Origin: an uncultured Desulfobacterales bacterium
Lineage (GTDB): Bacteria; Desulfobacterota; Desulfobacteria; Desulfobacterales; UBA11574
Direction of reading: 5' to 3'
Length of the DNA: 64,000 nucleotides
NCBI GenBank assembly: GCA_937998305.1
Contig: CALLDL010000148.1
Coordinates: forward strand, 8,839-72,838
The notes under the pieces are model-generated. The model was not told the origin of the DNA. It did no database searches and saw nothing but the letters and a program-made list of their open reading frames with translations. The translations under genes were made by a program, and so were the position numbers. How positions within the stretch are numbered: the first letter of the stretch is position 1; each line of letters starts with the position of its first letter. Shown here piece by piece: positions 1 through 64,000 of the stretch.

Positions 1-931
1 AAGATTCAAGAGCCGCCAATTTTAAAGACCTTTTTTTACGTATATCATCAAGTAGTTGTGAACGATTCTGTCTCTCACGAGACATAATTTTAATCTCTTT
101 TTTTAAATCTGTTTCAACAGTAAGCTTTTCCCTTTTTTTTGCATTCAACTCGATCAGTAGCTGCCCAAGCTTCTCTTTATTGTCCAGAAGATTTTGCCAA
201 ATATTTTCATCATACGCCAGTACCTGTTCCAAAACCTTTTTTCGATGAAAAAGTTCATACATGGATTGAGCCGAGGCCAAAACATATATTTGGCCCAGCC
301 AGTTCAGCTTATAAAGAGCGACCAGGCGCTTTGATGAATATTCTTCGCTGGTTTTAATCCTTTTTTGAAGTTCTTTGGATGTATTTATCGCCTTCTTTAT
401 TTCTTTTTCAAAGTCAGCAAGCTCTGTTTTGAGCGACGAAGCATTTTTTCTGGCTTTGTCAAGTATCAGATCAATATCGTTCAAGCTGTTGACAATCGAG
501 GTTTCCCTTTTGGTAAACCTCAAGAGCTCGGCCGTCCCCTTTTCTATCTCACGGTCGATACTTCTCGCCTCTTTCCCGAAACCTTCAATGTCGCCATTGT
601 TATTTTCTGTTTTTGCTGTTTTCTTTGTACCGTCCTCAGATATAATGTGTACATATTGTTTTAAATTTCGAATATAACCGATCTGGCCTTCATGTAAAAT
701 TTTAAGCCATTTATTATGACGCTCGAGGATCCTGACTTTCGTTCCTTTTGAAATCAATACCAGAGAGGGACTTTCAATGCCGGGTTGGGACCGAACGTTC
801 AGCTTGTTGGCGGTCACAATTCCGATTTCATCGGATTGTGCAACACAAACATCGGGGGATTGCAGTATGATAATGACACCGACTGCAGCATATGCTATTG
901 TTTTAAGAACTGTTTTAGAGAAAGAAAGCAC
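1..931 (-). CDS. SH3b plus coiled-coil secreted protein, EnvC-like murein-hydrolase activator / M23 family (3' end outside window)
   Basis: Absent from the ORF track because it runs off the window edge. The minus-strand frame is open from 931 to 1. A GTG at 931-929 follows GGTGGA. The predicted N-terminus MLSFSKTVLKTIAYAAVGVIIILQSPDVCVAQS looks like a signal peptide. It is followed by an SH3b-like segment (GIVTANKLNVRSQPG...GTKVRILERHNKWLKILHEGQIGYIRN) and a long K/E-rich coiled coil. The position directly after ftsEX is typical for envC. Confidence 0.55.
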   Translation of the reverse strand, partial: MLSFSKTVLKTIAYAAVGVIIILQSPDVCVAQSDEIGIVTANKLNVRSQPGIESPSLVLISKGTKVRILERHNKWLKILHEGQIGYIRNLKQYVHIISEDGTKKTAKTENNNGDIEGFGKEARSIDREIEKGTAELLRFTKRETSIVNSLNDIDLILDKARKNASSLKTELADFEKEIKKAINTSKELQKRIKTSEEYSSKRLVALYKLNWLGQIYVLASAQSMYELFHRKKVLEQVLAYDENIWQNLLDNKEKLGQLLIELNAKKREKLTVETDLKKEIKIMSRERQNRSQLLDDIRKKRSLKLAALES

Positions 932-1773
932 CCCATCCACCCTACAAACATGCTGCAAATCAATATTCCAAGGAAAGCCCCCCAAGAAAGAAATCTGATC
1001 GCAAACAGACTTGAAGTTAAACTTTTATCGACGTTCGATGAAATGAACACAAAAAGAACAAATAATGCTGCCAGCCCGATAATTCCGCCCAGTGCTCCCT
1101 GGATAAGGCCTTCTATATAGAAAGGGGCTCTGATGAAACCGTCGGTTGCACCGACCAGCCGCATGATTTCAACCTCTTCACGCCTTGAATAAAGCACCAA
1201 GCGAATGGTGTTGGCGACAATTAAAACAGTTGCCGCAAAAAAAAGAGCCCCCATTGCATATCCTGTTAATCTGAACAGATTGAGAATGTTCGTAAATCGT
1301 CCCAGCCAAACTTGCCCATACTCGACTTCATCCACCTGCGAAAGCGATTCCAGGCGAGCAGCAAGCGTTTCGACTTTATCCTGGTTTTGGAAATCGTCTG
1401 TAAGCCGAACTTCAAAGGCATCCGGCAAGGGGTTTTCTTGCAAGTCGTCCAGTAACGAGGACTGCCGTTTCATCTGATTTTTTAACCGTTCCAACGCCTC
1501 TATGTTTGAAATAAATCGAACATTATTTACACCTTTCATACCCTCAATTTTTCTTTTGATATCAGCAACTTTTAATTCAGAGGAGTTGGGCTTAAGATAG
1601 ACCATTATCCGGATTCCCTGTTTCCAGGAGTTCACAATAGCGTTTGCATTTACAAAAAAAAGAGCAAAAGCACTGGCAATAAGTATGGCGATCGAAATGG
1701 TAGCGATGGTCACAGCATTCAAAAACCTGTGATCAAGAATATCCTTTATGGCCCGCTTAAAATAAATAATCAT
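895..1773 (-). CDS. ftsX: cell division permease-like protein FtsX
   Basis: 292 aa. N-terminal FKRAIKDI...LNAVTIATISIAILI, a periplasmic loop, then three C-terminal TM helices. Lies 13 nt downstream of ftsE. Confidence 0.85.
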   Translation of the reverse strand: MIIYFKRAIKDILDHRFLNAVTIATISIAILIASAFALFFVNANAIVNSWKQGIRIMVYLKPNSSELKVADIKRKIEGMKGVNNVRFISNIEALERLKNQMKRQSSLLDDLQENPLPDAFEVRLTDDFQNQDKVETLAARLESLSQVDEVEYGQVWLGRFTNILNLFRLTGYAMGALFFAATVLIVANTIRLVLYSRREEVEIMRLVGATDGFIRAPFYIEGLIQGALGGIIGLAALFVLFVFISSNVDKSLTSSLFAIRFLSWGAFLGILICSMFVGWMGCFLSLKQFLKQ

Positions 1774-1786
1774 CAGAACACGTTCT

Positions 1787-2476
1787 CTAATTGTTTGATA
1801 TGGTTTGGATTCGACCCTGCTTCAGATGAATGACCCGGCCCCCTGTTTTGCGGATAAGTTCTTTGTCGTGGGTTGCAATAATAACCGTAGCACCTCGAAT
1901 ATGAAATCTTTTGAGCAGGTTAAGGATAATATCGGCAGAGTCCTCGTCCAAGTTGCCGGTCGGTTCATCTGCAAGTATAATCTTTGGGTCTCCGACGATG
2001 GCCCTGGCAACGGCGATTCTTTGCTGTTCCCCACCGGATAGGGTCGGGGGCAAGGAATGGATGCTGTTTTCCATACCAACAGTTCTGAGCACACTCCTTA
2101 CTTTTTTTTCAACAAATCGCCGTTTTTTTCCCATTGCTTCAAGTACAATGGCAATATTATCAAATACAGTCTTTGTACGAATCAGCTTGTAATCCTGAAA
2201 TATTACTCCGAACTTTCGTCGAAGAATCGGTATTCGATTATGTGAAATCCTTGATAGATTCATACCGTCGATCAACACCTGTCCTTCTGATGCAGCTTCT
2301 CCAAAATACAAAAGCTTCAGCAGAGAAGTTTTGCCTGCCCCGCTGGGGCCGCTGATAAAAAGGAGTTCGTTTTTTGGAACATCAAGTGTGATATCGATGA
2401 GCGCTTTAACGGCGCCGTAATTTTTGTGGACGTGAAACATCCGAATTATTGAACTTTTACTCTGTTTCTCAATCAT
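1787..2476 (-). CDS. ftsE: cell division ABC ATPase FtsE
   Basis: 229 aa. Walker A GPSGAGKTS, ABC signature LSGGEQQR, Walker B ILADEPTGNLD. The start overlaps the upstream gene's stop (ATGA). Confidence 0.9.
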   Translation of the reverse strand: MIEKQSKSSIIRMFHVHKNYGAVKALIDITLDVPKNELLFISGPSGAGKTSLLKLLYFGEAASEGQVLIDGMNLSRISHNRIPILRRKFGVIFQDYKLIRTKTVFDNIAIVLEAMGKKRRFVEKKVRSVLRTVGMENSIHSLPPTLSGGEQQRIAVARAIVGDPKIILADEPTGNLDEDSADIILNLLKRFHIRGATVIIATHDKELIRKTGGRVIHLKQGRIQTISNN

Positions 2477-3798
2477 TCAATAACTTCCTGGCCGATAGAT
2501 CGATACAGCGTCGCCTTAGAAATTTTAAATGCGTACAAGGCGTTGTAATAATTTGTCTCGGTTCTTGTGAGAAGTGTTTGGGCAATGAGCACATCGGTTT
2601 GCGTGGAGATTTGTTCTTTATAACGTTCCTGGTTGATTCTGTAATTTTCTTTTGCCTGCTCAATGGCTGTTTCCACCGTTTTGATCGCCCTTTCCGCTTC
2701 CTGAGTCCTCAGGTATGCTGTTTTTACTTCCAAGTGGATATTATCAAATATCTCTTTTTTTTGGAGCTGTGCCTGAGCGAGTCGGGAATGTTTTTCTTCA
2801 ACGCCATATGAGGTTCGACCCCATTCCCAGAAATTCCATTTTGCCACAGCTTGTATATTCCATCCACTGGGATCATATATGCCTTCGCCCCCATCTACAT
2901 CCCATTCCGTTCCGTAGTTAAAATAATTCCCTTTTAGATCAACTGATGGATAATAGTCTTTTTTTGCAAGTTGTATTTCCTTTTGTGATATTTCAATTTC
3001 CATATCGGCAATTTTTATTTCAATTCGATTTTTTTCAGCTTCGGACAGGCAATACTCAAGGGTTTCTTCAAAGGGGGAATAATCAAGAATGTCCTTCAGA
3101 ACGACAGGTGTATTTATAGGCCTTCGAAGCAGTGTATTAAAATTCGACTCGGCATTATCCAAATTGTTTTTAGCAACAATAAGCCCCTGTTTGGCATTGG
3201 CCAGTTCAACCTGTGCCTGGAGCAGATCGTTCAACGGCGTCATGCCGACCTGGTAAAAATTGTCGGCCACTTCTTTTTGAGCCCTGATCTGTACAACGGT
3301 TTTTTGCGCGATGTCATGCAGCTTTTGAGTCTGCAGGATTTGAAAGTAAGCATTTTTTGCGTCCAGAATAATATCCTGACGAACAAGTCGTTCCTTAACT
3401 TGGGCTCTATCCAGTCCAAGTTTGGCGATGTCGTACTGTCTCAGTAAAGAAAAACCCGTAAATATCGGTTGACTGAATGAAGTTACAAAATTGTATTGTT
3501 CTTTTGGAACCGCCGTAATGCCGCTTGTTACTGTTTCGGCGTCAAACCGATTATACTCATAGGATGCGCTAAGTGTAGGGAAAAATTGCGTCCGTCGGGC
3601 TTTTTTTACAGCCAAGGCCGCTGCTGTTTCTTCTTTGGACGATTTCAGCCTGAGATTTGCCTTAACAGCACTTTCAATGGTCTGTTTGAGGGAAAAAATT
3701 TCTACAGGCTCCTGGGCTTTTGAAAAAACGGGAAATAGTATCGGTTGAATGAAGACAAAACACAAAAATAGTCCAATCCATTTTTTTTTAATCATCAT
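2473..3798 (-). CDS. TolC-family outer membrane efflux protein
   Basis: 441 aa. Signal peptide MMIKKKWIGLFLCFVFIQPILFPVFSKAQE, followed by a duplicated coiled/beta-repeat architecture typical of OEP/TolC. Confidence 0.85.
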   Translation of the reverse strand: MMIKKKWIGLFLCFVFIQPILFPVFSKAQEPVEIFSLKQTIESAVKANLRLKSSKEETAAALAVKKARRTQFFPTLSASYEYNRFDAETVTSGITAVPKEQYNFVTSFSQPIFTGFSLLRQYDIAKLGLDRAQVKERLVRQDIILDAKNAYFQILQTQKLHDIAQKTVVQIRAQKEVADNFYQVGMTPLNDLLQAQVELANAKQGLIVAKNNLDNAESNFNTLLRRPINTPVVLKDILDYSPFEETLEYCLSEAEKNRIEIKIADMEIEISQKEIQLAKKDYYPSVDLKGNYFNYGTEWDVDGGEGIYDPSGWNIQAVAKWNFWEWGRTSYGVEEKHSRLAQAQLQKKEIFDNIHLEVKTAYLRTQEAERAIKTVETAIEQAKENYRINQERYKEQISTQTDVLIAQTLLTRTETNYYNALYAFKISKATLYRSIGQEVIE

Positions 3799-4213
3799 AT
3801 CATTTTGTCCTTACATTGTTGAAAGATATAGAACCTTTAAGTAACTCCATCTTCAAATAGCAAATAACAATCAATCCTTCAATTGAGCGTTTTCGATCAC
3901 TATGAGCATAAAATTTCAAGGATTTTCGATTGACCCACACAGGGTTTATTGATATTTATTTTTTCGAGTTGAAGGAGTGCTGTCACCAGTTTTCCTTACT
4001 CAAAGCCTCCACTGAATCCCATTAAACAGGCTTCTTCCATTTCGGTGGAGGCTTTTCTATATCGAATCAATACGTTAAAATCAATAGTTTCTCATCAATT
4101 TAACGTTCACATTATGATAGTGTTTCTATCTTTTGAAAATATATGGCGATTGCCACTTTCATCGATATTCACTTGAATGAGACCTATCCAAGTAACATTA
4201 AATAAGATTTCAG

Positions 4214-4245
4214 CCTCCGGCTCGTAGAGCCTACGCCTCGGAGAG
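4214..4245. repeat. solo copy of the 32-nt CCTCCGG...CCGGAGG-type hairpin module
   Basis: cctccggctcgtagagcctacgcctcggagag resembles the module nested in MITE copies A1 (20715-20746) and A2 (40210-40241). No family-A terminal repeats flank it. Confidence 0.55.
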
Positions 4246-4271
4246 CAGAATTAAAGAGTTCTAAACTTGAG

Positions 4272-5363
4272 TCAAACTTTTTCCAGTACATCGTCAATAA
4301 CACGTAGTGCCTGTTTGACAAGTTCCATATCCGCCTGGGTACCCATATGCCCCAGTCTAAAGACTTTGCCGGCCATGGGCCCATAACTGCCGCCGACTAC
4401 AAGCCCGTGCTGTCGCAGTTGTAAGTTAAATTCCGTCCAGTCAACTCCGTCAGGGACGTTGACGGCTGTAACCGTCGGAGACGGTACAGCATCCGAAGCC
4501 GGAAAAAGCGACAATCCCATCTTTATTATTTTGTTGCGGCAAAATTCTGAAACCTTTTCATGCCTGGCATAGCTGTTGAGCAGTCCTTCATTCAGAATCA
4601 ACTCGGCTCCGGCGTTAAGACCCGCAACTCCTTGCCAATTCGGCGTATAAGGAAAATAATGTGTTGCCTGTGCCTTATAAAAAGGTTTCAAGGCATCATA
4701 CCCCACATAATTGACGTTGTGAATGATGTCCCATGCTGATTCACTCACCGATAAAAAGGCCATGTCCGGCAAAGAAGACAAACATTTTTGTGATCCTCCC
4801 AGACACAGGTCGATGTTCCACTCATCACTTAAAACGGGCGTACCCCCTGCACTGGCCACGGCATCCACATACAGGAGGGGAACGTTATGGCGTTGCTTCA
4901 GTTTTCCCAATTCAGCAATGGGATTTAAGGTGCCGGATGGCGTTTCGCAGTGAACCACGGTAATCATTTTCGGCTTGAATTGAACAATGGCTGCCTCAAT
5001 TTCGGACATATCCGAAATGGTTTCCTTATACGGCAAACGTATTTTATTTACGTCGGCACCAATGGAGTGCGCCATGTCGCCGATTCCGTCGCCAAAAACA
5101 CCGGTGGCGATGGCCAGTACGCCGTCTCCAGGAAGAAGACAGCTTTTCAAAGCACTCCACAATGCCAGCATGCCTTCCCCGGATTGAATGACGACCCGGT
5201 TATCGGTGCCGAGAATCATTTTCAGATTGACTTCTGCTTTGTTGTAAAGTTCCAAAAAATCGGCTTCCAAATCCGCCGAGCCAAAATTGGTCTGGTATGT
5301 GTCCAGAACAGCCTGGGGTAGTTTAACCGGCCCGGGAACCATTGGAATAGGATATGTTTTCAT
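4272..5363 (-). CDS. class V PLP-dependent aminotransferase (serine-pyruvate / alanine-glyoxylate type)
   Basis: 363 aa. Family-typical N-terminus IPMVPGPV and a GGSQKCL motif with the PLP lysine. Confidence 0.85.
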   Translation of the reverse strand: MKTYPIPMVPGPVKLPQAVLDTYQTNFGSADLEADFLELYNKAEVNLKMILGTDNRVVIQSGEGMLALWSALKSCLLPGDGVLAIATGVFGDGIGDMAHSIGADVNKIRLPYKETISDMSEIEAAIVQFKPKMITVVHCETPSGTLNPIAELGKLKQRHNVPLLYVDAVASAGGTPVLSDEWNIDLCLGGSQKCLSSLPDMAFLSVSESAWDIIHNVNYVGYDALKPFYKAQATHYFPYTPNWQGVAGLNAGAELILNEGLLNSYARHEKVSEFCRNKIIKMGLSLFPASDAVPSPTVTAVNVPDGVDWTEFNLQLRQHGLVVGGSYGPMAGKVFRLGHMGTQADMELVKQALRVIDDVLEKV

Positions 5364-5383
5364 GGTTTAATCCTTAATTTTTG

Positions 5384-5457
5384 TAATAGTTTAGTCCTTT
5401 GAAACAAATCGATTTCAAAGGAGCTTCAGGTAATGCTTTCAAAAGGCTAAAGTGCTA
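5384..5457. repeat. mini palindromic repeat, family C, copy 1
   Basis: taatagtttagtcctttgaaacaaatcgatttcaaaggagcttcagg...aaaaggctaaagtgcta is nearly identical over about 50 nt to 44271-44349. The ends form an inverted repeat (tttagtcctttgaaa / tttcaaaaggctaaa). Inner hairpin: cctttgaaa-N8-tttcaaagg. Confidence 0.7.
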
Positions 5458-5487
5458 CAATTTTTTCTGGTTTCGTCAATTGTCTGT

Positions 5488-8313
5488 TTAAAATCTAAAC
5501 CCTATTGTGAAATGAAACCGTCCCTCGCTTTCGCTCGGCTTTCTATCCAGTTTGTGGCCGTAATAAATCCCGATGGGTCCGATGGGCGTAAAATAGTGCA
5601 GCCCTGCTCCGACTGAAGAACGAAACTCATCCGAACCTTCGTCGACAATAGCGTTCCTGACGCTGCCGATGTCGTAAAATAAAGAAAACTCAAAATTAGG
5701 TCCCAAATCAATTCTTGTCTCTATATTACCCAAGATTGCAGTTAAGCCCCCTACAGCCTTGTCGAACACGTCAAATCGAAGCAGGTTTTCGTCAAAACCT
5801 CGAACAGTGGATGTGCCGCCCAGGAAAAAAAGCTGGTCTTCCGGTATGGTGCTGGCGTCCTCGAAGGGGGTAATATCCCCTATCCGACCCCGCAGGGCAA
5901 AACTTAAGTTTTCTATGGGGGTATAATATTTTCGAACCTCGAAACGATATCTAAAAAAATCATCCAGAGAGTTATTGATCCCTTTAGAAACATCCAAGAG
6001 TAAAGAAGAAAAAAGTCCTTTTCTGGGCCGTATATAGGAATCTATTGCATTATAAAAAAGTGAGGGGCTTATCGTCAGAATTTCTCTGGGCTCAAATCTA
6101 TTTTCTTCATTGACAATAATGGGTTCAGAATCGCGCGGGTAGTCCTTCTTGTAGGAATAAACAAAAGAAAGGGCTGCGTTAAACTTTTTAAGAAACCTTC
6201 GGTTAAATGATAATGAAACACCCCTTTCTCTGGTGCCGAAATCCGTATTAAACTCTTCCCTATTTTCAGCAAACATGTTTATTGTCGACTTGATTCGAGT
6301 CCCCAGAAATCTGGGTTCAGAGATGCCCAGGTCGCCCCGGTAACCTATCTGGCTGATTTCACCACCCGCCCAAACATCCTTGTTTAATCCAAAAAGGTTG
6401 CGGTCGCCGGCCAGAACGTTTGCGAAAAACCCCCTTTCGGTGTCATATCCTCCGCCAGTTTGAATATAATAAGGCTTTTTCTCTTCTAATTTCAAAGATA
6501 GATTTACTTTGTCCGCTTTTTCTTTTAATCCGAAAGTATTAAAACGAACCGAATCAAATGCTTCGATGTCGCGAATATTGCGCTGGGATCTCAAAAATTT
6601 ATTCAGAGAAAACGGCTCTCCCGGATCGAGCTCAAGTTCATTTTGCATAACACGCTTTTTGGTGAGAAAATTCCCTGTAAAAGCCACTTGCCCCATTTTC
6701 ACAAAAGGCCCTTCATCAACTTCATAAGTCACAGCAGCTTCGGTTTTGTCCTTGCTGATAGCCGCAGTTCCCTTTACCTTGACATGGGGATAACCCTTTT
6801 CAGAAATTAAAGAGGATAGACTGTTTTCATCGCTGCGAATCATATAGTTACGAAAAACAGATCCTTTTTTTAAAGTGATGGCTTCAATGGCCTGAACGTC
6901 TGATAACACCTTCAACCCATGGATTGTTAATGATTTTACGTGTGTCTGAACCCCCTCTTCAATTTCAATTTTGACGTCCACATTGTGTTTTCTTTTTTTA
7001 ATGTCTTTATCCGGTTTTACCTGATCCTTCACGACCGTGTTCATATAACCTTGTTTGAGATAAAGAGACGTTATGACGCGTTTATCCTCTTCCAAGGTTT
7101 CCTGAACAAGCGCACCGTTTGCGATAATTCCCGGTGTTCGGGTCAAGATCTGTTTTTTGATCTTTTTTGAATCAAACGCATTATTTCCTTTAAAATTGAC
7201 GGAATTTACAACGTACTGTGGCCCCTCTTCAATAAGCAGGTCTATTTTACGAACCAATTGACCTGCTTCTTGTTTTCTTTCAGATTTCATCTCTATCCGG
7301 CATTCCATATATCCTGCTTTAAGGTAGCGTTCCTTTATTTTACGTATACTTTTTCTTAGACCAAAATCCCTCTTATTCCCCTCTTTAAACAGGATTAGAT
7401 CTTTCTTTAACCTAAAATCCCAAAATGCCTTGTTGCCTTCAAATTCAATGTCATACCTGGGTCCTTCATCAATGTTTAAAGAAATAGAAACATTTTGAAT
7501 TTTAGCATCTTTATCAACAACAGTGTTCACGACAACGTCCGGATACCCTTTTTTCCGGTAAAACTGAATTAGATTTTTGATGTCTTTATCAAATTCTTTT
7601 TTCTTAAAACGCCTCATAAAATCTGGAATAAACCACGATTTATACGTTTTGATCCGCAATTTAAGACGCGTCTTAGAAAAAGCGCGGGTTCCTTTGACTT
7701 CAAAGCGCCGGATATGAAAAAAATCACCTTTGTCGATATTGATATAAACCACCACGTTTCCGTCAGCAGGATCTTCTTTAGCGTCTAAATCAACAATCGG
7801 GGCAATATATCCTTCTTTCTTGAAAAGCTGGACAATGGCAGCCTCTTTGGCGGAAAACGTTTCCGGATTATATTCATCTCCGGGACGGAGCTGCATGGCG
7901 TTGAGGATTTCTCGTTCCAAAAGGGGAAATCCACCGCTGATTTTAATATCTTTAACTCGAGGATAGGGCGTTACTTGAAAATGAAGTACCAATTGATCTT
8001 CTTTTACAGATTTTTCGAAAACATGGATGGCTTTAAATATTTTCGACGATTTCAAAGCTTCAAGTGAATCCTGGAACCGTTTCGTCGAAAAGGGTTCCCC
8101 TTCCTGGATAAAAATTAGATTCTTTACCAAATCAACCCATCGGCTCACATCCCCTTTTATCCCCTGAACATCGACAATAACCCGTGACACTATGGGCCCG
8201 GGTTCATCTGCTTTCTCCTGTTGTGCATATACGGCGTCTTTGGCAATAGGCATCATTAGAATCCACAACAATACGGTTATCTTTATCCAGTCTTTCTGCT
8301 TTGGCTTTGTCAT
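5488..8313 (-). CDS. bamA: outer membrane protein assembly factor BamA (Omp85)
   Basis: POTRA-like repeats followed by an Omp85 barrel ending in GRFHFTIGFRF. The ORF-track start at 8403 is probably too long. ATG 8313 gives the signal peptide MTKPKQKDWIKITVLLWILMMPIAKDAVYAQQ. Confidence 0.9.
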   Translation of the reverse strand: MTKPKQKDWIKITVLLWILMMPIAKDAVYAQQEKADEPGPIVSRVIVDVQGIKGDVSRWVDLVKNLIFIQEGEPFSTKRFQDSLEALKSSKIFKAIHVFEKSVKEDQLVLHFQVTPYPRVKDIKISGGFPLLEREILNAMQLRPGDEYNPETFSAKEAAIVQLFKKEGYIAPIVDLDAKEDPADGNVVVYINIDKGDFFHIRRFEVKGTRAFSKTRLKLRIKTYKSWFIPDFMRRFKKKEFDKDIKNLIQFYRKKGYPDVVVNTVVDKDAKIQNVSISLNIDEGPRYDIEFEGNKAFWDFRLKKDLILFKEGNKRDFGLRKSIRKIKERYLKAGYMECRIEMKSERKQEAGQLVRKIDLLIEEGPQYVVNSVNFKGNNAFDSKKIKKQILTRTPGIIANGALVQETLEEDKRVITSLYLKQGYMNTVVKDQVKPDKDIKKRKHNVDVKIEIEEGVQTHVKSLTIHGLKVLSDVQAIEAITLKKGSVFRNYMIRSDENSLSSLISEKGYPHVKVKGTAAISKDKTEAAVTYEVDEGPFVKMGQVAFTGNFLTKKRVMQNELELDPGEPFSLNKFLRSQRNIRDIEAFDSVRFNTFGLKEKADKVNLSLKLEEKKPYYIQTGGGYDTERGFFANVLAGDRNLFGLNKDVWAGGEISQIGYRGDLGISEPRFLGTRIKSTINMFAENREEFNTDFGTRERGVSLSFNRRFLKKFNAALSFVYSYKKDYPRDSEPIIVNEENRFEPREILTISPSLFYNAIDSYIRPRKGLFSSLLLDVSKGINNSLDDFFRYRFEVRKYYTPIENLSFALRGRIGDITPFEDASTIPEDQLFFLGGTSTVRGFDENLLRFDVFDKAVGGLTAILGNIETRIDLGPNFEFSLFYDIGSVRNAIVDEGSDEFRSSVGAGLHYFTPIGPIGIYYGHKLDRKPSESEGRFHFTIGFRF

Positions 8314-8486
8314 CTGAATCAATCTTGACGACTTCGTAAAAAGTCCAATTTCTGCGTTGCGCTTCATCTCGTGTTCACTGCGGCGTACATAAGTACTCCT
8401 CATTCCACGAAATTCGCGACGCCTTGAACTTGAACTTTTTACTTTGCCGTCTCAATTTTGATTTTTTACGAGTTCATCAATCTTTT

Positions 8487-11400
8487 TTATCGAAATTCAA
8501 GTCTGAATTGAATCCCACCGCCATAATTTCCCTCGGTATCCTGGAAGGTATTCATTAACAGTTTTTCAAGAAATTTATATTCCGTGATTACTTTCTGGAT
8601 GACCTTGGCGTTTTTTGTCTGCATACCGTATTTGACCGTTACCCTTCGGGAAAGTTCTTTGCCCACAGTAACTTTTACTTCATCTGACTCATCAGCATCT
8701 TCTGCTTCATTATATTCCAACGCCACAACATCCAGACCGGTGGCATCCTTGATTTCTTTTTGAACGCTTTCAGCAAGAACATCGGCGAGCATCTGTTCTG
8801 GAGATAAAGATGAACCGCCTACTCTTGCAATCAGTTCCTGAGTTGTTTTTCCTGAAATCAGCAAGGAGAGAATATCCTCCTCCCTCTCTGACGGATCGGA
8901 AGTCATATCAAACCTTAGGGTATCCGGTGTGCCGGAAATTTTTAAAAATACGGTCCATTTACGAATTTTTACGTCACTTTGGATATCAATGGTCGGCTCA
9001 ATTTTATACGGGTTTATAAAATCAACGACACCTTTTATGACATTAAATTCATTTCTTTGGAAATATACGGTTCCGGATTCGACTTCTGCCCTTCCGCTGA
9101 TAAGGGGTTGGTTTACCGTCCCGTGTATTTTAAGATCAGGCTTGATCGACAATAAAGTAATATTATTATCAACCACAAAAGGGTCTCTGGATCTGATTCT
9201 GCATTCAAGAGCCATGTTGTTAAAAATGGACCAGGAAATCTTCGAGGTCACCAAAGGTTCCTCCCGTGATTCTTGACCAATGCTTTCGATGATATTCAAA
9301 CGGACATCTTTATAATATGTCCCCTCAAGAAGCTCAACGTCTCCTATTATCAGAGACTTTTCCGGTGAGCCCCGAATATCCAGTTCAGAGTTCAACCGGA
9401 CGTCCAATAGATCAGGAATCGAAATGGGAAGGTTATCAACTTTTAATTTGAGTCCAATTTTTGACGGTTGATATCGGTCAAGATCGATGGCGCCATTAAA
9501 TTCAAATTTTCCGGTATCCAGCATCCCTTTGATGCTATCCAGAACGATAGCGTTGGATGTTATCCGAACACCTCCGTTTATGTTGTGCAGTTTTTGAAAT
9601 AAGCCCGGAATGGTCATTCCTCCGTCCTTGATATCCGCATTAATGATCAAGTTCGGTGTTGACAGGTTTCCATTCATTTTGAGCGAAAAGCGTGTTTCAC
9701 CGGTAGCGTCGGAGAACGCTTTCGTAAGCATCGGAAGTATTTTAAAAGGAATGTTTCCATCGGCTTCTAACTTAAGATCTTTGTTTAATTTTCCGGAACC
9801 CTTGATGGTAAAATATCCTTGATCGACCAGAGATAGTCGCATACCGGGGATCGACATTTCATCATTGTTGACGAAAATCATAAGATCGTCACCCTTGATC
9901 AATGGTATATCCTTCCAGAAAATTGCCAGTTGAGAAATACGGGTGGTCCCTTCTATCTGGATCGGTGTGCCGAGATTCCCCTTTGCATCAACACTTCCGG
10001 TGATGGCGCCGTTTAATTCTTTTTTGCCAACAAGTTGTAAATAAGGGGTCAAATCGGTGTGGTCAAAACGAGCGGATGTTGAAAAAGAACGGGATTGAAG
10101 ACCGTATGTTGCATCCAGGGTAAAGTTTTGTCCTCCAGATATATACGCGGTCTGATTCTCAACGCCGATGTTAAAGGGAATTTTTTCCAGCTTTTTGTTG
10201 TTAAACGTCAGATCGTCAAGAACCGCCTTCCCTTTGAATTGGGGATTTGAAAATTCGCCCTTTCCGGCCAAATCAAAAGATATCTTTCCCCTGTCCATTT
10301 TCAGGGACGTCAATTTTTGAATATTTTTTATTGAAATATCACTCGAAGCTATGTTGAGTTCATAATGTTTGTCCATGGAAACCCAGCCATTCAATACGAT
10401 TTTCTCACCCGATACGATGACAAGAGATAAAGGATCGATATGAATTTGACGGCCGTCAATCGTTGATGCAAGTTTAATTTCATTAAGTTTCTGTATGTTG
10501 AGATCAATATTTTTGCCACTAAGATCAATTTGTCCTTTGGGATGATCCGTACTCCCGTTAACACGGCCATTTAAGACGAACTTGCCCTTCATCCCCTGGA
10601 CAAAATCTTCCAGAAACAGGGTGTCTCCTTTTAATGCAACATCAAAAACAGGGTTTTCTACAAGTTTATAATCTCCCGGATCAAATATTCGAGCAGAGCC
10701 GGAAATATCGAGTCCGGAATTACCGTTAAGGATTTTTCCATGCTCCAGGGAAAAACGCCCGTTTGAAAACCGGATATTCCCTTCAGCCTTGCCGAACCTA
10801 ATGTTCTCAAAACCCAGGTTTTCCCCTTTCAATCGAGCATCCATAGACGGCTCCTTAACCGTTCCGGAGACTTCTCCGCTCATATTCATGCTGCCCAGCA
10901 CGCCGTTTATTCCCAAGCTCGTCATGACTTCAGTCAGATCGGGAGTTTTGAGTTTAAAATGAGCCGCCACCTGATGGGAGGAAACATAATAATCGCCGTT
11001 CATCTCAAGCCGGGACTCGCCTGCACCGGCGGTCAGATTCCCAATGGTAACCCGTCCCTTTTTCATATCTGCCTGTGCACTCACATGGACATTAAGGGGT
11101 GAACGTCCTTCTTCGGCGGACAATTTTTTTATATAAATTTCAAGTGCGGTTTTAACCCAAAGCGTGTTTGGATAAACACCTTTGCCTTCAAGCTCAATTT
11201 CAGCACTTGCGACGCCTTTAAAACCGGATATTCCCGGCGGTAAATCAGCAAGCTGCGAGTCTTTCTGATGGATGGAAAATTTGTAGAAGATTGCATTTAA
11301 ATCAGGATCCGAGGTTAACAGCCCCTCGGCAAAGGCCTTTTTAAAGTCCACATCACCTTTAATATTGAATTTGCCCAAAGGAGTATATAAATCGACGTCG

Positions 11401-12407
11401 TCGATGTTTAGATTTTTTTCTTTTAGACGGCAATTCAAATGAATCTGGCCGATCCTGTTTCCGGCAACCTTTCCTCCTTCGTAGTCGAGCATTAAATCGA
11501 TATTGGGATTGTCTAACGCCCCCTTTAGGGTCGAGTTTACCTGGACTGCTCCTGAAAAATCGGATCCAAGCGTCATTAAATCTTTGATTTTGGAAAGAGA
11601 GGCCCGGCTTTTTAAACTAAGATCCAAAATGGGTTTGTCTGTAAAAAGATTTTCGATAGTTCCGGTGATGCTGGCATTAAGACCATCCATGTTCACGTCA
11701 AGGAGCAGTGCATCGATTCGGTCTTTTTGAACATCTGCTTTTAAAGATAATTGATCGATGATGGTTCGAACACCTTTGCTTTGAATCTTCCCCCCGGTAA
11801 TCTGACAAACAAGCCGGCCGCTCTGTTTTAATAGATTCCCATCTTTGATCGTGAGGTTCACGTTTTTAAACACCACTTGATCTGTTTGGTTCTCGGCAGT
11901 TTCTTCGGCTCTATTGTACTGAACGAAACCATTCATGACTCTTAGCTGACGGATAAGAATATTAAACGGAAGACCGCCATTTTTACCAGATTCTGATGGT
12001 TTACCCCCTGGAGTGTAAAGTGCCTGAATCAGATTGAGATTTCCAGAACGATCTTTAACCAAAGATACATTTGGATTTTCCAGAAACAGGTCATGAATGG
12101 TCAATTCCCCTTTTAAAAACCCGGTCCAGGATATGCGAATTGAAAATCGCTCCAATTCAATCAATTTATCATTTTCAAGTCCCATTAACAGCACATGGTT
12201 CAATTCCGCTTTTCCGCCTAAAACGGAAAATCTGTTTTGGCTCCATGTTAATGTGCCGGGAATCGCCTGGTTCACTTTTGCCTGAATTCGCTGCCGAACC
12301 TGTTCTGTATTCAGGTAAAACTGAATCCCGAAAACCGTGAGCAACACAAGGGCAATTACCGAACCGATGCCGATTGAGACCCATTTAAAGTATTTCATAA
12401 TGATCAT
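8487..12407 (-). CDS. tamB: translocation and assembly module protein TamB (DUF490 / AsmA-like superfamily)
   Basis: 1306 aa. Single N-terminal TM helix, a very long beta-rich body, and a DUF490-like C-terminus ...GGGIQFRLEFR. Lies directly downstream of bamA. Confidence 0.85.
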   Translation of the reverse strand: MIIMKYFKWVSIGIGSVIALVLLTVFGIQFYLNTEQVRQRIQAKVNQAIPGTLTWSQNRFSVLGGKAELNHVLLMGLENDKLIELERFSIRISWTGFLKGELTIHDLFLENPNVSLVKDRSGNLNLIQALYTPGGKPSESGKNGGLPFNILIRQLRVMNGFVQYNRAEETAENQTDQVVFKNVNLTIKDGNLLKQSGRLVCQITGGKIQSKGVRTIIDQLSLKADVQKDRIDALLLDVNMDGLNASITGTIENLFTDKPILDLSLKSRASLSKIKDLMTLGSDFSGAVQVNSTLKGALDNPNIDLMLDYEGGKVAGNRIGQIHLNCRLKEKNLNIDDVDLYTPLGKFNIKGDVDFKKAFAEGLLTSDPDLNAIFYKFSIHQKDSQLADLPPGISGFKGVASAEIELEGKGVYPNTLWVKTALEIYIKKLSAEEGRSPLNVHVSAQADMKKGRVTIGNLTAGAGESRLEMNGDYYVSSHQVAAHFKLKTPDLTEVMTSLGINGVLGSMNMSGEVSGTVKEPSMDARLKGENLGFENIRFGKAEGNIRFSNGRFSLEHGKILNGNSGLDISGSARIFDPGDYKLVENPVFDVALKGDTLFLEDFVQGMKGKFVLNGRVNGSTDHPKGQIDLSGKNIDLNIQKLNEIKLASTIDGRQIHIDPLSLVIVSGEKIVLNGWVSMDKHYELNIASSDISIKNIQKLTSLKMDRGKISFDLAGKGEFSNPQFKGKAVLDDLTFNNKKLEKIPFNIGVENQTAYISGGQNFTLDATYGLQSRSFSTSARFDHTDLTPYLQLVGKKELNGAITGSVDAKGNLGTPIQIEGTTRISQLAIFWKDIPLIKGDDLMIFVNNDEMSIPGMRLSLVDQGYFTIKGSGKLNKDLKLEADGNIPFKILPMLTKAFSDATGETRFSLKMNGNLSTPNLIINADIKDGGMTIPGLFQKLHNINGGVRITSNAIVLDSIKGMLDTGKFEFNGAIDLDRYQPSKIGLKLKVDNLPISIPDLLDVRLNSELDIRGSPEKSLIIGDVELLEGTYYKDVRLNIIESIGQESREEPLVTSKISWSIFNNMALECRIRSRDPFVVDNNITLLSIKPDLKIHGTVNQPLISGRAEVESGTVYFQRNEFNVIKGVVDFINPYKIEPTIDIQSDVKIRKWTVFLKISGTPDTLRFDMTSDPSEREEDILSLLISGKTTQELIARVGGSSLSPEQMLADVLAESVQKEIKDATGLDVVALEYNEAEDADESDEVKVTVGKELSRRVTVKYGMQTKNAKVIQKVITEYKFLEKLLMNTFQDTEGNYGGGIQFRLEFR

Positions 12408-12660
12408 TCACCTATGACTCATTTAAGGGAAACAGCGTATAATGTATACATCTTTTCGCAGATAGATCCAAGTTTCAAATCTGTTTCATCTGTTTTAACC
12501 GTATTGGTTAAGTAAGGAGTACCAAAAAAAATCAGGTCAAGGAAAAAAAGAATAATGCCCTGTAATTTAACGTAGGCAAGCTTTTTTATTGACTTTGTAC
12601 GATGGAATTGTTGAATTTTATAATATTTTAACAGAAAAATGGTGAGCTTCATAAACATAT

Positions 12661-12874
12661 GTACGTGTTCACGGGGTTTGCTTCCCCGTATAACGATATT
12701 GGCGGAGTGACCTCGTCATTTCAATGACTTAGCAGTGGGGGAGACCGCGGCTCCCGCATGTTTTTCGCGGGAGAACGCGGAGGGGGCAGGAATGCCACCG
12801 ATGCTAAGTCATTGAAATGACCGGACACGTAGACACCGGAGTGAAGCGGGGGAGCAAACCCCGAGAACACGTAC
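12661..12874. mobile_element. nested-palindrome MITE-like element, family D, full copy
   Basis: 28-bp terminal inverted repeat gtacgtgttcacggggtttgcttccccg / cgggggagcaaaccccgagaacacgtac (2 mismatches). Perfect 18-bp inner stem at 12716-12733 / 12803-12820. Innermost hairpin ctcccgc-N9-gcgggag. Copies at 36488 and 44160. Confidence 0.75.
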
Positions 12875-13024
12875 AAGCATGTTCCGTATTGGTAAAATGA
12901 TTTTTTCATGTTATGCTCATGAATATGAAAGGCATAATAAATTGGCCACATGGAATTGGCATGAATACAATTTGGATTTTTCCAACCGAAAAGTCCGGTT
13001 TTCCCCGGAAAATACCATTGAAAG

Positions 13025-13576
13025 GTGGAACTCATGAGAACTTCTATGAAAATTGTTTTTATTTTAATGTTTGGTTTTACGCTAACTATAACAACAGGGT
13101 GTGCGCCGACACTGATTTCCATCAGCACCCCTGAAATTCAAACTGTCGCAAATTCTCATTATACCGCCCAATTTGAACCTTTGGCAGAAAATAAAAATTA
13201 TTTCGACAGTTTTCGACTCAAGGTGGTAAACAAGACTCGTCAAGATCTGGAAATCGATTGGAATAAAACCCGATACCTTTATAACGGAAGGGATATAGGG
13301 GTTTTTGTATTTGAGGGAATCAAACCTGAAAACATTAAAAGTTTAACCATATCCCCGGATATCGTTCCTGAGGGGCAATCATTTACAAAAGACATCTCAC
13401 CATTTAAACTCTTGGCTCGAGAACCCCTCACCAACAAGGGTAAGAATGCCGGTAAAATTACCTTCGGCCCAATTCCAAAAGGTGAAAATGGTATTTTCTT
13501 GTTTATCAGACAAAATGGCAACACGATCAAAGAAAAAATGACCGTCAAAATAACGGAAAAGGAAGTCCAAAAGTAA
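13025..13576 (+). CDS. hypothetical lipoprotein
   Basis: 183 aa. Lipobox LTITTGC after a hydrophobic leader. The real start is probably the internal ATG near 13046 (MKIVFILMF...). I recognise no family. Confidence 0.5.
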   Translation: MELMRTSMKIVFILMFGFTLTITTGCAPTLISISTPEIQTVANSHYTAQFEPLAENKNYFDSFRLKVVNKTRQDLEIDWNKTRYLYNGRDIGVFVFEGIKPENIKSLTISPDIVPEGQSFTKDISPFKLLAREPLTNKGKNAGKITFGPIPKGENGIFLFIRQNGNTIKEKMTVKITEKEVQK

Positions 13577-13907
13577 AGATCCAGATTCATTGAAGATCCT
13601 GCCATGCGTAGAAGAACCCGACTTTGGTTTAGTTCTGAGAAAGTTGTTTTATCATGAAATGACAATGACATTGATAAATAAATGCATGGAGAAAAAAGGA
13701 TGGCAACGATAAATAGATACCTTTGAAATATGCAAAATTTTGTTCGAGTTCAAGTCGAAGGTTCAGGGCTTTGAGTCCCGTTGTTAACCGGATGTAACAC
13801 CTGACACAGAAATCGGACAAAAAGGGACATTTTACAAGGATCTAAAATAATGATGACAGACATCTTGTATTTATTACGTTACCGCCATCCATAAGCGACG
13901 TTTATCA

Positions 13908-16900
13908 ATGACCCGATTCAAAAAAATATCTCTCTGGATAACCGCCTGTTTTATCTTCTTTGTTGCACTTATTTTCATCTTGGCTTTATCTTCAGATAAA
14001 CTCATCAATCAAAAACAGATTTTAGATAAAATCCAGGCCGGTGTTTCTGAAGCGATCAACGGCCAAGTAGCCTTTCAACGCATTCATGTTTCTTTTTTTC
14101 CGCGACCTCAACTTGTTGTTCAACAGTGCCGTTTTTCAATTCCCGAAACAATCAAAGGAACTATCGCATCCCTGTCCATCTCTCCGAAACTATTACCCCT
14201 TATCATGGGAGAGTTTCAAAATTCCAAAATTACGTTAAACACGCCTGACATAGAAGTTTATCTCGACCGAAAGCCGAAATCAAAAGACGAACATCTCAAT
14301 TCTTTCTCTTTGGGAACCGTTGAAGAAAAAGTGGGCGCCATGTTGGCCGTTGTATTAGCAAAAACACCAGGGCTGCGTGTCCAGATAAAAAAAGCTCGGT
14401 TGAATATTTTCAAAGAAAAAATGCCGGCTTTTTGGTTCCAAAATATCAACGCCAGTATCAATGTTTTAAAAGACCAAATCAGCCTGGACATGCGTTGCGA
14501 CGCCAGCCTCTGTGAAAATATCTCCCTAAAAGGGACTGTTTATTTGTATAAAGACAAGCTGTCGTTTTCCCTTGCAAATCTCAAATTAAACTATCCCAGA
14601 CTCAATTTGTCCGGCAAATTGGATATCCATCGCGCCTTGCCATCGACGTCGCCAAGAATCAATTTGGAACTGGTGGGAAAAGATGTGGATGTCGGTTCAA
14701 CCCGGAAAGCGGTCCTGGACCTGGTAGGAGAAAATCCCGTCGTTAATGAAATATTTAAAATTATAAAAGGCGGAAAAGTTCCATTCATTCAGTTCACTTC
14801 CCATGGGAAATCAATGGAACAACTGGGAGAATTGGAAAACATCACCATCAAAAGCAAAATAACAAGTGGTGAGATTTTTGCTCCCGAAGTCGATCTGGAT
14901 TTAACGGATGTTGCAGGAGATGTAACGATTTCAAAAGGTATTCTGAAAGGTGAAAACCTTAAAGCACGCATGGGGGCCTCGAAGTGTCTTGAAGGAAGCT
15001 TGGAACTGGGACTTGAAGGCGAAGATGAGCTGTTTCATCTTGACCTAACCCTTGAGGCTGACCTGTCACAACTTCCTCCTATCTTGAAACGTGTGGTTCA
15101 TAATGAGGCCTTCCTTAAAGAGCATTCCCTCGTTGACAACCTAAAAGGAAGGGCAACAGGAAGGCTTGTTTTGGGAGAAAGCATTGCATCGATCAATGTG
15201 TCCGTAGACGTATCTCAATTCAATCTGTCTGCAAATTACCGCCGATTACCACATCCTTTGACAATTAACGGCGGTCAATATTTTTTGAAAGGGAACACAA
15301 CCTCCATAAAAAATGCGAGCGGAAGTATGGGGAACTCGACGTTTACCAAAGTCTCTGCACAAACGAACTGGGATGACATACCTCACCTGAAATTCGCGTC
15401 GGGCAGGGCAAAAATTGATTTTAAAGAGATATATCCGTGGTTGTTGTCTTCTAAAATAATTTCTGAAAAACTCCGGGATCTAAAAAACGTCAAAGGTATT
15501 CTGGCATTATCTTCTATGAGTCTAAACGGCCCGTTTCTCGAACCGGAAAATTATCAGTTTCAAATAGCCGGTGAGGTTCAAAATCTGACATTAGACTCAC
15601 CGCTGTTACCGGGATCTTTAGCAGCTGCTAAAGGAAATTTTAACATAACTTCTGAAAATATTTCAATGACTGATCTTCAAACCCGTATCCATGATACATC
15701 TTTGAAGGTCTCTGGGACCATAAAAGATTATCTGAAAGGGTTAAGCCTTGTTGATATGACATTCCAGGGGGAAATAGGGCCGGATGTAACCCGATGGGCC
15801 CAAGACGCGTTTAACCTATCGCCACTTCTGAGATTAAAGCCACCGATATCGGTTTCAACGGCACATCTTATTTGGAACAATCAACAACAAACGACTTTTT
15901 CAGGAGATCTGTCTGTAAAGAAAGGGCTTAAAATTTCAACAAATTTTTCAGTAATCCCCGAAAAATTGACCATAGAAAAACTGATCATCCAGGATCAAGT
16001 GTCCAACGCATCCATTAAACTGGGTCAAAAAAACCGGATCATGGATGTTTTATTTGCCGGAAATTTACAAAAAGAAACCCTGGATAATATTCTAGAAAAA
16101 AATGCGATCCTCAAAGGACAAATAAAAGGAGATTTTTATGCCCACGTGCTTTTGGATCAACCCTTGAACTCAACTCTTCAGGGTACACTTACAGCAAAAA
16201 ATCTTGTCTTTCCAAGAAAGACCAAACCGTCGTTCGTTGTAAACGACCTTTCTCTGACAACAAAAAAGGACATTGTTCAAGTTAAATCAGCCAGATTGGC
16301 ATTGGCGGACAACTCGTTTGATCTTAAAGGGGATGTGAAGTTGTCGGCTGCTGCACCCAAATTGGATATGGAATTTTTTGCGAATGTTCTAAACCTGGAT
16401 CAACTAAAGCAGGATCTGGGTAAAAACACTATAAAAAGCGACGATCAAACCGCTGAAAAATCATGGATGTATCCGGTTCGGGGCTTGGTAAAAGCAAAAA
16501 TTGAAAATTTAACTTATGATAGTTTAACATGGAAACCCTTTGAGGCCGATATTCGTTTTAGCGACAAGGCCGCAGCAGTTTCCATTACCGATGCCAATGT
16601 ATGCGGTATAACAACTTTAGGAATTTTGAAAATAACACCTCAAGAGTTAACCATCGATTTAAAACCGTCTGCCCAAAATCAAGCGCTAAATCCCAGCGTC
16701 TTATGTTTTTCAGATAGATCCGCAAAAATTGTCGGAGACTTTAACCTTGAAGGAAACATTAAAGCAAGGGGAACCGCCCAAACATTGATGCAGAATATAA
16801 ATGGTGATTTAAAGTTTTATGCCTCAAAAGGCCGTTTCCAAGCCGGCAGGAGTTACAGAATATTGATAAAAATTTTCAGCATTCTTAATGTCACCGAAAT

Positions 16901-17321
16901 ATTCAAAGGAAAACTCTCAAATCCCGAAACCAGTGGATTTGCCTATAATTCCATGCGTGCTAAAGCTGATATCAAAAATGGAAAATTAGTGTTGAATGAA
17001 ATGATCATCGACGGCACCTCCATGAACATCGTGTGCCAGGGGTATATTGATGTGGTCAATAAGCGAATGGATGTGACTGCCCTGGTCGCTCCTTTAAAAA
17101 CCATTGACTTTTTTATTAAAAGAACACCTCTGATAAAAGACATCCTGGGGGAATCGCTAATCTCTATCCCTGTTGGAATAAAAGGCCATCTGGACAATCC
17201 GAGAGTTACGACACTCCCACCTTCCAAAGTGGGATCAGGATTATTGGAAACTGTTAAAAGAACACTCCAGCTTCCAATAAAAATTATTCAACCCATTCCC
17301 CCCCCTGAAGAAAATTATTAG
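13908..17321 (+). CDS. AsmA-family (YhdP-like) envelope biogenesis protein
   Basis: 1137 aa. N-terminal TM anchor plus an AsmA-type N-domain (VAFQRIHVSFFPRPQLVV). Long repetitive body and an AsmA_2-like C-terminus (NGKLVLNEMIIDGTSMNIVCQGYIDV). Confidence 0.8.
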   Translation: MTRFKKISLWITACFIFFVALIFILALSSDKLINQKQILDKIQAGVSEAINGQVAFQRIHVSFFPRPQLVVQQCRFSIPETIKGTIASLSISPKLLPLIMGEFQNSKITLNTPDIEVYLDRKPKSKDEHLNSFSLGTVEEKVGAMLAVVLAKTPGLRVQIKKARLNIFKEKMPAFWFQNINASINVLKDQISLDMRCDASLCENISLKGTVYLYKDKLSFSLANLKLNYPRLNLSGKLDIHRALPSTSPRINLELVGKDVDVGSTRKAVLDLVGENPVVNEIFKIIKGGKVPFIQFTSHGKSMEQLGELENITIKSKITSGEIFAPEVDLDLTDVAGDVTISKGILKGENLKARMGASKCLEGSLELGLEGEDELFHLDLTLEADLSQLPPILKRVVHNEAFLKEHSLVDNLKGRATGRLVLGESIASINVSVDVSQFNLSANYRRLPHPLTINGGQYFLKGNTTSIKNASGSMGNSTFTKVSAQTNWDDIPHLKFASGRAKIDFKEIYPWLLSSKIISEKLRDLKNVKGILALSSMSLNGPFLEPENYQFQIAGEVQNLTLDSPLLPGSLAAAKGNFNITSENISMTDLQTRIHDTSLKVSGTIKDYLKGLSLVDMTFQGEIGPDVTRWAQDAFNLSPLLRLKPPISVSTAHLIWNNQQQTTFSGDLSVKKGLKISTNFSVIPEKLTIEKLIIQDQVSNASIKLGQKNRIMDVLFAGNLQKETLDNILEKNAILKGQIKGDFYAHVLLDQPLNSTLQGTLTAKNLVFPRKTKPSFVVNDLSLTTKKDIVQVKSARLALADNSFDLKGDVKLSAAAPKLDMEFFANVLNLDQLKQDLGKNTIKSDDQTAEKSWMYPVRGLVKAKIENLTYDSLTWKPFEADIRFSDKAAAVSITDANVCGITTLGILKITPQELTIDLKPSAQNQALNPSVLCFSDRSAKIVGDFNLEGNIKARGTAQTLMQNINGDLKFYASKGRFQAGRSYRILIKIFSILNVTEIFKGKLSNPETSGFAYNSMRAKADIKNGKLVLNEMIIDGTSMNIVCQGYIDVVNKRMDVTALVAPLKTIDFFIKRTPLIKDILGESLISIPVGIKGHLDNPRVTTLPPSKVGSGLLETVKRTLQLPIKIIQPIPPPEENY

Positions 17322-17648
17322 CTTTTTATTGAGTTTGTCATGAAAAATAACCATTTAAGCACACACTGGAACTCCGAAATCTTTGAAAGGTAGATGCACT
17401 CGCTGATGCCGGCTCAAGTCCGAATTTAAATTTAGATTGAAAAACTTGATAAACTTTTTTATTGTACATTAACAATTTAGGATCATCTCCCGATTCGTTG
17501 AAGTTAACTATGGTAAAATAAATGGATTATCTCCAATTGAGTAGGTGTGATCCCAAAGGGTACAAGCTTGAATCCTTGGACCCTTTTCTCCAACTAAATT
17601 GGAGAAGAACCATAATAGGCCTGTTTTAGACGAAAGGAGACTTTAAAA

Positions 17649-18326
17649 ATGAAAAGGCGACTCATCGTTATTTTGACCATCATCACCATTACCGCAGCCC
17701 TTGTCACTCCTGTAAACGCGGAAAACCCTGTTAAACAGCAGTTACTTGTAGATCAGGCGAGGATTATTTTTAAAAGTTTCATGATCGATAAAAACATGGC
17801 CTGGTTCCGCGAACACATGCATAAGGCCAAAGGGTTTTTGATCATCCCTGAATTGCTCCAAGGTGCTTGGTTTATCGGTGGCTCCGGAGGACGGGGCGTG
17901 CTGGTTGTTAAGGATAAAACGACAGGAGACTGGAGCCAACCTGCCTTTTATACCATTGGATCGTTGAGTATTGGCATTCAGTTCGGCGGTGAAAAGTCGG
18001 AAATTATCATGATGGTTTTCACCCAAAAAGGACTGAACAGGCTGTATTCATCCTCTTTTAAGTTGGGCGGCGACGCCTCCATCGCTGTAGGGCCTGTGGG
18101 CGGCGGTGCCAAAGCCGATGTCATGGCGGACTTTGTTTCATTCGTACGATCCAAAGGCGCTTTTGCCGGCATGTCCATTGAAGGCGCCATATTGAATGCG
18201 AATTACGATTGGAACGAGGCATATTATGGGAAGAAGGTCAGTCCTCTTGGCATTGTTGAAAAAAAATTGGTCAGCAACCCCGGATCGGCTGAATTGCGGA
18301 AAACGATTCAAAACTCCTTAAATTAA
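17649..18326 (+). CDS. SYLF (Ysc84/DUF500) lipid-binding domain protein, secreted
   Basis: 225 aa. Signal peptide, GGSGGRGVLV and FGGEKSEIIMMVF motifs typical of SYLF. RBS AAGGAGA lies upstream. Confidence 0.8.
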   Translation: MKRRLIVILTIITITAALVTPVNAENPVKQQLLVDQARIIFKSFMIDKNMAWFREHMHKAKGFLIIPELLQGAWFIGGSGGRGVLVVKDKTTGDWSQPAFYTIGSLSIGIQFGGEKSEIIMMVFTQKGLNRLYSSSFKLGGDASIAVGPVGGGAKADVMADFVSFVRSKGAFAGMSIEGAILNANYDWNEAYYGKKVSPLGIVEKKLVSNPGSAELRKTIQNSLN

Positions 18327-18361
18327 CTCCATTTTTTAACGCTGTAACGCAGGAGTACCCT

Positions 18362-18844
18362 ATGGTCAGAACCGAAATATCATTGTTTTTGAAAAACGTT
18401 CCCGGCGAACTCGGGAAACTGGCATCGCTGTTTTCAGATGAACATATCAACATCGATGCCCTCACCATACAGGATGCCTCCAGCTATGTTCAGAATCTCT
18501 TTGAGGCCAGGGGAAAATCACTCAAGCGAATCGCTTCGATTGCCAGCTACAATTCCATGCGAAAGGACTCGGCCCAGTTCGCTCTGATCCGGATGATTGT
18601 TGACCAGACCGACAAGGCCATCGATCTGTTGTCAAAAAACGATTATCTTTTCGATATTATGCCGGTAATGACACTTGAGCTTGAAAACAGACCGGGCTCC
18701 CTTGCCGATATTGCCAATAAGTTCGGGGAGGAAGGTATCAATATCAACTATGTTTACGGCACGGTTTCGTCACCCGATGAAAAATGTCTTTTTGTCTTCT
18801 GCCCGGAAGATATCGACCTGGCAGCCAAAATTTTTAAAGAATAA
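18362..18844 (+). CDS. tandem ACT-domain protein
   Basis: 160 aa. Two ACT-like halves: ISLFLKNVPGELGKLASLFSDEHINIDAL and LELENRPGSLADIANKFGEEGININYV. Confidence 0.75.
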   Translation: MVRTEISLFLKNVPGELGKLASLFSDEHINIDALTIQDASSYVQNLFEARGKSLKRIASIASYNSMRKDSAQFALIRMIVDQTDKAIDLLSKNDYLFDIMPVMTLELENRPGSLADIANKFGEEGININYVYGTVSSPDEKCLFVFCPEDIDLAAKIFKE

Positions 18845-18864
18845 TTTTCGAAAACAGCGTCTTT

Positions 18865-20034
18865 TTAACCGGAACTATGTGAGGGACGGCGTTTGTCCTT
18901 TAATATATGATTGGAAATCACCACCCGCTGTATCTCGGAAGTTCCTTCATATATGGTAAACACCCGGGCATCTCTGTAAAAACGCTCAACCGGGTAGTCT
19001 TTAATAAATCCGTACCCGCCGTGCATCTGAAGCGCTTTTGCCGTAACCCGGTTGACCATCTCGGAAGCAAACAACTTTGCCATGGAAGCCTGTACCGTAT
19101 ACTTTTCTCCCCTGTCCTTCATAGCGGCGGCGGAAAGCATCAACTGTCGAGCCGCCTCAATTTCCGTGGCCATATCCGCAATGATCCATCGCAACCCCTG
19201 GAATTTTGAAATCGACTGCCCGAACTGCTCTCGATTTTTAGCATACTTAACAGCCGCATCGAATGCTGCCTGTGCAACACCCACCGACTGAGCTGCAATA
19301 CCAATACGTCCGCCGTCCAGGGCTTTCATGGCGATTTTGAATCCGTCTCCTTCTTCTCCCAGTATGTTTTCAACGGGAACTATGCAATTGTTAAAGATAA
19401 GATCCGTTGTATCGGAAGCACGAAGCCCCATTTTATCTTCGTCGTTGCCCACGGTAAATCCAGGCGCGCCCTTCTCAACCAAAAACGCACTGATACCATG
19501 GTGACGTTTTGCTTCATCTGTTATGGCGGTTACAATAACCAGGCCGGCATTCCGACCCGATGTAGTAAAACGTTTTGTGCCATTGATAATATATCCATCC
19601 CCTTTTCGAACCGCCGTGGTCGACTGTCTTACCGGATCGGATCCCGCGTGGGGTTCGGTCATGGCAAAAGCGCCGATAATATCTCCTGCTGCAAGGGGTT
19701 TTAAATATCTTTCCTTTTGATCCTCGGTTCCCAACCGGTAAATGCTTTCACACACTATGGAATTGTGGACCGACATAACCACTGCGGTTGAAGCACAGGA
19801 GTAGGCAATCTCTGAAAGGGCCAGGACATAGCTCACAGTGTCGGCTCCTGATCCTTCATATTCAAACGGAACCATCATTCCCATGAGTCCCAATTCTCCC
19901 ATCTTCTTTAGATTTTCAGACGGAAATTCCTTGGTTCGATCGCGTTCCGCAGCGGCAAGGGCCACAACTTTTCTTGAAAACTCCCGGGCCATGGTCTGGA
20001 TCATGATCTGCTCGTCAGTCAGCTTAAAAAACAT
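18865..20034 (-). CDS. acyl-CoA dehydrogenase (short-chain / butyryl-CoA type)
   Basis: ACAD motifs are present (YEGTSEIQR near the C-terminus). ATG 20034 is preceded by AAGGAG, so the ORF-track start at 20052 is probably six codons too long. Confidence 0.9.
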   Translation of the reverse strand: MFFKLTDEQIMIQTMAREFSRKVVALAAAERDRTKEFPSENLKKMGELGLMGMMVPFEYEGSGADTVSYVLALSEIAYSCASTAVVMSVHNSIVCESIYRLGTEDQKERYLKPLAAGDIIGAFAMTEPHAGSDPVRQSTTAVRKGDGYIINGTKRFTTSGRNAGLVIVTAITDEAKRHHGISAFLVEKGAPGFTVGNDEDKMGLRASDTTDLIFNNCIVPVENILGEEGDGFKIAMKALDGGRIGIAAQSVGVAQAAFDAAVKYAKNREQFGQSISKFQGLRWIIADMATEIEAARQLMLSAAAMKDRGEKYTVQASMAKLFASEMVNRVTAKALQMHGGYGFIKDYPVERFYRDARVFTIYEGTSEIQRVVISNHILKDKRRPSHSSG

Positions 20035-20107
20035 GGACGACTCCTTTAACATCTGTATTTCGTGGCTTATAATTTAAAACTCCGGTCCAACCTTATCGTA
20101 TCCCGAC

Positions 20108-20659
20108 TTACGGACCGTAAATAACCACCAACAGCTCTGCTTTTTCTTCTCCGATATTCCTCAACATGTGCCGTATCCCCGAATTAAAGTGCAGCGAATC
20201 TCCAACATCGAGTGTGTTTATATGATCTCCCACAACCACTTCAATCTTTCCGGCCAGGACGTAAACAAATTCTTCACCTTCATGATGGTATCCCACCCCT
20301 TTATGATCCGCCATGGCGTCGATGGAGACCTTGAATGCCTTTAAATGTTTATTCTCAGCACCGGGTGTTAGTGTTGTATACGCATAATTCTCGGTACGCT
20401 TTGTATAGGCTTTAATACGACGTCTTAAGCTCGTTTCCTGTTCTTTCAGGAAAAAGCCCGAGTCTATTTCCATCGCCCTTGCAATCTGCAAAAGGGCGCC
20501 CACCGGCGGAATTTTTTTACCGCTTTCCACAGCTTTAAGATAATCAATGGAAAAGCCGGTTTCATTGGCAACACGATCTAAGGACATCTTCTTTTTTAAT
20601 CGTTCCTTTCTTATCTTCTTCCCTACCGGGACAACAGCCTCGGCTTTCTTTCTGGCCAT
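20108..20659 (-). CDS. XRE-family HTH regulator with C-terminal cupin domain
   Basis: 183 aa. HTH_3 segment (MSLDRVANETGFSIDYLKAVESGKK) plus a cupin_2 segment (GEEFVYVLAGKIEVVV...GDSLHF). RBS AAGGAGG at 20664-20670. Confidence 0.85.
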   Translation of the reverse strand: MARKKAEAVVPVGKKIRKERLKKKMSLDRVANETGFSIDYLKAVESGKKIPPVGALLQIARAMEIDSGFFLKEQETSLRRRIKAYTKRTENYAYTTLTPGAENKHLKAFKVSIDAMADHKGVGYHHEGEEFVYVLAGKIEVVVGDHINTLDVGDSLHFNSGIRHMLRNIGEEKAELLVVIYGP

Positions 20660-20674
20660 ATCGCCTCCTTATTT

Positions 20675-20918
20675 AGTGTTGATCCATAAATGAGGATTTT
20701 TGTTCAAGATCAAGCCTCCGGCCCGTAAGGCCTACGCCCCGGAGGGGCATGCGAAAAAAATAACCACCCCAGTACGATCTGCCGGACCTGCGGGGCAGGC
20801 AGGCATATGTTTAATATTCCGAGGATTATTTTTTGAGCATAACCCCAGAGAAATAGGCTTCGCATTTCACAGGGCAGGCGCAGAGATTGGGCAAAAAGAC
20901 CATTTATGGAGGGACACT
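20675..20918 (+). mobile_element. MITE-like element, family A, copy 1 (244 bp)
   Basis: Imperfect inverted ends of about 37 nt: agtgttgatccataaatgagg... / ...ccatttatggagggacact. Flanked by direct ATTT (20671-20674 and 20919-20922). Near-identical to 41305-41516 except for a 32-nt hairpin insertion. No coding capacity. Confidence 0.8.
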
Positions 20919-21768
20919 ATTTATATTCATAAAATCCCCGCCCCGTCTTTCTGCCCAGCCAGCCGGCCTCAACATATCGTTTGAGCAGCGGACAGGGCCG
21001 GTACTTTGGATCTTTAAATCCATCGAATAGAGTATCCATAATTGCCAGACAGGTATCCAATCCGATGAGATCCGCCAGTGCCAGAGGACCCATGGGATGG
21101 TTCGCGCCCAGTTTCATGACAATGTCGATATCTTCACGGGAACCCACACCATGATACAGGCAATACACCGCTTCATTGATCATAGGCATGAGTATTCGAT
21201 TGATGATAAAACCGGGGTAATCACTCGCTTCAGCCGGTGTTTTACCCAGCTTTACAGCCAAGTTCCATGTGGTCTTAAACGTGTCATCCGTTGTTCGCAA
21301 CCCCCGGATAATCTCAATCAGTTTCATTACCGGAACCGGATTCATAAAATGCATCCCGATAATTTTATCCGGGCGGGATGTATGGGATGCAATCCGTCCG
21401 ATGGGAATGGAAGATGTATTGGTTGCCAGAATCACATGAGATTCACAGATTTTATCCAGGTCTTTAAATATCTGATACTTGATCGCCTCATTTTCTGTGG
21501 CAGCCTCGACAACAAAATCGACAGACCCCATATCTTTGATGTCTACGCTGGTTCTGATCCGTTTAAGAACAGCATTCACCTCTTCATCCGTCATTCTGCC
21601 TTTGTCGACACTTCGTCTTAAATTCTTCTTAATGCCTGCAAAACCTTTTTCGACAAATTCAGTCTTGATGTCGTTCATGATGACCTCAAAGCCGCTCACG
21701 GCAGCAACCTGAGCAATACCGTTTCCCATCTGACCCGCACCAATAACGCCGAATGTTTTTATGTCCAT
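20917..21768 (-). CDS. hbd: 3-hydroxybutyryl-CoA dehydrogenase
   Basis: 283 aa. NAD fold [14 protein letters not shown] and a C-terminal [12 protein letters not shown] end typical of Hbd. Confidence 0.9.
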
Positions 21769-21777
21769 TTTTCTCTC

Positions 21778-22953
21778 CTATCGTTTTACCACCATGGCAA
21801 CACCTTCCCCACCCCCGAGACACAGCGAAGCAACCCCGATCTTTTTGTCCTGTCGAATCATTTCATGCAAAAGGGACACCAGCACTCGACATCCGCTGGC
21901 ACCGATGGGATGCCCCAGAGCGACACTCCCGCCGTTTACATTCACCTTTGCATGATCCAGGTCAAGCTCCTTCAGCACCGCTGCCGTCGAACCGCTGAAC
22001 GCTTCGTTGATCTCAAATAGATCGACATCTGAAAGGGAAATCCCTTCCTTCCTCAAACATTTTGGAATGGCCCAAATGGGTGCCACAAGAAGGTATTTCA
22101 TATCCATGCCAAAAGATGCCTGAGCGCCTATGGTCGCGATGACCCGGCATCCCAATGCCTTGGCTTTGTCTTTTGACATGACCACCACGGCTGCAGCACC
22201 GTCACTGATGATGGATGCATTGCCGGCCGTTCCCCTTCCGTCCTTTTTAAACGCCGGTTTCATTTTTGATAGAGCTTCAAAGGTCGTCTCACGGGGGCAT
22301 TCATCTTGATCAAAAATAACAGGATCGCCTTTTCGTTGGGGGATTTCAACAGGAACGATTTCATCTTTAAATCGACCGTTACGGATGGCTTCAAGCGTTC
22401 GAAGATACGACTCTGCGGCATAACGGTCCTGGTCTTCGCGGCTGATGTCATACTTTTCGGAACACAGCTCATTGGAAACTCCCATGTGAAAATCGTTGAC
22501 AATATCCCAGAGACCGTCATGAACCATGTGATCTTCAAGGGTGCCCGGCCCCATGCGATAACCAAAACGACCTTTTTCAAGATAATACGGTGCCATACTC
22601 ATGTTTTCCATTCCGCCTGCAACCGCCACATCGGCATCGCCAAGCTGGATAGCCTGGGCTGCCAGCATGACCGCTTTTAATGCTGAACCGCAAACCTTAT
22701 TCACGGTGATGCATTCAACCCCAAAAGGCATATCAGCCTTAACAGCCGCCTGTCGGGCCGGATTTTGACCGTAGCCGCAGGGCAGTACCATTCCCATGAT
22801 GATTTCATTTACCGTTTGTTTCTCAATGCCGGCGCGCTGGATGGCTCCTTCAATGACGATGGCGCCCAGTTTGGTCGCTCCAACGTTGCTTAAAGAACCA
22901 TTAAAATTGCCCAAAGGCGTCCGAACGGCACTTACGATTACTGCTTCTCTCAT
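21778..22953 (-). CDS. acetyl-CoA C-acetyltransferase (thiolase II)
   Basis: 391 aa. Active-site context VNKVCGSALKA, NVNGGSVALGHPIGASG and CLGGGEGVAMVV. Confidence 0.92.
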   Translation of the reverse strand: MREAVIVSAVRTPLGNFNGSLSNVGATKLGAIVIEGAIQRAGIEKQTVNEIIMGMVLPCGYGQNPARQAAVKADMPFGVECITVNKVCGSALKAVMLAAQAIQLGDADVAVAGGMENMSMAPYYLEKGRFGYRMGPGTLEDHMVHDGLWDIVNDFHMGVSNELCSEKYDISREDQDRYAAESYLRTLEAIRNGRFKDEIVPVEIPQRKGDPVIFDQDECPRETTFEALSKMKPAFKKDGRGTAGNASIISDGAAAVVVMSKDKAKALGCRVIATIGAQASFGMDMKYLLVAPIWAIPKCLRKEGISLSDVDLFEINEAFSGSTAAVLKELDLDHAKVNVNGGSVALGHPIGASGCRVLVSLLHEMIRQDKKIGVASLCLGGGEGVAMVVKR

Positions 22954-23053
22954 GTCTATCTCCTTTTATTTTCTTTCTATGACCTATTTCAAAACCTTCT
23001 TAGGGGCGATTTTGAAAAAATTTTAGAATAATCATAAATTAACAGCACCAAAC

Positions 23054-23255
23054 ACATTTCCAGCTCATAAATAAGGCATTTATTCGATGAGCGAGTTGAG
23101 TCCCTTTATTTTTTTAAATCAGATACGAAATCCCGTTTGTTTAACGGGGACCGCACAAGAGTTTTCATCCGAGGCGTACTTATCGTACGTTGAGGATGGA
23201 AACTTGCGGAGAACGCTGCTCATCGGAAAAAGGGCTATTTATGCACTGGAAACTT
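23054..23255 (+). mobile_element. MITE-like element, family B, copy 1
   Basis: Ends acatttccagctcataaataagg / ctatttatgcactggaaact are inverted repeats related to the family A ends. An internal block of about 80 nt (gagttgagtccctttatttttttaaatcagatacgaaatcccgtttgtttaacgggg) recurs inverted at 34400-34490. Confidence 0.7.
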
Positions 23256-26200
23256 TACATGCTTCGTCGATACTTCCCCCCCACATCATACAACGCCCGG
23301 GTAATCTGGCCCAGGGTGCACACTTTAACGGCCTCCATCAGTTCTTCAAAAGTGTTTTCCCCTGACAACGCAACGCTCTGAAGACGTCGTAATGCATTAT
23401 CTGTTTCTTTTTTGTTTTGTTTCTTGAATGCCGCCAGACGTTTAAGTTGTGATTTCTTTTCACCTTCGGTGGCCCTGGATAACTCAATGTACTCGCTCAA
23501 TTGTTCCAAATCGGCATCAGGATCTCGAAAGGTATTGACACCGATGATGGGCAACTCGGCGGTATGCTTTAAATTTTCATAATACATCGATTCCTCTTGA
23601 ATCTTGCTTCTCTGATAACCGGTCTCCATGGCTCCCAGCACACCTCCACGTTCGGTGATCCTGTCGAATTCTGCAAGGACCGCTTTCTCCACCAACCGCG
23701 TCAACTCCTCGACAACGAAGCTGCCTTGATTCAAATTCTCATTTTTTGCAAGGCCCCATTCCCGGTTGATAATGAGCTGAATAGCCAAAGCACGTCGGAC
23801 CGATTCATTGCTCGGCGTCGTAATGGCTTCATCAAAGGCATTTGTGTGCAAACTGTTGCAGTTGTCATAAATCGCACAAAGTGCCTGAAGCGTTGTCCGA
23901 ATGTCGTTAAGCTGGATGTCCTGGCTGTGTAAGGAACGGCCGGATGTCTGTATATGATATTTCAGCATCTGAGACCGGGCGGACCCGCCGTATCTATTCT
24001 TCATGGCAATAGACCAAATACGTCTGGCCACTCTCCCGATGACCGTATATTCCGGATCCATGCCATTGGAAAAGAAAAAGGACAAATTGGGTGCAAAGCT
24101 GTCGATGGGCATCCCCCGGGATAGATAATATTCGACATAGGTAAATCCGTTGGCCAGTGTAAGGGCCAGTTGAGTAATCGGGTTGGCGCCGGCCTCGGCA
24201 ATGTGGTATCCTGAAATAGATACCGAATAGAAATTTCGCACGTTGTTTTCTATAAAGTACTTCTGGATGTCCCCCATCATTTTCAGCGCAAATTCAATGG
24301 AGAAAATACAGGTGTTTTGGCCTTGATCTTCTTTTAAAATATCCGCTTGAACCGTTCCGCGAACATCGGACAAGGCCCTGGATCGAATGTCATTGTATTC
24401 TCTCTTCGAAGGTTCTCTTTTTTCTCGGGCTCGAAACAGATCCACTTGTTGATCGACGGCAGTATTTAAAAACATGGCAAGTATGATAGGGGCAGGTCCG
24501 TTGATAGTCATGGAAACAGATGTGTTGGGTGCACACAGATTAAAACCGTCATAAAGCACTTTTATATCGTCGAGGGTACATATACTGACGCCGGAAGTGC
24601 CGACTTTGCCGTAGATATCCGGCCTTATGTCCGGATCGCAGCCGTATAATGTGACAGAATCAAATGCCGTGGACAGACGCTTGGCCTTGGCATCAGCAGA
24701 TAAAAGCTTGAATCGTCTATTGGTCCTTGCAGGGTCCCCTTCCCCTGCAAACATACGTGTGGGATCTTCGTCAACCCGTTTTAACGGAAAAACACCGGAG
24801 GTAAACGGATACCGACCGGGAATATTTTCTTCTCTCAACCAGGTGTAAATTTCTCCGGGGTCCTTGTACTTGGGAAGTACAATCTTCGGAATTCTCATAT
24901 GCGCCAATGACGTTGTGTAAAGTGGAACACGAATCTCCCGGTTCCGAACACGGTATGTAAGCTCGTCTTTCGTGTAAGTCTTTTGGATATCTTCCCAGTC
25001 ATCGAGTAGACGGGTCGTCTCGGAATACAGTGTGTTTTCACCTCTTTCAATTTCCATTTTGAGCCGATCTATAACCTGTGATGTATCGGCTATAAGACTA
25101 TCCCCGGATAGGGCCGTTGCGGTCTCCTTGAGGTGCCAGACCTTTCGGACTGCATCTGCCTGCTCTTGGGTTTCTCGATGATATTTCCTGATGGTGCCGG
25201 CGATTTCAGCAAGGTAACGGGTTCGCTCCGGAGGAATTATAATGGTTTTGGATGTCGATGTCTTTGTTTTAGGTCTGGAAAGACTCGAGTCCAATACGAT
25301 CTGTGTTCTTTCAGACAATGCATCGATAATCCCATGATACAAGGCCGTAACGCCATCGTCGTTAAATTTGGAAGCAATGGTTCCGTAAACAGGCATTTTC
25401 CCGGGAGATTTGTCCCATGCCTTCCGGTTGCGCTGCACCTGTTTGCGCACATCGCGCACCGCATCCTCGCCGCCTTGTTTCTCATATTTGTTCACGACAA
25501 TAAGGTGGGCAAAATCAAGCATGTCTATTTTTTCGAGCTGGGTGGCAGCCCCGAATTCACTGGTCATCACATAGATCGATAAATCAACAAGGTCGATGAT
25601 ACTCGAATCTCCCTGCCCGATTCCTGCTGTTTCCACAATAACAAGGTCAAAGCCCGCGGCTTTCGCAACGTCTATGGTTTCTGCCAGGGCATGGGGGATT
25701 TCTGTCTGTGATCCTCGGGTAGCAAGGCTCCGCATATAAACCTTTGGATTTTCGATGGCATTCATACGTATCCTGTCACCTAAAAGCGCACCGCCGGTTT
25801 TACGACGGGACGGATCGCTGCTGATGACCGCCAGATGAATATGTTCAAGATCATTTAGAATTCTTAAGATAATTTCATCTGTCAGAGACGATTTTCCGGC
25901 CCCACCGGTTCCGGTAATGCCGATAACCGGTATTTTTCGTTTCCCGATCTTTTTTTTAATTTGAGATCTGAGTAAAGCAAGATGGCCGTCTTCCTGTGCC
26001 TTGGCCTGCTCAACGGCGGTAATCAGATTGGCGACCATGGACATGTTGTCCGGTGACAGCGCTGAAAAGTCAAATTCGGTCTTGTTAACCGTAGAAAAAT
26101 CAATCTGTTTTATCATGTGATGGATCATACCCTGGAGCCCCATTTTGGCGCCGTCTTCAGGAGAATATATTTTAGTGACACCGTATGATTCCAGCTCTTT

Positions 26201-26533
26201 TATCTCTTCAGGTATGATAACCCCGCCGCCGCCTCCAAAAATCTTGATATGCGGAACATTTCTTTCTTTCAAAAGGTCGACGATGTATTTAAAGAATTCC
26301 ATATGACCGCCCTGATAACTTGACACCGCAACCGCTTGAACATCTTCCTGGATTGCAGCATCGACGATTTCATGAACAGAGCGGTTATGTCCCAAGTGAA
26401 TGACCTCAACACCGGCATCCTGGAGTATGCGACGCATGATGTTTATGGATACATCATGACCATCAAAAAGGGATGTTGCGGTGACGACTCTGATGGGGTG
26501 TTTGGGATTGTAAGCTTCAACGTCCATCGTCAT
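23255..26533 (-). CDS. icmF: fused isobutyryl-CoA mutase IcmF (B12-binding domain, MeaB-type GTPase, mutase catalytic domain)
   Basis: About 1090 aa. N-terminal B12 domain ([19 protein letters not shown]). G-domain motifs [30 protein letters not shown] and ETAGIGQGD. The mutase domain has RMFAGEG (Phe) and DQGQNTCIF (Gln), where from memory methylmalonyl-CoA mutase has Tyr and Arg. RBS AAGGAGG precedes ATG 26533/26527. The track start at 26548 is a TTG inside the RBS. Confidence 0.88.
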
Positions 26534-26618
26534 GCATCCTCCTTGCAAAATTTAAGATTTTCGATTGAAGATTGACTATTAAAGGTATCTTCCAATTTTA
26601 TTGATAACCGGTTTGGGT

Positions 26619-27248
26619 TCAAGATATTCCAAGAATAAATTCGGTTTGGAGTTCAATATAATCTTCAATACTGTAATGTCGGGCAAGAAACCAGCGCCGA
26701 AACGTCCACATATGGCCCAGAACAGAAATATTGTGTGCAATAAGTTCCATGGAGCGATCACTTAAATGTGGTAAATCACCGGATGAAATCAAACGTTCAA
26801 GCACTTCCATGAAAATACCGGTAATGCGAACTTCATTCTCGAGTACTTTTTTACGCCATTGGGGTGGAAGAGATTGAGTTTCCTGGTAAATCAGCAGGAT
26901 ATGATCGTTCATTCGGTTGCAGACTAAAAAATATTCACGAATTACTTCAGCCAGTGAACTGCGGCCGTCTGAAGCTCTTGCCATTGCTTCTGAAACCCCC
27001 CGTTCGACCTCGGCATGAATGGCATCGCAAACCAGATACAAAATATCCTCTTTAGAAGCGATATATTCATACAATGAACCAATGGAAATACCTGCGGAAC
27101 GGGCGATCTGTCGTGTTGTGGTCTTGTGAAACCCCTGATTGATGAACAGCGGGACCGCAGCATCGACGATCTGGTGATGACGCTGTTCCACAAGTTCAGG
27201 ATTTTTTATTTGAGTCGGAATTTCTTTTGTTGCATGCCTTTGTTCCAT
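26619..27248 (-). CDS. TetR/AcrR-family transcriptional regulator
   Basis: 209 aa. TetR_N HTH (FHKTTTRQIARSAGISIGSLYEYIASKEDIL). Divergent from the liu-like operon and co-directional with icmF. Confidence 0.88.
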   Translation of the reverse strand: MEQRHATKEIPTQIKNPELVEQRHHQIVDAAVPLFINQGFHKTTTRQIARSAGISIGSLYEYIASKEDILYLVCDAIHAEVERGVSEAMARASDGRSSLAEVIREYFLVCNRMNDHILLIYQETQSLPPQWRKKVLENEVRITGIFMEVLERLISSGDLPHLSDRSMELIAHNISVLGHMWTFRRWFLARHYSIEDYIELQTEFILGIS

Positions 27249-27294
27249 AACAACTCCAAACGTTATTTGACGGATAGGTAGCGCCGGACCAATC

Positions 27295-27312
27295 TGACCG
27301 AGCGCTCGCTCA
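27295..27312. promoter_or_regulatory. 18-bp palindrome TGACCGAGCGCTCGCTCA, candidate TetR operator 1
   Basis: 16 of 18 positions are self-complementary. Lies 47 nt upstream of the tetR start. An identical 18-mer occurs at 27459-27476. Confidence 0.6.
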
Positions 27313-27458
27313 TAATTGGTATCATGTTCCCATCTTTACTGTCAAGATTTTTCCTATGAAAGAAGAAACTTAATAGTATAAAATATGCCATTTAAATCAA
27401 GCAGTAATAAAGCTATTGACAAATTTGGTCATCAAAGGTACACATAAATTTAATCTTG

Positions 27459-27476
27459 TGACCGAGCGCTCGCTCA
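27459..27476. promoter_or_regulatory. 18-bp palindrome TGACCGAGCGCTCGCTCA, candidate TetR operator 2
   Basis: Exact second copy, on the liu-operon side of the divergent intergenic region. Lies about 38 nt downstream of a TTGACA hexamer (27416-27421). Confidence 0.6.
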
Positions 27477-27672
27477 CATTTATTGAACAACCATTGAGGT
27501 TAAATATTTGGAAAATTGTTATGATAAGGCCCTCGTTGATCGATAAAATGAATGATCCTTGATTAATGAAATGTTTTGCCTTAAATTAATTTAGTTATAT
27601 CCCTGTCACTATTTGAAACGCTAAGCTTAGGTATAAAATTTATATAAGGTTTTAAAAAAAGGAGGGTCCATC

Positions 27673-28449
27673 ATGGGAAAAAACCTCGTATTGACCGAAA
27701 AGCAAGACATGATCGGCGTAATTACGCTGAACCGGCCGGAAGCGATGAATACCTTTAACGTTCCCTTTGCCAGAGCATTGAATGATACTCTTTTGGATAT
27801 GGATCAGGATGACGACGTCCGTGTCGTGGTGATCCGTGCAGCAGGCAAACATTTTTCAACCGGCATCTCCCTCCCGGAATTCCAGGGAAAAAATCCCAGA
27901 GAACTCCGAGAATTTCTGAGTTTAATGGATGAATTTTATCACACCCTGCCCCGGATGAAAAAGCCGGTGATCGCCTCGGTCAAAGGCGCCGCAGTGGCCA
28001 ATGGCGCCGGCCTTGTGTTTGCCTGCGATCTGGCGGTGGCCGCCGAAAATGCCAGGTTCGGAACCACTGCTATTAATGTGGGATTAATCTGCTTAGGCCC
28101 GGCCGTACCCCTGGCGCGTCATGTCGGTCGAAAAAAAGCACTTGAAATGATCCTCACCGGAAATATTATTTCAGCTCCTGAAGCCCAGCAACTCGGTTTG
28201 ATAAACAAAGTGGTACCTTCGGACGATCTTGAAGCCGAAACTATGAAGTTTGCTGAAAAAATTGCTGAAAAAAGCCCCCTGGCGGTACAGATTGGAAAAA
28301 CCGGCGTCTACGCTATGTCGGAAATTCCGTATCACCAGGCCGTTGACTATATGGATGAACTATTTGCTTCCCTTTGCGGTACAGAGGACGCCATAGAAGG
28401 AATTAACGCTTTTATGGAAAAACGGAAACCCGTCTGGAAAAACAAATAA
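27673..28449 (+). CDS. enoyl-CoA hydratase/isomerase (crotonase family)
   Basis: 258 aa. Crotonase core VIASVKGAAVANGAGLVFACDLAVA. RBS AAGGAGGG upstream. Confidence 0.88.
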   Translation: MGKNLVLTEKQDMIGVITLNRPEAMNTFNVPFARALNDTLLDMDQDDDVRVVVIRAAGKHFSTGISLPEFQGKNPRELREFLSLMDEFYHTLPRMKKPVIASVKGAAVANGAGLVFACDLAVAAENARFGTTAINVGLICLGPAVPLARHVGRKKALEMILTGNIISAPEAQQLGLINKVVPSDDLEAETMKFAEKIAEKSPLAVQIGKTGVYAMSEIPYHQAVDYMDELFASLCGTEDAIEGINAFMEKRKPVWKNK

Positions 28450-28463
28450 CCAGGAGGGCTACA

Positions 28464-29612
28464 TTGGATTTCGATCTGACCAAAGAACAGGAGATGATCC
28501 GCAGAGAAGTTCGAAAATTTGCACAAAGTGAGATTGCACCGGTGGCTTCGGAACTCGATGAAAAAGAAGAGTTCTCTGCTGAAGTCACACGGAAAATGGG
28601 TGAAATCGGTCTGTTCGGTATGTTTGTCTCAGAAAAATATGATGGCCAGGACATGGACTATCTGTCCTACATCATTGCCGTCGAAGAGATTGCACGAGTG
28701 GATGGATCTCAGGCAGCCACCGTTGCCGCCGGGAACTCCCTTGGAATCGGCCCCATATACTATTTTGGTACAGAGGAACAAAAGAAAAAGTATCTCCCAA
28801 AACTCTGCTCCGGTGAGGGGCTGTGGGGCTTTGGCCTTACGGAACCTACTGCCGGTTCCGATGCCGGCGGCAGTAAAACCACTGCCGTAAAGGATGGTAA
28901 CGAATGGGTTCTCAACGGATCTAAAATTTTCATTACCAATGCAGCTTGCGAGTTAAGCATGGGTGTAACGGTTCAGGCGGTCACCGGTACCCGACCCAGC
29001 GGAAAACCGGAATATACGTGCTTTTTGGTTGAACACGGAACGCCGGGCTTTAAAGCCGTGCCCATGCATAAAAAGATGATGTGGCGGGCTTCAGACACCG
29101 CTGAGCTTTATTTTGATGATGTCAAAATTCCTGAAAATAATATTTTAGGTTTGCCGGGAGACGGTTTTCACCAAATGCTCGCAACCCTTGACGGCGGCAG
29201 GCTCTCCATTGCTGCTATGGGCCTCGGGGGGTCACAAGGAGCTTACGAAGCCGCGCTTAAATATGCCAAAAACAGGGTTCAGTTCGGGCAACCCATTTGT
29301 AAGTTCCAGGCCGTGGCCTTTAAACTGGCAGACTGCGCCCTTGAAATTGAGTGCGCTCGCAATCTCTTATATAAGGCCTGCTGGCTGAAAGATCACCAAC
29401 GGTCTTTTGAAAAGGAAGCAGCCATGGCCAAACTTTACTGTTCTGAACTTATGGGTCGAGTAGCGAATCATGCTGTCCAGATCCATGGCGGATATGGTTT
29501 GATGAAGGAATACAACGTGGAGAGATTTTATCGAGACCAGAAACTTCTCGACATCGGAGAAGGGACTTCCGAGGTTCAGAGAATTGTTATTTCTAGGTAT
29601 ATAGGGTGTTAG
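28464..29612 (+). CDS. acyl-CoA dehydrogenase (isovaleryl-CoA dehydrogenase-like by context)
   Basis: 382 aa. ACAD fold (GLTEPTAGSDAGG, IGEGTSEVQR). TTG start preceded by AGGAGGG. The substrate call rests only on the neighbouring genes. Confidence 0.82.
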   Translation: MDFDLTKEQEMIRREVRKFAQSEIAPVASELDEKEEFSAEVTRKMGEIGLFGMFVSEKYDGQDMDYLSYIIAVEEIARVDGSQAATVAAGNSLGIGPIYYFGTEEQKKKYLPKLCSGEGLWGFGLTEPTAGSDAGGSKTTAVKDGNEWVLNGSKIFITNAACELSMGVTVQAVTGTRPSGKPEYTCFLVEHGTPGFKAVPMHKKMMWRASDTAELYFDDVKIPENNILGLPGDGFHQMLATLDGGRLSIAAMGLGGSQGAYEAALKYAKNRVQFGQPICKFQAVAFKLADCALEIECARNLLYKACWLKDHQRSFEKEAAMAKLYCSELMGRVANHAVQIHGGYGLMKEYNVERFYRDQKLLDIGEGTSEVQRIVISRYIGC

Positions 29613-29777
29613 CCCGAATATTTCATGAAAATCACCTTACGGGCGTGTTCGAGACGCCCATTTGCTTCGTTATCAAGGGCTTGCAGTAGTCTGCGGAGGT
29701 CTATCCCGCTTTGTATAGCGGGGCTGCACCCTTGAATGTCTTGCAAATGAACGCCTCGGACACTTGAAATATCCGGG
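29613..29777. repeat. 165-bp imperfect palindromic element (family G) inside the liu-like operon
   Basis: Ends cccgaatatttca / tgaaatatccggg. Matching arm segments catttgc and tcaaggg. Central hairpin cccgctttgtatagcgggg. Begins at the nucleotide after the acd stop codon and ends 41 nt before the next start codon. Confidence 0.65.
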
Positions 29778-29818
29778 TTAAGATTGTTGATTGATGATTG
29801 AAAATTGAGGGATTGATT

Positions 29819-30601
29819 ATGGATGAAAAAGTCCTTTTGACAGAAGAACGCGATGGCATTGCGATTTTGACGCTAAACCGGGCCGAGGTAATGAATTCTT
29901 TTAACTTTGCATTGCTTCAAGCCCTTGAGAAACAGATTGAAGCCCTTAAACTCAACAATAATATTCGTGTGGTCATCATCACCGGATCCGGACAAAAAGC
30001 CTTTTGCGCCGGAGCAGATTTAAAAGAAAGAACCACCTATAGTGAATCTCAGGTAAAAACGTTCATTTCTACCATCAAAAATCTTTTTACTTCCATTGAA
30101 CACCTGAACAAGCCGGTGATTGCCGCCATAAACGGTGTCGCTCTGGGTGGTGGAACCGAGCTTGCCCTTGCCTGTGACATTCGGATCGCATCCATGAATG
30201 CTTTAATGGGCCTTACAGAAACCCGTTTTGCCATCATACCCGGAGCGGGCGGTACCCAGAGACTTCCGAGGTTGATCGGGCGGGGAAAAGCAAAGGAACT
30301 CATCTTTACCGGACGTCGTGTAGATGCGCAAGAAGCCTTGCAGATTGGACTTGTCAATCAAATATACGAACAGGAATCGCTTCTTGACGAATGTCTCAAA
30401 ATGGCCGCCATGATCTGTGAAGCCGGTCCTATTGCCATTGAACAAGCCAAGTATGCCATCAATTACGGCCTTGAAACCGATCTTCACACAGGCCTGGGCA
30501 TTGAATCCAATGCATACTGGGTCACCGTCCCAACGGAGGATCGTCTGGAAGGCCTGGCCGCTTTTCAGGAAAAACGAAAACCGGTATATAAAGGAAAATA
30601 G
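29819..30601 (+). CDS. enoyl-CoA hydratase (methylglutaconyl-CoA hydratase-like)
   Basis: ATG 29819 (MDEKVLLTEERDGIAILTLNR) follows GAGGG. Crotonase core VIAAINGVALGGGTELALACDIRIA. The track start at 29798 lies inside repeat G. Confidence 0.8.
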   Translation: MDEKVLLTEERDGIAILTLNRAEVMNSFNFALLQALEKQIEALKLNNNIRVVIITGSGQKAFCAGADLKERTTYSESQVKTFISTIKNLFTSIEHLNKPVIAAINGVALGGGTELALACDIRIASMNALMGLTETRFAIIPGAGGTQRLPRLIGRGKAKELIFTGRRVDAQEALQIGLVNQIYEQESLLDECLKMAAMICEAGPIAIEQAKYAINYGLETDLHTGLGIESNAYWVTVPTEDRLEGLAAFQEKRKPVYKGK

Positions 30602-30611
30602 AGGAAATCTT

Positions 30612-32201
30612 ATGGCCGAAAATCGATCATTCTGGGAAAATGAAGAAAAAAAACTGGATGAACGGGTTTACCAGGCCATGTGGCCCGGTGGAAAAAAAGC
30701 TGTGGAAAGGCTGATAAAGCAGGGAAAACAGCCGGTCCGGGAACTTGTCAATAAACTCATCGATCCGGAAACCGAATTTTATGAACTCGGAGGTATCGCA
30801 GGGTTTGGAATGGATTACCCCGGGGTCATGGATGTTCCCTGCGGCGGTCTTGTAACAGGATTGGGGAAAATTCACGGCAACTGGACCATGATTTTTGCCA
30901 ATGACAGTCGTGTGAAAGCCGGCACTTATTTCCCGATTACATTAAAAAAACATATGAGGGCCCAGGCCATCGCCGAGCACTGCGGACTGAACTGTGTTTA
31001 CATTGCGGATTCAGGCGGTGCTTTCCTCCCCATGCAGGCCGAAGTTTTCCCTGACGATCAGCATTTTGGATCCATGTTTTATAATATGGCACGAATGTCG
31101 GCAATGGGACTTAAGCAGATTACTATGAGCACCGGCGGCAATACGGCAGGCGGTGCCTACATTGTTTTTATGGCCTGTCAGTCGGTGATGATCGACAAAC
31201 TGGCTTACTCTTTTTTGGGCGGCCCTCCGCTGGTAAAAATGGCAACCGGCGAAGTTATCTCCGCTGAAGATCTGGGCGGAGCAAAAGTACATACTCAGGT
31301 TTCAGGCGGGGCAGATTATTTTTGCACCCATCAGGATGAGGCCATTGCCCGCGTTCGCGAGATTCTCATGCTGGAACCTCCCCAGAAACTTCATCTCCAC
31401 CGTTATGCCGAAACACCGCCACAAGTATCCGAAGATGCCATTTATGAGATCCTGCCGGCTTCCGTTCATCAGGGAATCAATGTTCATTCTTTTCTTGAGG
31501 CTATTGCTGATGACAGTCTCTTTTCTGAGTATAAAAAGAACTATGCCCCGGGCCGGGGAAATAATATCGTGACCGGCAAGATGCGCCTTAAGGGCATCAC
31601 TGTGGGTGTCGTTGCATCCAACGGTGTGGGCATCATATTTTTTGAAGCAGCATGCAAAGCCACGGAATGGATTATCCGCTGCTGTCAGGAGAAAATTCCG
31701 CTGCTTTTTGTCCAGAGCTCGCCAGGATACATGGTGGGATCAGAATCAGAACATATGGGGATCGGAAAATACGGCGCAGACATGGTAAGGGCGGTTTCAT
31801 GTGCCCAAGTGCCCCGTATTCAGCTCGTCATCGGACCGGACAACGGGGCAGCCAATTATGGAATGTGTGGTAGAGCATACAGGCCCCATTTTCTATTTTC
31901 CACCATGCGGGCAAGAACGTCTGTCATGAGCGGAAGAAGTGCTGCCGGGGTCCTGCTTTCCATTGAAGAGCGAAAACGGGCCAAACAGAATAATCCGATG
32001 ACCGGATCGGAAAAAGAAGATTTCAACCAAGAGATGATCAATAAATATGACGAAGAAGCACATCCGTTCTACTGCGGCGCTCGCCTGTTGAATGACAGGA
32101 TTCTAAAATTTTCTGAAATTCGCAACTGGCTTGCCATGGCACTTGAAGTCAGTCTGTTGAAACCCATCGGTGAGGCTTCTTTTGGGAACTTTCGGTTTTG
32201 A
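30612..32201 (+). CDS. acyl-CoA carboxylase carboxyltransferase (beta) subunit, methylcrotonyl-CoA carboxylase-like
   Basis: About 529 aa from ATG 30612 (MAENRSFWENEEKK), which follows GAGGAAA. Carboxyl_trans family features are present (two crotonase-like halves, GGAYIVFM). The track start at 30417 overlaps the previous gene by about 185 nt and is rejected. Confidence 0.85.
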   Translation: MAENRSFWENEEKKLDERVYQAMWPGGKKAVERLIKQGKQPVRELVNKLIDPETEFYELGGIAGFGMDYPGVMDVPCGGLVTGLGKIHGNWTMIFANDSRVKAGTYFPITLKKHMRAQAIAEHCGLNCVYIADSGGAFLPMQAEVFPDDQHFGSMFYNMARMSAMGLKQITMSTGGNTAGGAYIVFMACQSVMIDKLAYSFLGGPPLVKMATGEVISAEDLGGAKVHTQVSGGADYFCTHQDEAIARVREILMLEPPQKLHLHRYAETPPQVSEDAIYEILPASVHQGINVHSFLEAIADDSLFSEYKKNYAPGRGNNIVTGKMRLKGITVGVVASNGVGIIFFEAACKATEWIIRCCQEKIPLLFVQSSPGYMVGSESEHMGIGKYGADMVRAVSCAQVPRIQLVIGPDNGAANYGMCGRAYRPHFLFSTMRARTSVMSGRSAAGVLLSIEERKRAKQNNPMTGSEKEDFNQEMINKYDEEAHPFYCGARLLNDRILKFSEIRNWLAMALEVSLLKPIGEASFGNFRF

Positions 32202-32213
32202 CAAGGAGAAAAG

Positions 32214-33233
32214 ATGGCACATTTAGAATATCCGAAAAAGGTTGTTTTAGGAGACATAACCGTCAGAGACGGTTTCCAGCATGAAGAAAAATTTATTCCA
32301 ACCGATGCAAAACTGTGGTTGGCTGAAGAGCTTATTCTCGCAGGTTTCAAACGCCTAGAGGTTACCAACTTTGGTAACCCCAAGGTGATGCCTCAGTTTA
32401 AGGATGCCGACGCGCTTTCAAAACGCCTTCATACCAGCAAGAAAGTGGGCCATCTAATAAAAGATGTGGAAATTACCGCCATAACCATCCGGGAAAGGGC
32501 CGTAGAGCGAACCATCCAGGCCCGCAAAGAAGGCTTTGGACCGGACCGAATTCTGTTTATGGTCTCAACCAGCGAATCCCACCATAGAACCAACTCCGGA
32601 CTCTCTTTGGATGAATACTGGAAGATGTGCGAAACATATATTCCAAAAGCCCATGATGCGGGAATGAAAGTCTGTGGAACGGTGAGCACCATATGGGGAT
32701 GTCCCATTGAAGGTCCGACGGAGTTGAAAAAAGCCGTTGAATTTACACAGCGATGGCTGGACATCGGGGCTGATGATATTGAACATGCCGATCATGACGG
32801 ATCTGCACCGCCGAACAAAGTGTATGAGTATTATTCCATGATTCTTGATGCCATCCCGGACCCGTCAAAACATATTGCTCACTTTCATGTGACCCGGGGC
32901 TGGGGTCTAGCCAATGTGCTGGCTGCGCTTCAATCCGGAATCACACATTTCGAATCGACCCTGGGTGGAACCGGCGGCCAGCCCGCCAACTTTATGGACG
33001 GCGTTCCGGTTCCCGGTACCGGAAAATATTATTATGAGGATCCGGGTATTGTGGGACTTGTTTCCACCGAAGACATGGTGGTTATGATGGATGAAATGGG
33101 TATAGATACCGGTATTGATGTGGACAGGGTGCTGAACATCGGCCGTATGTTGGAAAAGATTATCGGCCGACGACTCCGCTCGGAATGTGTGCATACCGGG
33201 AGAATACCTAAAGGGTTGACTGGACGAATATAA
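32214..33233 (+). CDS. hydroxymethylglutaryl-CoA lyase-like (HMGL/DRE-TIM family)
   Basis: 339 aa. N-terminal VVLGDITVRDGFQHE motif and HFHVTRGWGLANVLAAL metal-site context. RBS AAGGAGAA upstream. Confidence 0.82.
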   Translation: MAHLEYPKKVVLGDITVRDGFQHEEKFIPTDAKLWLAEELILAGFKRLEVTNFGNPKVMPQFKDADALSKRLHTSKKVGHLIKDVEITAITIRERAVERTIQARKEGFGPDRILFMVSTSESHHRTNSGLSLDEYWKMCETYIPKAHDAGMKVCGTVSTIWGCPIEGPTELKKAVEFTQRWLDIGADDIEHADHDGSAPPNKVYEYYSMILDAIPDPSKHIAHFHVTRGWGLANVLAALQSGITHFESTLGGTGGQPANFMDGVPVPGTGKYYYEDPGIVGLVSTEDMVVMMDEMGIDTGIDVDRVLNIGRMLEKIIGRRLRSECVHTGRIPKGLTGRI

Positions 33234-33382
33234 CCCGAATTTCTCATGAAAAATATTAAAAGGAAAGGGAAATAACTCGATACCAATAAATTATCTCGAA
33301 AAACAATTCACTAAGGAGTACAAATCCCACTCGACATTTTTTATTGATATAATGACCTTGATATCAAACCAGAAAAAGTTAC

Positions 33383-33629
33383 AAGTGCCTAAAGTGAGCT
33401 AAGGTGGTCTAAAGCCCGCCCTGGTGCGAATTGTTAATATATTGATCTGACTTATATATCAATACAAACATAACTTTTATAATATAAAGTGTTGGTGATC
33501 GGTCTGGGCCAGGGTTAAAAAATTTTTTAGCCAATTATATTTTAATGACAGCGCGTTAGCGCTTCCTCAACTTCCCCGTTTAATACGGGACAAATAGGCA
33601 CTTTAGATCACTTCAAACTTTAGGCACTT
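33383..33629. mobile_element. 247-bp MITE-like element (family F)
   Basis: Terminal inverted repeat aagtgcctaaagt...tctaaag / ctttaga...actttaggcactt. The outer 13 nt are perfect. Lies 30 nt upstream of the second XRE/cupin gene. Confidence 0.6.
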
Positions 33630-33658
33630 TCCCGATTCATCCGGGATGGGAGCGTAAA

Positions 33659-34297
33659 ATGGAACACAACAAAAAGACCCCACACATCAATGTAGATTTT
33701 TTTGAAGATCTGACCGGCGATATTTCTGAAGCGACCTGCGAGGGCGTCGAAGAAATCGGCAAACGGATCAGAATGCTCAGAGAAGAGAAAGGGCTTTCTA
33801 TAGAAGAGCTTTCAAACTTGACAGGATTTGACGTAGAATTTCTGTCAAACATCGAAACCAATAAAGTACAGCCTCAACTCGGAACGGTGATCAAGCTTTC
33901 CAAGGCCCTTGACAGTGCGTTCAGCCGTCTGATTTCAGGAACAGGAGATAAAATCTATTCTGTTACCCGAAAGAACGAACAAAAAATCGTCTCCCGGTCC
34001 ACTGCTCAGAAAGGCAAAAAACAGGTTTATATCTATAAAAGCCTGGCCCCGGAAGTAAAGGGGCGCCACATGGAAGCACTGATCGTTCAGCTTGAGGAAA
34101 ACCCTGACAAAGAAGTTTCCGTACATGACGGCGAAGAATTTATCTATGTGTTAGATGGTACTATTGTGCTGGATATCGGAGAGGATACATACGACTTGGA
34201 ACCCGGAGACAGCGCCTACTATCTGTCCACAACGCCGCATCTGGTCGCTTCGAAAAAAGGGAAAGCGACGATATTGGCTGTGCTTTATGAAGGCTAG
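33659..34297 (+). CDS. XRE-family HTH regulator with cupin domain (second copy)
   Basis: 212 aa. HTH_3 (LSIEELSNLTGFDVEFLSNIETNK) plus cupin (GEEFIYVLDGTIVLDIGEDTYDLEPGDSAYY). Confidence 0.85.
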   Translation: MEHNKKTPHINVDFFEDLTGDISEATCEGVEEIGKRIRMLREEKGLSIEELSNLTGFDVEFLSNIETNKVQPQLGTVIKLSKALDSAFSRLISGTGDKIYSVTRKNEQKIVSRSTAQKGKKQVYIYKSLAPEVKGRHMEALIVQLEENPDKEVSVHDGEEFIYVLDGTIVLDIGEDTYDLEPGDSAYYLSTTPHLVASKKGKATILAVLYEG

Positions 34298-34516
34298 TTT
34301 CCACTTTCTAAACGGATCTTTCTCCAATTGGCGGCGTTCTCAGCGGGTTTTTCGTTTGCAACATACAGAAAGTATGTCTTCCTGTCCCGCTATGCGGGGA
34401 ACGAAAACCCTTGTGCTGCCCCCGTTAAAAACAAACGGGATTTCGTGTCTGATTTAAAAAAATAAAGGCACTCAACTTGCCTATCGAAGAAATCTCTCGT
34501 TTATAAAGTGGAAACT
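34296..34516 (-). mobile_element. MITE-like element, family B, copy 2 (inverted relative to copy 1)
   Basis: Ends agtttccactttctaaacgg / cgtttataaagtggaaact. Its internal block is the reverse complement of the B1 block. Its left end overlaps the TAG stop (34295-34297) of the XRE/cupin gene. Confidence 0.75.
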
Positions 34517-34619
34517 TAGTCAGCCAGCATACTCCGATAAAATGAGTTTCTCCGCATATAGCATCGCTGAAACGAAATCTTTCATTTGATCCGACAAGCT
34601 GTAGAAGAAAAAAGTTCAA

Positions 34620-35399
34620 TTGAAAAGAACTGTCAGGAAAGGAGAAATATTGGACCTAAGCAACGTCAATTCGATAGAAGACCTGGATCACAAACACACC
34701 GCCAAGCTTGTGCTGGACATGTTCCATCGCATCATCATCCATTATGCCTTATGGTTTAACGAAGTCAAACATCAGATGGGAATGGAAAAGGCTCTCGATA
34801 TTCTTAATACTGCATCTAAAAGAGGTTATGACATTCAAATGAAACGGCTTTCAAAAGTTCTTGGGTTTGAAATGAAAGACAACATTCCGCTGCCGCTTTT
34901 GAACATGTCGAAAGAATCACTGACGGCACTTATGGATAGTGTGGCTGCAAACTGGGTGGTCAATGACGGGGTGTGGTTTCAAGCCGTGGAATTTACCAGA
35001 GGTATGAACGATGCCAAGCGATGTAATGATTCATGCTGGGCTCAGTTTTCCCCTTTTGAAGCCTGGGCTGTTAAGAATTTTTTGAACCTTTCCGAAAAAC
35101 CGGGACTCGAGGGTTTAAAAAAGGCCCTCAATTTTCGTGTTCATGCTCGTGTCAACACGCATTCCATTGTAGATGAAGCGTCTGATAGTTTTACCTTTCA
35201 AATGAATGAATGCCGGGTTCAATCTGCAAGAAAACGCAAAGGGCTTGACGATTATCCATGTAAATCCGGAGGACTTGTGGAACATACGTATTTTGCCAGA
35301 TCTGTCGATCCAAGAATCCATACCGAATGTATCGGCTGTCCGCCGGATGATCATCCCGATGAATGGTACTGCGCATGGCGCTTTAGGATTAATACCTGA
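34620..35399 (+). CDS. conserved hypothetical protein, ATC-hydrolase-like / DUF6125-like (family call from memory)
   Basis: 259 aa. C-terminal Cys-rich block CRVQSARKRKGLDDYPCKSGGLVEH...ECIGCPPDDHPDEWYCAW. An alternative TTG start at 34650 follows AAGGAG. Confidence 0.5.
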   Translation: MKRTVRKGEILDLSNVNSIEDLDHKHTAKLVLDMFHRIIIHYALWFNEVKHQMGMEKALDILNTASKRGYDIQMKRLSKVLGFEMKDNIPLPLLNMSKESLTALMDSVAANWVVNDGVWFQAVEFTRGMNDAKRCNDSCWAQFSPFEAWAVKNFLNLSEKPGLEGLKKALNFRVHARVNTHSIVDEASDSFTFQMNECRVQSARKRKGLDDYPCKSGGLVEHTYFARSVDPRIHTECIGCPPDDHPDEWYCAWRFRINT

Positions 35400-35637
35400 T
35401 TTTGCAAGAATGGATATGGTTCTGGCTTTTCCCATCCAGAACCATTTCGATGAACCCTGTTCAAAAATTGTTCGCAGGCACCATGTTCACCCGAGTAACC
35501 TTCAGATTTTTCGATTTTTAAATTATGCCGAACCTATCACATACGCCTTATTGCCAAAGAAGAGGATCGGATTAAATTCATTCAGGATGATTACCGTGTT
35601 TCAAGGGTAAGAACTATTCAGATTTTAAAAAGAATAG

Positions 35638-36255
35638 CTAACCGGAAAGATTTGCTGCGAACATGATAAGCTCAACCGCTTTTTCAATGGAGGTTCGGTT
35701 CATGTTCAACGTCAAGTGAAACCAAAGCGAGTCGTCAAATCCCGCCCCGCAAATTGATCTGCGGAACCAATGCAGATTTCTATCTCTTTTTTCTATAAAC
35801 TTTTGGACGCGATCCGGGCGTATTTTATAGTTTTCCAAAGCATATTTTTTTCGCCAATCCATTGGTGCAACCAAACGAATATGACAGCAATTTTTCATAT
35901 CTTTTAAAAAAAAGTATGCTGCTCGTCCAATAATGACAACATTGTCTTTCCGGGCTGTTTCCAAGATAAGGTTTCCCAAGCTTTTCTGATATTCTTCCTC
36001 TTCTACTACGCTTTTATCGTATCCCACAATTCTCTCTATATAGGATGTGCTGAAAGCCTTGGCGAAAGTGTTGGATATGTGATATTCTCGACTCTTTTCA
36101 AAAGATTCCAATGTTCTTTCCGAGACATTCAGATCTTCGGCAATTTTTTGAAAAAGAGATTTGTCAACGTACTGGTAGTCGAGTCTCCTTGCAAGCAACC
36201 GTCCCAGTTTTCTGCCGCCTGTAGCCATTTCTCTGGTGATCGTGATTACGGCCAT
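35638..36255 (-). CDS. cytidylate kinase-like family protein
   Basis: 205 aa. N-terminal ITITREMATGGRKLGRLLARRLDYQYVDK, typical of the CMK-like AAA_28-type family. Confidence 0.7.
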   Translation of the reverse strand: MAVITITREMATGGRKLGRLLARRLDYQYVDKSLFQKIAEDLNVSERTLESFEKSREYHISNTFAKAFSTSYIERIVGYDKSVVEEEEYQKSLGNLILETARKDNVVIIGRAAYFFLKDMKNCCHIRLVAPMDWRKKYALENYKIRPDRVQKFIEKRDRNLHWFRRSICGAGFDDSLWFHLTLNMNRTSIEKAVELIMFAANLSG

Positions 36256-36487
36256 ATATTTTCTCCTCTGTTATTAACTTGAAATTCTATAGTTCTTCTA
36301 ATCTATTAGAATTATTATAACTGCTGTCTATGTCATCGTCATTACCACCCCGCATCAAGTGCAGAATAAATTGTAGCGCATTCCAGAATATTTTGAGGAA
36401 CCGAAAAGGAGCGTCTACGTTAAAAAGAAGGCCGGCACTAGTAAATATTTTATCACATTTGATTTTATAAAATGCAATAGATTTTAT

Positions 36488-36645
36488 GTACGTGTTAACG
36501 GGGTGTGCTTCCTTGTATAACGATATTGGCTGAGTGGCTTCTTCATTTCAATGACTTAGTAGTGGGGGAGACTGCGGCTCCCGCATGCTTTTTGCGGGAG
36601 AACGCGGAGGGAGCAGGAATGCTATCGCTGCTAAGTCATTGAAAC
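36488..36645. mobile_element. family D element, copy 2 (right terminal repeat missing)
   Basis: gtacgtgttaacggggtgtgcttccttg...tcatttcaatgacttagtagtggggg...gctaagtcattgaaa is collinear with 12661-12820. It is truncated before the right terminal repeat. Confidence 0.7.
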
Positions 36646-36662
36646 GCTCAATTTAAATTATA

Positions 36663-37025
36663 TTAATTGGCGCCTGCTTGCATAGAAAGATGCTGGACCG
36701 AATTCACCAGATCTTCAAGGGGGAAAGGTTTTGTGAAAACAGCATCAAACTGATTTTTCTCGACGAGCCAGGGTGTTCCAGAAAAGCCTATGATCGGAGT
36801 GTACGGTCTATCGGAATTACGGATGTACTTAACAACATCCCGGCCGTCTATTCCTGGCATTAGGATGTCTGTGATGACCAGGTCAGATTGACCGCTATCG
36901 AATTTTTGAATTCCCCTTTGGCCATCCAAGGCAATATCAACCTTAAAACCGGTTCTTGATAATGCCGTCTGAACGACATTCAATATCCCCCTTTCATCTT
37001 TAAAATTCATTTTTTTCTTAAACAT
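36663..37025 (-). CDS. stand-alone response-regulator receiver domain (atypical N-terminus)
   Basis: 120 aa. Phospho-acceptor context DLVITDILMPGIDG, GFSG and the conserved Lys in FTKPF. The usual N-terminal beta1 plus DD pair is reduced to MNFKDE. Confidence 0.7.
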   Translation of the reverse strand: MFKKKMNFKDERGILNVVQTALSRTGFKVDIALDGQRGIQKFDSGQSDLVITDILMPGIDGRDVVKYIRNSDRPYTPIIGFSGTPWLVEKNQFDAVFTKPFPLEDLVNSVQHLSMQAGAN

Positions 37026-37224
37026 TTCAGATAGATCTTCATTAAAACTGAGTTTTGAACAATTTTAAACAAACAGAATATTCTTTGAAAATTTCATGAA
37101 ATCTTTAATTTTCATTAAAATGTAATTCAATAATTATAAAACTACGAATGTCAATCTTTTATATAACGGAAGATGCCGGTGGGCAACGAATTTTGGCGTG
37201 CAAGATTCAGGCGATATAAGATGC

Positions 37225-38511
37225 TTATCTTTGAATCAAAAAAAGGCTCAACGCCGGAAAGTACGTAATGATCAGCAATGCTGCCAGCAGCACGATCATA
37301 AAGGGTATAGCCGCCTTGTAGAGTTCTGTGATGGATTTATCAAATCGGTAGCTTGCAATAAACAGGTTCATGCCCACGGGCGGCGTGAAGTAACCGATTT
37401 GCATGTTGGCCAGAAAAATGATGCCCAGATGAACCGGGTCTATCCCATAATTGACCGCCACAGGGAGTATAATGGGAATCATGATAACCAGCGCGGAAAA
37501 AATGTCCAAAATGGCGCCGAGTATCAACAACAAAATGTTCAACAAAATTAGAAATACGATTTTGTTGGTCACATGGGCCTGAATCAGATTAAATATGCGC
37601 ATGGGCACTTCAGCATCGATCAGAAAGTTGGTAGATGCCAACGCCACACCCAGAATGAGCAAAATCCCGCCCACCATTATCATCGATTCTCGCATAATTG
37701 AGGGAAGCTGAGAAATTTTGATCTCTTTGTATATAAAAACCTCCACAACCATAACATACATGGCCGTCACCGCAGCAGCTTCGGTAATGGCGAAGAACCC
37801 TCCGTAAATACCGCCCAACACAAAAAACGGCAGCGGTATTTCCCATATCGACTCACGCAGGGCAGCAACAGTGTCCTTTGATGAAAATGGCTCACAAGGA
37901 ATGGGATTCCGGCGGTTTTCCCACAGACCATATAATGACAGCATCAATACCATAAGAAGTGCCGGAAAAATACCGGCAAGGAATAAATCACTAATGGCCA
38001 CATTTTTCCCGATGTTCATCTGCTGTGCAATAATTCCATAAAGTATGAGAGGGAGCGAAGGTGGTAAAAGCAGCCCCAGGCTGCCAGACGATGTCACCAG
38101 TCCGATGCTGAATTTATCCCGGTAACCAGCCTCGGTCAATGCCGGATAGAGCAATGCGCCCAAGGCGACGATGGTCACCCCTGATGCACCGGTAAAAGCG
38201 GTGAAAAACGCACAGGCAACAAAGGCGACAATGGCCAGACCCCCTGGCATACATCCAATAATTGCCTTGGTGACCCTTACCAGCCGGTGAGACGTATTGC
38301 TTTCCCCGAGCATGTAGCCGGCAAATGTAAACAACGGTAACGCCAGCAAAACCGGCGTATCGGCAATACGATAAATTTCAATGGCGATCACCGACAGGTT
38401 AACGCCCAGATAGTGAAATCCAAGAATTGAAGCTGCCAGAATGACGGCAAATAGTGGTGTGCCGAAGATGGCAAGAAAAATTAATATTAGAGCGGATATG
38501 TATAGGGTCAC
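37225..38511 (-). CDS. dctM: TRAP transporter large permease
   Basis: 428 aa polytopic membrane protein of the DctM family. The start overlaps the dctQ stop. Confidence 0.9.
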   Translation of the reverse strand: MTLYISALILIFLAIFGTPLFAVILAASILGFHYLGVNLSVIAIEIYRIADTPVLLALPLFTFAGYMLGESNTSHRLVRVTKAIIGCMPGGLAIVAFVACAFFTAFTGASGVTIVALGALLYPALTEAGYRDKFSIGLVTSSGSLGLLLPPSLPLILYGIIAQQMNIGKNVAISDLFLAGIFPALLMVLMLSLYGLWENRRNPIPCEPFSSKDTVAALRESIWEIPLPFFVLGGIYGGFFAITEAAAVTAMYVMVVEVFIYKEIKISQLPSIMRESMIMVGGILLILGVALASTNFLIDAEVPMRIFNLIQAHVTNKIVFLILLNILLLILGAILDIFSALVIMIPIILPVAVNYGIDPVHLGIIFLANMQIGYFTPPVGMNLFIASYRFDKSITELYKAAIPFMIVLLAALLIITYFPALSLFLIQR

Positions 38512-39017
38512 GTTCGGAATTCAATAATGTTTTTGAAGTTTATAAATGATAACAAAAAATAACGAAGCGAAATAACCATAAAGGCAAAGGGAATGATGGA
38601 TTCACACAGCCATATCGGCACTTTTGCAAAAGATTCACCGCCGTAGGCAAATTCACTTTGAACAAACTGCAGGCTGTAATAGGCCACGATTAGACATATA
38701 AAAGCCGTAAAGAGCTCAACGACAAATCTAACTACGACTTTTGCACGTCCCGATAGATACCGATTCATAATGTCAATATTGATGTGATTCCCCTGACGGC
38801 TGGCCACCATTGCTCCTATAAGTCCAACCCACAGCACAAGCACACGCACCAAAACTTCACTCCAGACAATGCCGCTTCCGAAAAAATTACGAAGAAAAAT
38901 CTGAAGAACCGCCATGAAGATCATAAACAGCAGTAACCCCACTAGAATCGAATCTTCTACTCGGTAAATGATCGTCTTCGAACGCTCTAAAAAGGATCTA
39001 CGGGATTGTTTATTCAT
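38508..39017 (-). CDS. dctQ: TRAP transporter small permease
   Basis: 169 aa with four TM helices. Lies between dctP and dctM with overlapping junctions. Confidence 0.85.
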   Translation of the reverse strand: MNKQSRRSFLERSKTIIYRVEDSILVGLLLFMIFMAVLQIFLRNFFGSGIVWSEVLVRVLVLWVGLIGAMVASRQGNHINIDIMNRYLSGRAKVVVRFVVELFTAFICLIVAYYSLQFVQSEFAYGGESFAKVPIWLCESIIPFAFMVISLRYFLLSFINFKNIIEFRT

Positions 39018-40014
39018 GGGTTTTGGACTCCTTTAAACGATATTCCTTAAGAAGATTCTCCAGAGTGTCCACCATTTTCTGGGATAACCTGTTGGCTTTG
39101 ACCAGTCTATTGGGGACTTCTGAAGCGTCATTGCACCATTTCTTTAGAGATTCGGGAGAAGGCTTGATAAATTCTATTCCTTGTTTATGCAGCGCTTTCA
39201 CGGCTTTTATATTGTCTTCTCGGTTGCGCCGGTCCAGGGCTTTAAATACCTCACCCATGATTTCCCGAAAGGTTTGTTGATCGCCGGGTGATATTTTTTT
39301 AAACACTTTGCGATCCACCGCCAGCACACCATAAATGTATAGAAACGGTTCGTCCATCAAATATTTAATCTGTGTATGCCATTGCAGTGCCAAAGCCCCT
39401 ATGGGCGGAGTGGTCACAGTGTTAATGAGGCCGGTTTGAAGACCGGCCCGAACATCGGCAATGGATAAAGGGATGGGTGTAATGTCAAAAGCTTTGATCG
39501 CTTCCAGAATCATCGAATCATTATCTGGAATCCAGACTTTCTGTTGGCGCATATCATCGACTGTGTGTATCGGTACCGTGGACATGACGTAGGCAAAGCC
39601 GCCTTCAGCGATTCCAAAGATGATAAAGCCGCCTTTCTCAAAGCCATCAATAATTTGCTTGTCCAGATACCCACGAACATAATCGATCTCCTTGAACGAT
39701 CTGAAAAACAACGGCAAGCTGTAAATCTGATTGTCAGGATAAAACTGGGATAAGCTGCCACTGACAAAGGCGCCGCCTTGAAGCTGTCCGATACGGATCT
39801 TGCGCAGTACCGCCTTGTCATCTCCCATTACACCACCGGGATAGAATTTTATCTTAACCCGATTATCGGTTTTACGCGCCAGCTCCGTTGCACCTTCCCG
39901 CATTTTCTCCATCCAGACAGACCCTTCCGGCGAGAGGGTAGCGATCTTGAACCTCATGGCCTGAACCTGGCCGGTGAGCATTACAATGAGTATAAACACT
40001 ATGATTCTAATCAT
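39010..40014 (-). CDS. dctP: TRAP transporter DctP-type periplasmic solute-binding protein
   Basis: 334 aa. Signal peptide, then FKIATLSPEGSVWMEKM, typical of the DctP family. Confidence 0.88.
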   Translation of the reverse strand: MIRIIVFILIVMLTGQVQAMRFKIATLSPEGSVWMEKMREGATELARKTDNRVKIKFYPGGVMGDDKAVLRKIRIGQLQGGAFVSGSLSQFYPDNQIYSLPLFFRSFKEIDYVRGYLDKQIIDGFEKGGFIIFGIAEGGFAYVMSTVPIHTVDDMRQQKVWIPDNDSMILEAIKAFDITPIPLSIADVRAGLQTGLINTVTTPPIGALALQWHTQIKYLMDEPFLYIYGVLAVDRKVFKKISPGDQQTFREIMGEVFKALDRRNREDNIKAVKALHKQGIEFIKPSPESLKKWCNDASEVPNRLVKANRLSQKMVDTLENLLKEYRLKESKTHE

Positions 40015-40169
40015 TATTTAAGCACCTTTTGTCATTTTTGGTTAAATTTTCATTTTACATAAATAAATACACCTCAACACCTGACATAAATTGTTCCTAT
40101 GCAAAATTTAATTAGTGTCCATCCACGATTGGGGGAGACATGCTTAAGTGTCCAATGCAGAAATTAGCT

Positions 40170-40380
40170 AGTGTTCAAACGAAAACTAGGATTTTTCGTT
40201 AAGATCAAGCCTCCGGCCTATAGGGCCTGCGCCCCGGAGGGGAAGACGAAAATTTTAACCACAGGAATACTGATAGTATTTCGAGGATTAAAATTTGAGT
40301 CTGACCCCAGAGAAATAGGCTCTGCATTTCACAGGGCAGGCACAGATATTGGCGAAAAAGATGATTTTCGTTCGGACACT
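40170..40380 (+). mobile_element. MITE-like element, family A, copy 2 (diverged)
   Basis: Ends agtgttcaaacgaaaactagg / gattttcgttcggacact. Carries the 32-nt hairpin module (40210-40241) and the conserved core ccccagagaaataggctctgcatttcacagggcaggc. A solo end-like sequence tagtgtccatccac lies at 40113. Confidence 0.75.
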
Positions 40381-40382
40381 GG

Positions 40383-41297
40383 TTAAAAATATTCCTCCCC
40401 ACTCTTCAAAAGTTCCTGAGCCTGTTGCTGAGCAAGGGTGTTACTGAGCGTATATCCAGGCACATCTGTTTCAGCTTCAAGCACCTCGTTCAGAAGCCGG
40501 TCATGTAGCTTTTGATCAAACATTAGGCGAGCGTAATGCTGAGCATACAAGACTTTAACCATGAGATTTTTATCCTTGGAAATCTCCAGGGCACGCTCAA
40601 AATGTCTTCGTCCCACATCGGGTTTGCCGCCCAGTGCCGGTGGGAGGAATGTCGCCAAAACCCCAAGGTACAGATGGGCACCCCCATCCTGATAGAATTC
40701 ATCCAGTTCGATGACTCGCTTCATAATGGCTTCCACCCTGGAGATTTCAGCAACCGCGTTCCAATCATCCCGATGCATCTGAATCCATGCAGACCATGCC
40801 GATCCCAGTGTAAACAGATCCGGAACATCCCTTTTTTCCAATGACAAAAGCGTGTTTTTAAATTCCTGGAAATTTGCCTCTCTAAATCCACACGTCTTTG
40901 GCCTGCGAATACAGATGGCTCGCAATGCATAACTCAACGCTTTTTCAGTCAGCTTTTTTGCCCTGATCTTATCTTTAACAAAAACAGTGGTATATGCGGT
41001 GTATATGTTCGAAGCCCCACGAAGTAGGGATTCATTGTCCGGGTTACGATACAGCAGACTGTCAACCATCAACAGGTATGCGGGTCCTCCGGCTTCTACG
41101 GTGGCAAGATCGTTGTTGTTCAAAATTGCCTGGGACAGATCTTCTGTCATGTCGACCGATGCGGAGGAAATGAAAAAAGAACATCCGGACAGCAGAAGAA
41201 CGCTGATCAGGACATAAAATGATAGTTTAATGGAAAGGATTTTTCTATACCCGACGCGGATAAAGCTATGGCAAAAGACAAACATGCAGCGCACCAC
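40383..41297 (-). CDS. TRAP-associated TPR lipoprotein (TatT-like)
   Basis: 304 aa. Lipobox LLLSGC and an all-helical TPR-like body. Lies upstream of dctPQM as in TPR-protein-associated TRAP systems. The true start is probably an internal ATG (MFVFCH...). Confidence 0.65.
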   Translation of the reverse strand: MVRCMFVFCHSFIRVGYRKILSIKLSFYVLISVLLLSGCSFFISSASVDMTEDLSQAILNNNDLATVEAGGPAYLLMVDSLLYRNPDNESLLRGASNIYTAYTTVFVKDKIRAKKLTEKALSYALRAICIRRPKTCGFREANFQEFKNTLLSLEKRDVPDLFTLGSAWSAWIQMHRDDWNAVAEISRVEAIMKRVIELDEFYQDGGAHLYLGVLATFLPPALGGKPDVGRRHFERALEISKDKNLMVKVLYAQHYARLMFDQKLHDRLLNEVLEAETDVPGYTLSNTLAQQQAQELLKSGEEYF

Positions 41298-41304
41298 CCT
41301 AGTT

Positions 41305-41516
41305 AGTGTCCGTCCATAAATGGTCTTTTTGTCCGATCTCTGCGCCTGCCCTGTGAAATGCGAAGCCTATTTCTCTGGGGTTATGCTCAAAAAATAATCC
41401 TCGGAATATCAACTATATGCCTGCCTGCCCCGTAGGTCCGGCAGATCGTACTGGGGTGGTTATTTTTTTCGCATGCCTTGATCTTGAACAAAAATCCTCA
41501 TTTATGGATGAACACT
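41305..41516 (-). mobile_element. MITE-like element, family A, copy 3 (212 bp, lacks the hairpin module)
   Basis: Reverse complement is near-identical to copy 1 apart from the missing 32-nt module. Flanked by direct AGTT (41301-41304 and 41517-41520). Confidence 0.8.
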
Positions 41517-41638
41517 AGTTAATTCAAAGGAACCGAAATTTTGCCTTGAAAAACCCAATTTGAACCCGAATATTCCTTTTAGCAAAAAATCATAATATAA
41601 ACAACAGGTAAAATATTCAGATTAACCTCGATTGAAGT

Positions 41639-42328
41639 CTAACCTTTAAGCTGAATCGTTTCCACCAATACCCTGGCCGTTCCTTTTTTAAAAAAGCCCA
41701 GCTTTTTGGCCGCTCCGGCAGAAAGGTCGATAATACGGCCTTGTACAAAAGGACCCCGGTCGTTTACCCGAAGAATGATATGCTGATGATTTTCAAGATT
41801 TGTAACGCGAACGTAAGTGGGTAACGGCAGATATTTATGTGCCGCATTCAACCCATTGGGATCAAAAGCCTCACCGTTTGCCGTCATATGCCCGCCTTTT
41901 TGACGAAGTGTCTCGTACCCGTACCAGGAAGCGACTCCCTTTTGCCGATAATTACTGGCCTCTTTTACAGACATGGGCACATACCGTTTGCCTCTGACCA
42001 CATAAGGTGACTTCTTGACTCGGCCCTGGCGGATTGCATCTTTTGGCGGCAAATCATCAATGGACTCGATCTCGCCGCGCATTAACGGCCAGGTAAAGGG
42101 CGCCTTGATCACGATAAAGGTATATTTCCCGATTTGATAAGCGGCTTTCCCTGCAAATTTTGTGACTTTATAGGTGGTCTTTACCGTTCCTTTTGTGATT
42201 TTATAAGTGGTCTTTACGGTTCCCTTTGTAACCTTGTAGGTTGTCTTGAAAATACTGCAGGACCAAAAAAACAAAGCTGTCAATAAGAAAGGAATCGATA
42301 AAAGCTTTACTATTTTTCCAAATCCCAT
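41639..42328 (-). CDS. rlpA: septal ring lytic transglycosylase RlpA-family lipoprotein (DPBB domain)
   Basis: 229 aa. Lipobox FFWSCS and a DPBB core (GVASWYGYE...MTANGEAFDPN...AAHKYLPLPTYVRVTNLEN...VNDRGPF). Four 11-aa K/T/Y repeats sit at the N-terminus. Confidence 0.85.
   Translation of the reverse strand: MGFGKIVKLLSIPFLLTALFFWSCSIFKTTYKVTKGTVKTTYKITKGTVKTTYKVTKFAGKAAYQIGKYTFIVIKAPFTWPLMRGEIESIDDLPPKDAIRQGRVKKSPYVVRGKRYVPMSVKEASNYRQKGVASWYGYETLRQKGGHMTANGEAFDPNGLNAAHKYLPLPTYVRVTNLENHQHIILRVNDRGPFVQGRIIDLSAGAAKKLGFFKKGTARVLVETIQLKG
42116..42247 (-). repeat. in-frame 33-nt tandem repeats (x4) in rlpA
   Basis: Encodes KTTYKVTKGTV / KTTYKITKGTV / KTTYKVTKFAG / KAAYQIGKYTF directly after the lipobox. 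Confidence 0.8.
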
Positions 42329-42377
42329 GATGCCTTTTTGGCCGTTTCATAAAAAAAAAGCATCCGCTTTTCTAAAT

Positions 42378-42553
42378 AGTTTCCATCCACAATTGTAAAA
42401 TGGACACGGTGCGTTTCCTATTAATAAATGAGCAATTTTTGTCGGATCAAGGCCCTACAAGGGTTTACGGTGAGGTGTACCCCCTGTACGCCGTAGCGGA
42501 AAACCCTCGGAGAACGCAGATCCGGGCAAAAAGGGCTATTTATGGATTGAAAT
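42378..42553 (+). mobile_element. MITE-like element, family B-related, copy 3 (composite)
   Basis: Starts with a back-to-back mini end pair agtttccatccacaattgtaaaatggacac, then a second left end gtttcctattaataaatgagcaattttt. The right end is gggctatttatggattgaaat. TAAAT occurs within 1 nt of both ends. The inner hairpin region resembles B1. Confidence 0.6.
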
Positions 42554-42688
42554 TAAATTGAGTTTGGTGAAATATACCACAATTTACATTTCATGGCGAG
42601 AAATGTATTGATTTCAAATTAACCTTCGCGATAAGAACCTTTTTTCGTTCGTAAACGTTAACTTTCAACCTTAGATCGTCTCTGAACA

Positions 42689-43315
42689 ATGGCTTTAAAT
42701 GAATTTCATGAACCGGCTGTCACGTTTCTCAAAACCAATGGTCACAAAACGATTGTCAGTCTGGGATGCGGAAGATGGATCAATCGAATCGATAATCACC
42801 TTCGTCTGATGGCAGGGCTGAACCTGAGCTATTATGTGGGGATTGATTATGCTGACCGGATTGGGCCTGACATGAATGAGGTATTTATGGATCCTGACGG
42901 CATGAACGCCTTGCTGACAAATTATTATCAGGGAAGTCCTAACCGGTTCTGGAAGGCGGCACATTTTTTCCCTGGAACCCACGTAGAAGAACTGATAGGG
43001 GTGAAATGCGCTGCAGTGGTCTGCCAGCGTGTACTGCCCCAACGCCGTTGGGAGGAAGTGATTAAATCCATGAGCCCGAAACTCGTTCTCCAAGAAGATC
43101 TCCACGGATGCGAGCGACAAAAACTCCGGGGCCAAAGGTATGTACGAACCTGGTCCAAAATTCGGCAATACGCTTTAAAACCCTTTCGTCCCTGGCCAGT
43201 TTTTCCGTGGGAAAACAACCTGGTCCTCTGGCAACGCCGGAATTTTGGCAATGAAGACAATAATCGCAGCAAACTCAGTTGGCTTGAACGTATTTTCTCA
43301 TCGTTTATCGGTTAA
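42689..43315 (+). CDS. hypothetical protein, weak class I methyltransferase-like motifs
   Basis: 208 aa. IVSLGCGRW (motif I-like) and YYVGIDYADRI. No clear RBS. Chosen over the antisense ORF 42695..43168, whose product looks random. Confidence 0.45.
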   Translation: MALNEFHEPAVTFLKTNGHKTIVSLGCGRWINRIDNHLRLMAGLNLSYYVGIDYADRIGPDMNEVFMDPDGMNALLTNYYQGSPNRFWKAAHFFPGTHVEELIGVKCAAVVCQRVLPQRRWEEVIKSMSPKLVLQEDLHGCERQKLRGQRYVRTWSKIRQYALKPFRPWPVFPWENNLVLWQRRNFGNEDNNRSKLSWLERIFSSFIG

Positions 43316-43380
43316 TCCTAACCCAGACAAGCCGGTTGTAGCAAAGCGAAAATCCCGATTTATCGGGGAACCATAAATAT

Positions 43381-43453
43381 TTGCCACAAAGGCACTAAGA
43401 CACAAAGGATATATTTATTATTTTTTCTTAGTGCTTTGGTGCCTTTGTGGCAA
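43381..43453. repeat. long hairpin between convergent genes (possible bidirectional terminator or mini-repeat)
   Basis: ttgccacaaaggcac (43381-43395) pairs perfectly with gtgcctttgtggcaa (43439-43453), with an extra cactaag/cttagtg pairing. The AT-rich loop is about 27 nt and there is no clean U-tract. Confidence 0.4.
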
Positions 43454-43501
43454 AATGGAAAAAGTTTTGTCAAAAAAAGCGCGAAATTCAATTTTAAGTA
43501 A

Positions 43502-44101
43502 CTAAATAGAAGACAGGACCGCCTCAAGCTGCTCCAAGTATCCGCCGTAAAAATGATCCGCACCGTCGATAATTTCAAAGCGGGCATTAGGATTCCATGT
43601 AGAAATCATTTTTTCTATCACATCTGCAGGTGCAATATCATCCCTGTTTCCGGTGACCACAAATTTAAGGGTATTCATCGTAACAATTCTTTTAAAATCC
43701 ATAAATCCCACCGGCGGGGAGACCATGATCATCTGTTTTGTCAAGGTATCTTTCTGTAAGGCATGTGCGTTCACCCAGGCGCCGAATGAATACCCTGCCA
43801 AATCTATCCGGTCCATTCCCATATCCGCAAGAAATGAAAGGGCAGACAAAACGTCTTTTTGTTCACCGAAACCGTTGTCATGGGTCCCCTGGCTTCTTCC
43901 GACTCCTCTGAAATTGAACTTTAACGTTGAATATCCTTTCATATGGTAAACATGAACAATGGATTCCACCACCAGATTATTCATGTCTCCCCCATAAAGC
44001 GGATGGGGATGGGTAACCACAACGCCTTTCTTTTCACCCCTTTGATTGAGCAACCCTTCTATTTCATATTCATCTGACAAAAACGTTATTTTTTCGGCCA
44101 T
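43502..44101 (-). CDS. alpha/beta hydrolase (small, dienelactone-hydrolase-like)
   Basis: 199 aa. Nucleophile elbow LAGYSFGAW and HPHPLYGGDMNN. Confidence 0.75.
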   Translation of the reverse strand: MAEKITFLSDEYEIEGLLNQRGEKKGVVVTHPHPLYGGDMNNLVVESIVHVYHMKGYSTLKFNFRGVGRSQGTHDNGFGEQKDVLSALSFLADMGMDRIDLAGYSFGAWVNAHALQKDTLTKQMIMVSPPVGFMDFKRIVTMNTLKFVVTGNRDDIAPADVIEKMISTWNPNARFEIIDGADHFYGGYLEQLEAVLSSI

Positions 44102-44159
44102 TGTGTGTCCTTAATTCAATCCTTTAACTCAGCCATTAACCGCAGATCCCCAAATGGAG

Positions 44160-44243
44160 GTACGTCTTCAAAGGGTGTGATTCCTCGTGTAACGATATTG
44201 GCGGAATGGCTTCGTCATTTCAATGTATACAAGACATTGAAAT
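44160..44243. repeat. family D element, copy 3 (left end plus collapsed inner stem)
   Basis: gtacgtcttcaaagggtgtgattcctcgtgtaacgatattggcggaatggcttcgtcatttcaatg-tatacaaga-cattgaaat. The core is replaced by a short loop. Confidence 0.6.
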
Positions 44244-44270
44244 CGACTGGAGCGAATCTTAAATTTATAG

Positions 44271-44349
44271 TAATAGTTTAGTCCTTTGAAACAAATCGAT
44301 TTCAAAGAAGCTTCAGGTATGATTAAATTTTCAAAAGGCTAAAATGTTT
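44271..44349. repeat. mini palindromic repeat, family C, copy 2
   Basis: taatagtttagtcctttgaaacaaatcgatttcaaagaagcttcaggta...aaaaggctaaaatgttt. Lies 27 nt from the D3 copy. Confidence 0.7.
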
Positions 44350-44383
44350 CAGGCCGGCCAAAAATGATTTTAGCAACCGCCCG

Positions 44384-47140
44384 TTAAGGACCTGTCGTTG
44401 ATCCGGTATCTGATATCAATTCATGATATAGCTTTTCTGTTTCCTCGCTTAGCGGACAATCTAACTCTTTTTCTATATGGTCTTTACACTTTTCAAATGT
44501 TCTTTTTACCATGGCTTTGTTGCCGGTTTGTGAATAGTATGTCATCAGTAATTGATAAATATCCTCGGTGTATTTATCCATCGATAGATATTTTTTTACA
44601 TAACCGATACATTTCTTATAACTTTTTTTCACATGATAGTATTTAATGATTTCCTCCAGCAATTGAAGGTGCTGGTCCTTAAACCTTTCCCTTTCTTCAT
44701 CACACCATTGAACATAAAGATCCTCTTCGAGAAAGTCGCCCCGATAAATCGCTTCGGCCTTCAAAAGATGATCGATTGATTCTTCCGAATCTTTACTTTT
44801 TTTGGCAAGTTTCAATTCTTTTTTGAAATTATCAATATCCACATATCCTTCATCTCCAATATCGATATGATACGAACTTCCGGAGCGTAAGATATATGCA
44901 GAAGGAGTCCCTCTGGTTATCTCAGGCTCCAGTGTCTTTCTCATCGATGCAAGAGCGACATGAAAGCGTTTTGCGGTTTTAACCGGGTCATCTTCCGGCC
45001 ATAAAAGTTCCATCAAAACATCTTTTTTCAAATAACCTTTTTGCCTGTGGTAGAGAAGATATTTGAAAATCATTTGGGCTTTCCTGCTTTTCCATTTTTT
45101 ATCATAAATTTCCTGGTCTCCCTGAAACACCCTAAATTTTCCAAACAAATAAACCTTCAAGGACGGTGTTTGTAATTTCAGAATTGCATTTTGACAATCA
45201 ACAGGAGCATCATTGATCTTATGATGGTTGGGATTTGGCAATAATTTAAGAGACCCCACTGTTTTCGGTTCGCTTTTGTTTAAGCGATGCCAGATTTTTG
45301 AAAACGATTCTGCATCTATGTAATCCGAAATAGCTTCCTTATCTTCATCAAAATTTTCAAGCAGTCCAGCCGCTTGTTTATAGAGTTCTATAACAGTTTT
45401 ACAACCCAGTTCGGTTATGAGCTTTGTCTGAAGAAAATCCCGGAAAAGCTGGTGATAGGTATACCATCTATCAGCGTCATCAAAAGAGTTGGTAAACAGA
45501 TGATTCTCTTCGAGATCTTTTAATATGTCCCGTGAATTATGTATATTCAGTAGTTGATCGCAAAATTCAGCGTTCATCCGGGGCAAAATAGACGTTTTGA
45601 TCAAAAATTCTTTTTTCCCGTCAGTCAGCAAATTATAGACATTTTCTTCCAAATAGCTAAATACAAGCTTCTGTGAACCTTTCAGTGTTAACAGAAGTTT
45701 CTCGATCTCGACAGGTCCTTTCCCTTTTAATACATGATAAAAAAGAATTAAACCCGACACCCATCCTTCTGTTTTTTGGCGAAGAATTTCAAGGCTTTCT
45801 TGTTTTAAAAATATATAGAACAGTTGAGAGTAAAGCCGATTAATTTCATCAGTTGTAAAAGAAAGATCCCCTTCTCTTATGTCAACCGTTTGCCTTGCAG
45901 CTCTTAATCGAGACAGCGGCAGATTAACGTCAAACCGACTAATGAGAATCAAATGAACTTCGGGCGGAAAGTGTGTGATTAAAAAGTCCAGGGATAATTT
46001 TATCTCACGGCTGTATTGTATGTTATGATAATCGTCAAGGACAATAATCAGGTCTTTTTTTGCGATGGTTTCCAACTCCTTTAAAAAAACGGTTAGAACC
46101 GCTTCCCGGCTTTGTTTCAAGTTCTGTTTTTTGACCAGCCACCGGCATGTCTCGGCTCCGAATTTAGGAAAATATTTTTGGATGCCGGCGGTCAGATAAC
46201 TCAAAAAAATGATAAAATCCCCGTCCGATGGTTCCAGACGGTACCAAACAGTATTCAAGTTCAAATAGTTGTGGGCCTGAGCGATAAACGTCGTCTTACC
46301 ATATCCTGCTCCCGCGATGACGGTGGTAAGTCTTTTTTGAGGGATCTCGGCAAACAAGGGATGTAGTCTTTCTCTGGTAACGGTATCAGCTGCTTGAGGG
46401 GCAAGAAGTTTTGAACTCAATATATTGAGGCGACGATATTTACCAATTTTCAGCAGGTTAGGCTTTAGCTCAAAAAGAAACAAAAACACTGCACCATTGA
46501 GGATAAGCAGGCCCATTGCGCCAATAGTGGTTATCGGTCGCGCTTTTCCCAAATTTCTTGGAGACTTGGGGTCCAGGCTCGTAACCTTTAGATTGTCCGC
46601 AAAAGCCTCGGTCTTTCTTCCGATTGCCAGGTAAGATTTGGCCCTCGTTCTATAAGCGTCGGACATGGTTCCAGGATCAGCCCAAATCTCGATAGCTTTG
46701 GTGGAATCACGTATGGCGTCATTATATCTGTCGATCAACCGATACGCTTCGGCACGATCGGCGTATGCATCGGCACAATTCGGTTTCAACTTGATGGCGT
46801 GGGTAAAATTGTCGATGGCCTGATAGTAGATACGGCTTCTTAAAAAGCCCAGTCCCAACATCCGAAAATCTTCGGCTTTTGCCGGCGCAAGTTCAATATA
46901 TCTTTCAAAATCCTGGATGACTGCGTCGTATCTTTCCTGAAAATAATAAAGCAATCCTCGCTTTTCATAGGCTTCGACCAACGCTGGATTCAGCTTCAAG
47001 GCTTCGGTGAAGTACTCTATTTTCTTTGAGGTCATGGTGCTTGAAAGACCAAGATTATAATACTTCATGGCCTCCATATCTTGGGCCTGAGCAGCCACCA
47101 GACCAATGAACATCAAAAAGAAAAACGTCATTTTTTTCAT
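44384..47140 (-). CDS. membrane-anchored TPR / STAND P-loop NTPase / SARP (wHTH + BTAD) transcriptional regulator
   Basis: 918 aa. Signal peptide MKKMTFFFLMFIGLVAAQAQ, about 180 aa of TPRs, TM helix ITTIGAMGLLILNGAVFLFLF and P-loop TTVIAGAGYGKTT. The C-terminus has a winged helix (LKVYLFGKFRVFQGDQEI...ELLWPEDD...FHVALASMRKTLEP) followed by a BTAD-like helical domain. Confidence 0.8.
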   Translation of the reverse strand: MKKMTFFFLMFIGLVAAQAQDMEAMKYYNLGLSSTMTSKKIEYFTEALKLNPALVEAYEKRGLLYYFQERYDAVIQDFERYIELAPAKAEDFRMLGLGFLRSRIYYQAIDNFTHAIKLKPNCADAYADRAEAYRLIDRYNDAIRDSTKAIEIWADPGTMSDAYRTRAKSYLAIGRKTEAFADNLKVTSLDPKSPRNLGKARPITTIGAMGLLILNGAVFLFLFELKPNLLKIGKYRRLNILSSKLLAPQAADTVTRERLHPLFAEIPQKRLTTVIAGAGYGKTTFIAQAHNYLNLNTVWYRLEPSDGDFIIFLSYLTAGIQKYFPKFGAETCRWLVKKQNLKQSREAVLTVFLKELETIAKKDLIIVLDDYHNIQYSREIKLSLDFLITHFPPEVHLILISRFDVNLPLSRLRAARQTVDIREGDLSFTTDEINRLYSQLFYIFLKQESLEILRQKTEGWVSGLILFYHVLKGKGPVEIEKLLLTLKGSQKLVFSYLEENVYNLLTDGKKEFLIKTSILPRMNAEFCDQLLNIHNSRDILKDLEENHLFTNSFDDADRWYTYHQLFRDFLQTKLITELGCKTVIELYKQAAGLLENFDEDKEAISDYIDAESFSKIWHRLNKSEPKTVGSLKLLPNPNHHKINDAPVDCQNAILKLQTPSLKVYLFGKFRVFQGDQEIYDKKWKSRKAQMIFKYLLYHRQKGYLKKDVLMELLWPEDDPVKTAKRFHVALASMRKTLEPEITRGTPSAYILRSGSSYHIDIGDEGYVDIDNFKKELKLAKKSKDSEESIDHLLKAEAIYRGDFLEEDLYVQWCDEERERFKDQHLQLLEEIIKYYHVKKSYKKCIGYVKKYLSMDKYTEDIYQLLMTYYSQTGNKAMVKRTFEKCKDHIEKELDCPLSEETEKLYHELISDTGSTTGP

Positions 47141-47308
47141 AGCACAACCTCTTTTTGGTGAAGCGATCCATTATAGCTATACTTTAAGATGTAATTACCT
47201 TTATTTATTATCTCAAAAGATAACCGAGGTCAATATATAGTATCTCAAGTTTCGCACCCGAATAAAACTAAAAAGTAATTGAAGTTGCAAGCCAAAATAA
47301 CCTTGGGA

Positions 47309-48025
47309 TTATTCATCTTTTTCCGGCGGTTTGAGCTTCAGTTTGAAAATCAGTCCCGCTGCAATACCGATGAGATATATAAGACCCATTTTTCTTGTAT
47401 ATCCCGGATTGTTAAAACTCCCGCTATCTTTTCTCCATATTTGCCAGACTCTGGGATCCAATCTCCATGCATTTCCTAGATCTTCATAAGCCTTATCAGC
47501 CTGACCGAGCTTCCAGTAGATTTTATACCTATTTCGGTAAGCCTCGGACATGGTCAGCTGATCTCCCCCGATACGAATGGCTATAGTGACATCGCGTATG
47601 GCCTGGTCGAGATTACCAATATGTCGATAAGCCTCCGCTCTTTTTGAATAAGCGCCGGCAAATTCCGGCTCCAGTTCGATAGCGCGGGTGAAGCTGGAAA
47701 CAGCCTCCCTGTATAGACCGGTTTTAAGGTAGCCAATTCCCAGCATTTTGAGAGCTGAGGCCTTGGTGGGAAAGAACTCGATGAAACGCTGAAAATCCTT
47801 GATCATCAACTCATACTTTTCTTGGAAATAATAGAGCATCCCCCGTTTTTCATAGGCTTCTGCCAAGGATGGATTTAGCTCAAGAGCCCGGCTAAAGTAA
47901 TTGATCTTTTTGTAAGTCATTCTGTTTTCTATACCAAGGTTGAAGTACGCCATTGCGTCCATGGCATAAGCTCTGGCCATTATCGGCCATAGGAGTATAA
48001 AAACACAGATCGCCATTTTTCTCAT
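47309..48025 (-). CDS. secreted/membrane-anchored TPR protein, paralogue of the sensor module of the STAND-SARP regulator
   Basis: 238 aa: signal peptide, TPRs and a C-terminal TM helix (GLIYLIGIAAGLIF). It aligns gap-free with residues about 20-190 of the 918-aa protein. Roughly half the positions are identical in my hand alignment. Confidence 0.8.
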   Translation of the reverse strand: MRKMAICVFILLWPIMARAYAMDAMAYFNLGIENRMTYKKINYFSRALELNPSLAEAYEKRGMLYYFQEKYELMIKDFQRFIEFFPTKASALKMLGIGYLKTGLYREAVSSFTRAIELEPEFAGAYSKRAEAYRHIGNLDQAIRDVTIAIRIGGDQLTMSEAYRNRYKIYWKLGQADKAYEDLGNAWRLDPRVWQIWRKDSGSFNNPGYTRKMGLIYLIGIAAGLIFKLKLKPPEKDE

Positions 48026-48106
48026 AATTACTCCTTTAATCTTGGTTTGTTAGAAGCCGAAAACCTATACTGTAAGCGCTTCATTTCACAATCTACTCGT
48101 CTGATA

Positions 48107-49636
48107 TTAAAAAGGAAAACCCTTGTTGGACTTCTCTGCCGGCTGCACAGTTGAAGCAGACGGCACATATTTTTGTGCTTTTGAATGAACAATTTTCGAT
48201 GTTACTGTAATCGCCTTTGGCTTGGTAGGGCAAGCGTGCTCGCAGGCACCGCAGCCGATGCAATAATCAAGGTCGATTTCCGGGAATAAGACAAGCCCCT
48301 TTTCCACCGGAAAAATTGCATGGGTAGGACAGGCTTCGCCGCAGGCGCCGCAATGCTTTTTTTTAACATACACGATACATTTCGCCTTATTCAATGATAC
48401 GGTGCCGATTTGGGTCAGTTTCTTTTCTTGTAACAAAAGAGGGGCTATGGCACCGGTGGGGCAGACCTGGCCGCATGCGTTGCAATCAAAATCGCAATGA
48501 CCTTGCAGATAATTGAGCTTGGGCCGCATTATGCCGCAAACACCATATTCTAAATAGGCCGGTACCATTACATTGGTCGTGCAGACGCTCACACAGAGAT
48601 GACAAGCCGTGCAGTGTTGCATAAAATGTGCAGTGCTATTTGATCCTGGTGGTATAATCGGTATCTGTCTGCGTTGCATAGCTTCAAGGGGTGATAAGCG
48701 GATAGGAAACAACGCTGCCAAAAACGTCCCACTAACCGCCGCCGTACTAACCAGAAAGCTTCTTTTAGAAGGTACCCACCGACCCCAAGAGAGGATCGCA
48801 AGTTGTGTCTGATAGTTCAGAGCCGTCTTTTGGCAGGCATCTATGCAATTAAAGCAGGCCACGCAACGACTGGGGTCGATCTCCAACCTATCTATATCGA
48901 TACACCCCGCCTTGCAAACACCTTCACACGATCGGCACGATCGGCATTTTTTTTTGTCGATGACAAATCGAAAAAGAGAAAAGCGGGACACTATGCCCAA
49001 AAGTGCCCCCACCGGGCAGATCGTATTGCAATATGCGCGCCCGGAAATGATTGAAAATGCCAGGACGATGCCAAACGATCCAATGGATACTGTCAGAATG
49101 GAAAAGGGGATATAGTGCTGCTTTCTGACCATCAGGGCATAAATATCGAATTGTTCAAACACATTGACCATCATGTTATTGATCCAAAGAACAAGCGATT
49201 TGAATGGATGGGCTGCGATTCTCCCAAAAAGGCTGTAAGGGTCGAGCAGGTTGACCAAAACAAACGATCCGAGAATAGCGGTGACAACTGTCAGGACCAG
49301 CAAACAATACGGGACCAGGCGATACGATCGTTGAAAAGCGTGCCTTTTTCGAGAGCCTCTGAAAATCCTGATAAAAATATCCTGAAGGATTCCCAAGGGA
49401 CAGAGAAAGGAACAGTAAAACCGACCAAAGATAAAGCTTGCCAGAAGGAGAAGTAAGAAACCAAGACCGAGCAAATGACCCCGGCTGTGTATAAACTGCA
49501 ATAAGGACGGTGTGAATTGAAAATACAGCAACGTGTTGGACAGTGTTGTCGATATCTTTTCATCTCCCTGAAATGCCAGCACAAACAGTATGAACACAGT
49601 GGTAGAGATCGTAATACGAAGCTTTTTGAGATTCAA
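48107..49636 (-). CDS. NapH/NosR-like integral membrane polyferredoxin (multiple 4Fe-4S)
   Basis: 509 aa. TM helices with GRFYCSFLCPLG and RAYCNTICPVG motifs, plus several CxxCxxCxxxC(P) clusters (CRSCRSCEGVC, CVACFNCIDAC, CTACHLCVSVC, CNACGQVCP, CGACGEACP, CIGCGACEHACP). Confidence 0.8.
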   Translation of the reverse strand: MNLKKLRITISTTVFILFVLAFQGDEKISTTLSNTLLYFQFTPSLLQFIHSRGHLLGLGFLLLLLASFIFGRFYCSFLCPLGILQDIFIRIFRGSRKRHAFQRSYRLVPYCLLVLTVVTAILGSFVLVNLLDPYSLFGRIAAHPFKSLVLWINNMMVNVFEQFDIYALMVRKQHYIPFSILTVSIGSFGIVLAFSIISGRAYCNTICPVGALLGIVSRFSLFRFVIDKKKCRSCRSCEGVCKAGCIDIDRLEIDPSRCVACFNCIDACQKTALNYQTQLAILSWGRWVPSKRSFLVSTAAVSGTFLAALFPIRLSPLEAMQRRQIPIIPPGSNSTAHFMQHCTACHLCVSVCTTNVMVPAYLEYGVCGIMRPKLNYLQGHCDFDCNACGQVCPTGAIAPLLLQEKKLTQIGTVSLNKAKCIVYVKKKHCGACGEACPTHAIFPVEKGLVLFPEIDLDYCIGCGACEHACPTKPKAITVTSKIVHSKAQKYVPSASTVQPAEKSNKGFPF

Positions 49637-49641
49637 TGCAT

Positions 49642-50607
49642 CTACCCGCCTATAACATGTCTTCGGATATTCAACTCATTAAGATTCATATTGCCGATAT
49701 TTAGATCGTGTCCCAGTTGGATGTATCGGACTTTTTCCGGTTCCATGCCGTACACCTTAGAGGCCGCAGCATCCACCGCCACAATGTCGTTGGATACCAG
49801 CAATGTTTTCTTAAGGGCCACATTTTCCGGAGTGCTTCCCCGGGGACCGAAGCGCTGCATGACCCGATAGGCATCCACGATGTTCAGGTCGGGCTTTTTG
49901 AACAGGCAGAAATCGGCAATGGATTGTTCCAGATCTAAAGAATGATACTTCATTCGATCCCAGACAACGCCCATCAGGTTTTTCATGGCAATACTCTGAT
50001 AGGTGTAGTGATGGTTTTTCAGTATGGGAACATTGATGAATACATCGGCTTCCAGAACCAATTCATGTACCTCGGTAGAGACCAGCGCCTTGGCACCGGG
50101 TATGGTCACCTTCTGGTAGTATTTTTCATTATCACCCGGTGCCACCAGCGCACCCGCAGATTTGGCAGCTTCTCCAATGCCGCTCTCTTTATAGCATTTT
50201 TGTGCCATGCCGTATGAGCTCGAGGCCACGTTATCGAAAACATAGACCTTTTTTGCGCCTGCCCCAAAGCAATGCGCTACGATGGATTTGACCAGCAGCG
50301 GATTGGTCGTGGCGCCGATTTCAGGTTTCCTGGCAAAGCTGATATTGGGTTTGACAAGCACGGTTTGTCCTTTTTTCACGAACTTTTTCATGCCGCCCAT
50401 CATAAAGATGGCCTGATTGAACATGGCATCGGGCTCACCGTTTTTAACAGCCACAAGGTCCGGTGTCCCGGAGGACGCAGCCTTGGCAAATAGTATCTCT
50501 GGCGTGCCCCAGAGAAATGAGCCACCCACGGCAACCCCGGTGGCCAGGCTTTTTTTCAGAAATTCACGCCTTTCTTTGCTGTTTAGTTTATTCATAATAA
50601 CCGGCAC
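49642..50607 (-). CDS. DUF362 domain protein with twin-arginine signal peptide
   Basis: 321 aa. Tat motif SKERREFLKKSLATGVAVGG and DUF362 core QTVLVKPNISFARKPEIGATTNPLLV. Confidence 0.75.
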   Translation of the reverse strand: MPVIMNKLNSKERREFLKKSLATGVAVGGSFLWGTPEILFAKAASSGTPDLVAVKNGEPDAMFNQAIFMMGGMKKFVKKGQTVLVKPNISFARKPEIGATTNPLLVKSIVAHCFGAGAKKVYVFDNVASSSYGMAQKCYKESGIGEAAKSAGALVAPGDNEKYYQKVTIPGAKALVSTEVHELVLEADVFINVPILKNHHYTYQSIAMKNLMGVVWDRMKYHSLDLEQSIADFCLFKKPDLNIVDAYRVMQRFGPRGSTPENVALKKTLLVSNDIVAVDAAASKVYGMEPEKVRYIQLGHDLNIGNMNLNELNIRRHVIGG

Positions 50608-51064
50608 AAAGGATCGCTTTCTCTCCAGGTATCTTAAGGAAGTAGGTAATTTTTAATTTGGGTACGTCAGCTCCGGAAGGCCGATAGTAGTACTGTACCC
50701 ATCCCTTCTTTTTGGTTTTAATCTCTTCAAGAACCTTAGTAAAAGGCTGCTTGCCATCGGCATCTTTATAATTTTTCATGGGAAAACCGATAAATCTGGG
50801 GATAGGATGCGCCAGCAACTTGCCCATATCATCATCCATGCAAAAAACATAAGAGTCCTTCCATTTATATGGGCCGTTCGTATCCTTGAATTTTTCAAGA
50901 GCGGGCTGTATTCCTATTTTCTTAACCAATTTTGCGGCTTCCTCGACTTTTGCCACACATTCCTCTTTGGTGGCCCCCTCTTGCGCAAAACACGGGTTTA
51001 CAAAAGAAAAGACCGCGAGTATCGACAGCATCGAACCCAGAACTTTAATGAACTTTTTCATCAT
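50588..51064 (-). CDS. secreted single-Cache (sCache_2-like) domain protein with no output domain
   Basis: ATG 51064/51061 follows GGGAGGA. Signal peptide MMKKFIKVLGSMLSILAVFSFVNPCFAQ. Cache-like pattern YVFCMDDDMGKLLAHP...GWVQYYYRPSG...KITYFLKIPGEKAILCAGYY. The track start at 51139 is rejected. Confidence 0.65.
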   Translation of the reverse strand: MMKKFIKVLGSMLSILAVFSFVNPCFAQEGATKEECVAKVEEAAKLVKKIGIQPALEKFKDTNGPYKWKDSYVFCMDDDMGKLLAHPIPRFIGFPMKNYKDADGKQPFTKVLEEIKTKKKGWVQYYYRPSGADVPKLKITYFLKIPGEKAILCAGYYE

Positions 51065-51136
51065 ATCCTCCCTATTTTGTTTACGATCAATTGAAGTTTC
51101 ATATTTGATAACATTTGATACCTTTATATAGCCGTT

Positions 51137-51165
51137 CAACTAACTCAGAACTAAATTTGAACTAA
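51137..51165 (-). promoter_or_regulatory. heptamer direct-repeat array a (3 x TTAGTTC/G at 11-bp phasing), candidate SARP-type activator site
   Basis: The gene strand reads TTAGTTC aaat TTAGTTC tgag TTAGTTG, then aacggc, then TATATA (51130-51125). Lies about 70 nt upstream of the sCache gene start. Confidence 0.6.
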
Positions 51166-51438
51166 TTACTGGTGTATAAGGTTTATTTCTTTGATGTTGA
51201 ACAAGGAGATTAGTAGACAACTTTTGAATGTGTTGCGTTTCTCAGACGATGCCTACAACGTCCCTTTTTACAAATTCTTGCAGCATTTCTAAAAAAGTTG
51301 AAGCTGCCTCTTGTAAGACTTTTAACAAGTCTGGACAAAATGCGACAACAAACAAAAAAAGGAACAATATCACCGTAAAAACAAATTTAACTTTAAAAAA
51401 GAAGTTGTCTTTATGAAAAATCCGTATCATGGGTCAGC

Positions 51439-52083
51439 TTATCCAAAAGTATAAGATTTTGTAAAAAAACCAAATACAGGGCTAAAGATCGGCACCAAAA
51501 AATAATTGACAATTCCGATCTGACTTGATCGCTCTAAAAACAACAGTGTCGCCAAAAGATAAGGACTCACCTGGAAAAATGTCTTTTTAAACCTTTTATA
51601 ACGCTCAGGAATAATAGTCGCCGGTATCTTCCCAAGAGCCAGCGGCGGAAATGGTAAGAGATTCGACACGGCCATCATGAGATTAACACCGAGAACGATT
51701 TTGAACATCCTTGAATCAATGGAAAATTGTTCAACAATCAAACAGAAGCTTGATACGATACTGGCAAGAATAAAATTTGCCGCAGGCCCTGAACATTGAA
51801 CGATAACGCTATAGAGCCTTGGGTGTTTGAATTTACTCGTATCGACATCGACATTCCGCGGCCAGCCGAACCCCGCAATAAAAAAGGCGATGGTACCCAG
51901 AATATCAAGATGTCGAAAGGCATTAAAATGAAAGCGGGTCTTATCTGAAGAACGCACATCACCCAAAATTTGAGCCACAAAAGCCTGGGCTTCGGCATTG
52001 ATGGTAACTGAGAAGAGAATCCCCAGGCAAAAGGCAACCAGATAGTCGAGAGTAACATTTTGTAGATCAAGTATGTATGGCAT
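51439..52083 (-). CDS. site-2 protease (M50, COG1994-type) homologue lacking all three zinc ligands (predicted pseudoprotease)
   Basis: 214 aa membrane protein with family landmarks GFGWPRNVDVD, SGPAANFILA and NLLPFPPLALG. HExxH is replaced by AEAQA (nt 51982-51996). The Asp of the PLDG motif is replaced by Ala (PLALG). Confidence 0.7.
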   Translation of the reverse strand: MPYILDLQNVTLDYLVAFCLGILFSVTINAEAQAFVAQILGDVRSSDKTRFHFNAFRHLDILGTIAFFIAGFGWPRNVDVDTSKFKHPRLYSVIVQCSGPAANFILASIVSSFCLIVEQFSIDSRMFKIVLGVNLMMAVSNLLPFPPLALGKIPATIIPERYKRFKKTFFQVSPYLLATLLFLERSSQIGIVNYFLVPIFSPVFGFFTKSYTFG

Positions 52084-52164
52084 TTTTTTGAGAGAGGCGG
52101 AAAGGTGCTTTGCCTTTCCGCCTCTGGCAAATCGAGTTTATTTCAACGTTTTTCATGAAACATT

Positions 52165-53442
52165 CTACTTGACACGGGCATATGCAGGTCTTTTCGTAAT
52201 AAACGCCAGTACAATGGCCACCATAAGGAGTGCTGCCGACAAATAAAAGGCCATGTTGAAACTCCCGGTTGCGTCCCTGATCGTACCGGCAAGTCTTGGC
52301 ATGAACGCTCCAAATCCCCATCCCAGAAACACCAGTCCGTAATTGAACCCCAGGTTCTTGGGACCGTAAAAATCTGCCGTATAAGACGGCATCAACGCCA
52401 ATCCGCCGCCATACTGCCAATAACCGACTCCGGCCAGCAAGAAGAGTAAAAATACACTCTTAGTCGAAATGGCATAGGGAATCAGAAGCATGGCCAAAGC
52501 GGACACACCGCAATTCAGCATATAGGCTTTGTCCCTGCCGAGGATGTCCGAGTATTTGCCAGTACCCACTCGACCGGCTGCATTGACCAGACCGCCGTAG
52601 GAGGCAAGTATCCAGCCGGCCACCAGACCGGTCGCAGCCTTATTCAACAAGCCAGCTGCATTGGTGATGATAAGAATGCCGGACTGGGTACTGAGGATAA
52701 ACATGGCAACCAAGGCATAAAACTGCCAGGTCTTGGTCATCTCACCGGCAGTCCAGTCATTTTGCGTTGCGACCGGTGCCCCAGATTTATCTTGCTCCGA
52801 TTTTACCGGCGCTGGTTCGGGAACATACCCTTCAGGAGGCCAGGCAAGGACCTGGGCGGCAGCACAGATCACGATAAGATACGCAATGCCCAGAACATAG
52901 AAACTGGCCGAAAGGCCCCAGCCGTCAATAATCCATTTTGCCAACGGCGAGACATAAAGTGCCGCACCGCCGTATCCTGCCACAACCAAACCGGCAACCA
53001 GTCCCCGTTTATGGGGGCCAAACCATTTCAAAGCTGCCGGAGTTGGGGCTGCATAGCCGATTCCCATACCAATGCCGCCCCCGATCCCATAACCGATTAT
53101 CAGACCGGTATAACTTTTCATCATGCCGGCTATGATCAGTCCGAGCCCGATGGCGATACCCCCGATACTGGCCGCAATGGTCGGCCCATATTTGTCTTGT
53201 ATCTTCCCGCCGGGAATCATTAACAAGGCAAAAACTAACATACAAAGCGTTACCGGGGAGGATGCCTGGGCGTGTTTTAGTACTTCCCATCCCTGATTAA
53301 TCGGAAGTTCAATGAATTTAGGATCAACAATTCTGACTTTCCATACGCTCCAGGCATATAAGACACCCAGGCATAAATTGATGGTCGTTCCTGCAAATAC
53401 AACTCGCCACGCCTTTGCCGGCGTTTTGCTTACTGTATTCAT
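52165..53442 (-). CDS. MFS transporter, oxalate/formate antiporter (OFA)-like
   Basis: 425 aa with 12 predicted TM helices. N-terminal WRVVFAGTTINLCLGVLYAWSVW is typical of the OFA family. RBS TAGGAGGT. Confidence 0.85.
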   Translation of the reverse strand: MNTVSKTPAKAWRVVFAGTTINLCLGVLYAWSVWKVRIVDPKFIELPINQGWEVLKHAQASSPVTLCMLVFALLMIPGGKIQDKYGPTIAASIGGIAIGLGLIIAGMMKSYTGLIIGYGIGGGIGMGIGYAAPTPAALKWFGPHKRGLVAGLVVAGYGGAALYVSPLAKWIIDGWGLSASFYVLGIAYLIVICAAAQVLAWPPEGYVPEPAPVKSEQDKSGAPVATQNDWTAGEMTKTWQFYALVAMFILSTQSGILIITNAAGLLNKAATGLVAGWILASYGGLVNAAGRVGTGKYSDILGRDKAYMLNCGVSALAMLLIPYAISTKSVFLLFLLAGVGYWQYGGGLALMPSYTADFYGPKNLGFNYGLVFLGWGFGAFMPRLAGTIRDATGSFNMAFYLSAALLMVAIVLAFITKRPAYARVK

Positions 53443-53626
53443 TATTTTACCTCCTAAATATTTTTATGACCTTTTCCTTTTGGTTCCAGTTCAAAATAAT
53501 GGCGTCGAAGCTGAAACATTCCTGCCGAATATCTATCACCCCCCTTCAAAGCAGTTAGAGTTCACCATCGAAATTGGAGCAAATCGGCGTTTCACTGATA
53601 TCCAACGGTTCTCTTTTATAGGATGG

Positions 53627-53655
53627 CAATTAGATCAGAACTAATTTCCGACTAA
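53627..53655 (-). promoter_or_regulatory. heptamer direct-repeat array b
   Basis: The gene strand reads TTAGTCG gaaa TTAGTTC tgat CTAATTG, then ccatcc, then TATAAA (53620-53615). Lies upstream of the MFS gene, with a leader of about 170 nt. Confidence 0.55.
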
Positions 53656-53880
53656 CAATTTCATATGATAGATATATTTTTCTGAAATGATGAAATCGAG
53701 ATCTTTAGGGGGAATGATACAGTTTTTATAGTTGGTGAAATGTGGAAGACTATCAGCTAAAGCAAGGAAAAATTGGATTTGAAGCCATTTCAAAACCTAC
53801 TAGTGAATGTTTTTTTTAAGTCTTTTGCTGAAAAACGCTTAGCGAAACTAAACGAAAATTCCGACAATGGCGAAAAAAAT

Positions 53881-54351
53881 CTACCCTACGATATAGGTTC
53901 CAGTGCCCACGGTGATTAAGACGTCCTGATCGTTATACAGCTCCATGCGTGTTACACTGACTCGTCTGCCGGCCCGCATAATGGAGCCTGTTGCAATAAA
54001 ATATTTCCCTTTGCCCGGTCTCAGATAGTCGATACGAAGATCAATGGTGCCGATTTTTGCCAAACTTTTTCCGATCTCTTCTGCTGTACGTCTTTTCATA
54101 TTCTGAAGAACACCCAAAGAGGCGGTTAACCCCCCGGTGGTGTCCAGAACTGCGGAGATAACACCCCCGTGAAGAATCCCATGAACGTAGTTCCCGACAA
54201 ACGTTTCTTTCATTTCGAACTTTACGCGCACGTCTTCTATATTTAAAGATTCGATCTTAAGTCCCAAAACCTTGTTAAAGGGAATTTTTTGTTCATACAT
54301 TTTACATAGAATTTGCAACCGGTCATCAAGATCTATTTTTTTATCAGACAT
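53881..54351 (-). CDS. hotdog-fold thioesterase (PaaI/YigI-like)
   Basis: ATG 54351 follows GGAG. HGGVISAVLDTTGG motif. The track start at 54399 is rejected. Confidence 0.8.
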   Translation of the reverse strand: MSDKKIDLDDRLQILCKMYEQKIPFNKVLGLKIESLNIEDVRVKFEMKETFVGNYVHGILHGGVISAVLDTTGGLTASLGVLQNMKRRTAEEIGKSLAKIGTIDLRIDYLRPGKGKYFIATGSIMRAGRRVSVTRMELYNDQDVLITVGTGTYIVG

Positions 54352-54404
54352 AATGAAACTCCAATACAATACCCTATTCCGTAAAAAAATCCGGGCCAAA
54401 AAGA

Positions 54405-55076
54405 TTAAAAAGAATCTGTCTGTTGTTTAAGTATCGTCGCTTCCTCCAGGCAAACATTCACACAAAGACCGCAACCATAACACAATTCGAGTTTATAATG
54501 CATCTTTTCTTCTTGCCAGATGCGGGCGTCGAAAAGACATCTGTCGATACATTCTCCGCAAGCCATACATGCCGCCATGTCGGTTACAGCGACATAGCTG
54601 CTGCGGGCGATGAGGTCAGTTCGATCATACAATCTCATCATTTGAAGATCATGGCAGCAGCAATAACAGCAGCTGCAAAACGCATATATTTTGTTGCCGG
54701 GCATGTAAAAAGTCAAATGCACGAGGCCTTTCTCATTTGCATATCGCAAAACATCTTTTGCCTCTTCAAGAGAAACCTTGCGCCCTCGGCCCTTTTCTAT
54801 ATTTTTTACGGCAACATCGTCTAAAAGAAAACAGACTTTCAACGGATTATCACAACGCTTGTAGTGAGTTCTGCATTCGCAATCGGTTAGTGCAATGGTG
54901 TTAGCAGCGCGAAGTATTTCAAGGGCCTGTTCGCTCGGCATGACCCACTGCTTTGCTTCAACCGACTCACGGACTGGAACAACCCTGGATGCATAGGGTA
55001 TCTCACCCGCTTTTAACCAGTTATCATATTTCTCAAGCCTTTTCTCCAAAAACAAGTCTTTGTTGTTCGGTTTCAT
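54405..55076 (-). CDS. Cys-rich 4Fe-4S dicluster domain protein
   Basis: 223 aa. CMACGECIDRC and CYGCGLCVNVC ferredoxin motifs, plus CECRTHYKRC and CSCCYCCCHD cysteine clusters. Confidence 0.75.
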   Translation of the reverse strand: MKPNNKDLFLEKRLEKYDNWLKAGEIPYASRVVPVRESVEAKQWVMPSEQALEILRAANTIALTDCECRTHYKRCDNPLKVCFLLDDVAVKNIEKGRGRKVSLEEAKDVLRYANEKGLVHLTFYMPGNKIYAFCSCCYCCCHDLQMMRLYDRTDLIARSSYVAVTDMAACMACGECIDRCLFDARIWQEEKMHYKLELCYGCGLCVNVCLEEATILKQQTDSF

Positions 55077-55121
55077 TTTTACAACCTTTCAGTGAGAGAT
55101 ATAATTATTAATAAACCCTAA

Positions 55122-55234
55122 CGTTGAAAAAGTCGAGAATGCCTCAGATCCGAGGCGTCATGGGTGAAGCTGTAGTCGTCTACCGCAAGCCCATGATAAC
55201 AAAGGAGATGAGGTATTATCGGCTTTCTCAACGG
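55122..55234. repeat. 113-bp palindromic element (family H)
   Basis: The arms cgttgaaaaagtcgagaatgcctcagatc and gatgaggtattatcggctttctcaacg are inverted repeats over 27 nt with 5 mismatches. The inner hairpin tcatggg...cccatga begins with ccgaggcgt, as in B1. Confidence 0.6.
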
Positions 55235-55447
55235 GTAAATAACACGGCGAATTTAACTCCCTTTTAAAAATGAACCCTATGAAGAATCCAACAAATGGTT
55301 CGGGAACAGCCCAAACTCTCGAATAATAATATTTTTTTCAATGCTCGACGTGTTATTTATGCAACGATAGGGTAAAATATCTGTGAGTAAGGCCGTTCGG
55401 AAAAAAATGCCGATTAAGCTTGATATTGTGAGCAATAAATCCATTTT

Positions 55448-56173
55448 TTATTCCAAAGCTAAATTTGAATGTATCTGTTTTTTTCCGCAAAGAAAAGTAT
55501 CGTTACCGGTCTTTCGCCACATCTTTTTATTCCCGAATTTCAACCATAAGTTTAGGATGAATCGTGACTCATATCTGAACAAAAAGTGCGAGTTAAGATT
55601 AAAAAGCAGTGCCTGGTCAATATCCGGATATAACTCTGCTGGCCCTGCAATTGACTCGGTATACAAAAGCATGTCATTGGTGCCGTTCCAGTCGATTCCC
55701 CAATCCACATTCCTTGGCAAGAAAAACGTATTGTATGTATTATTGTCCAGTGTCGGATCAATTGCAATCCATGTTCCATCTAAATAAATTTCAGTAAAAC
55801 AATGATAAAACGGACTCGAAACCGTCAAATACGCCGCCCCCATAGCAGGCTTCATAAAATCATTTTTCATTGGATTGGCTTTAAAACGCGAAGGAATTTT
55901 GTAATAACGCAACAGTGCTATCAGAAGCAAGTTCTTGTTCCAACAGGCGCCGTAACCTTTCTCTATAGTTTCCGATGCCTTCACTTGCCAGTGATCTCCG
56001 CCGAATATAATCTTGTCTCTGACAAACATAAAAATATTTTTTGTCAGTCCAATGGGATCTTCTGATGCTCGGACAAGATCATCTGCCGCACTTTGAATTA
56101 CTTTATGATTATAATCGCAGAAAAACGTCTCTTTTAAGTGATTTATACTTTTAGGATCACTATTATAACTCAT
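55448..56173 (-). CDS. transglutaminase-like cysteine protease-fold protein
   Basis: ATG 56173 follows AAGGAG. Candidate Cys-His-Asp triad: GYGACWNKN, FYHCFTEIY and IAIDPT. The track start at 56236 overlaps PhzF and is rejected. Confidence 0.8.
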   Translation of the reverse strand: MSYNSDPKSINHLKETFFCDYNHKVIQSAADDLVRASEDPIGLTKNIFMFVRDKIIFGGDHWQVKASETIEKGYGACWNKNLLLIALLRYYKIPSRFKANPMKNDFMKPAMGAAYLTVSSPFYHCFTEIYLDGTWIAIDPTLDNNTYNTFFLPRNVDWGIDWNGTNDMLLYTESIAGPAELYPDIDQALLFNLNSHFLFRYESRFILNLWLKFGNKKMWRKTGNDTFLCGKKQIHSNLALE

Positions 56174-56192
56174 ATTTTCTCCTTTTCGAAAA

Positions 56193-57095
56193 TCAAATCT
56201 CAATTTCCGTTTTGAATGCAATCGTGGCATGCCCACCTACCTGAACCTTAAACGGTTTTCCGTCCTTGACCTCTACAGTAACTGTCACTATTCCTGGTCT
56301 TTTGATAGCTTCCCCCTGTTTTCCCCGAAAAGTAACAGACCCGTCTGATGTCTTTAAAATGTTGTGGTACACCAAATAACCGCCAAGCGGACCATTTGCA
56401 TTTCCTGTAACAGGATCTTCAGGAATGCCTATTGCAGGTGCAAACATTCTGCCATGGGTAAGTATGTCTTTATCATCAGAATCAAAGGTGAAAACGAAAT
56501 AACCATTGCTGCCAATTGCTCTGCTGATATTCGTTAAACGAAGCAGATCAGGTACGAGTGAGTTCAACTTTTCCCTGCTATTTATCCCAACCATGACTTT
56601 TGAGTGCCCGGTGGAGGCAATCTGAATTGGACATCGATCGCTCAAATCAGATTCAGTTAAGTTTAACGCAGATAAGATATCCGATCTATTTTTACCTGTG
56701 ATTTGTGGAAAAATCTCAAATTTCCCCTGTGTCATAATGATTCTGTAATCAGATTTTTCTTTAATAACATCTACTGGTAAAACACCTATTCCAATCTTTT
56801 GAAGAACGGTGCATGTTTGGATTTTGTTTTCGATAGCACGAACAAAATGGGCAGCTATCGTTGCATGGCCACACGTTGGGACTTCGGTTGTAGGTGTAAA
56901 AAAACGTATCCAAACTTCGTGGCCAGATTCTGTTGGGGAAAGGATAAACGCCGTTTCGGAATTATTTAATTCTCGTGCAATTGCTTGCATTTGAGACTCG
57001 TCAAGCCCATCGGCATTCGAAACAACACCGGCAGGATTTCCTTCAAATCGATTTTTTGTAAAAGCATCTATCTGATAAACGCGATAAATATTCAT
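56193..57095 (-). CDS. PhzF-family isomerase
   Basis: 300 aa. N-terminal YQIDAFT...FEGNPAGVV and ELNNSETAFI motifs. The start overlaps the upstream stop by 1 nt (TAATG). Confidence 0.88.
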   Translation of the reverse strand: MNIYRVYQIDAFTKNRFEGNPAGVVSNADGLDESQMQAIARELNNSETAFILSPTESGHEVWIRFFTPTTEVPTCGHATIAAHFVRAIENKIQTCTVLQKIGIGVLPVDVIKEKSDYRIIMTQGKFEIFPQITGKNRSDILSALNLTESDLSDRCPIQIASTGHSKVMVGINSREKLNSLVPDLLRLTNISRAIGSNGYFVFTFDSDDKDILTHGRMFAPAIGIPEDPVTGNANGPLGGYLVYHNILKTSDGSVTFRGKQGEAIKRPGIVTVTVEVKDGKPFKVQVGGHATIAFKTEIEI

Positions 57096-57523
57096 TATTT
57101 TACACGTGAAACCGCCTGAACTTTGAGCATGACCTCACCATATCCCAAACATTCCACACCGACATCCGGACATCTAACGTAACGCATAAAATGAAAATCG
57201 TCGGGTTCATGCCCTTCACTCAATCTTTCATTAATCAGAGCAACAGGTATAATAAGTTGCGAAACCAAATACACACACATTTTATTCGGACAGTGTCTTG
57301 TTATAAAATTACCGTCTATATCCAGGATAAATTTATGGCCTTCTATATGCCCGGCGTTGCAGTGCCTGGACTTTATGACTTCCGCTTCAATAGAATAAAG
57401 AGGCGCTGCCTTGGACACTCGTTTTACATGTCTTATTCGATGCCCTTTTTCAAGAAATTGCGCCATCTCCTTGTCAGAGTATTTCACTCTGCGCCCGAAC
57501 CGTTTAACGACATTCTCAACCAT
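57095..57523 (-). CDS. TIGR04076-like Cys/His-rich small protein (family call from memory)
   Basis: 142 aa. CNAGHIEGHKF, RHCPNKMCVY and VRCPDVGVEC. RBS AAGGAG lies 9 nt upstream. Confidence 0.55.
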   Translation of the reverse strand: MVENVVKRFGRRVKYSDKEMAQFLEKGHRIRHVKRVSKAAPLYSIEAEVIKSRHCNAGHIEGHKFILDIDGNFITRHCPNKMCVYLVSQLIIPVALINERLSEGHEPDDFHFMRYVRCPDVGVECLGYGEVMLKVQAVSRVK

Positions 57524-57525
57524 AG

Positions 57526-57714
57526 TTATTTCTCCTTTTTATACCAGTCGGCCCGGGGAACGGCTCTGGGTACTTGCCATTTATTACCAGCGTTGCCATC
57601 AATTTCGTCAAATGCTTTTCTAAAGGCCGGAAACCGCATCCATATTTGATATTTTGTAATTTGATCAGCATATTTGTACTTTTCCAGAATCTCTGCTTCT
57701 GCTTTTATTTGCAT
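57526..57714 (-). CDS. possible small protein (62 aa)
   Basis: An ATG ORF that ends 2 nt before the next gene's start. Its last codons contain that gene's RBS. It has no convincing RBS of its own and I recognise no family. Confidence 0.3.
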   Translation of the reverse strand: MQIKAEAEILEKYKYADQITKYQIWMRFPAFRKAFDEIDGNAGNKWQVPRAVPRADWYKKEK

Positions 57715-57862
57715 GTTTTTCAGAATATTCTTCTAAAAAGACCGGTCGGAATCTTTAACAGAACGTTCAAACCTGAAATCACAGCAAGCATTTCCCCATC
57801 CCAATGTTTTTGTTCTTTTATATTCAATGTCTGTTTGTTGAAAATAATCCGGATAAAAAGCA

Positions 57863-58651
57863 TCAGCCGATCAATATCAGTCCGCAAACCGTTTCCATGG
57901 AAACCGCATCAGGATCGACATCCCGTGGAGTTTTGTTCGACATCCAGCCGGCCACCTTCTTTAACTTGAGTACGTTGATTCCAAAACCGGACATGGACGG
58001 CCGAGCGAAAAGTGGATTCCGGCATTCGCCATTTTCCGCTAAAACCCGGCAGTCGGAATGATCCCGGCAAAAAATCTGTTTGCAGGAGCCGCCTGCATAG
58101 GCGTTTGAATCTCGAAGCCCCATCTCTATAGCCAACTGTTCGATATTTGCGGCAATTTCATGAAGCAACTGGAATATGTCACGGCGTTCGTTTGAAAGAA
58201 GGATTTCCGAAGGCACATCGATTTTAAAAACTACTGCATGTTTAAAGGTTTTCAGTAATTTTCGAAATCCGGCCGGTCCTGCAACATGAGGGGGACAACC
58301 GGCCGACAAACCGTGGTTTTCACATCGAGGTTCTTGACACAGTTTCGCCAAATCTTCTTCAACTGAGATTTCGGTTGTAGGAATAGCTCTGGCATCGCTT
58401 GCGCCCAATTGACATGCGAGTTGCGTCAGTTCTTTCAGCACTGACCGTACACTATGCCCTGGTGGCTTTTTCTCTGCCATTTTTAACGCTTTGTCATTCC
58501 AAAATACCCTTTTACAGGATGTACACCTGCCATTAATTTCATCTGTCCATATCTCAACTTCCATTCCGCAATCGGGGCAGATATACAACTCCGGTACAGC
58601 CCTTGAAACAGGGTCATTGCCCGGGCATTTGAAATAAAGTTTAGTTCCCAT
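57863..58651 (-). CDS. zinc-ribbon plus DUF2284 metal-binding protein
   Basis: 262 aa. N-terminal CPDCG...CTSC ribbon. DUF2284-like CQEPRCENHGLSAGCPPH and later Cys clusters. Overlaps the upstream gene by 11 nt. Confidence 0.7.
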   Translation of the reverse strand: MGTKLYFKCPGNDPVSRAVPELYICPDCGMEVEIWTDEINGRCTSCKRVFWNDKALKMAEKKPPGHSVRSVLKELTQLACQLGASDARAIPTTEISVEEDLAKLCQEPRCENHGLSAGCPPHVAGPAGFRKLLKTFKHAVVFKIDVPSEILLSNERRDIFQLLHEIAANIEQLAIEMGLRDSNAYAGGSCKQIFCRDHSDCRVLAENGECRNPLFARPSMSGFGINVLKLKKVAGWMSNKTPRDVDPDAVSMETVCGLILIG

Positions 58652-59342
58652 CGTTTTTTCTCTGATTTAGCCAAATCATCACAGGCTCGATCCAAATATC
58701 TTCCGGCTGAAAAAAGAGCTTGTGTCCTTTATCGCTCTTTAATGTTACTTCCTTATTCGAGATACCAATTATTGCCTTTGAAAATACCTTGTGGCAACTG
58801 CTCGCTATTAAATCTGATGATGCATAGATAGACAGAAAGTCGCCTTTAAGCTGGGTAAAGTCCGGATAAGCTGGTGCAAGCGGTTTGATTTCACAACCCG
58901 CCATTACGATGTAACCGATTTTCGGGTTTCCCAGCTGAGAAGCCACGCAAAGGGTTATAACACCCCCCTTGGAATGTCCTGCGATGGTAATGCGTTCCGG
59001 CGAGACACCGGCGCCCAGAAGTCTCTTGACTTGGCGGACTATTTTTTTTGCATATTCTGAAGGAACAATTTTACCGGACCGAACTTCGCTGATTACTCTA
59101 AAGCCTTTGTCTGCAAAGGATTTCACAATATCATGATACTTGCAGTCGCCGTTGGGACCATGCTTTTCTACATAATAATTATGCAAAAAGAACAAATAAT
59201 GGACGGATCGATCAATGGTGGACGGCATTTCATAAGACACTTGCTCTGCATATAGGTTCGATGCAAAACTAAGCACCAAGAACCCAAGTATCATAGACTT
59301 GAGAAATGTGTTGATATTATTGACCCTAATTGGTCGTTTCAT
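58641..59342 (-). CDS. secreted alpha/beta hydrolase
   Basis: ATG 59342 follows GGAG with a 6-nt spacer. Signal peptide ...GFLVLSFASNLYAEQ and nucleophile elbow IAGHSKGG. The track start at 59510 is rejected. Confidence 0.7.
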   Translation of the reverse strand: MKRPIRVNNINTFLKSMILGFLVLSFASNLYAEQVSYEMPSTIDRSVHYLFFLHNYYVEKHGPNGDCKYHDIVKSFADKGFRVISEVRSGKIVPSEYAKKIVRQVKRLLGAGVSPERITIAGHSKGGVITLCVASQLGNPKIGYIVMAGCEIKPLAPAYPDFTQLKGDFLSIYASSDLIASSCHKVFSKAIIGISNKEVTLKSDKGHKLFFQPEDIWIEPVMIWLNQRKNDGN

Positions 59343-59604
59343 TTTCATCTCCTCTCCCATTGAGGCGTCCCTGAATGATGTATACATAATTTTCCTGTTT
59401 GCCCTTTTACCTCGTAACTTGTAACCACCTATATAGTATAGTTTTACAAAGCTCTCTGCTAAACAAACGACAAATCCAATTGTGTACCTATTGATGACAA
59501 CTTCAGACATACATTTATGTGATGAACCTTAAACTTTTTATATTTTTCAGGACAATAGAGCATCTTGAGTGAAAGAGAGTAGATATAGTTTATAAATATG
59601 AAAC

Positions 59605-59940
59605 CTAAAAGACATGAGTTTTAAAAGGAAACGGAAAAATATTGGTATCTCCGTTTTTTGCTCCCGATGCCCGATGGGTTTGTGTATTGGCATACCATTT
59701 TCTTTTGCTCATTTGAAAAAAAGCGTTGGAAAGAGCCACTATGCAGACCTTTCCTCTAGATGAAACACGAAAGGTTTCACCGCCTTTTAATATTCTTTCA
59801 CCCCTTTTTGGCCAGGTTATCCAAAGGGCGCCATATAAACAATGGATCTGAATATCTTTTCCTATGACAGAAAATAGTTGATTTTCTGTCAACTTAATTG
59901 TTGCTTTTTCAACGCCTTTAAATAAAGAAGTTAGTTTCAT
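59605..59940 (-). CDS. DUF2917-like small protein (family call from memory)
   Basis: 111 aa. GALWITWPKRGERILKGGETF resembles the DUF2917 core. It is the first gene after heptamer-repeat promoter c. Confidence 0.45.
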   Translation of the reverse strand: MKLTSLFKGVEKATIKLTENQLFSVIGKDIQIHCLYGALWITWPKRGERILKGGETFRVSSRGKVCIVALSNAFFQMSKRKWYANTQTHRASGAKNGDTNIFPFPFKTHVF

Positions 59941-59995
59941 ATCAACCGCTTTTATTTAAATAAATTGTGCTATGTACACATTTTTTACGGATCAA

Positions 59996-60024
59996 TGATT
60001 AATTTAGAACTAATTGGGGACTAA
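59996..60024 (-). promoter_or_regulatory. heptamer direct-repeat array c
   Basis: The gene strand reads TTAGTCC ccaa TTAGTTC taaa TTAATCA, followed by an AT-rich CGTAAAAAA. Lies about 55 nt upstream of the DUF2917-like gene start. Confidence 0.5.
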
Positions 60025-60201
60025 TTTTTGAAAAGAATATTTTTCTATATTAAAGCCTCAAAATTAATCCCTCTCACCCAAAATCATAAAAGCAAAATCC
60101 GATCAAAAAAACATCAACCATTTGGGGGACGTCTCATTTTTTTATTATTTTCTTGAAAATTCATGAGCCTGAATTTTCACGAGTTGGATGCTTTTCCATT
60201 T

Positions 60202-60996
60202 TCAAACAAGTTTTATCGCTTCAATCATCCCCGATGTTACAACGTCTTCAAGATTTTTTCCTTTGGCGCAATCATTTCCGCTGCCATCATTTAATTGTAT
60301 TTTAATTTTATAAAAACCTGCCTCCTTTAGCATTTTCTTTAGATCATCAATATAGACTGCACCTGCGACACAACCCACATAAAGCGATAAATCCTTTTTA
60401 ATTTTTTCAGGCAGAGGCGCTGTGGCAATCATATCGGAAACGGTAAAACGTCCGCCGGGTTTTAAAACTCGAAACGCTTCAGCAAACACTCTGGGCTTGT
60501 CAGGAGAAAGATTAATAACACAATTGGAAATTATCACGTCTACAGATGCATCAGCCACCGGTAGATTCTCAATCTCTCCCAATCGAAATTCAATATTTTT
60601 ATACCCGTATTTTATTGCGTCATTACGGGCTTTTCTCAACATCTCCGGCGTCATATCCACCCCAATGACATGTCCGGTGTTCCCCACTTTTTTAGCCGCA
60701 AGAAAGCAATCCATACCGCCCCCGCTTCCCAAATCGAGGACGGTTTCTCCAAATTTAATCACCGCTATTGCACACGGGTTTCCGCAACCGAGCCCCATCA
60801 GGGATTCTACAGGAATATTTGAAATTTCCTGTTCAGAATATCTAAAGATCTCATGATTTTTTGATGGGGCCGGTAAAGGTTTTGTTTCACAGCAGGAGGA
60901 CGCTGTCGAATAACAACCGGGTTTCTTTTGTATAGCTATCTCAGCATAGTGCCGACGTACTTCCTGTATTATTTCATCGTTTTGGATATGTTTCAT
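60202..60996 (-). CDS. ArsM-like SAM-dependent methyltransferase
   Basis: ATG 60996 follows AAGGGGG. SAM motif VLDLGSGGGMDCFLAAKKVG, an N-terminal Cys pair (SSCCETK) and VIISNCVINL. The shared ECF-type promoter lies inside the longer track ORF, so the start at 61077 is rejected. Confidence 0.8.
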   Translation of the reverse strand: MKHIQNDEIIQEVRRHYAEIAIQKKPGCYSTASSCCETKPLPAPSKNHEIFRYSEQEISNIPVESLMGLGCGNPCAIAVIKFGETVLDLGSGGGMDCFLAAKKVGNTGHVIGVDMTPEMLRKARNDAIKYGYKNIEFRLGEIENLPVADASVDVIISNCVINLSPDKPRVFAEAFRVLKPGGRFTVSDMIATAPLPEKIKKDLSLYVGCVAGAVYIDDLKKMLKEAGFYKIKIQLNDGSGNDCAKGKNLEDVVTSGMIEAIKLV

Positions 60997-61034
60997 GATG
61001 CCCCCTTTTAATTCGAATTGTGCTCTTTTATTAA

Positions 61035-61063
61035 TAGACGAAGATTTTTTGTAAAGGACGCAA
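61035..61063 (-). promoter_or_regulatory. ECF-type promoter TTGCGTCC-N15-CGTCTAT upstream of the arsM-like gene
   Basis: The gene strand reads TTGCGTCC tttacaaaaaatctt CGTCTATTAAT. The -10 element ends 38 nt before ATG 60996. The same two boxes with the same spacer length occur at 61829-61857. Confidence 0.65.
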
Positions 61064-61264
61064 CATCTTTCGGACATTTACCTGGATTTTGCACGAGCTT
61101 GAGGCTTTCATATGCAAGTATCTGACAACATGACAAATAAACATCTATGGCTTGCCCGAAAGGTGAAAATATTTAAGTAAAACGAGTCAATTCATTGGGT
61201 GACAAGGTGTGACTTTGAAAAATTAGTCGGTAGTAAAGCCTTGTTATAAAGCGACGGGATTTAA

Positions 61265-61810
61265 TCAACCATTCGTAGAAGATTGTTCTTTAGGTTCATA
61301 ATCGATTATTTTTCCGAACCTATCCAATTCAAAATGACAGCATTCCGTCAACATATTTTTGAGTTTTTCTCTGGCTCTTTGTGACCTGGATTTGGCTCCT
61401 GAAAGAGATAATCCGAGCTTTTCTCCCATCTTTTTCTGGGTTAATCCTTGATATGTTGTTAGAATAACCGCTTGACGGTACTTCTCAGGCAGCCGGTCAA
61501 CCATAGCCTCAATACATGGAAGTACATCAACATCATCGTTAATATCAGAATTTTCTAAACTCGTTATTGTTTCCGGAAGCTCTGCCGTGGTCTTTTGGCT
61601 TCGATAATAATCAATAATTGCATGTCGAGCAATTTGATATATCCAGCCACGCAGCCTGCGGATATCTTTAAGAGTGTCTATTCGAGAATGAATCTTAACA
61701 AATACTTCCTGAAGAATATCGTCAGCAATACTTTCGTCTGAAGTGCGTTTCAGGATAAACTGTCTGAGATTAGCGCTGAATTCTCTCCATATATTTTCTA
61801 TGCTGGTCAT
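61265..61810 (-). CDS. ECF sigma-70 factor, SigZ-type with Cys-containing C-terminal extension
   Basis: 181 aa. Region 2 (DILQEVFVKIH...RGWIYQIARHAIIDYYR) and region 4 (LTQKKMGEKLGLSLSGAKSRSQRAREKL), then TECCHFELDRFGKIIDYEP. Confidence 0.85.
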   Translation of the reverse strand: MTSIENIWREFSANLRQFILKRTSDESIADDILQEVFVKIHSRIDTLKDIRRLRGWIYQIARHAIIDYYRSQKTTAELPETITSLENSDINDDVDVLPCIEAMVDRLPEKYRQAVILTTYQGLTQKKMGEKLGLSLSGAKSRSQRAREKLKNMLTECCHFELDRFGKIIDYEPKEQSSTNG

Positions 61811-61828
61811 TCGCTTTTCCTTTATATA

Positions 61829-61857
61829 TAGACGAATTTTCCTTGAAAAGGACGCAA
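61829..61857 (-). promoter_or_regulatory. ECF-type promoter TTGCGTCC-N15-CGTCTAT upstream of the sigma factor gene (autoregulatory)
   Basis: The gene strand reads TTGCGTCC ttttcaaggaaaatt CGTCTATATAT. It ends 18 nt before the sigma gene ATG (61810). CGTC in the -10 is the hallmark of ECF promoters. Confidence 0.65.
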
Positions 61858-61991
61858 AACAAGTTGTACTTTTTGTTGTCTTCAGGGCAGTTTAACGTCT
61901 TACCCAGGACTTGATATAGCATCCTTCAGTACAATGCGCCACTCTGGGCAGCATAAATCGCGTCACAATCATCACCCCCTTATCATTATCT

Positions 61992-62261
61992 TCATTCGAG
62001 TCTTTTGCAAACCTCCCGGTATTGGTTGAACACCCTGCCAGAGGAAACAGCCATAACAATCGCCTGGATCGTACCCAGTTCTGCTTCTGAAACGCCTTTA
62101 TCTGCGGCGACACCGGTAAGCTTTTCCATACACGGATAACAACCTACGGCCATTGCTGCGCCCATTTCAATCATAAATGTCGTTTTGGGATCTATAACAT
62201 CATTTGATATTATGGACTTATGAAAATCAATAAAACTCTTTTTCAAGTTCTCGGGGATCAT
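61992..62261 (-). CDS. carboxymuconolactone decarboxylase (AhpD-like) family protein
   Basis: 89 aa. FIDFHKSI...DPKTTFMIEMGAAMAVGCYPCMEK, including the CxxC motif. Confidence 0.75.
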   Translation of the reverse strand: MIPENLKKSFIDFHKSIISNDVIDPKTTFMIEMGAAMAVGCYPCMEKLTGVAADKGVSEAELGTIQAIVMAVSSGRVFNQYREVCKRLE

Positions 62262-62688
62262 TACACTCTCCTTTCATTAACCTAAATTGATCGTTTCAAG
62301 TAGTGACAAAACAATAAAAAACCTTATTACCTTAAATCATTACATAACATTTATACTATTATAGGTTCTCACCTGTTAGGTGTAGATTCGCTTGCCTAAA
62401 AAGTCACGATTTGAAACCTTTGGGCTTGCCGATTTTATCAAATCTGCTGCGTTATGAGATATTTGCGGTAGCATACTACAGCTGCATATCTCAATGCCTT
62501 GCATCTTCACCAAACTCGGCAATCGCTCAATTTAGGAATTGGTTACGGGTTTTTGTTGTTGGGTTCATGAACCATACATAGGCTTGACTTTTATTGCCTA
62601 TCGGTATATTCGAATACAAAATATTAGATATCGAGTCAAACGATTTGTTTCGATCGAACCGATCGGAATTAGTGAACGGAGGGAAAAA

Positions 62689-63591
62689 ATGGAAATTCGT
62701 CAGCTTAAAACCTTTCGAACCGTGGCCCAATTGCTGAGCTTTAAACAAGCCGCCCAACATCTTCACTATGCCCAATCCAGCATATCCGCGCAAATTCAGG
62801 CTTTGGAAGAAGAACTGGGCGTACAGCTATTTGACCGCTTGGGAAGAGGCATTTTGCTGACCGAAGCCGGGGTCAGCCTGATGAACTATGCTGAAAAAAT
62901 ATTGGATCTGGCTGATGAAACCCGAACTGAAGTGGCTGCCGCCAAAGAGCTGAAAGGTTCGTTGACCATCAAAGTACCCGAAACTTTTGGCGTTCATCGG
63001 TTGCCGCTTGTTATCAAGCAGTTTCGGTCTCGTTTTCCAAAGGTCCGATTACATTTCACCACCTGTACCCATGAAGGCCTTCAGAAAGACCTTAGAAAAG
63101 GCGTCACCGATCTGGCATTTTTGCTGACAGAGTCGTTTCAGGCTGCCGACCTTGAAGCTGAAGCCTTAGGTGTCGAAACGTTGATACTGGTGGCCCACCC
63201 CGACCACCCGTTGATAAATGAACCAGTGGTTCACACTAAAGATCTTAAAGGTGAAACTCTACTTTTTTCAAAGGTGGATTGCAGTTACAGGAGAACAGTA
63301 GAAGCAGCGTTTAAGATGGAAAAAATTCGATATGATAACACACTCGAATTTAACAGCGTGGAAGCAATCAAACAGTGCGTCATGGCCGGTGTAGGCATTA
63401 GCATCCTCCCCGAAATTACCGTAGCAAAAGATATTTCCAAGGGACGTCTGGCCGCTCTACCCTGGGATGAAGGAGCACTGGAAGTTGCCGCCTTAATGAT
63501 ATGGTACAAAGACCGGTGGCTTTCTCCAACCTTGAGTGCTTTTATGGAGACTGTCAGGAAAGTGTTGACAAAGGCACACGACTTAAACTGA
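62689..63591 (+). CDS. LysR-family transcriptional regulator
   Basis: ATG 62689 follows GGAGGG. HTH segment MEIRQLKTFRTVAQLLSFKQAAQHLHYAQSSISAQIQALEEELG. The track start at 62539 is rejected. Confidence 0.88.
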   Translation: MEIRQLKTFRTVAQLLSFKQAAQHLHYAQSSISAQIQALEEELGVQLFDRLGRGILLTEAGVSLMNYAEKILDLADETRTEVAAAKELKGSLTIKVPETFGVHRLPLVIKQFRSRFPKVRLHFTTCTHEGLQKDLRKGVTDLAFLLTESFQAADLEAEALGVETLILVAHPDHPLINEPVVHTKDLKGETLLFSKVDCSYRRTVEAAFKMEKIRYDNTLEFNSVEAIKQCVMAGVGISILPEITVAKDISKGRLAALPWDEGALEVAALMIWYKDRWLSPTLSAFMETVRKVLTKAHDLN

Positions 63592-63754
63592 ATGATTAGT
63601 TTTATGATAGTTCAAGAAAAAACAATCCTACCCCCCAAATGGGTGATGTTTTTTTATTCTTAATAGGATAAGTATATTTATTATTTTATTCAAAACCTTA
63701 TAATGCACTTGGGTGCGATCAATTTGTATCTGTCAGATTGCCGAGGGGTAAAAT

Positions 63755-64000
63755 ATGCACCAAAATTCAGAGATATTTGAAAAAAATTACATGGAATATT
63801 GCGCTCAAATTGCCAACTTTAACTTTATATCTTTAAAGGAAAAACTTAGGATAAAACAAGATGGAAATCAAATTATTATTCCCTTTTTTGACAATGATTA
63901 TTTTGTTTCAAAAGAGGGCATTGTGGATAAATCAGGTACCAGACCTGGCTACATGGTTTGTGTCATCCTTTCAAAATATCTCCTATTGTGTCCGGAATCA
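63755..64000 (+). CDS. DUF3786-like protein, 5' part only (runs off window)
   Basis: ATG 63755 follows GAGGGG and the frame stays open to the window end. The pattern IIIPFFDNDYFVSKEGIVDKSG...VCVILSKYLL resembles DUF3786 (from memory). Confidence 0.4.
   Translation, partial: MHQNSEIFEKNYMEYCAQIANFNFISLKEKLRIKQDGNQIIIPFFDNDYFVSKEGIVDKSGTRPGYMVCVILSKYLLLCPES

Follow-up and report, generated by a model that had tools for sequence, protein, structure and literature searches.

A modular, hairpin-forming miniature mobile element between hbd and an XRE/cupin gene in an uncultured Desulfobacterales bacterium

Introduction

What is the 244-nt segment that lies between the hbd and XRE/cupin genes of an uncultured Desulfobacterales bacterium, and how did it come to be there? 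We addressed this question in a 64,000-nt stretch of contig CALLDL010000148.1 (the window), in its source draft genome (G000; 3.35 Mb in 239 contigs, 43% G+C) and in related genomes. A preliminary description, made from the letters of the window alone, had taken the segment at positions 20675–20918 for a mobile and modular MITE. Many further copies, an insertion sequence (IS) with matching ends, empty sites in relatives and a discrete internal cassette all support that reading, and the segment is a copy of a small non-coding mobile element. Taken as a whole, the comparisons below make it very probable that it is a MITE whose ends copy the right end of an ISNCY-type IS of about 1.67 kb encoding a DDE transposase. 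A literature search turned up no published account of this family. What is new here is a series of orthologous states at one site, a second insertion specific to one lineage, a map of three cassette slots and a caution over the residence of the candidate transposase.

Results

The segment is a palindromic element that carries three hairpin cassettes

The segment (AGTGTTGATCCATAAATGAGG ... CCATTTATGGAGGGACACT) has imperfect inverted ends of about 40 nt, close to the 37 nt first estimated, and is flanked by ATTT on both sides. The MITE proper, a member of what was termed Family A, measures 242 nt (20676–20917), or 244 nt when the flanking A and T are counted, as they were at first. Its left terminal inverted repeat, GTGTTGATCCATAAATGAGGATTTTTGTTCAAGATCAAG (20676–20714, plus strand), bears a rare tip variant, TTGA, common to the orthologous copies in three relatives (G002, G011 and G012); alignment of family members places the right terminal inverted repeat at 20879–20917 on the minus strand. 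Between these ends lie a 32-nt hairpin, cassette H (20715–20746), which is missing from a second copy in the window and from the orthologous copies in G002, G011 and G015; the CCCC...GGGGCAGG hairpin of cassette P2 (20767–20799), inserted at AACCA^CAGG of a 143-nt core; the central part of that core (20800–20842), identical to the orthologous G002 copy; and a 36-nt hairpin, cassette Q (20843–20878), inserted after GAGCATAA of the core. The element's coding capacity amounts to spurious ORFs only.

The second copy, on the minus strand, spans 41300–41521 with its flanking duplications. It is a 210-nt element (41306–41515) that has P2 and Q without H and is bounded by TAGTTA on both sides. A repeat finder paired 41304–41522 with the complement of 20675–20918 at 96% along an arm of 174 nt and 93% along one of 46 nt; in copy 1 the two paired arms are separated by exactly 32 nt, 20715–20746, and alignment agrees with the original observation that the inverted, near-identical copy at 41305–41516 lacks precisely this stretch. 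Both copies also have the rare T at tip position 6.

Other relatives in the window are more distant. A diverged one at 40170–40380 (plus strand) has a different subterminal sequence (AGTGTTCAAACGAAAA...), contains H and Q, and is flanked by a decayed duplication; its hairpin module, correctly noted at the outset, lies at 40209–40240. Just beside it, at 40114–40168 (plus strand), is a short remnant consisting of a tip that resembles the left end of the IS described below (AGTGTCCATCCACGAT...) followed by a second inner end (AGTGTCCAATGCAGAAATTAGC). A 177-nt member of a sister subfamily (42378–42554) has the same tips, a long G+C hairpin in its centre and the flanks TAAATA and TAAATT. The hairpin had also been reported to occur alone at 4214–4245, which did not hold up: a variant, H' (4213–4244), sits in a 49-nt insert (4205–4253), 27 nt past the stop of the minus-strand gene at 4272–5363, and this insert is itself nested in another dispersed repeat with many matches across the genus. 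The insert is absent from the orthologous place in G011 and is larger, with a nested hairpin, in G002. That longer G002 version (L091) has the extra hairpin nested in its loop (GCCTCCGGCT-CCGCTTCCAGCC...-CCGGAGGG), and similar double hairpins occur in G000 at C47:35220 and C51:13964. The window also holds a second dispersed repeat family, unrelated to the AGTGTCC family treated here, at 12658–12817, 36485–36644 and 44160–44225; its copies of 160 nt share 90% identity, and there are internal inverted repeats at 12660–12875.

The element belongs to a large family that is widespread in the order

An 18-nt tip, AGTGTCCATCCATAAATG, occurs 138 times in G000 when up to three mismatches are allowed and not once in a shuffled 1-Mb control, so the family is present far beyond chance. 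The tip is conserved across about 140 termini of the 3.35-Mb genome, and facing pairs 138–262 nt apart delimit at least 56 complete elements, all of which have (A)GTGTCCATCCATAAATG in common. The search for further genomic copies that had been proposed as a check on mobility was accordingly answered with dozens of them. Allowing at most one mismatch, we found the tip in 30 of 41 related genomes, against no matches to a reversed control pattern; its range takes in all genomes of the genus, the greater part of the family and, within the order, some further families. In two better-assembled relatives (G020 and G025) the tips bound 140–185-nt elements with lineage-specific interiors, and every one of the 13 loci inspected there in the search for autonomous copies was a MITE or a truncated copy. 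Ends lying near contig breaks, considered as candidate ends of an autonomous IS, proved to belong to the 177-nt sister MITE subfamily.

Insertion most likely duplicates six base pairs

The flanks of the 56 complete elements follow a clear consensus, with Y at position -6, T at -5 (84/112), A at -4 (96/112), R at -3, Y at -2 and T at -1 (102/112). In 28 of the 56 elements the central 4 bp of the two flanks agree fully, in a further 18 they differ once, and 21 elements have a perfect 6-bp duplication. The 4-bp repeats first described, ATTT at copy 1 and AGTT at copy 2, are indeed present, but they are better read as TATTTA and TAGTTA. Nine copies have a base other than A or T adjoining GTGT/ACAC, and in six of them the distal flank repeats that odd base (for example TACCTG/TACCTG, TAACTC/TAACTC and CAGTTA/CAGTTA), which argues for counting the outer base pair as part of the duplication; on that reading the element proper occupies 20676–20917 and the target-site duplication TATTTA occupies 20670–20675 and 20918–20923. 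A duplication of 6 bp (TATTTA here, consensus T-ARYT-A) is more likely than one of 4 bp (ARYT), the alternative that these tip-base variants displaced, even though the outer position is mismatched in 7 of the 28 copies whose central 4 bp are perfect.

A candidate partner insertion sequence has the same tips and target

No transposase gene is present in the window, as had been stated from the start; one candidate lies on another contig of the genome. This contig (C178) carries at 236–1903 a 1,668-bp IS with the tips AGTGTCCATCCA and AGTGTCCGTCCATAAATC (in longer form AGTGTCCATCCACGG... and AGTGTCCGTCCATAAATCGG...), flanked by TAATTA and TAGTTA. Its single ORF encodes a protein of 448 aa with DUF772 and DDE_Tnp_1 domains; the match of this protein to NCBIfam NF033593 (ISNCY_1) has an E value of 4e-138, well over the model cut-off. 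The ISNCY group recognised by NF033593 is probably the ISDol1 group of ISfinder, whose type element, ISDol1, has a direct repeat of 6–7 bp and came up in the literature in two passing mentions only.

The IS is single-copy in the G000 assembly; its homologues, at 61–84% identity, come from contigs of other, mostly Desulfobacterales, MAGs. In these MAGs both IS ends can be seen at nine loci, every one with the same tips, and at five of the nine the duplication is perfect and in the T-ARYT-A context. The suggestion that an autonomous IS with matching ends be sought is thus borne out by the C178 element together with the nine two-ended loci elsewhere. The transposase family is abundant in metagenomes (at least 7,961 clusters at E ≤ 1e-30, mostly on IS-length contigs), and the source annotations of these clusters read 'IS5 family' or 'ISNCY family'.

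The MITE shares with this IS its tips (AGTGTCCATCCA...), its duplication and the target context T-ARYT-A. Both MITE ends are of the right-end type and agree with the IS right end at 17 of 18 nt. Similarity between the MITE and the C178 IS is confined to about 12–17 nt of tip, BLAST finding nothing wider. The MITE lacks a transposase, and its interior is an unrelated palindrome. In the mechanism that we propose, the transposase would bind the tips of about 17 bp (GTGTCCATCCATAAATG), and insertion would take place at T-ARYT-A sites in a YTARYTAR context with duplication of 6 bp.

Presence of the IS does not track the MITEs. Unlike the MITEs, which are numerous in nearly all 16 genomes of the genus, the transposase is found in two (G000 and G007), so that most MITE-bearing genomes are without it; no transposase of this family was found in G011, a genome rated 100% complete. 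G007 has an intact transposase (80% identity) but only two matching tips, and G003 has about 170 tips and no transposase, a contrast from which we conclude that IS presence and MITE load are uncoupled across the genus. Contig C178 is 3,429 nt long, its flanks outside the IS have a G+C content of 33% (genome median 43%), and these flanks match nothing in the 15 other genomes of the genus. On account of its shortness, its composition and this want of a congeneric match, the contig may be an accessory or strain-specific island, or may have been mis-binned, so that residence in G000 of the bin's only transposase of this family is insecure.

A smaller unit with IS-like features is also scattered through G000. 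This mini-unit of about 35–46 nt (AGTGTCCATCCATAAATCTATATTGGGCACAAATTAAGTTTCC), in which an ...AAATC tip and an inner TTGGACA motif resemble the IS right end, stands by itself or is joined to the outer side of 180-nt elements, at C204:2407, C97:3143, C39:15852, C18:30569, C51:13964 and C33:587.

The hbd/XRE site preserves one insertion in several states

We searched the genus with the joined flanks of the element and read the junctions. In G004 the site is empty and reads CCTCCT-TATTTA-TATTCAT, with a single TATTTA, exactly as predicted; four other species (G013, G007, G003 and G010) have the same empty site with TATTTG. The element occupies the site in at least seven species. G002 and G011 carry a 143-nt element in the same place and orientation and with the same rare tip (AGTGTTGATCC), and G015 carries one of 144 nt. 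The left tip is retained next to an unrelated interior in G012, and decayed stubs of 30 nt and 51 nt remain in G009 and G006. The 244-nt form, composed of the core with H, P2 and Q, is that of G000, and its core differs from the G002 core by one base.

A tree of the flanking genes places G013, G007, G003 and G010 outside an ingroup that holds all occupied sites and G004; within the ingroup, resolution is poor (supports 51–79). From this tree we take the insertion to be old and inherited. Conservation of the segment across distant relatives, which had been named as the observation that would speak for an ancestral region, was not seen, the four outgroup species being empty. G004 (L014) has a clean empty site although the tree puts it among the carriers (support 79); this may reflect a precise loss, or the tree may be wrong at that node.

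Read along the gene strand, the empty site is ...AAA TAA GGAGG CGAT ATG. The insertion fell on the hbd stop codon and changed TAA to TAG, leaving the ribosome-binding site of the next gene intact; on the minus strand, the present TAG is formed by the TA of the right-hand TATTTA and the first G of the element. The comparison shows that an element, probably the 143-nt palindromic core, landed on the hbd TAA in an ancestor of part of the genus and has been inherited vertically since; a stop codon was preserved, as were the XRE/cupin gene's Shine-Dalgarno sequence and its ATG.

The site of copy 2 has a different history. At 41305–41516 all eight relatives compared (G002, G008, G012, G009, G013, G006, G001 and G007) are empty, five of them with TGATTA where G000 has a duplicated TAGTTA. 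This insertion is lineage-specific and, for that reason, recent; a close derivative with P2 and Q and without H transposed there in the G000 lineage only. The comparison of loci in relatives that the preliminary description had called for therefore yielded empty sites at both places, five at hbd/XRE and eight at 41305–41516.

Cassettes occupy three fixed slots and differ between orthologous copies

We aligned 44 oriented members of the family, 12 of which have exactly the length of the 143-nt palindromic core. Relative to this core there are three slots: slot H, after GATCAA, which receives the 32-nt cassette; slot P, after AACCA, which receives P1 (27 nt), P2 (33 nt) or P3 (about 31 nt), all of the form CCCC...GGGG(CAGG); and slot Q, after GAGCATAA, which receives the 36-nt cassette. 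Most combinations of cassettes occur across the copies, other copies having P1 or P3 in the P slot, and TTTCA^CAGGG within Q is a further place where P-type cassettes are nested. Other repeats, among them a MITE family whose tips differ (TGAGACC...), also contain H, P2, P3 and Q, and nearly all of the 26 H-like sequences in G000 lie within MITE-like backbones. That the family is modular through a discrete 32-nt hairpin at a fixed position had been recognised correctly, but this hairpin fills one of three slots and is not the only module.

Mapping 30 further elements of G002 and G011 back to G000 gave orthologous pairs that have diverged to different degrees. One pair is unchanged (L067), another differs by a single P cassette (L080) and a third differs at all three slots (L086), while two G011 elements (L070 and L072) share site and ends with G000 and have wholly different interiors. 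Some sites occupied in G002 or G011 are empty in G000 (L073, for example). Such varied pairs indicate that remodelling in place is common. At the L070 and L072 sites, which correspond to C5:3782–3961 and C63:1408–1587 of G000 and have the same position, flanks and tips, G011 carries a 143-nt Family A core and G000 a 180-nt element made of an unrelated palindromic interior and a 37-nt mini-unit. Judged by these alignments, this looks like replacement of the whole interior at a fixed site.

How do the cassettes come and go? We favour exchange from copy to copy over independent transposition of the cassettes, given the homologous slots, the almost exclusive occurrence in repeat backbones and the shared CA...CAGG junctions, where the microhomology is short. 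Cassettes would be exchanged between MITE copies by gene conversion or by template switching at hairpins. At the hbd site itself, three losses elsewhere would formally be as parsimonious as three gains in G000.

It is possible, if rather doubtful, that the cassettes of 27–49 nt are instead a second and smaller tier of mobile elements that insert independently into MITE backbones. They would do so without a duplication and at short motifs (CA^CAGG), so that resident MITEs grow in place, and they would nest within each other and pass from one MITE family to another even where the transposases differ. Several observations fit this: each cassette is a separate unit whose boundaries do not vary between copies; CA^CAGG is where P-type cassettes are found in the core as well as, nested, within Q; the same cassettes are found in MITE families with different tips; the 49-nt H' unit of G000 is missing at the orthologous place in G011; and the L080 pair differs by a single cassette. 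Yet we found neither target duplications nor terminal repeats belonging to the cassettes, and their near confinement to homologous slots in repeat backbones is what copy-to-copy conversion predicts. No Y1/HUH transposase (PF01797) was detected in G000 and G011 has a pseudogene only, and the Y1-like genes of about 320 aa that were inspected in relatives are without flanking cassette hairpins. Covariation in H, finally, comes down to a single pair, a double change in three sequences that is probably one event, and two alternative folds, with about 91% of the cassette paired, fit equally well; for these two reasons we make no claim of selected structure in H.

A RAYT/IS200 transposase was considered as the mover of the hairpins and set aside, there being no PF01797 gene in G000 and no hairpins near the Y1-like genes of relatives. 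The latter genes (L105, L106, L108 and L109, in G002, G009 and G015) are ORFs of about 317–335 aa with an N-terminal Y1_Tnp-like domain (MARPLR..YHV..RGN...HYHLL).

The element is probably part of an operon transcript

All genes around the element are on the minus strand: a thiolase gene (21778–22953), the 3-hydroxyacyl-CoA dehydrogenase gene hbd (20917–21768), the gene for the HTH/cupin (XRE/cupin) protein (20108–20659) and an acyl-CoA dehydrogenase gene (18865–20052). The element lies between hbd and the XRE/cupin gene and, as previously noted, its left end is 15 nt from the start codon of the latter. Its gene-strand RNA folds end to end at -87.2 kcal/mol (z -4.2), and as single-stranded DNA it folds with z -3.9. 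A sequence scan of the gene strand found no terminator-like or promoter-like site within the element, and in Rfam nothing in the window reached the gathering score, two chance-level matches (E 0.5–1) falling within 20600–21000. The end-to-end fold, the lack of such sites and the lack of an Rfam match suggest that the element is probably co-transcribed, as a long RNA hairpin, in a thiolase-hbd-XRE-acyl-CoA dehydrogenase operon.

A position inside an operon, a strong fold and retention in at least seven species are also what might be seen if the segment were not mobile DNA but an ancestral part of the hbd/XRE operon, acting as a cis-regulatory or structured-RNA region. We consider this highly improbable, because five species are empty at the site, one of them (G004) with the exact joined sequence, because dozens of copies lie in unrelated contexts, because two species retain mere stubs of 30 nt and 51 nt, and because no Rfam family matches. 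Only the slightest chance can be given to a REP/REPIN-type element moved on single-stranded hairpins by a RAYT (Y1 tyrosine transposase): element and cassettes alike are hairpins, the GTAG...CTAC of H is reminiscent of the REP tetranucleotide, and 13 of 16 genomes of the genus have Y1_Tnp genes, but the target-site duplications are clear and are not made by Y1 transposition, G000 has no Y1_Tnp gene (PF01797), repeats of the MITE family do not flank the Y1-like genes inspected in relatives, and a DDE IS with the same tips exists.

Discussion

The mobile element described here, a MITE with ISNCY-type ends, has counterparts in other bacteria. The nearest known ones are the ISNCY insertion sequences and MITEs of the hairpin type such as Chunjie. 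Correia/NEMIS of Neisseria and ERIC/IRU of enterobacteria are MITEs that are palindromic over their full length and often co-transcribed with their neighbours, and they come in size variants that arise from internal segments. The present MITE is like them in being palindromic and in having size variants from internal segments, and unlike them in that ends, sequences and hosts are unrelated. Correia duplicates TA, and we know of no transposase for it. RNase III processing has been shown for Correia; by that analogy, we conjecture that RNA containing the present element may likewise be processed.

BOX elements, in which tandem boxB units stand between boxA and boxC, come close to the present MITE in combining a fixed frame with variable internal modules. 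Their modules are tandem, whereas those of the present MITE are distinct hairpin cassettes in three separate slots that nest in one another. BOX of Streptococcus pneumoniae is a non-autonomous repeat that, in the summary given in PMC3184786, is transcribed and thought to be mobilised by an IS in trans. The same summary (PMC3184786) covers work by Chen et al. (2008) on Chunjie, a MITE of Geobacter uraniireducens Rf4, which is 178–235 bp long, forms a hairpin, and has 21-bp terminal inverted repeats and 9-bp direct repeats. On that account Chunjie resembles our MITE in its similar size, in a deltaproteobacterial-type anaerobe as host, in lying within an operon without breaking it and in the recognition of empty sites by comparison. 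It differs in its 21-bp terminal repeats and 9-bp direct repeats, which would point to a transposase other than the one implied here, and cassette modularity is not reported in the summary in PMC3184786.

The hbd site presents a single insertion in seven states, taking in the empty site, the core, the cassette-loaded form, the swapped interior and the stubs, and as such it is an unusually clean natural record of the birth, remodelling and erasure of a bacterial MITE. It is also a concrete place in which to ask whether small hairpins move independently. The repeat fills many intergenic gaps in Desulfobacterales MAGs and breaks their assemblies, and its tip GTGTCCATCCATAAATG, 6-bp T-ARYT-A duplication, 143-nt core and three cassette slots together make a signature for annotation. 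The segment between hbd and the XRE/cupin gene is ordinary selfish DNA and not a regulatory element.

Follow-up and report, generated by a model that had tools for sequence, protein, structure and literature searches.

A predicted membrane-anchored TPR-NOD-SARP regulator and its linked free-standing TPR-TM relative in an uncultured Desulfobacterales bacterium

E. coli MalT, a STAND/LAL activator (PDB 8bob), is a soluble protein that senses maltotriose through its C-terminal superhelical domain and ends in a LuxR-type HTH; through MalK, its regulation is tied to the membrane and to a transporter. Streptomyces AfsR also combines SARP, NOD and TPR domains, arranged in that order in a cytoplasmic protein that is phosphorylated by AfsK, and Mycobacterium EmbR shares its winged helix (wHTH) and BTAD domain. 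ToxR, CadC and TcpP each carry an OmpR-type winged-helix activator, one TM helix and a periplasmic sensor in one polypeptide, and ToxS, LysP and TcpH are accessory membrane or periplasmic modulators of these proteins. ExoR, a small secreted protein with Sel1/TPR-like repeats, inhibits the membrane sensor kinase ExoS through direct contact. The SARP domain of AfsR binds direct repeats as a side-by-side dimer, and the NOD and TPR domains keep it inhibited as long as ATP is not bound (PMC10936776); ToxR and CadC are reported to activate transcription while integrated in the membrane (PMC10629549, PMC5430869).

We analyzed a regulator gene and its surroundings in a 64,000-nt stretch of DNA (the window). 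The gene (44384..47140, stop codon included) and a short neighbor (47309..48025) are both read off the minus strand, as are all features given below, and the ORF list places them exactly where a preliminary description, which gave no strand, had put them. The larger gene encodes a 918-aa protein consisting, from N- to C-terminus, of a signal peptide, about four TPRs, one TM helix, a MalT-type NOD, a disordered linker and a SARP module. Pfam, NCBIfam, profile searches, AF2 modeling and Foldseek together recover this order, as the preliminary description had proposed, and 38 close homologues have the identical layout. The full-length AF2 model contains three well-folded domains.

In the predicted Sec signal peptide (aa 1-19, MKKMTFFFLMFIGLVAAQA, 47084..47140), a basic n-region precedes a hydrophobic core of 13 residues and an A-x-A site, with cleavage before QD; Ala19 is invariant in 14 aligned homologues, long and short. 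The predicted extracytoplasmic TPR domain (aa ~20-192, 46565..47083) matches Pfam TPR_1, TPR_2 and TPR_17, with TPRs at aa ~25-190 (TPR_1 49.5 bits versus a cut-off of 27.8), and is modeled by AF2 as four helix pairs plus a capping helix (helices 37-189, pLDDT 80-97). The single TM helix (aa ~203-223, 46472..46534; Kyte-Doolittle peak 2.14; AF2 helix 209-222) is followed by a K/R-rich juxtamembrane stretch, ELKPNLLKIGKYRR. All 38 membrane-class homologues keep both the signal peptide and the TM helix, which are absent from soluble relatives, and the host is a diderm, with BamA, TamB, YhdP and TolC genes within the window. Judged by hydropathy, the A-x-A site and conservation, the earlier proposal of a signal peptide and a single TM helix, with the TPR domain outside and the NOD and SARP inside, agrees with our prediction, and we think it somewhat probable that the large gene product is a bitopic (type I) membrane-tethered one-component transcription activator. 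Its orientation would be opposite to that of ToxR, CadC and TcpP, which are type II proteins with an N-terminal DNA-binding domain and no signal peptide; they also lack an NTPase and BTAD, and their sensors are not TPRs.

The NOD (NBD-HD-WHD, aa ~241-596, 45353..46420) is of the MalT-type STAND class, which bears out the MalT-like P-loop NTPase seen earlier: the NCBIfam MalT model aligns aa 241-614 with MalT 3-371 (E 4.6e-64), and PDB MalT chain 8bob_C matches at E 5e-31. Walker A (aa 277-284, 46289-46312, within VIAGAGYGKTT, which starts at aa 274), Walker B (DDYH), LISR, GW and YHxLF are intact, and MalT shares the subdomain order, both Walker motifs, the sensor Arg, GW and YHxLF; the score against the MalT equivalog is just 216.9 bits, versus a cut-off of 537. 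The disordered linker that follows (aa ~597-656, 45173..45352, pLDDT < 50 in AF2) retains just the first helices of the MalT-type sensor arm, and the remainder, ~400 aa in soluble relatives, is gone; in the soluble protein P0040, residues 412-813 have no counterpart in the window regulator. Natural in-frame variants lack the NBD (~700 aa) or the whole NOD (~600 aa) and keep open frames at 65-87% identity, and one P-loop-less variant occupies the syntenic position. Because the NBD has been lost recurrently, ATP switching is not essential in every lineage. These variants suggest that the NOD is a modulatory layer and that the minimal working unit would be TPR-TM-SARP.

The SARP module (44411..45172) comprises an OmpR-type winged helix (aa ~657-766) and a BTAD domain (aa ~767-910). 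Both had been named in the preliminary description; Pfam detects the BTAD domain (aa ~767-908, 63.5 bits versus a cut-off of 22.1) and gives no Trans_reg_C match to the winged helix at E 0.1, so that the latter stands on its profile match to AfsR and its AF2 fold. A 24-sequence profile covers the entire AfsR SARP region (8hvr_I, profile positions 7-257, E 2.6e-5), and the AF2 model of the C-terminal 288 aa has a pLDDT of 90.2. In Foldseek searches with this model, the top matches were AfsR (8k60, 8hvr) and EmbR (2ff4), with AfsR as the best PDB fold (8k60_J, E 7.6e-10, TM 0.72) and EmbR next (TM 0.52). The regulator scores 21.4 bits against the AfsR equivalog, whose cut-off is 1430, and its order, TPR-TM-NOD-SARP with the TPR domain predicted outside, differs from that of AfsR.

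Beyond the membrane-anchored group, the closest relatives are soluble proteins of ~1,100 aa named 'BTAD domain-containing putative transcriptional regulator' at NCBI; we know of no characterized member of this family and found none in the literature searched. Of the 150 highest-ranking clusters (50% identity), nearly all consist of these proteins, in which the NOD begins at residues 1-25 and is followed by a TPR_MalT arm (PF17874) and a C-terminal wHTH-BTAD. In this lineage, then, a SARP at the C-terminus is the norm, and the "inverted order" once put forward as the novelty disappears when AfsR is replaced as the baseline. Alignment of the soluble proteins to the regulator begins at its residue ~238; the NOD and SARP are 45-55% identical and in the same order, with the shared NOD start ILxSKL...GAGYGKTT. 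The soluble proteins differ in having no signal peptide, N-terminal TPR or TM helix, and in keeping the ~400-aa internal TPR_MalT arm. What is unusual in the 918-aa protein, as read from its sequence, is thus the predicted N-terminal extracytoplasmic SP-TPR-TM module together with the missing ~400-aa sensor arm, and this layout of extracytoplasmic TPR, TM, NOD and SARP with a small relative nearby is previously undescribed.

The small relative is a free-standing 238-aa SP-TPR-TM protein (signal peptide aa 1-19, TPR aa ~20-200, TM aa ~213-229) with a conserved nine-residue tail, KLKPPEKDE. BLASTP aligns it with the 918-aa protein at 46% identity over 239 aa (E 9e-62), and 94 of its initial 190 residues (49.5%) are identical without gaps, matching an earlier gapless hand alignment at about half identity. 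The sequence similarity is far beyond chance, and the paralogy with the regulator's sensor part is real. The further suggestion that the neighbor is a duplicate of that sensor does not hold: it belongs to an independent family in which free-standing proteins of ~235-250 aa are the common form, multi-copy per genome and widespread in Desulfobacterota, and unlinked members are nearer to the regulator's TPR core (up to 60% identity versus ~50% for the adjacent gene). Since that domain has closer relatives than the adjacent gene, no specific pairing is evident from sequence. The window gene has its own orthologue group (238 aa, 70-94% identity). Across the family, an SP-like core is found in 97/104 sequences, a C-terminal TM helix in 119/120 and the tail motif KLKPPEKD(E/D) in 109/120, with length and own stop codon also conserved; NOD or SARP genes are absent from the fetched flanks at 77 of 80 genome loci of free-standing members, and no other fusion partner was found among 150 matches. 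The family's juxtamembrane LKxKP motif persists at the regulator's fusion point, and the regulator appears to have captured one such protein.

Surveying co-occurrence of the long and short genes, we found that in 11 of 12 loci the regulator has at least one short SP-TPR-TM gene no more than ~5 kb away; the loci span at least seven differing gene arrangements and regulators down to 49% identity. Chance adjacency would be expected at a few percent, given a few copies per 3-4 Mb genome, and the linkage is real; at locus L004, no short gene was seen in the 4.1 kb of upstream sequence present. Upstream of the regulator, on its strand, lies a conserved block (48107..53442; Pfam, NCBIfam) encoding an MFS monocarboxylate transporter (52165-53442), an M50-like pseudo-protease (51439-52083), a secreted sCache_2 protein (50588-51139), a TAT-signal DUF362 protein (49642-50607) and a NapH-like polyferredoxin membrane protein (48107-49636). 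Families of this block reappear near distant regulators (L003 and L008, L084, L085, L086, L004), and a neighborhood of MFS, M50-like, sCache, DUF362 and Fer4 genes also accompanies regulators just 49-53% identical. A repeat search of the 168-nt spacer that precedes the regulator gene found a pair of 15-nt direct repeats (coding-strand sequence TTGAGATAnTAnATA; 47202..47248), conserved in L001 and L005 and not in L002. They are a weak candidate for a promoter or operator, as there are just two copies; their 32-nt spacing is unlike the 11 or 22 nt typical of SARP boxes.

The explanation we favor on balance is a membrane-tethered activator of fusion origin, with periplasmic TPR input and a NOD-gated SARP, whose mechanism we infer as follows. 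The periplasmic TPR domain would bind a protein or peptide partner, for which the best candidates are the secreted, ligand-binding sCache_2 protein of the conserved block, the free-standing TPR-TM paralogue(s) encoded nearby, or both. Binding would alter self-association of the receptor in the membrane, and this change would be relayed through the single TM helix to the NOD, which, by analogy with MalT and AfsR, may control, depending on ATP, either oligomerization or the release of the SARP module. Still tethered to the membrane as in ToxR and CadC, the SARP module would bind direct repeats at target promoters, likely those of the linked MFS monocarboxylate-transporter/DUF362/NapH-like cluster and possibly the regulator's own. 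Instead of being a spare sensor copy, the short paralogue would be a partner protein that works by TPR-TPR or TM contacts, either as co-receptor or as inhibitor. ExoR is a possible analogue, although it is soluble, unrelated in sequence and partnered with a histidine kinase, whereas the short protein is predicted to be membrane-anchored and is a paralogue of the receptor's own sensor.

An unlikely but serious alternative is that the TPR domain is a scaffold and not a sensor, docking the regulator into a hetero-oligomeric TPR-TM assembly that receives its signal from the secreted sCache_2 protein, which would bind a carboxylate, or from the MFS protein as a trigger transporter, as LysP serves CadC and MalK serves MalT. 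TPRs are generally protein-protein modules, and the sCache_2 protein is found in three arrangements. The MFS gene is the most consistently linked neighbor (window, L004, L086-88, L008, L084 and the P0030 locus), its product is 83% identical in L008 and L084, where the regulators are just 51-53% identical, and the window copy scores 370.5 bits with the NCBIfam model of the L-lactate MFS transporter SfMCT, above the cut-off of 320. However, interactions with the sCache, MFS and short TPR proteins are putative, and this alternative overlaps the explanation favored above, in which sCache is already a candidate partner, differing mainly in which component binds the chemical signal.

Somewhat less likely still, the TPR-TM portion could serve mainly as an anchor that keeps the activator off DNA until intramembrane or juxtamembrane proteolysis frees a NOD-SARP fragment. 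Disorder is predicted by AF2 for the juxtamembrane segment (aa 194-237) as well as the linker, and a site-2-protease-like (Peptidase_M50) membrane protein is a conserved neighbor in the window, L008, L084 and the P0030 locus. In the three M50-like sequences checked, however, AEAQA replaces the catalytic HExxH, which makes an active protease unlikely; no site-1 protease candidate was found among the linked genes, and the membrane-tethered wHTH activators ToxR and CadC do not need release.

We consider it very improbable that the hydrophobic segments stay out of the membrane, which would make the protein a soluble regulator whose TPR sensor is N-terminal: basic residues (KSPRNLGKARP) do flank the TM helix on its periplasmic side, but both segments and the A-x-A site are conserved amid diverging sequence in ~150 homologues, long and short, and the second segment has at least 20 apolar residues with a Kyte-Doolittle value above 2. 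That a tandem duplication of the regulator left the short gene as a decaying remnant, a truncated pseudogene copy of the regulator's 5' end, would fit the adjacency, the shared strand and an identity that stops at the TM helix, but is scarcely credible, being already contradicted by the 238-aa orthologues and by the large independent family with its conserved length, tail and stop codon, some of whose unlinked members resemble the regulator's TPR more closely than the short gene product does. Equally implausible is an anti-phage (Avs/NLR-like) role in place of housekeeping regulation. Many STANDs of bacteria serve in defense (PMC13581612), and the regulator does have a STAND NTPase and a repeat-type sensor, but PADLOC found no match, the effector is a SARP DNA-binding module and not a nuclease, TIR domain or pore, and the neighborhood is metabolic or transport-related and conserved in distant genomes. 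In addition, phage proteins are not synthesized on the extracytoplasmic side, where the sensor is predicted to lie.

For the membrane-tethered activator, the sequence comparisons moderately favor descent from the soluble MalT-NOD/SARP family. A small secreted, C-terminally anchored TPR protein of the Desulfobacterota family would have fused to the N-terminus of a soluble regulator, whose cytoplasmic TPR_MalT sensor arm would then have been lost; through this fusion and loss, signal input would have shifted from the cytoplasm to the periplasm.

Both ORFs claimed in the preliminary description are real genes on the minus strand, 44384..47140 encoding a regulator of 918 amino acids and 47309..48025 a short protein of 238, and the domain content claimed for the long protein was confirmed by Pfam, NCBIfam, profile searches and an AF2 model. 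The regulator opens with a signal peptide-like stretch (residues 1-19, MKKMTFFFLMFIGLVAAQA), for which hydropathy and an A-x-A site place cleavage before QD. Residues ~25-190 form TPRs that exceed the Pfam cut-offs for TPR_1 (49.5 bits) and TPR_2 (38.3 bits) and whose tandem repeats are visible as helix pairs in the AF2 model. A single apolar helix (residues ~203-223, Kyte-Doolittle peak 2.14) then leads into a Lys/Arg-rich stretch, followed by a MalT-type NOD (NBD-HD-WHD, residues 241-614) and a C-terminal winged helix plus BTAD. The full-length model (mean pLDDT 78.5) resolves folded TPR (25-190), NOD (257-596) and SARP (657-910) domains, with the TM helix at 209-222 and a disordered linker at 597-656 connecting them. 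The wHTH, single TM helix and periplasmic sensor are all predicted, with insertion and topology read from hydropathy and conservation. Since the window also encodes BamA-like, TamB, YhdP and TolC-like proteins, the host is a diderm with a periplasm. tblastn searches of the window with the TPR, NOD and SARP parts matched the two known genes alone. Public databases call the long proteins merely "SARP family transcriptional activator".

The NOD aligns with the NCBIfam MalT model (MalT residues 3-371, E = 4.6e-64) and with the MalT structure 8bob_C (E = 5e-31). In the latter alignment, the Walker A motif GAGYGKTT (residues 277-284) pairs with PAGYGKTT and the Walker B motif IIVLDDYH with LVIDDYH, and the region of the sensor-1 Arg and the WHD His reads LISR, GW, YHQLF in the regulator and VLSR, GW, YHPLF in MalT. 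P0001, a database protein identical to the regulator, carries a precomputed match to PF25873 (WHD_MalT), and residues 257-596 are modelled at a pLDDT of ~85-90. With nucleotide-binding, helical and winged-helix parts all recognizable in sequence and predicted fold, we assign the regulator to the MalT clade of STAND NTPases.

At the C-terminus, Pfam PF03704 (BTAD) matches residues 767-908, scoring 63.5 bits (cut-off 22.1) and spanning profile positions 1-145 of 146. The preliminary description had expected matches to both Trans_reg_C and BTAD; Pfam Trans_reg_C gave no match at E <= 0.1, and the winged helix was instead recovered by profile and fold comparison. A single-sequence phmmer search of the PDB with the C-terminus gave a marginal match to AfsR alone (E = 0.8), and a profile built from 24 homologous C-termini aligned across the whole AfsR SARP region (8hvr_I, AfsR 43-283; E = 2.6e-5) and more weakly with EmbR. 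An AF2 model of the C-terminal 288 residues (pLDDT 90.2) found AfsR as its best match in the PDB (8k60, 8hvr; E ~1e-9, TM score 0.72), along with EmbR (2ff4, 2fez), and superimposed on AfsR and EmbR over ~255 columns (E = 7.6e-10 to 1.6e-8). Profile and model together place a predicted winged helix directly N-terminal to BTAD, hence a genuine SARP module.

In a search of 5.8 billion proteins, we identified 38 close relatives of 880-940 residues and 49-100% identity; the organisms concerned are uncultured MAG lineages. Every one with a complete N-terminus has a signal peptide, and all 38 have a TM helix at ~200-225. The next tier of relatives is soluble, about 1,060-1,140 residues long, and named "BTAD domain-containing putative transcriptional regulator" by NCBI; these proteins start their NOD at residues 1-25 and carry an internal TPR_MalT (PF17874) arm followed by the same C-terminal wHTH-BTAD. 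(The window also encodes, at 23255-26548 on the minus strand, a protein of similar length, 1,097 residues, which is a fused B12-binding/MeaB GTPase/methylmalonyl-CoA-mutase protein of IcmF-like type and is unrelated to the regulator.) We also searched 1.84 billion cluster representatives exhaustively with HMMER, using the NOD+SARP part as query. The soluble architecture accounts for nearly all of the best 150 clusters, among which P0002 is the sole full-length membrane-anchored representative identified; the same 150 also hold P0034, a shortened membrane-class variant of 610 residues, and a few other proteins of ~600-690 residues. The soluble P0040 pairs with regulator residues 238-659 and 631-912 and has ~400 extra residues (412-813) in between. 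Because these soluble relatives share the NOD-then-SARP order, the arrangement that was described as inverted with respect to AfsR is the usual one in this lineage. Judged from these alignments, the distinctive events are the gain of an N-terminal SP-TPR-TM module and the loss of the cytoplasmic sensor arm.

In a neighbour-joining tree of NOD plus SARP, two membrane-anchored clades are each supported (196 and 200 of 200 bootstraps), but their joint monophyly is not (6 of 200); a distance tree of the TPR core likewise does not distinguish one fusion event from two. Base composition varies along the regulator gene, with a G+C of 0.36-0.40 over ~44000-46000 (the 3' two-thirds, encoding WHD, linker and SARP), compared with ~0.45 in its 5' part and 0.42-0.47 in flanking DNA. 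The low value could be a trace of composite gene origin.

The short protein consists of a signal peptide, TPRs (TPR_1 65 bits, TPR_2 59.6 bits), a TM helix at ~213-229 and a nine-residue tail. It is 46% identical to the regulator over 239 residues (E = 9e-62), and an ungapped comparison of the first 190 residues finds 94 identities, in agreement with an earlier hand alignment that had about half of roughly 170 positions identical. Using an alignment of the N-terminal module as query against one genome per species, we recovered 80 loci, nearly all from Desulfobacterales, Syntrophobacterales and other Desulfobacterota MAGs. At 77 of them the module is a free-standing ORF of ~235-280 residues whose fetched flanks hold no NOD/SARP homologue, and several genomes, such as CP070768.1 and CAXMTB01, have three or four copies. 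At least 150 proteins match the short protein; the 120 listed are 145-305 residues long, are named "tetratricopeptide repeat protein", and include no other fusion partner. Among members of the family, a signal-peptide-like core is present in 97 of the 104 whose N-terminus is complete, a C-terminal TM helix in 119 of 120, and a conserved mixed-charge tail after that helix, typically KLKPPEKD(E/D), in 109 of 120. No curated NCBIfam family model matched the short proteins. A C-terminal sorting signal of the PEP-CTERM, LPXTG or GlyGly-CTERM kind was considered for the tail and ruled out, as NCBIfam sorting-domain models matched neither the short protein of the window (to E 0.1) nor six other members (to E 1).

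The regulator bears marks of this family. Long proteins retain an LKxKP juxtamembrane motif at the fusion point, and the regulator's TPR core shares as much as 60% identity with unlinked short proteins (L006, L009), compared with ~50% for the adjacent gene, which has its own orthologue group of 238-residue proteins at 70-94% identity. Since the free-standing form is widespread and unlinked members are closer, the regulator appears to have captured a member of the family, and its neighbour is not the duplicated sensor that the preliminary description suggested. (L009, a 4-kb contig labelled Candidatus Bathyarchaeota archaeon, JAOZHM010000045.1, encodes a typical short TPR-TM member and is probably a binning contaminant in an archaeal MAG.) Clustering of neighbours over 83 loci revealed no universal partner gene for the free-standing family; neighbours were specific to sub-families and included an ABC ATPase, a P-type ATPase and a nucleoside-recognition membrane protein. 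In ~8 genomes (L037, L044, L052, L054, L070, L073, L076, L081), genes of one sub-family are immediately followed by a gene for a heavy-metal P-type ATPase with HMA domains, whereas other sub-families adjoin MacB/LolD-type ABC genes, and the short family thus has several distinct contexts.

What holds of the original interpretation is the predicted SP-TPR-TM-NOD-SARP order and the linkage of the two genes; the reading of the domain order as inverted and the origin of the short gene as a sensor copy do not. We found short and long genes linked at 11 of 12 regulator loci. The short gene lies directly upstream of the regulator in the window, L001, L002 and L005, and 100 nt upstream in L007, whose regulator is 49% identical to that of the window; in L086 (P0009, 66% identity) an MFS gene stands between them. 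In L003 and L008 (P0029, 51% identity), which we infer to be one locus from a 99%-identical overlapping gene, the regulator is followed by two short genes. The order is regulator, CBAH, short, short and, further on, MFS and M50-like in L084 (P0027) and at the P0030 locus; in L085 (P0036) short genes lie on both sides along with an sCache gene; and at the P0037 locus the order is CBAH, short, short, ceramidase, TetR, regulator. The exception is L004, where the available 4.1 kb contain no short gene. Given a handful of copies in a genome of 3-4 Mb, short and long genes would be adjacent by chance in a few percent of cases.

Several homologues are natural in-frame deletion variants (P0011, P0014, P0016, P0017, P0020-23, P0031 and P0032-34). 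About ten proteins of ~700 residues lack the equivalent of regulator residues ~267-476, and with them the P-loop NBD and the greater part of the helical domain, and are elsewhere 65-87% identical to the regulator; homologues of ~600 residues lack ~267-586, the whole NOD. P0011, a 700-residue form, occupies the syntenic position beside the short gene in L002 (5533-7635). The junction is flanked by two AEI/VEI codon triplets (codons ~264-266 and ~477-479 of the regulator gene), which form part of a direct DNA repeat of 7-10 nt (window, CGAGATC; L001, TGCCGAGATC). At least two independent deletions are suggested by the sequences: members of the P0011 group have a signature in common upstream of the junction, whereas P0031 resembles full-length P0015. 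As reading frames have been kept across divergence, we infer that the reduced proteins still work.

Five families recur beside the regulators: an MFS transporter, a site-2-protease-like protein, an sCache_2 protein, a TAT-signal DUF362 protein and a NapH-like polyferredoxin. The MFS transporter gene (52165-53442, minus strand), which scores 370.5 bits on the NCBIfam model for the L-lactate transporter SfMCT (cut-off 320), is the most constant neighbour, and its copies in L008 and L084 have 83% identity where the regulators have only 51-53%. A gene that always lies beside it when present encodes a site-2-protease-like (Peptidase_M50) membrane protein of 214 residues (51439-52083, minus strand; L008 4026-4670; L084 10159-10803), which has a conserved AEAQA in place of the catalytic HExxH at all three loci and looks from its sequence like a conserved pseudo-protease. 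The DUF362 (RREFLKKS...) and NapH-like genes form a pair at 48107-50607 on the minus strand that has a diverged counterpart (30-35% identity) in L008; the NapH-like membrane protein has two CxxxCP motifs and C-terminal 4Fe-4S domains, and the pair suggests a periplasm-facing redox module. Finally, a gene at 50588-51139 (minus strand) encodes a secreted sCache_2 protein that stands alone, having a signal peptide but no transmitter domain, and is a candidate periplasmic ligand-binding partner. Genes of this kind lie near regulators in L001, L002, L005, L008 and L085.

SARP proteins activate transcription and bind direct repeats of the heptamer type that overlap the -35 element. Upstream of the regulator gene a 15-nt sequence (coding strand, TTGAGATAnTAnATA) is directly repeated, at 47202-47216 and 47234-47248, with the copies 32 nt apart. 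The pair is kept in L001 and L005, and L002, which has the NBD-deleted form, has an unrelated spacer of 324 nt. The motif TTGAGATA of these repeats has six occurrences in the window, where 2.7 would be expected, and because 4 of 100 shuffles reach that count, it is not significant alone. The repeat pair is a candidate, statistically weak, for an operator or promoter. We found no SARP-type direct repeats upstream of the sCache and MFS genes, and a sigma-70 promoter scan, which gave fewer matches than in shuffled sequence, was uninformative.

We compared the regulator with known systems. It shares its NOD type with MalT but is neither a MalT orthologue nor a LAL regulator: it scores 216.9 bits on the MalT equivalog NF003420 against a cut-off of 537, with only MalT residues 3-371 covered, and Pfam and NCBIfam searches found neither the PF17874 arm nor a LuxR-type HTH. 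It shares the SARP module with AfsR but not the architecture, in which SARP is N-terminal and followed by NOD and TPR in a cytoplasmic protein. A C-terminal SARP, N-terminal TPR and a TM helix between TPR and NOD exclude an AfsR-type large SARP, and the AfsR equivalog gives 21.4 bits against a cut-off of 1430. The predicted working mode, with wHTH, one TM helix and periplasmic sensor, would resemble that of the ToxR type, to which the regulator adds a NOD. ToxR-type proteins have an N-terminal cytoplasmic DNA-binding domain in type II orientation and no cleavable signal peptide, whereas the regulator is reversed, and its N-terminal signal peptide and sensor and C-terminal DNA-binding module rule out membership in that family. 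To our knowledge, STAND/NLR-type switches and SARP activators have been treated as cytoplasmic sensors, and ToxR/CadC-type membrane-integrated activators are all oriented the other way round and lack an NTPase. In the open-access literature we found no description of a transmembrane or membrane-anchored STAND, SARP or BTAD regulator, or of the short TPR-TM family.

The regulator would be a type I membrane-tethered activator in which sensing has moved to the periplasm. TPRs are protein-binding modules, and the most economical partners would be the linked short TPR-TM paralogue or paralogues, the secreted sCache_2 protein, or both. By analogy with AfsR, whose SARP binds direct repeats as a dimer and is restrained by the NOD until ATP binds (PMC10936776), the SARP module may act as a dimer on direct repeats under similar restraint. 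It may do so while still membrane-bound, as ToxR and CadC do, with the linked MFS, DUF362 and NapH-like genes as its most plausible targets. A rival reading makes the TPR region a scaffold alone and the transporter or sCache protein the true sensor. Proteolytic release of the activator from the membrane, for which the linked M50-like protein might be considered, is weakened by the replacement of its HExxH. A soluble regulator is argued against by conservation of the signal peptide and TM helix across long and short homologues, and decay of the short gene to a pseudogene by family-wide conservation of its length, signal-peptide core, TM helix and tail. An anti-phage STAND protein (Avs and related) is rejected, as PADLOC gave no match for the long protein and its effector is a DNA-binding SARP module.

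Tentatively, and with more doubt than confidence, we raise the possibility that the regulator is the first transmembrane STAND (NLR-like) receptor, in which an extracytoplasmic TPR domain perceives a periplasmic protein/ligand complex and controls NOD and SARP through one TM helix, with free-standing TPR-TM paralogues as co-receptors or inhibitors. If so, soluble NOD-arm-SARP, TPR-TM-NOD-SARP, TPR-TM-WHD-SARP and TPR-TM-SARP proteins would form a natural series documenting the stepwise conversion of a cytosolic STAND regulator into a ToxR-like receptor of reversed topology. A type I, signal-peptide-bearing receptor with TPRs outside and NOD/SARP inside would represent a new wiring scheme among bacterial one-component systems. 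It would raise the question of how one TM helix drives a STAND switch. The NBD-less and NOD-less variants can serve as a ready structure-function series. For the short TPR proteins, a large family of membrane-anchored periplasmic proteins present in multiple copies in syntrophic and sulfate-reducing Desulfobacterota, the finding provides a lead on function and a tie to a conserved transporter/redox gene cluster.

Follow-up and report, generated by a model that had tools for sequence, protein, structure and literature searches.

A conserved gene pair encoding a predicted Tat-exported DUF362 protein with a LarA-like fold and a NapH-NapG-type polyferredoxin: a candidate periplasmic redox module of an uncultured Desulfobacterales bacterium

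What does a DUF362 protein do when it is encoded between a secreted Cache protein and a membrane polyferredoxin? The question is raised by a locus in the window, the 64,000-nucleotide stretch of contig CALLDL010000148.1 from an uncultured Desulfobacterales bacterium that was analyzed here. An initial annotation had described three tightly packed genes and likened them to a redox enzyme of the periplasm, served by an electron conduit across the membrane and by an accessory protein that binds small molecules, while noting that DUF362 lacks an established function. In the literature searched we likewise found no function assigned to DUF362, and activity is known for no DUF362 protein. The features considered below are listed in Table 1.

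Table 1. Positions of the analyzed features in the window, with the properties on which their assignment is based
Feature	Position	Strand	Properties
sCache_2 gene	ORF 50588-51139; likely coding part 50588..51064	-	
DUF362 gene	ORF 49642-50607; likely coding part 49642..50595	-	317 aa
Polyferredoxin gene	48107..49636	-	509 aa, TTG start, NapH-NapG fusion
Predicted twin-arginine signal peptide of DUF362, residues 1-41	50473..50595	-	ERREFLKK, h-region (SLATGVAVGGSFLWG), AKA/A (slash, cleavage site)
Proposed cofactor site of DUF362, His195 ... Lys205 ... His218 codons	49942..50013	-	hhalign mapping to LarA
Internal Tat-type motif K291-R292-S-F and helix 5 (residues 294-312) of the polyferredoxin	48701..48766	-	sequence, homologue alignment
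Promoter array 'a', TTAGTTC-N4-TTAGTTC-N4-TTAGTTG	51137..51165	-	11-bp phase; 0.01 expected by chance
MFS transporter, L-lactate (SfMCT) family	52165..53442	-	NF049980, 370 bits, cut-off 320
TPR-STAND-BTAD (SARP) regulator, downstream of the operon	44384..47140	-	BTAD 3.6e-17, TPR, MalT-like NOD region

All three open reading frames were found on the minus strand, where the initial annotation had placed them. The 5-nt gap between the DUF362 stop codon and the polyferredoxin gene stood, whereas the 20-nt overlap given for the sCache and DUF362 genes holds only for a GTG start. Translation of DUF362 probably begins at ATG 50595, because homologues are 317 aa long and begin with MNK; with this start the overlap is 8 nt (ATGAATAA).

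The DUF362 product matched its Pfam profile (PF04015; 165.2 bits, cut-off 24, 2.6e-48), residues 83-283 covering profile positions 1-199 of 200. The twin-arginine leader claimed for it was borne out: the leader fits the Tat consensus, which consists of S/T-R-R-x-F-L-K, an h-region of moderate hydrophobicity and AxA at the cleavage site (set here by inspection), and in 28 aligned homologues R10 is invariant and R9 is kept in at least 90%. As tatC was also found in this genome (250 bits), the protein is predicted to be Tat-exported. No Fe-S motif was found in DUF362, and its cysteines are not invariant among 225 family members.

The polyferredoxin gave profile matches to Fer4_5 (two) and Fer4. 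The NCBIfam models for NapH (TIGR02163) and NapG (PRK09476) matched residues 158-276 and 290-481, respectively, with 83 bits (cut-off 213) and 56 bits (cut-off 269); judged by sequence, the protein is a relative and not an orthologue of NapH and NapG. The earlier label "NapH-like" covers only part of the protein, in which NapH and NapG are fused and a Tat-type motif lies internally; this type has been described before (PMC5449189). Where at least six clusters had been counted previously, six [4Fe-4S]-type motifs are present, four in the canonical CxxCxxCxxxC form (231, 258, 342 and 459) and two as four-Cys variants (381 and 420); in addition there are two CxxxCP motifs (C75 and C203).

An internal motif of the [RK]R-x-F type precedes helix 5 in all 70 of the 70 PFD (polyferredoxin) homologues (RR in 40, KR in 28 and RK in 2). 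The Kyte-Doolittle hydropathy of helix 5 is 1.84, that of helices 2-4 is 2.06-2.38 and that of helix 1 is 1.69, and an Arg lies two residues after helix 5. By prediction, the motif and this helix bring the NapG-like domain with its four clusters into the periplasm. Sec- and Tat-dependent insertion has been shown for a protein of this architecture from MLMS-1 (PMC5449189), and the window polyferredoxin would by its sequence features belong to the "PFD" type with dual Sec/Tat insertion (Tooke et al. 2017, PMC5449189). As published, the PFD of delta proteobacterium MLMS-1 (Q1NSB0; eLife, PMC5449189) likewise joins a NapH-like N-terminal part, in which there are two CxxxCP motifs and cytoplasmic [4Fe-4S] clusters, to a NapG-like C-terminal four-cluster domain. 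Directly before its helix 5, which is weakly hydrophobic and has positive charge behind it, stands a twin-arginine-type motif, to which the KR motif of the window protein would correspond. The MLMS-1 protein differs in having RR and seven reported clusters, where the window protein has KR and six cluster motifs. The term DUF362 is absent from the main text of that paper, which names no DUF362 partner.

The arrangement follows the logic of the quinol dehydrogenase NapGH and the periplasmic nitrate reductase NapAB from E. coli and from Wolinella succinogenes, where a Tat-exported catalytic protein is fed by NapH and the periplasmic four-cluster NapG. In the window, however, NapG and NapH are fused and score far under the family cut-offs, the catalytic partner would be DUF362 and not a molybdoenzyme, and nap genes are absent from the vicinity. 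NosR (with NosZ) and RdhC (reductive dehalogenases) have in common with the polyferredoxin the Fer4_5 membrane core, CxxxCP motifs and cytoplasmic clusters, and all are encoded beside a protein with a Tat leader, which in the NosR and RdhC systems is a cofactor-bearing enzyme. Unlike them, the polyferredoxin has no FMN-binding periplasmic domain and carries the NapG-like domain instead; with the NosR model it reached 34 bits, far from the cut-off of 1000. NapH-family proteins of the NosR/RdhC type possibly keep a labile metal cofactor reduced, and the polyferredoxin may do the same.

A survey of gene neighborhoods, suggested together with the first reading, revealed that DUF362 is followed directly by PFD, in the same order and on the same strand, at 77 of 80 genome loci, and contig ends account for two of the three others. 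The pair occurs in at least eight phyla (Desulfobacterota, Bacteroidota, Ignavibacteriota, Chlorobiota, Spirochaetota, Lentisphaerota, Pseudomonadota and Verrucomicrobiota), and relatives were present in 203 of the 301 Desulfobacterota genomes sampled. Of the three-part module proposed, DUF362 and the polyferredoxin therefore form the core; the Cache gene does not belong to it, as none of the 80 wider loci has an sCache gene beside the pair. The original reading of enzyme, conduit and accessory was compatible with all tests run, and we consider a redox-module architecture likely. We infer its topology and the flow and direction of electrons as follows. Sec would insert helices 1-4 of the polyferredoxin (NapH-like, with two cytoplasmic [4Fe-4S] clusters) and Tat would insert helix 5, so that the NapG-like domain with its four [4Fe-4S] clusters would face the periplasm. 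DUF362 would fold in the cytoplasm, probably load its cofactor there and then be exported by Tat; the polyferredoxin would move electrons between the quinone pool or the cytoplasm and DUF362.

Which chemistry DUF362 might perform is suggested by its predicted structure, a point beyond the initial annotation, as are the conserved cofactor-site His and Lys and the lar-gene linkage described below. The AF2 model has a mean pLDDT of 83, residues 1-42 (the signal peptide) being disordered with values under 50. In a Foldseek search against the PDB the top 19 matches were all LarA-type, and only LarA-type enzymes, which use the nickel-pincer nucleotide (NPN), were significant (E 7e-7 to 4e-5, probability 1.00, query-normalised TM-score 0.40-0.50 over 260-303 columns). 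The modelled protein has a LarA-like two-domain fold, the same as that of LarA and the LarA-homologue 2-hydroxy-acid racemases/epimerases (Lar_N PF09861 and LarA_C; 5HUQ, 2YJG, 6D6Z, 9EIA, 9Q3J). Pfam places DUF362 and DUF2088 in one clan, CL0471 (PMC11770544), which is also that of LarA. In contrast to LarA (~420 aa, cytoplasmic), mature DUF362 has ~275 residues, is predicted to leave the cytoplasm via Tat and is paired with a membrane polyferredoxin, so that net electron transfer and not racemisation would be expected.

The hhalign alignment placed His195-x9-Lys205 of DUF362, a spacing common to both proteins, on LarA His174 (catalytic) and Lys184 (NPN tether); LarA numbering was checked against 5HUQ, with Lys184 of L. 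plantarum LarA as the reference. His218 falls within two positions of the nickel-binding His200, at a gap edge, and their equivalence needs a two-residue shift. A cytoplasmic DUF362 paralogue (GHELSGFGGAIK-x15-H) has the exact K-x15-H spacing of LarA and a weak Lar_N match. With paralogues included, H195 and K205 are each conserved in 224 of 225 family members and H218 in 221. The second catalytic His108 of LarA has no counterpart in DUF362: Tyr135 aligns there, with Cys134 beside it. The PDB entry 9Q3J describes a LarA-like enzyme with a single catalytic His. The window DUF362 gene gave no match to Lar_N (PF09861) at E <= 0.01; Lar_N matches lie on other contigs of this genome. The missing His108, the two-residue shift of H218 and the statistically weak overall profile-profile alignment (E = 0.013) count against NPN use by DUF362, as does the lack of an obvious partner for one-electron Fe-S clusters in a nicotinamide-type hydride carrier.

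About ten polar residues are invariant across distant paralogues, including cytoplasmic ones (K82, N84, D121, K193, H195, K205, H218, D241 and D275 among them). This active-site-like pattern, the fold of an enzyme family and an own Tat leader like those of cofactor-bearing enzymes make it very improbable that DUF362 is non-catalytic, that is, a structural, chaperone-like or substrate-binding partner of a polyferredoxin that itself reduces an external acceptor. Such a role would agree with the want of any known DUF362 activity and of an Fe-S motif, and the NapH-family relatives NosR and CcoG presumably act on metal centers.

The genomic surroundings of the pair connect it with NPN synthesis. 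At least 12 of the 80 loci have larC, larE or larB adjoining the pair, in several gene orders and in two phyla; in Competibacteraceae the order is DUF362-PFD-larC on one strand. Among the 24 genomes that carry the pair together with larBC, 18 lack LarA. The ~15% of genomes that make NPN without LarA have led to the expectation of further, so far unidentified, NPN proteins (PMC11796402). The DUF362-PFD module, with its LarA fold, tether lysine and larCEB adjacency in LarA-less genomes, is a concrete candidate for the missing NPN user, and if this is true, part of the 'larBCE without larA' puzzle would be explained.

Against this has to be weighed the reading that DUF362 is a periplasmic redox enzyme which the polyferredoxin supplies but which works without NPN. 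Its invariant His, Lys, His and Asp would then hold a different cofactor, metal or organic, or catalyze directly, and the lar adjacency would reflect co-regulation or a lineage habit. We rate this as somewhat unlikely, although several observations speak for it besides the missing His108. Among 50 pair-carrying genomes, larC was found in 24, larB in 23 and neither in 26, which counts against the NPN reading. Orthologues 48-62% identical come from genomes with and without lar genes and are intermixed on the tree; the Smithellaceae orthologues, nearest to the window DUF362, belong to genomes without larC and larB. No larC was found in three Desulfobacterota genomes (96-100% complete) that carry orthologues 57-62% identical, nor in Bacteroides thetaiotaomicron, which has DUF362. 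LarC is present in 88% of Desulfobacterota with or without DUF362, and its co-occurrence with DUF362 there therefore says little. In the genome studied here larC and larE were found and larB was not (88.5% complete); it also carries a true LarA homologue, so its lar genes are explicable without DUF362.

Against an enzyme free of NPN stand the varied lar gene orders in two phyla, the 18 genomes with larBC and no LarA, and the exact alignment of invariant K205 with the tether lysine. Furthermore, an ECF-S-like membrane protein ('c2') is encoded in 16 of the 26 lar-less pair genomes, usually in the upstream slot held elsewhere by lar genes, and in none of the 24 lar-positive ones; this exclusivity resembles salvage replacing synthesis. 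True LarA homologues are present in four pair genomes without lar genes, so absence of larBC is no proof of absence of NPN. Overall, we regard NPN use by DUF362 as evenly balanced.

The best explanation of the whole, to which we give slightly better than even confidence, is a periplasmic, electron-transfer-linked enzyme of the LarA superfamily that is probably NPN-dependent. DUF362 would be its catalytic subunit, shortened relative to LarA; for cofactor and substrate we infer that invariant Lys205 is most likely the tether of NPN or of a cofactor closely related to it, that His195 would be the catalytic base while His218 would bind the metal, and that the likely substrate is a small 2-hydroxy-acid-type organic acid. 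If this is true, NPN chemistry would extend beyond racemisation in the cytoplasm and include, in the periplasm of anaerobes, electron transfer of the respiratory type, and the dual Sec/Tat polyferredoxins would for the first time have a physiological partner. More tentatively, Tat-exported DUF362 proteins could be the first NPN enzymes outside the cytoplasm, and also the first NPN enzymes with electron exchange to an Fe-S chain, and lar-less lineages could salvage the cofactor or a precursor via c2, which had not been recognized before.

The first gene of the operon encodes a protein with an sCache_2 match (PF17200; 52.6 bits, cut-off 25, 6.4e-14). It most likely starts at ATG 51061 or 51064, behind a GGGAGGA Shine-Dalgarno sequence, giving a product of 157-158 aa; gene calls of its relatives are likewise 157/158 aa. 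Its description as secreted and without an output domain was upheld, with a Sec-type leader (...FVNPCFA/QEG) and nothing C-terminal of the Cache domain. It belongs to the same family as the sCache_2 domains of chemoreceptors and kinases but is a free secreted domain that lacks transmembrane and signalling parts; its translation appears coupled to that of an enzyme gene. Characterized sCache_2 domains are mostly small-carboxylate binders. Orthologues lie immediately upstream of DUF362 in three related loci, and the complete trio, whose occurrence elsewhere had been in question, was found in Desulfospira joergensenii and two metagenome contigs. The sCache gene is a Desulfobacterales-specific addition, and its product would serve as a lineage-specific ligand-binding accessory.

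Expression of the three genes as one operon would start from a heptamer-repeat (SARP-type) promoter and yield the periplasmic redox module. Array 'a', noted previously, is present upstream of the operon with an exact pattern match and is followed ~6 nt downstream by a TATATA -10-like box. Direct heptamers in 11-bp phase before a -10 box, with a SARP/BTAD regulator nearby, are traits of SARP-type promoters; array 'a' is a candidate SARP-activator site, and the neighboring BTAD/SARP regulator its putative binder. Related arrays occur at 53638-53655 and 60007-60024 (5 matches, 0.5 expected), so that the heptamer array is common to three promoters. Array 'b' (53627-53655) lies upstream of the MFS transporter gene, and the transporter is probably in the same regulon. 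As part of the tentative proposal of NPN enzymes outside the cytoplasm, the Cache protein and this co-regulated lactate-type transporter could point to a periplasmic 2-hydroxy-acid:quinone oxidoreductase here.

The shared arrays, and the position of the regulator and a TPR paralogue directly downstream of the operon, would also suit another role of the sCache protein, compatible with our main explanation: that of a periplasmic ligand sensor which does not belong to the enzyme, docking on the external TPR domain of the neighboring membrane-anchored TPR-STAND-SARP regulator and inducing the heptamer regulon. In the order, 30 of 81 genomes carry solo secreted sCache proteins, a large family with multiple copies, and at 24 other loci of this family no DUF362 lies nearby, so the family is not tied to the DUF362 enzyme. 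We nevertheless hold the sensor role to be unlikely. The overlap of the sCache stop with the DUF362 start implies coupled translation and fixed stoichiometry. The isolate Desulfospira joergensenii keeps the sCache-DUF362-PFD trio without the regulator, TPR, MFS and M50-like genes, and this indicates that the Cache gene travels with the enzyme.

The three genes proposed in the initial annotation to form one closely packed operon were found as minus-strand ORFs with a stop/start overlap between the first two and a 5-nt gap before the third. The most likely start of the Cache gene is an ATG at 51061 or 51064, preceded by GGGAGGA, which gives a product of 157-158 aa. The leader of this product is of the Sec type by sequence, ending CFA/QEG, and nothing beyond the Cache fold was detected, in keeping with the predicted secretion of a protein devoid of an output domain. 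Homologues of the DUF362 protein are 317 aa long and begin with MNK, so the ATG at 50595 is its likely start; this codon overlaps the Cache stop codon (ATGAATAA). The 5-nt spacing between DUF362 and the polyferredoxin gene (PFD) is identical in relatives.

Coordinates of the operon, of promoter arrays in the window and of genes near DUF362-PFD pairs elsewhere (window positions, unless a numbered genome locus, L, is given)
Feature	Position	Strand	Remarks
sCache_2 ORF	50588-51139	-	Pfam, 52.6 bits
DUF362 ORF	49642-50607	-	Pfam, 165 bits
Polyferredoxin ORF	48107-49636	-	Pfam Fer4_5 x2 and several Fer4 families
Heptamer array a, TTAGTTC-N4-TTAGTTC-N4-TTAGTTG, then TATATA box	51137-51165	-	upstream of operon
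Heptamer array b	53627-53655		ahead of MFS gene; related-array match at 53638-53655
Related heptamer array	60007-60024		ahead of third gene string
MFS transporter, L-lactate (SfMCT) equivalog	52165-53442		behind array b; NCBIfam score above equivalog cut-off
ECF-S-like gene	L025:5389-5904	-	upstream of DUF362-PFD
ECF-S-like genes, further examples	L013:3601-4104, L047:5336-5848		
larC-larE-larB and WbqC-like operon	L043:2497-5868	-	faces DUF362-PFD
larC-larE-larB and WbqC-like operon	L078:2422-5800	-	faces DUF362-PFD

The DUF362 leader, ERREFLKK-SLATGVAVGGSFLWG-...AKA/A, agrees with the Tat consensus. Among 28 homologues (58-88% identity) R10 is invariant and R9 almost so, and tatC was found in the genome of the window. 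The match to the consensus, the conserved arginines and the genomic tatC argue for the twin-arginine leader predicted earlier. Residues 1-42 are disordered in the AF2 model.

A scan with one genome per species gave at least 592 loci with relatives, and the analysis was performed on the best 80. In 77 of these 80 a PFD homologue (~520 aa) directly follows DUF362 on the same strand, and two of the three loci lacking it are contig ends. The hosts of the best 80 loci belong to at least eight phyla, with 47-65% identity. The Cache gene was found in none of these 80 loci. Synteny of all three genes was borne out by a contig of the same genus (L133), by Desulfospira joergensenii (L134), where the Cache gene is kept although other neighbours differ, and by a 63%-identical locus (L136); in each of them it lies directly upstream of DUF362. 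Within the order, 30 of 81 genomes encode solo secreted sCache proteins, a multi-copy family, and no DUF362 was detected within 1.5 kb at 24 other such loci. The Cache protein was thus ruled out as a core subunit. This distribution and the conservation of the pair demonstrate that the core consists of DUF362 and PFD, the Cache protein being a lineage-specific accessory.

The solo sCache proteins are 155-200 aa long and reach five copies per genome, some of them in tandem (genomes G036, G384, G418, G405 and others; loci L145-L168). The genome of the window also carries a second, paralogous Tat-DUF362-PFD pair (L140, contig C4, ~67595-71185), whose DUF362 has 330 aa and the leader NRRQFLDRL. Three more paralogues of DUF362 are encoded on contigs C87, C121 and C166.

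The polyferredoxin had been described as NapH-type. This holds for residues 158-276, which are matched by NapH models of NCBIfam, while the C-terminal half is instead NapG-like (NapG model, 290-481), the scores of both being far under the cut-offs. Two CxxxCP motifs (C75, C203) are present. At least six cluster motifs had been anticipated and six were located: C231 and C258 past helix 4, and C342, C381, C420 and C459 in the C-terminal part. The two halves are separated by K291-R292-S-F and, after it, a helix of weak hydrophobicity; among 70 PFD homologues this internal pair is RR in 40, KR in 28 and RK in 2. Judging by sequence, the NapH-NapG architecture is shared with the MLMS-1 polyferredoxin, in which Tat inserts the fifth helix (Tooke et al., eLife 2017, PMC5449189). 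By analogy, insertion of helix 5 by Tat would place four clusters on the outer side of the membrane. The main text of Tooke et al. nowhere uses the term DUF362 and so names no such partner.

The C-terminal F-P-F of the polyferredoxin (window 48107-48118) is invariant in the 70 homologues and may be a docking motif. In many PFDs of Bacteroidota and Ignavibacteriota (L013, L025, L042, L053 and others) the internal RR is followed by a short hydrophobic stretch with an AxA-like end (e.g. ...SKAQQ, ...AQE). In such PFDs the NapG-like half might be released by signal peptidase, and seven loci have a signal peptidase I gene just downstream.

As stated in the initial annotation, DUF362 has no established biochemical function; none is assigned in the literature searched. 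One paper employs DUF362 as an outgroup for LarA, the lactate racemase that uses the nickel-pincer nucleotide (NPN), both being members of Pfam clan CL0471 (PMC11770544). Sequence searches of the PDB with the DUF362 protein or its profile gave no match, so the link to LarA is visible by fold search only. With the AF2 model (mean pLDDT 83) the only significant fold matches were LarA-type nickel-pincer enzymes, 19 in number, at E 7e-7 to 4e-5.

No alignment was obtained by hhalign between a 28-sequence DUF362 profile and a single LarA homologue. With 219 DUF362 and 32 LarA sequences 207 columns were aligned at a weak overall E-value. In the stretch aligned with the best confidence, H195 corresponds to LarA His174 and K205 to Lys184 (5HUQ numbering checked). 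H218 is two positions off His200, at a gap edge, and LarA His108 is not conserved in DUF362. In LarA, His174 is catalytic, His108 is the second catalytic residue and His200 binds nickel. Lys184 is the tether of the NPN cofactor (PMC11796402). K82, N84, D121, K193, H195, K205, H218, D241 and D275 are essentially invariant in 225 DUF362 sequences, distant paralogues included. Not a single cysteine is invariant in this set, which makes a Cys-bound metal or an Fe-S centre in DUF362 unlikely, and such a site was rejected as a candidate.

A cytoplasmic DUF362 paralogue of the same genome (L137, contig C87:1169-1987, 379 aa) reads GHELSGFGGAIK-x15-H. This is close to SHFFAGFSGGRK-x15-H of LarA, and the spacing equals that of His174/Lys184/His200; a weak match to Lar_N (E = 9.8e-5) was also observed. 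Judged by these motifs, the paralogue is a sequence bridge from DUF362 to the LarA family.

Most likely, the operon builds a periplasmic redox module. The Tat-exported DUF362 of LarA fold would be its catalytic subunit, electrons would pass via the fused NapH-NapG polyferredoxin and the Cache protein would serve as an accessory. Heptamer arrays occur in the window with five matches versus 0.5 expected, and a regulator gene with TPR-STAND-BTAD domains is located just downstream of the operon. Classic SARP promoters have heptamer repeats in 11-bp phase beside a -10 box; since the layout of array a matches this, SARP control of the operon can reasonably be inferred. The MFS transporter behind array b is likely to be co-regulated with the operon. 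Typical ligands of sCache_2 domains are carboxylates. A lactate-family transporter behind a similar promoter array, together with carboxylate binding by sCache_2, hints at a 2-hydroxy-acid substrate, in keeping with LarA chemistry.

Clustering of all neighbours of the best 80 loci identified larC (12), larB (9), a WbqC-like gene (9) and larE (8) as the commonest identifiable ones; larB, larC and larE are NPN biosynthesis genes. They lie directly upstream in divergent orientation and score above NCBIfam cut-offs. In Competibacteraceae PFD is followed by larC and larB on the same strand. The WbqC-like gene (PF08889) is the fourth gene in larC-larE-larB operons facing DUF362-PFD (9 loci).

Among 50 pair-carrying genomes of unstated completeness, larC was found in 24 and larB in 23, nearly always together, and both were absent from 26, including Smithellaceae, whose DUF362 proteins stand nearest to that of the window on the tree. 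A LarA homologue is present in only six of the 24 lar-positive genomes. Four lar-less genomes of Smithellaceae and related bacteria (G301, G302, G303, G305; loci L002, L003, L007, L010) keep true LarA homologues (E 1e-24 to 1e-62) although neither larB nor larC was detected in them. Were LarA to require NPN made in the cell, this would be surprising; missing larBC is therefore no proof of missing NPN.

Unidentified NPN proteins besides LarA are expected in ~15% of genomes, including those of cyanobacteria (PMC11796402). The top NCBIfam match of the window's DUF362 is the cyanobacterial DUF362 family Npun_F2552. Of the control genomes, Synechococcus and Haloferax have DUF362 and larBC(E) and lack LarA; B. 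thetaiotaomicron has DUF362 and lacks larC. In Desulfobacterota the joint presence of DUF362 and larC was set aside as uninformative, because 88% of these genomes have larC anyway. The window's own genome (88.5% complete) contains larC, larE and a true LarA homologue, and larB was not detected in it. Given this LarA, its lar genes alone do not point to DUF362.

A six-helix membrane protein of ~170 aa that lacks annotation is encoded in the divergent upstream slot at 19 of the 80 loci; it has YLIEPMR and HT..NAY as conserved motifs. This ECF-S-like gene was found in 16 of 26 lar-less versus 0 of 24 lar-positive pair-carrying genomes (Fisher p = 1.2e-6). The two states are mixed across the DUF362 tree, where well-supported branches force only 2-3 changes, and independent contrasts yielded three supported pairs only, without power. 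Mutual exclusion of this gene and the lar genes, a pattern suggestive of salvage replacing synthesis, remains a lead. The protein matched no Pfam or NCBIfam family. Its likeness to vitamin-type ECF S-components was predicted before modelling, and RibU and other S-components then came first among the matches of the AF2 model (pLDDT 75), with weak E-values (0.3-2.5), a probability of ~0.9 and a TM-score of ~0.5. A possible role of the protein is that of a cofactor-salvage transporter.
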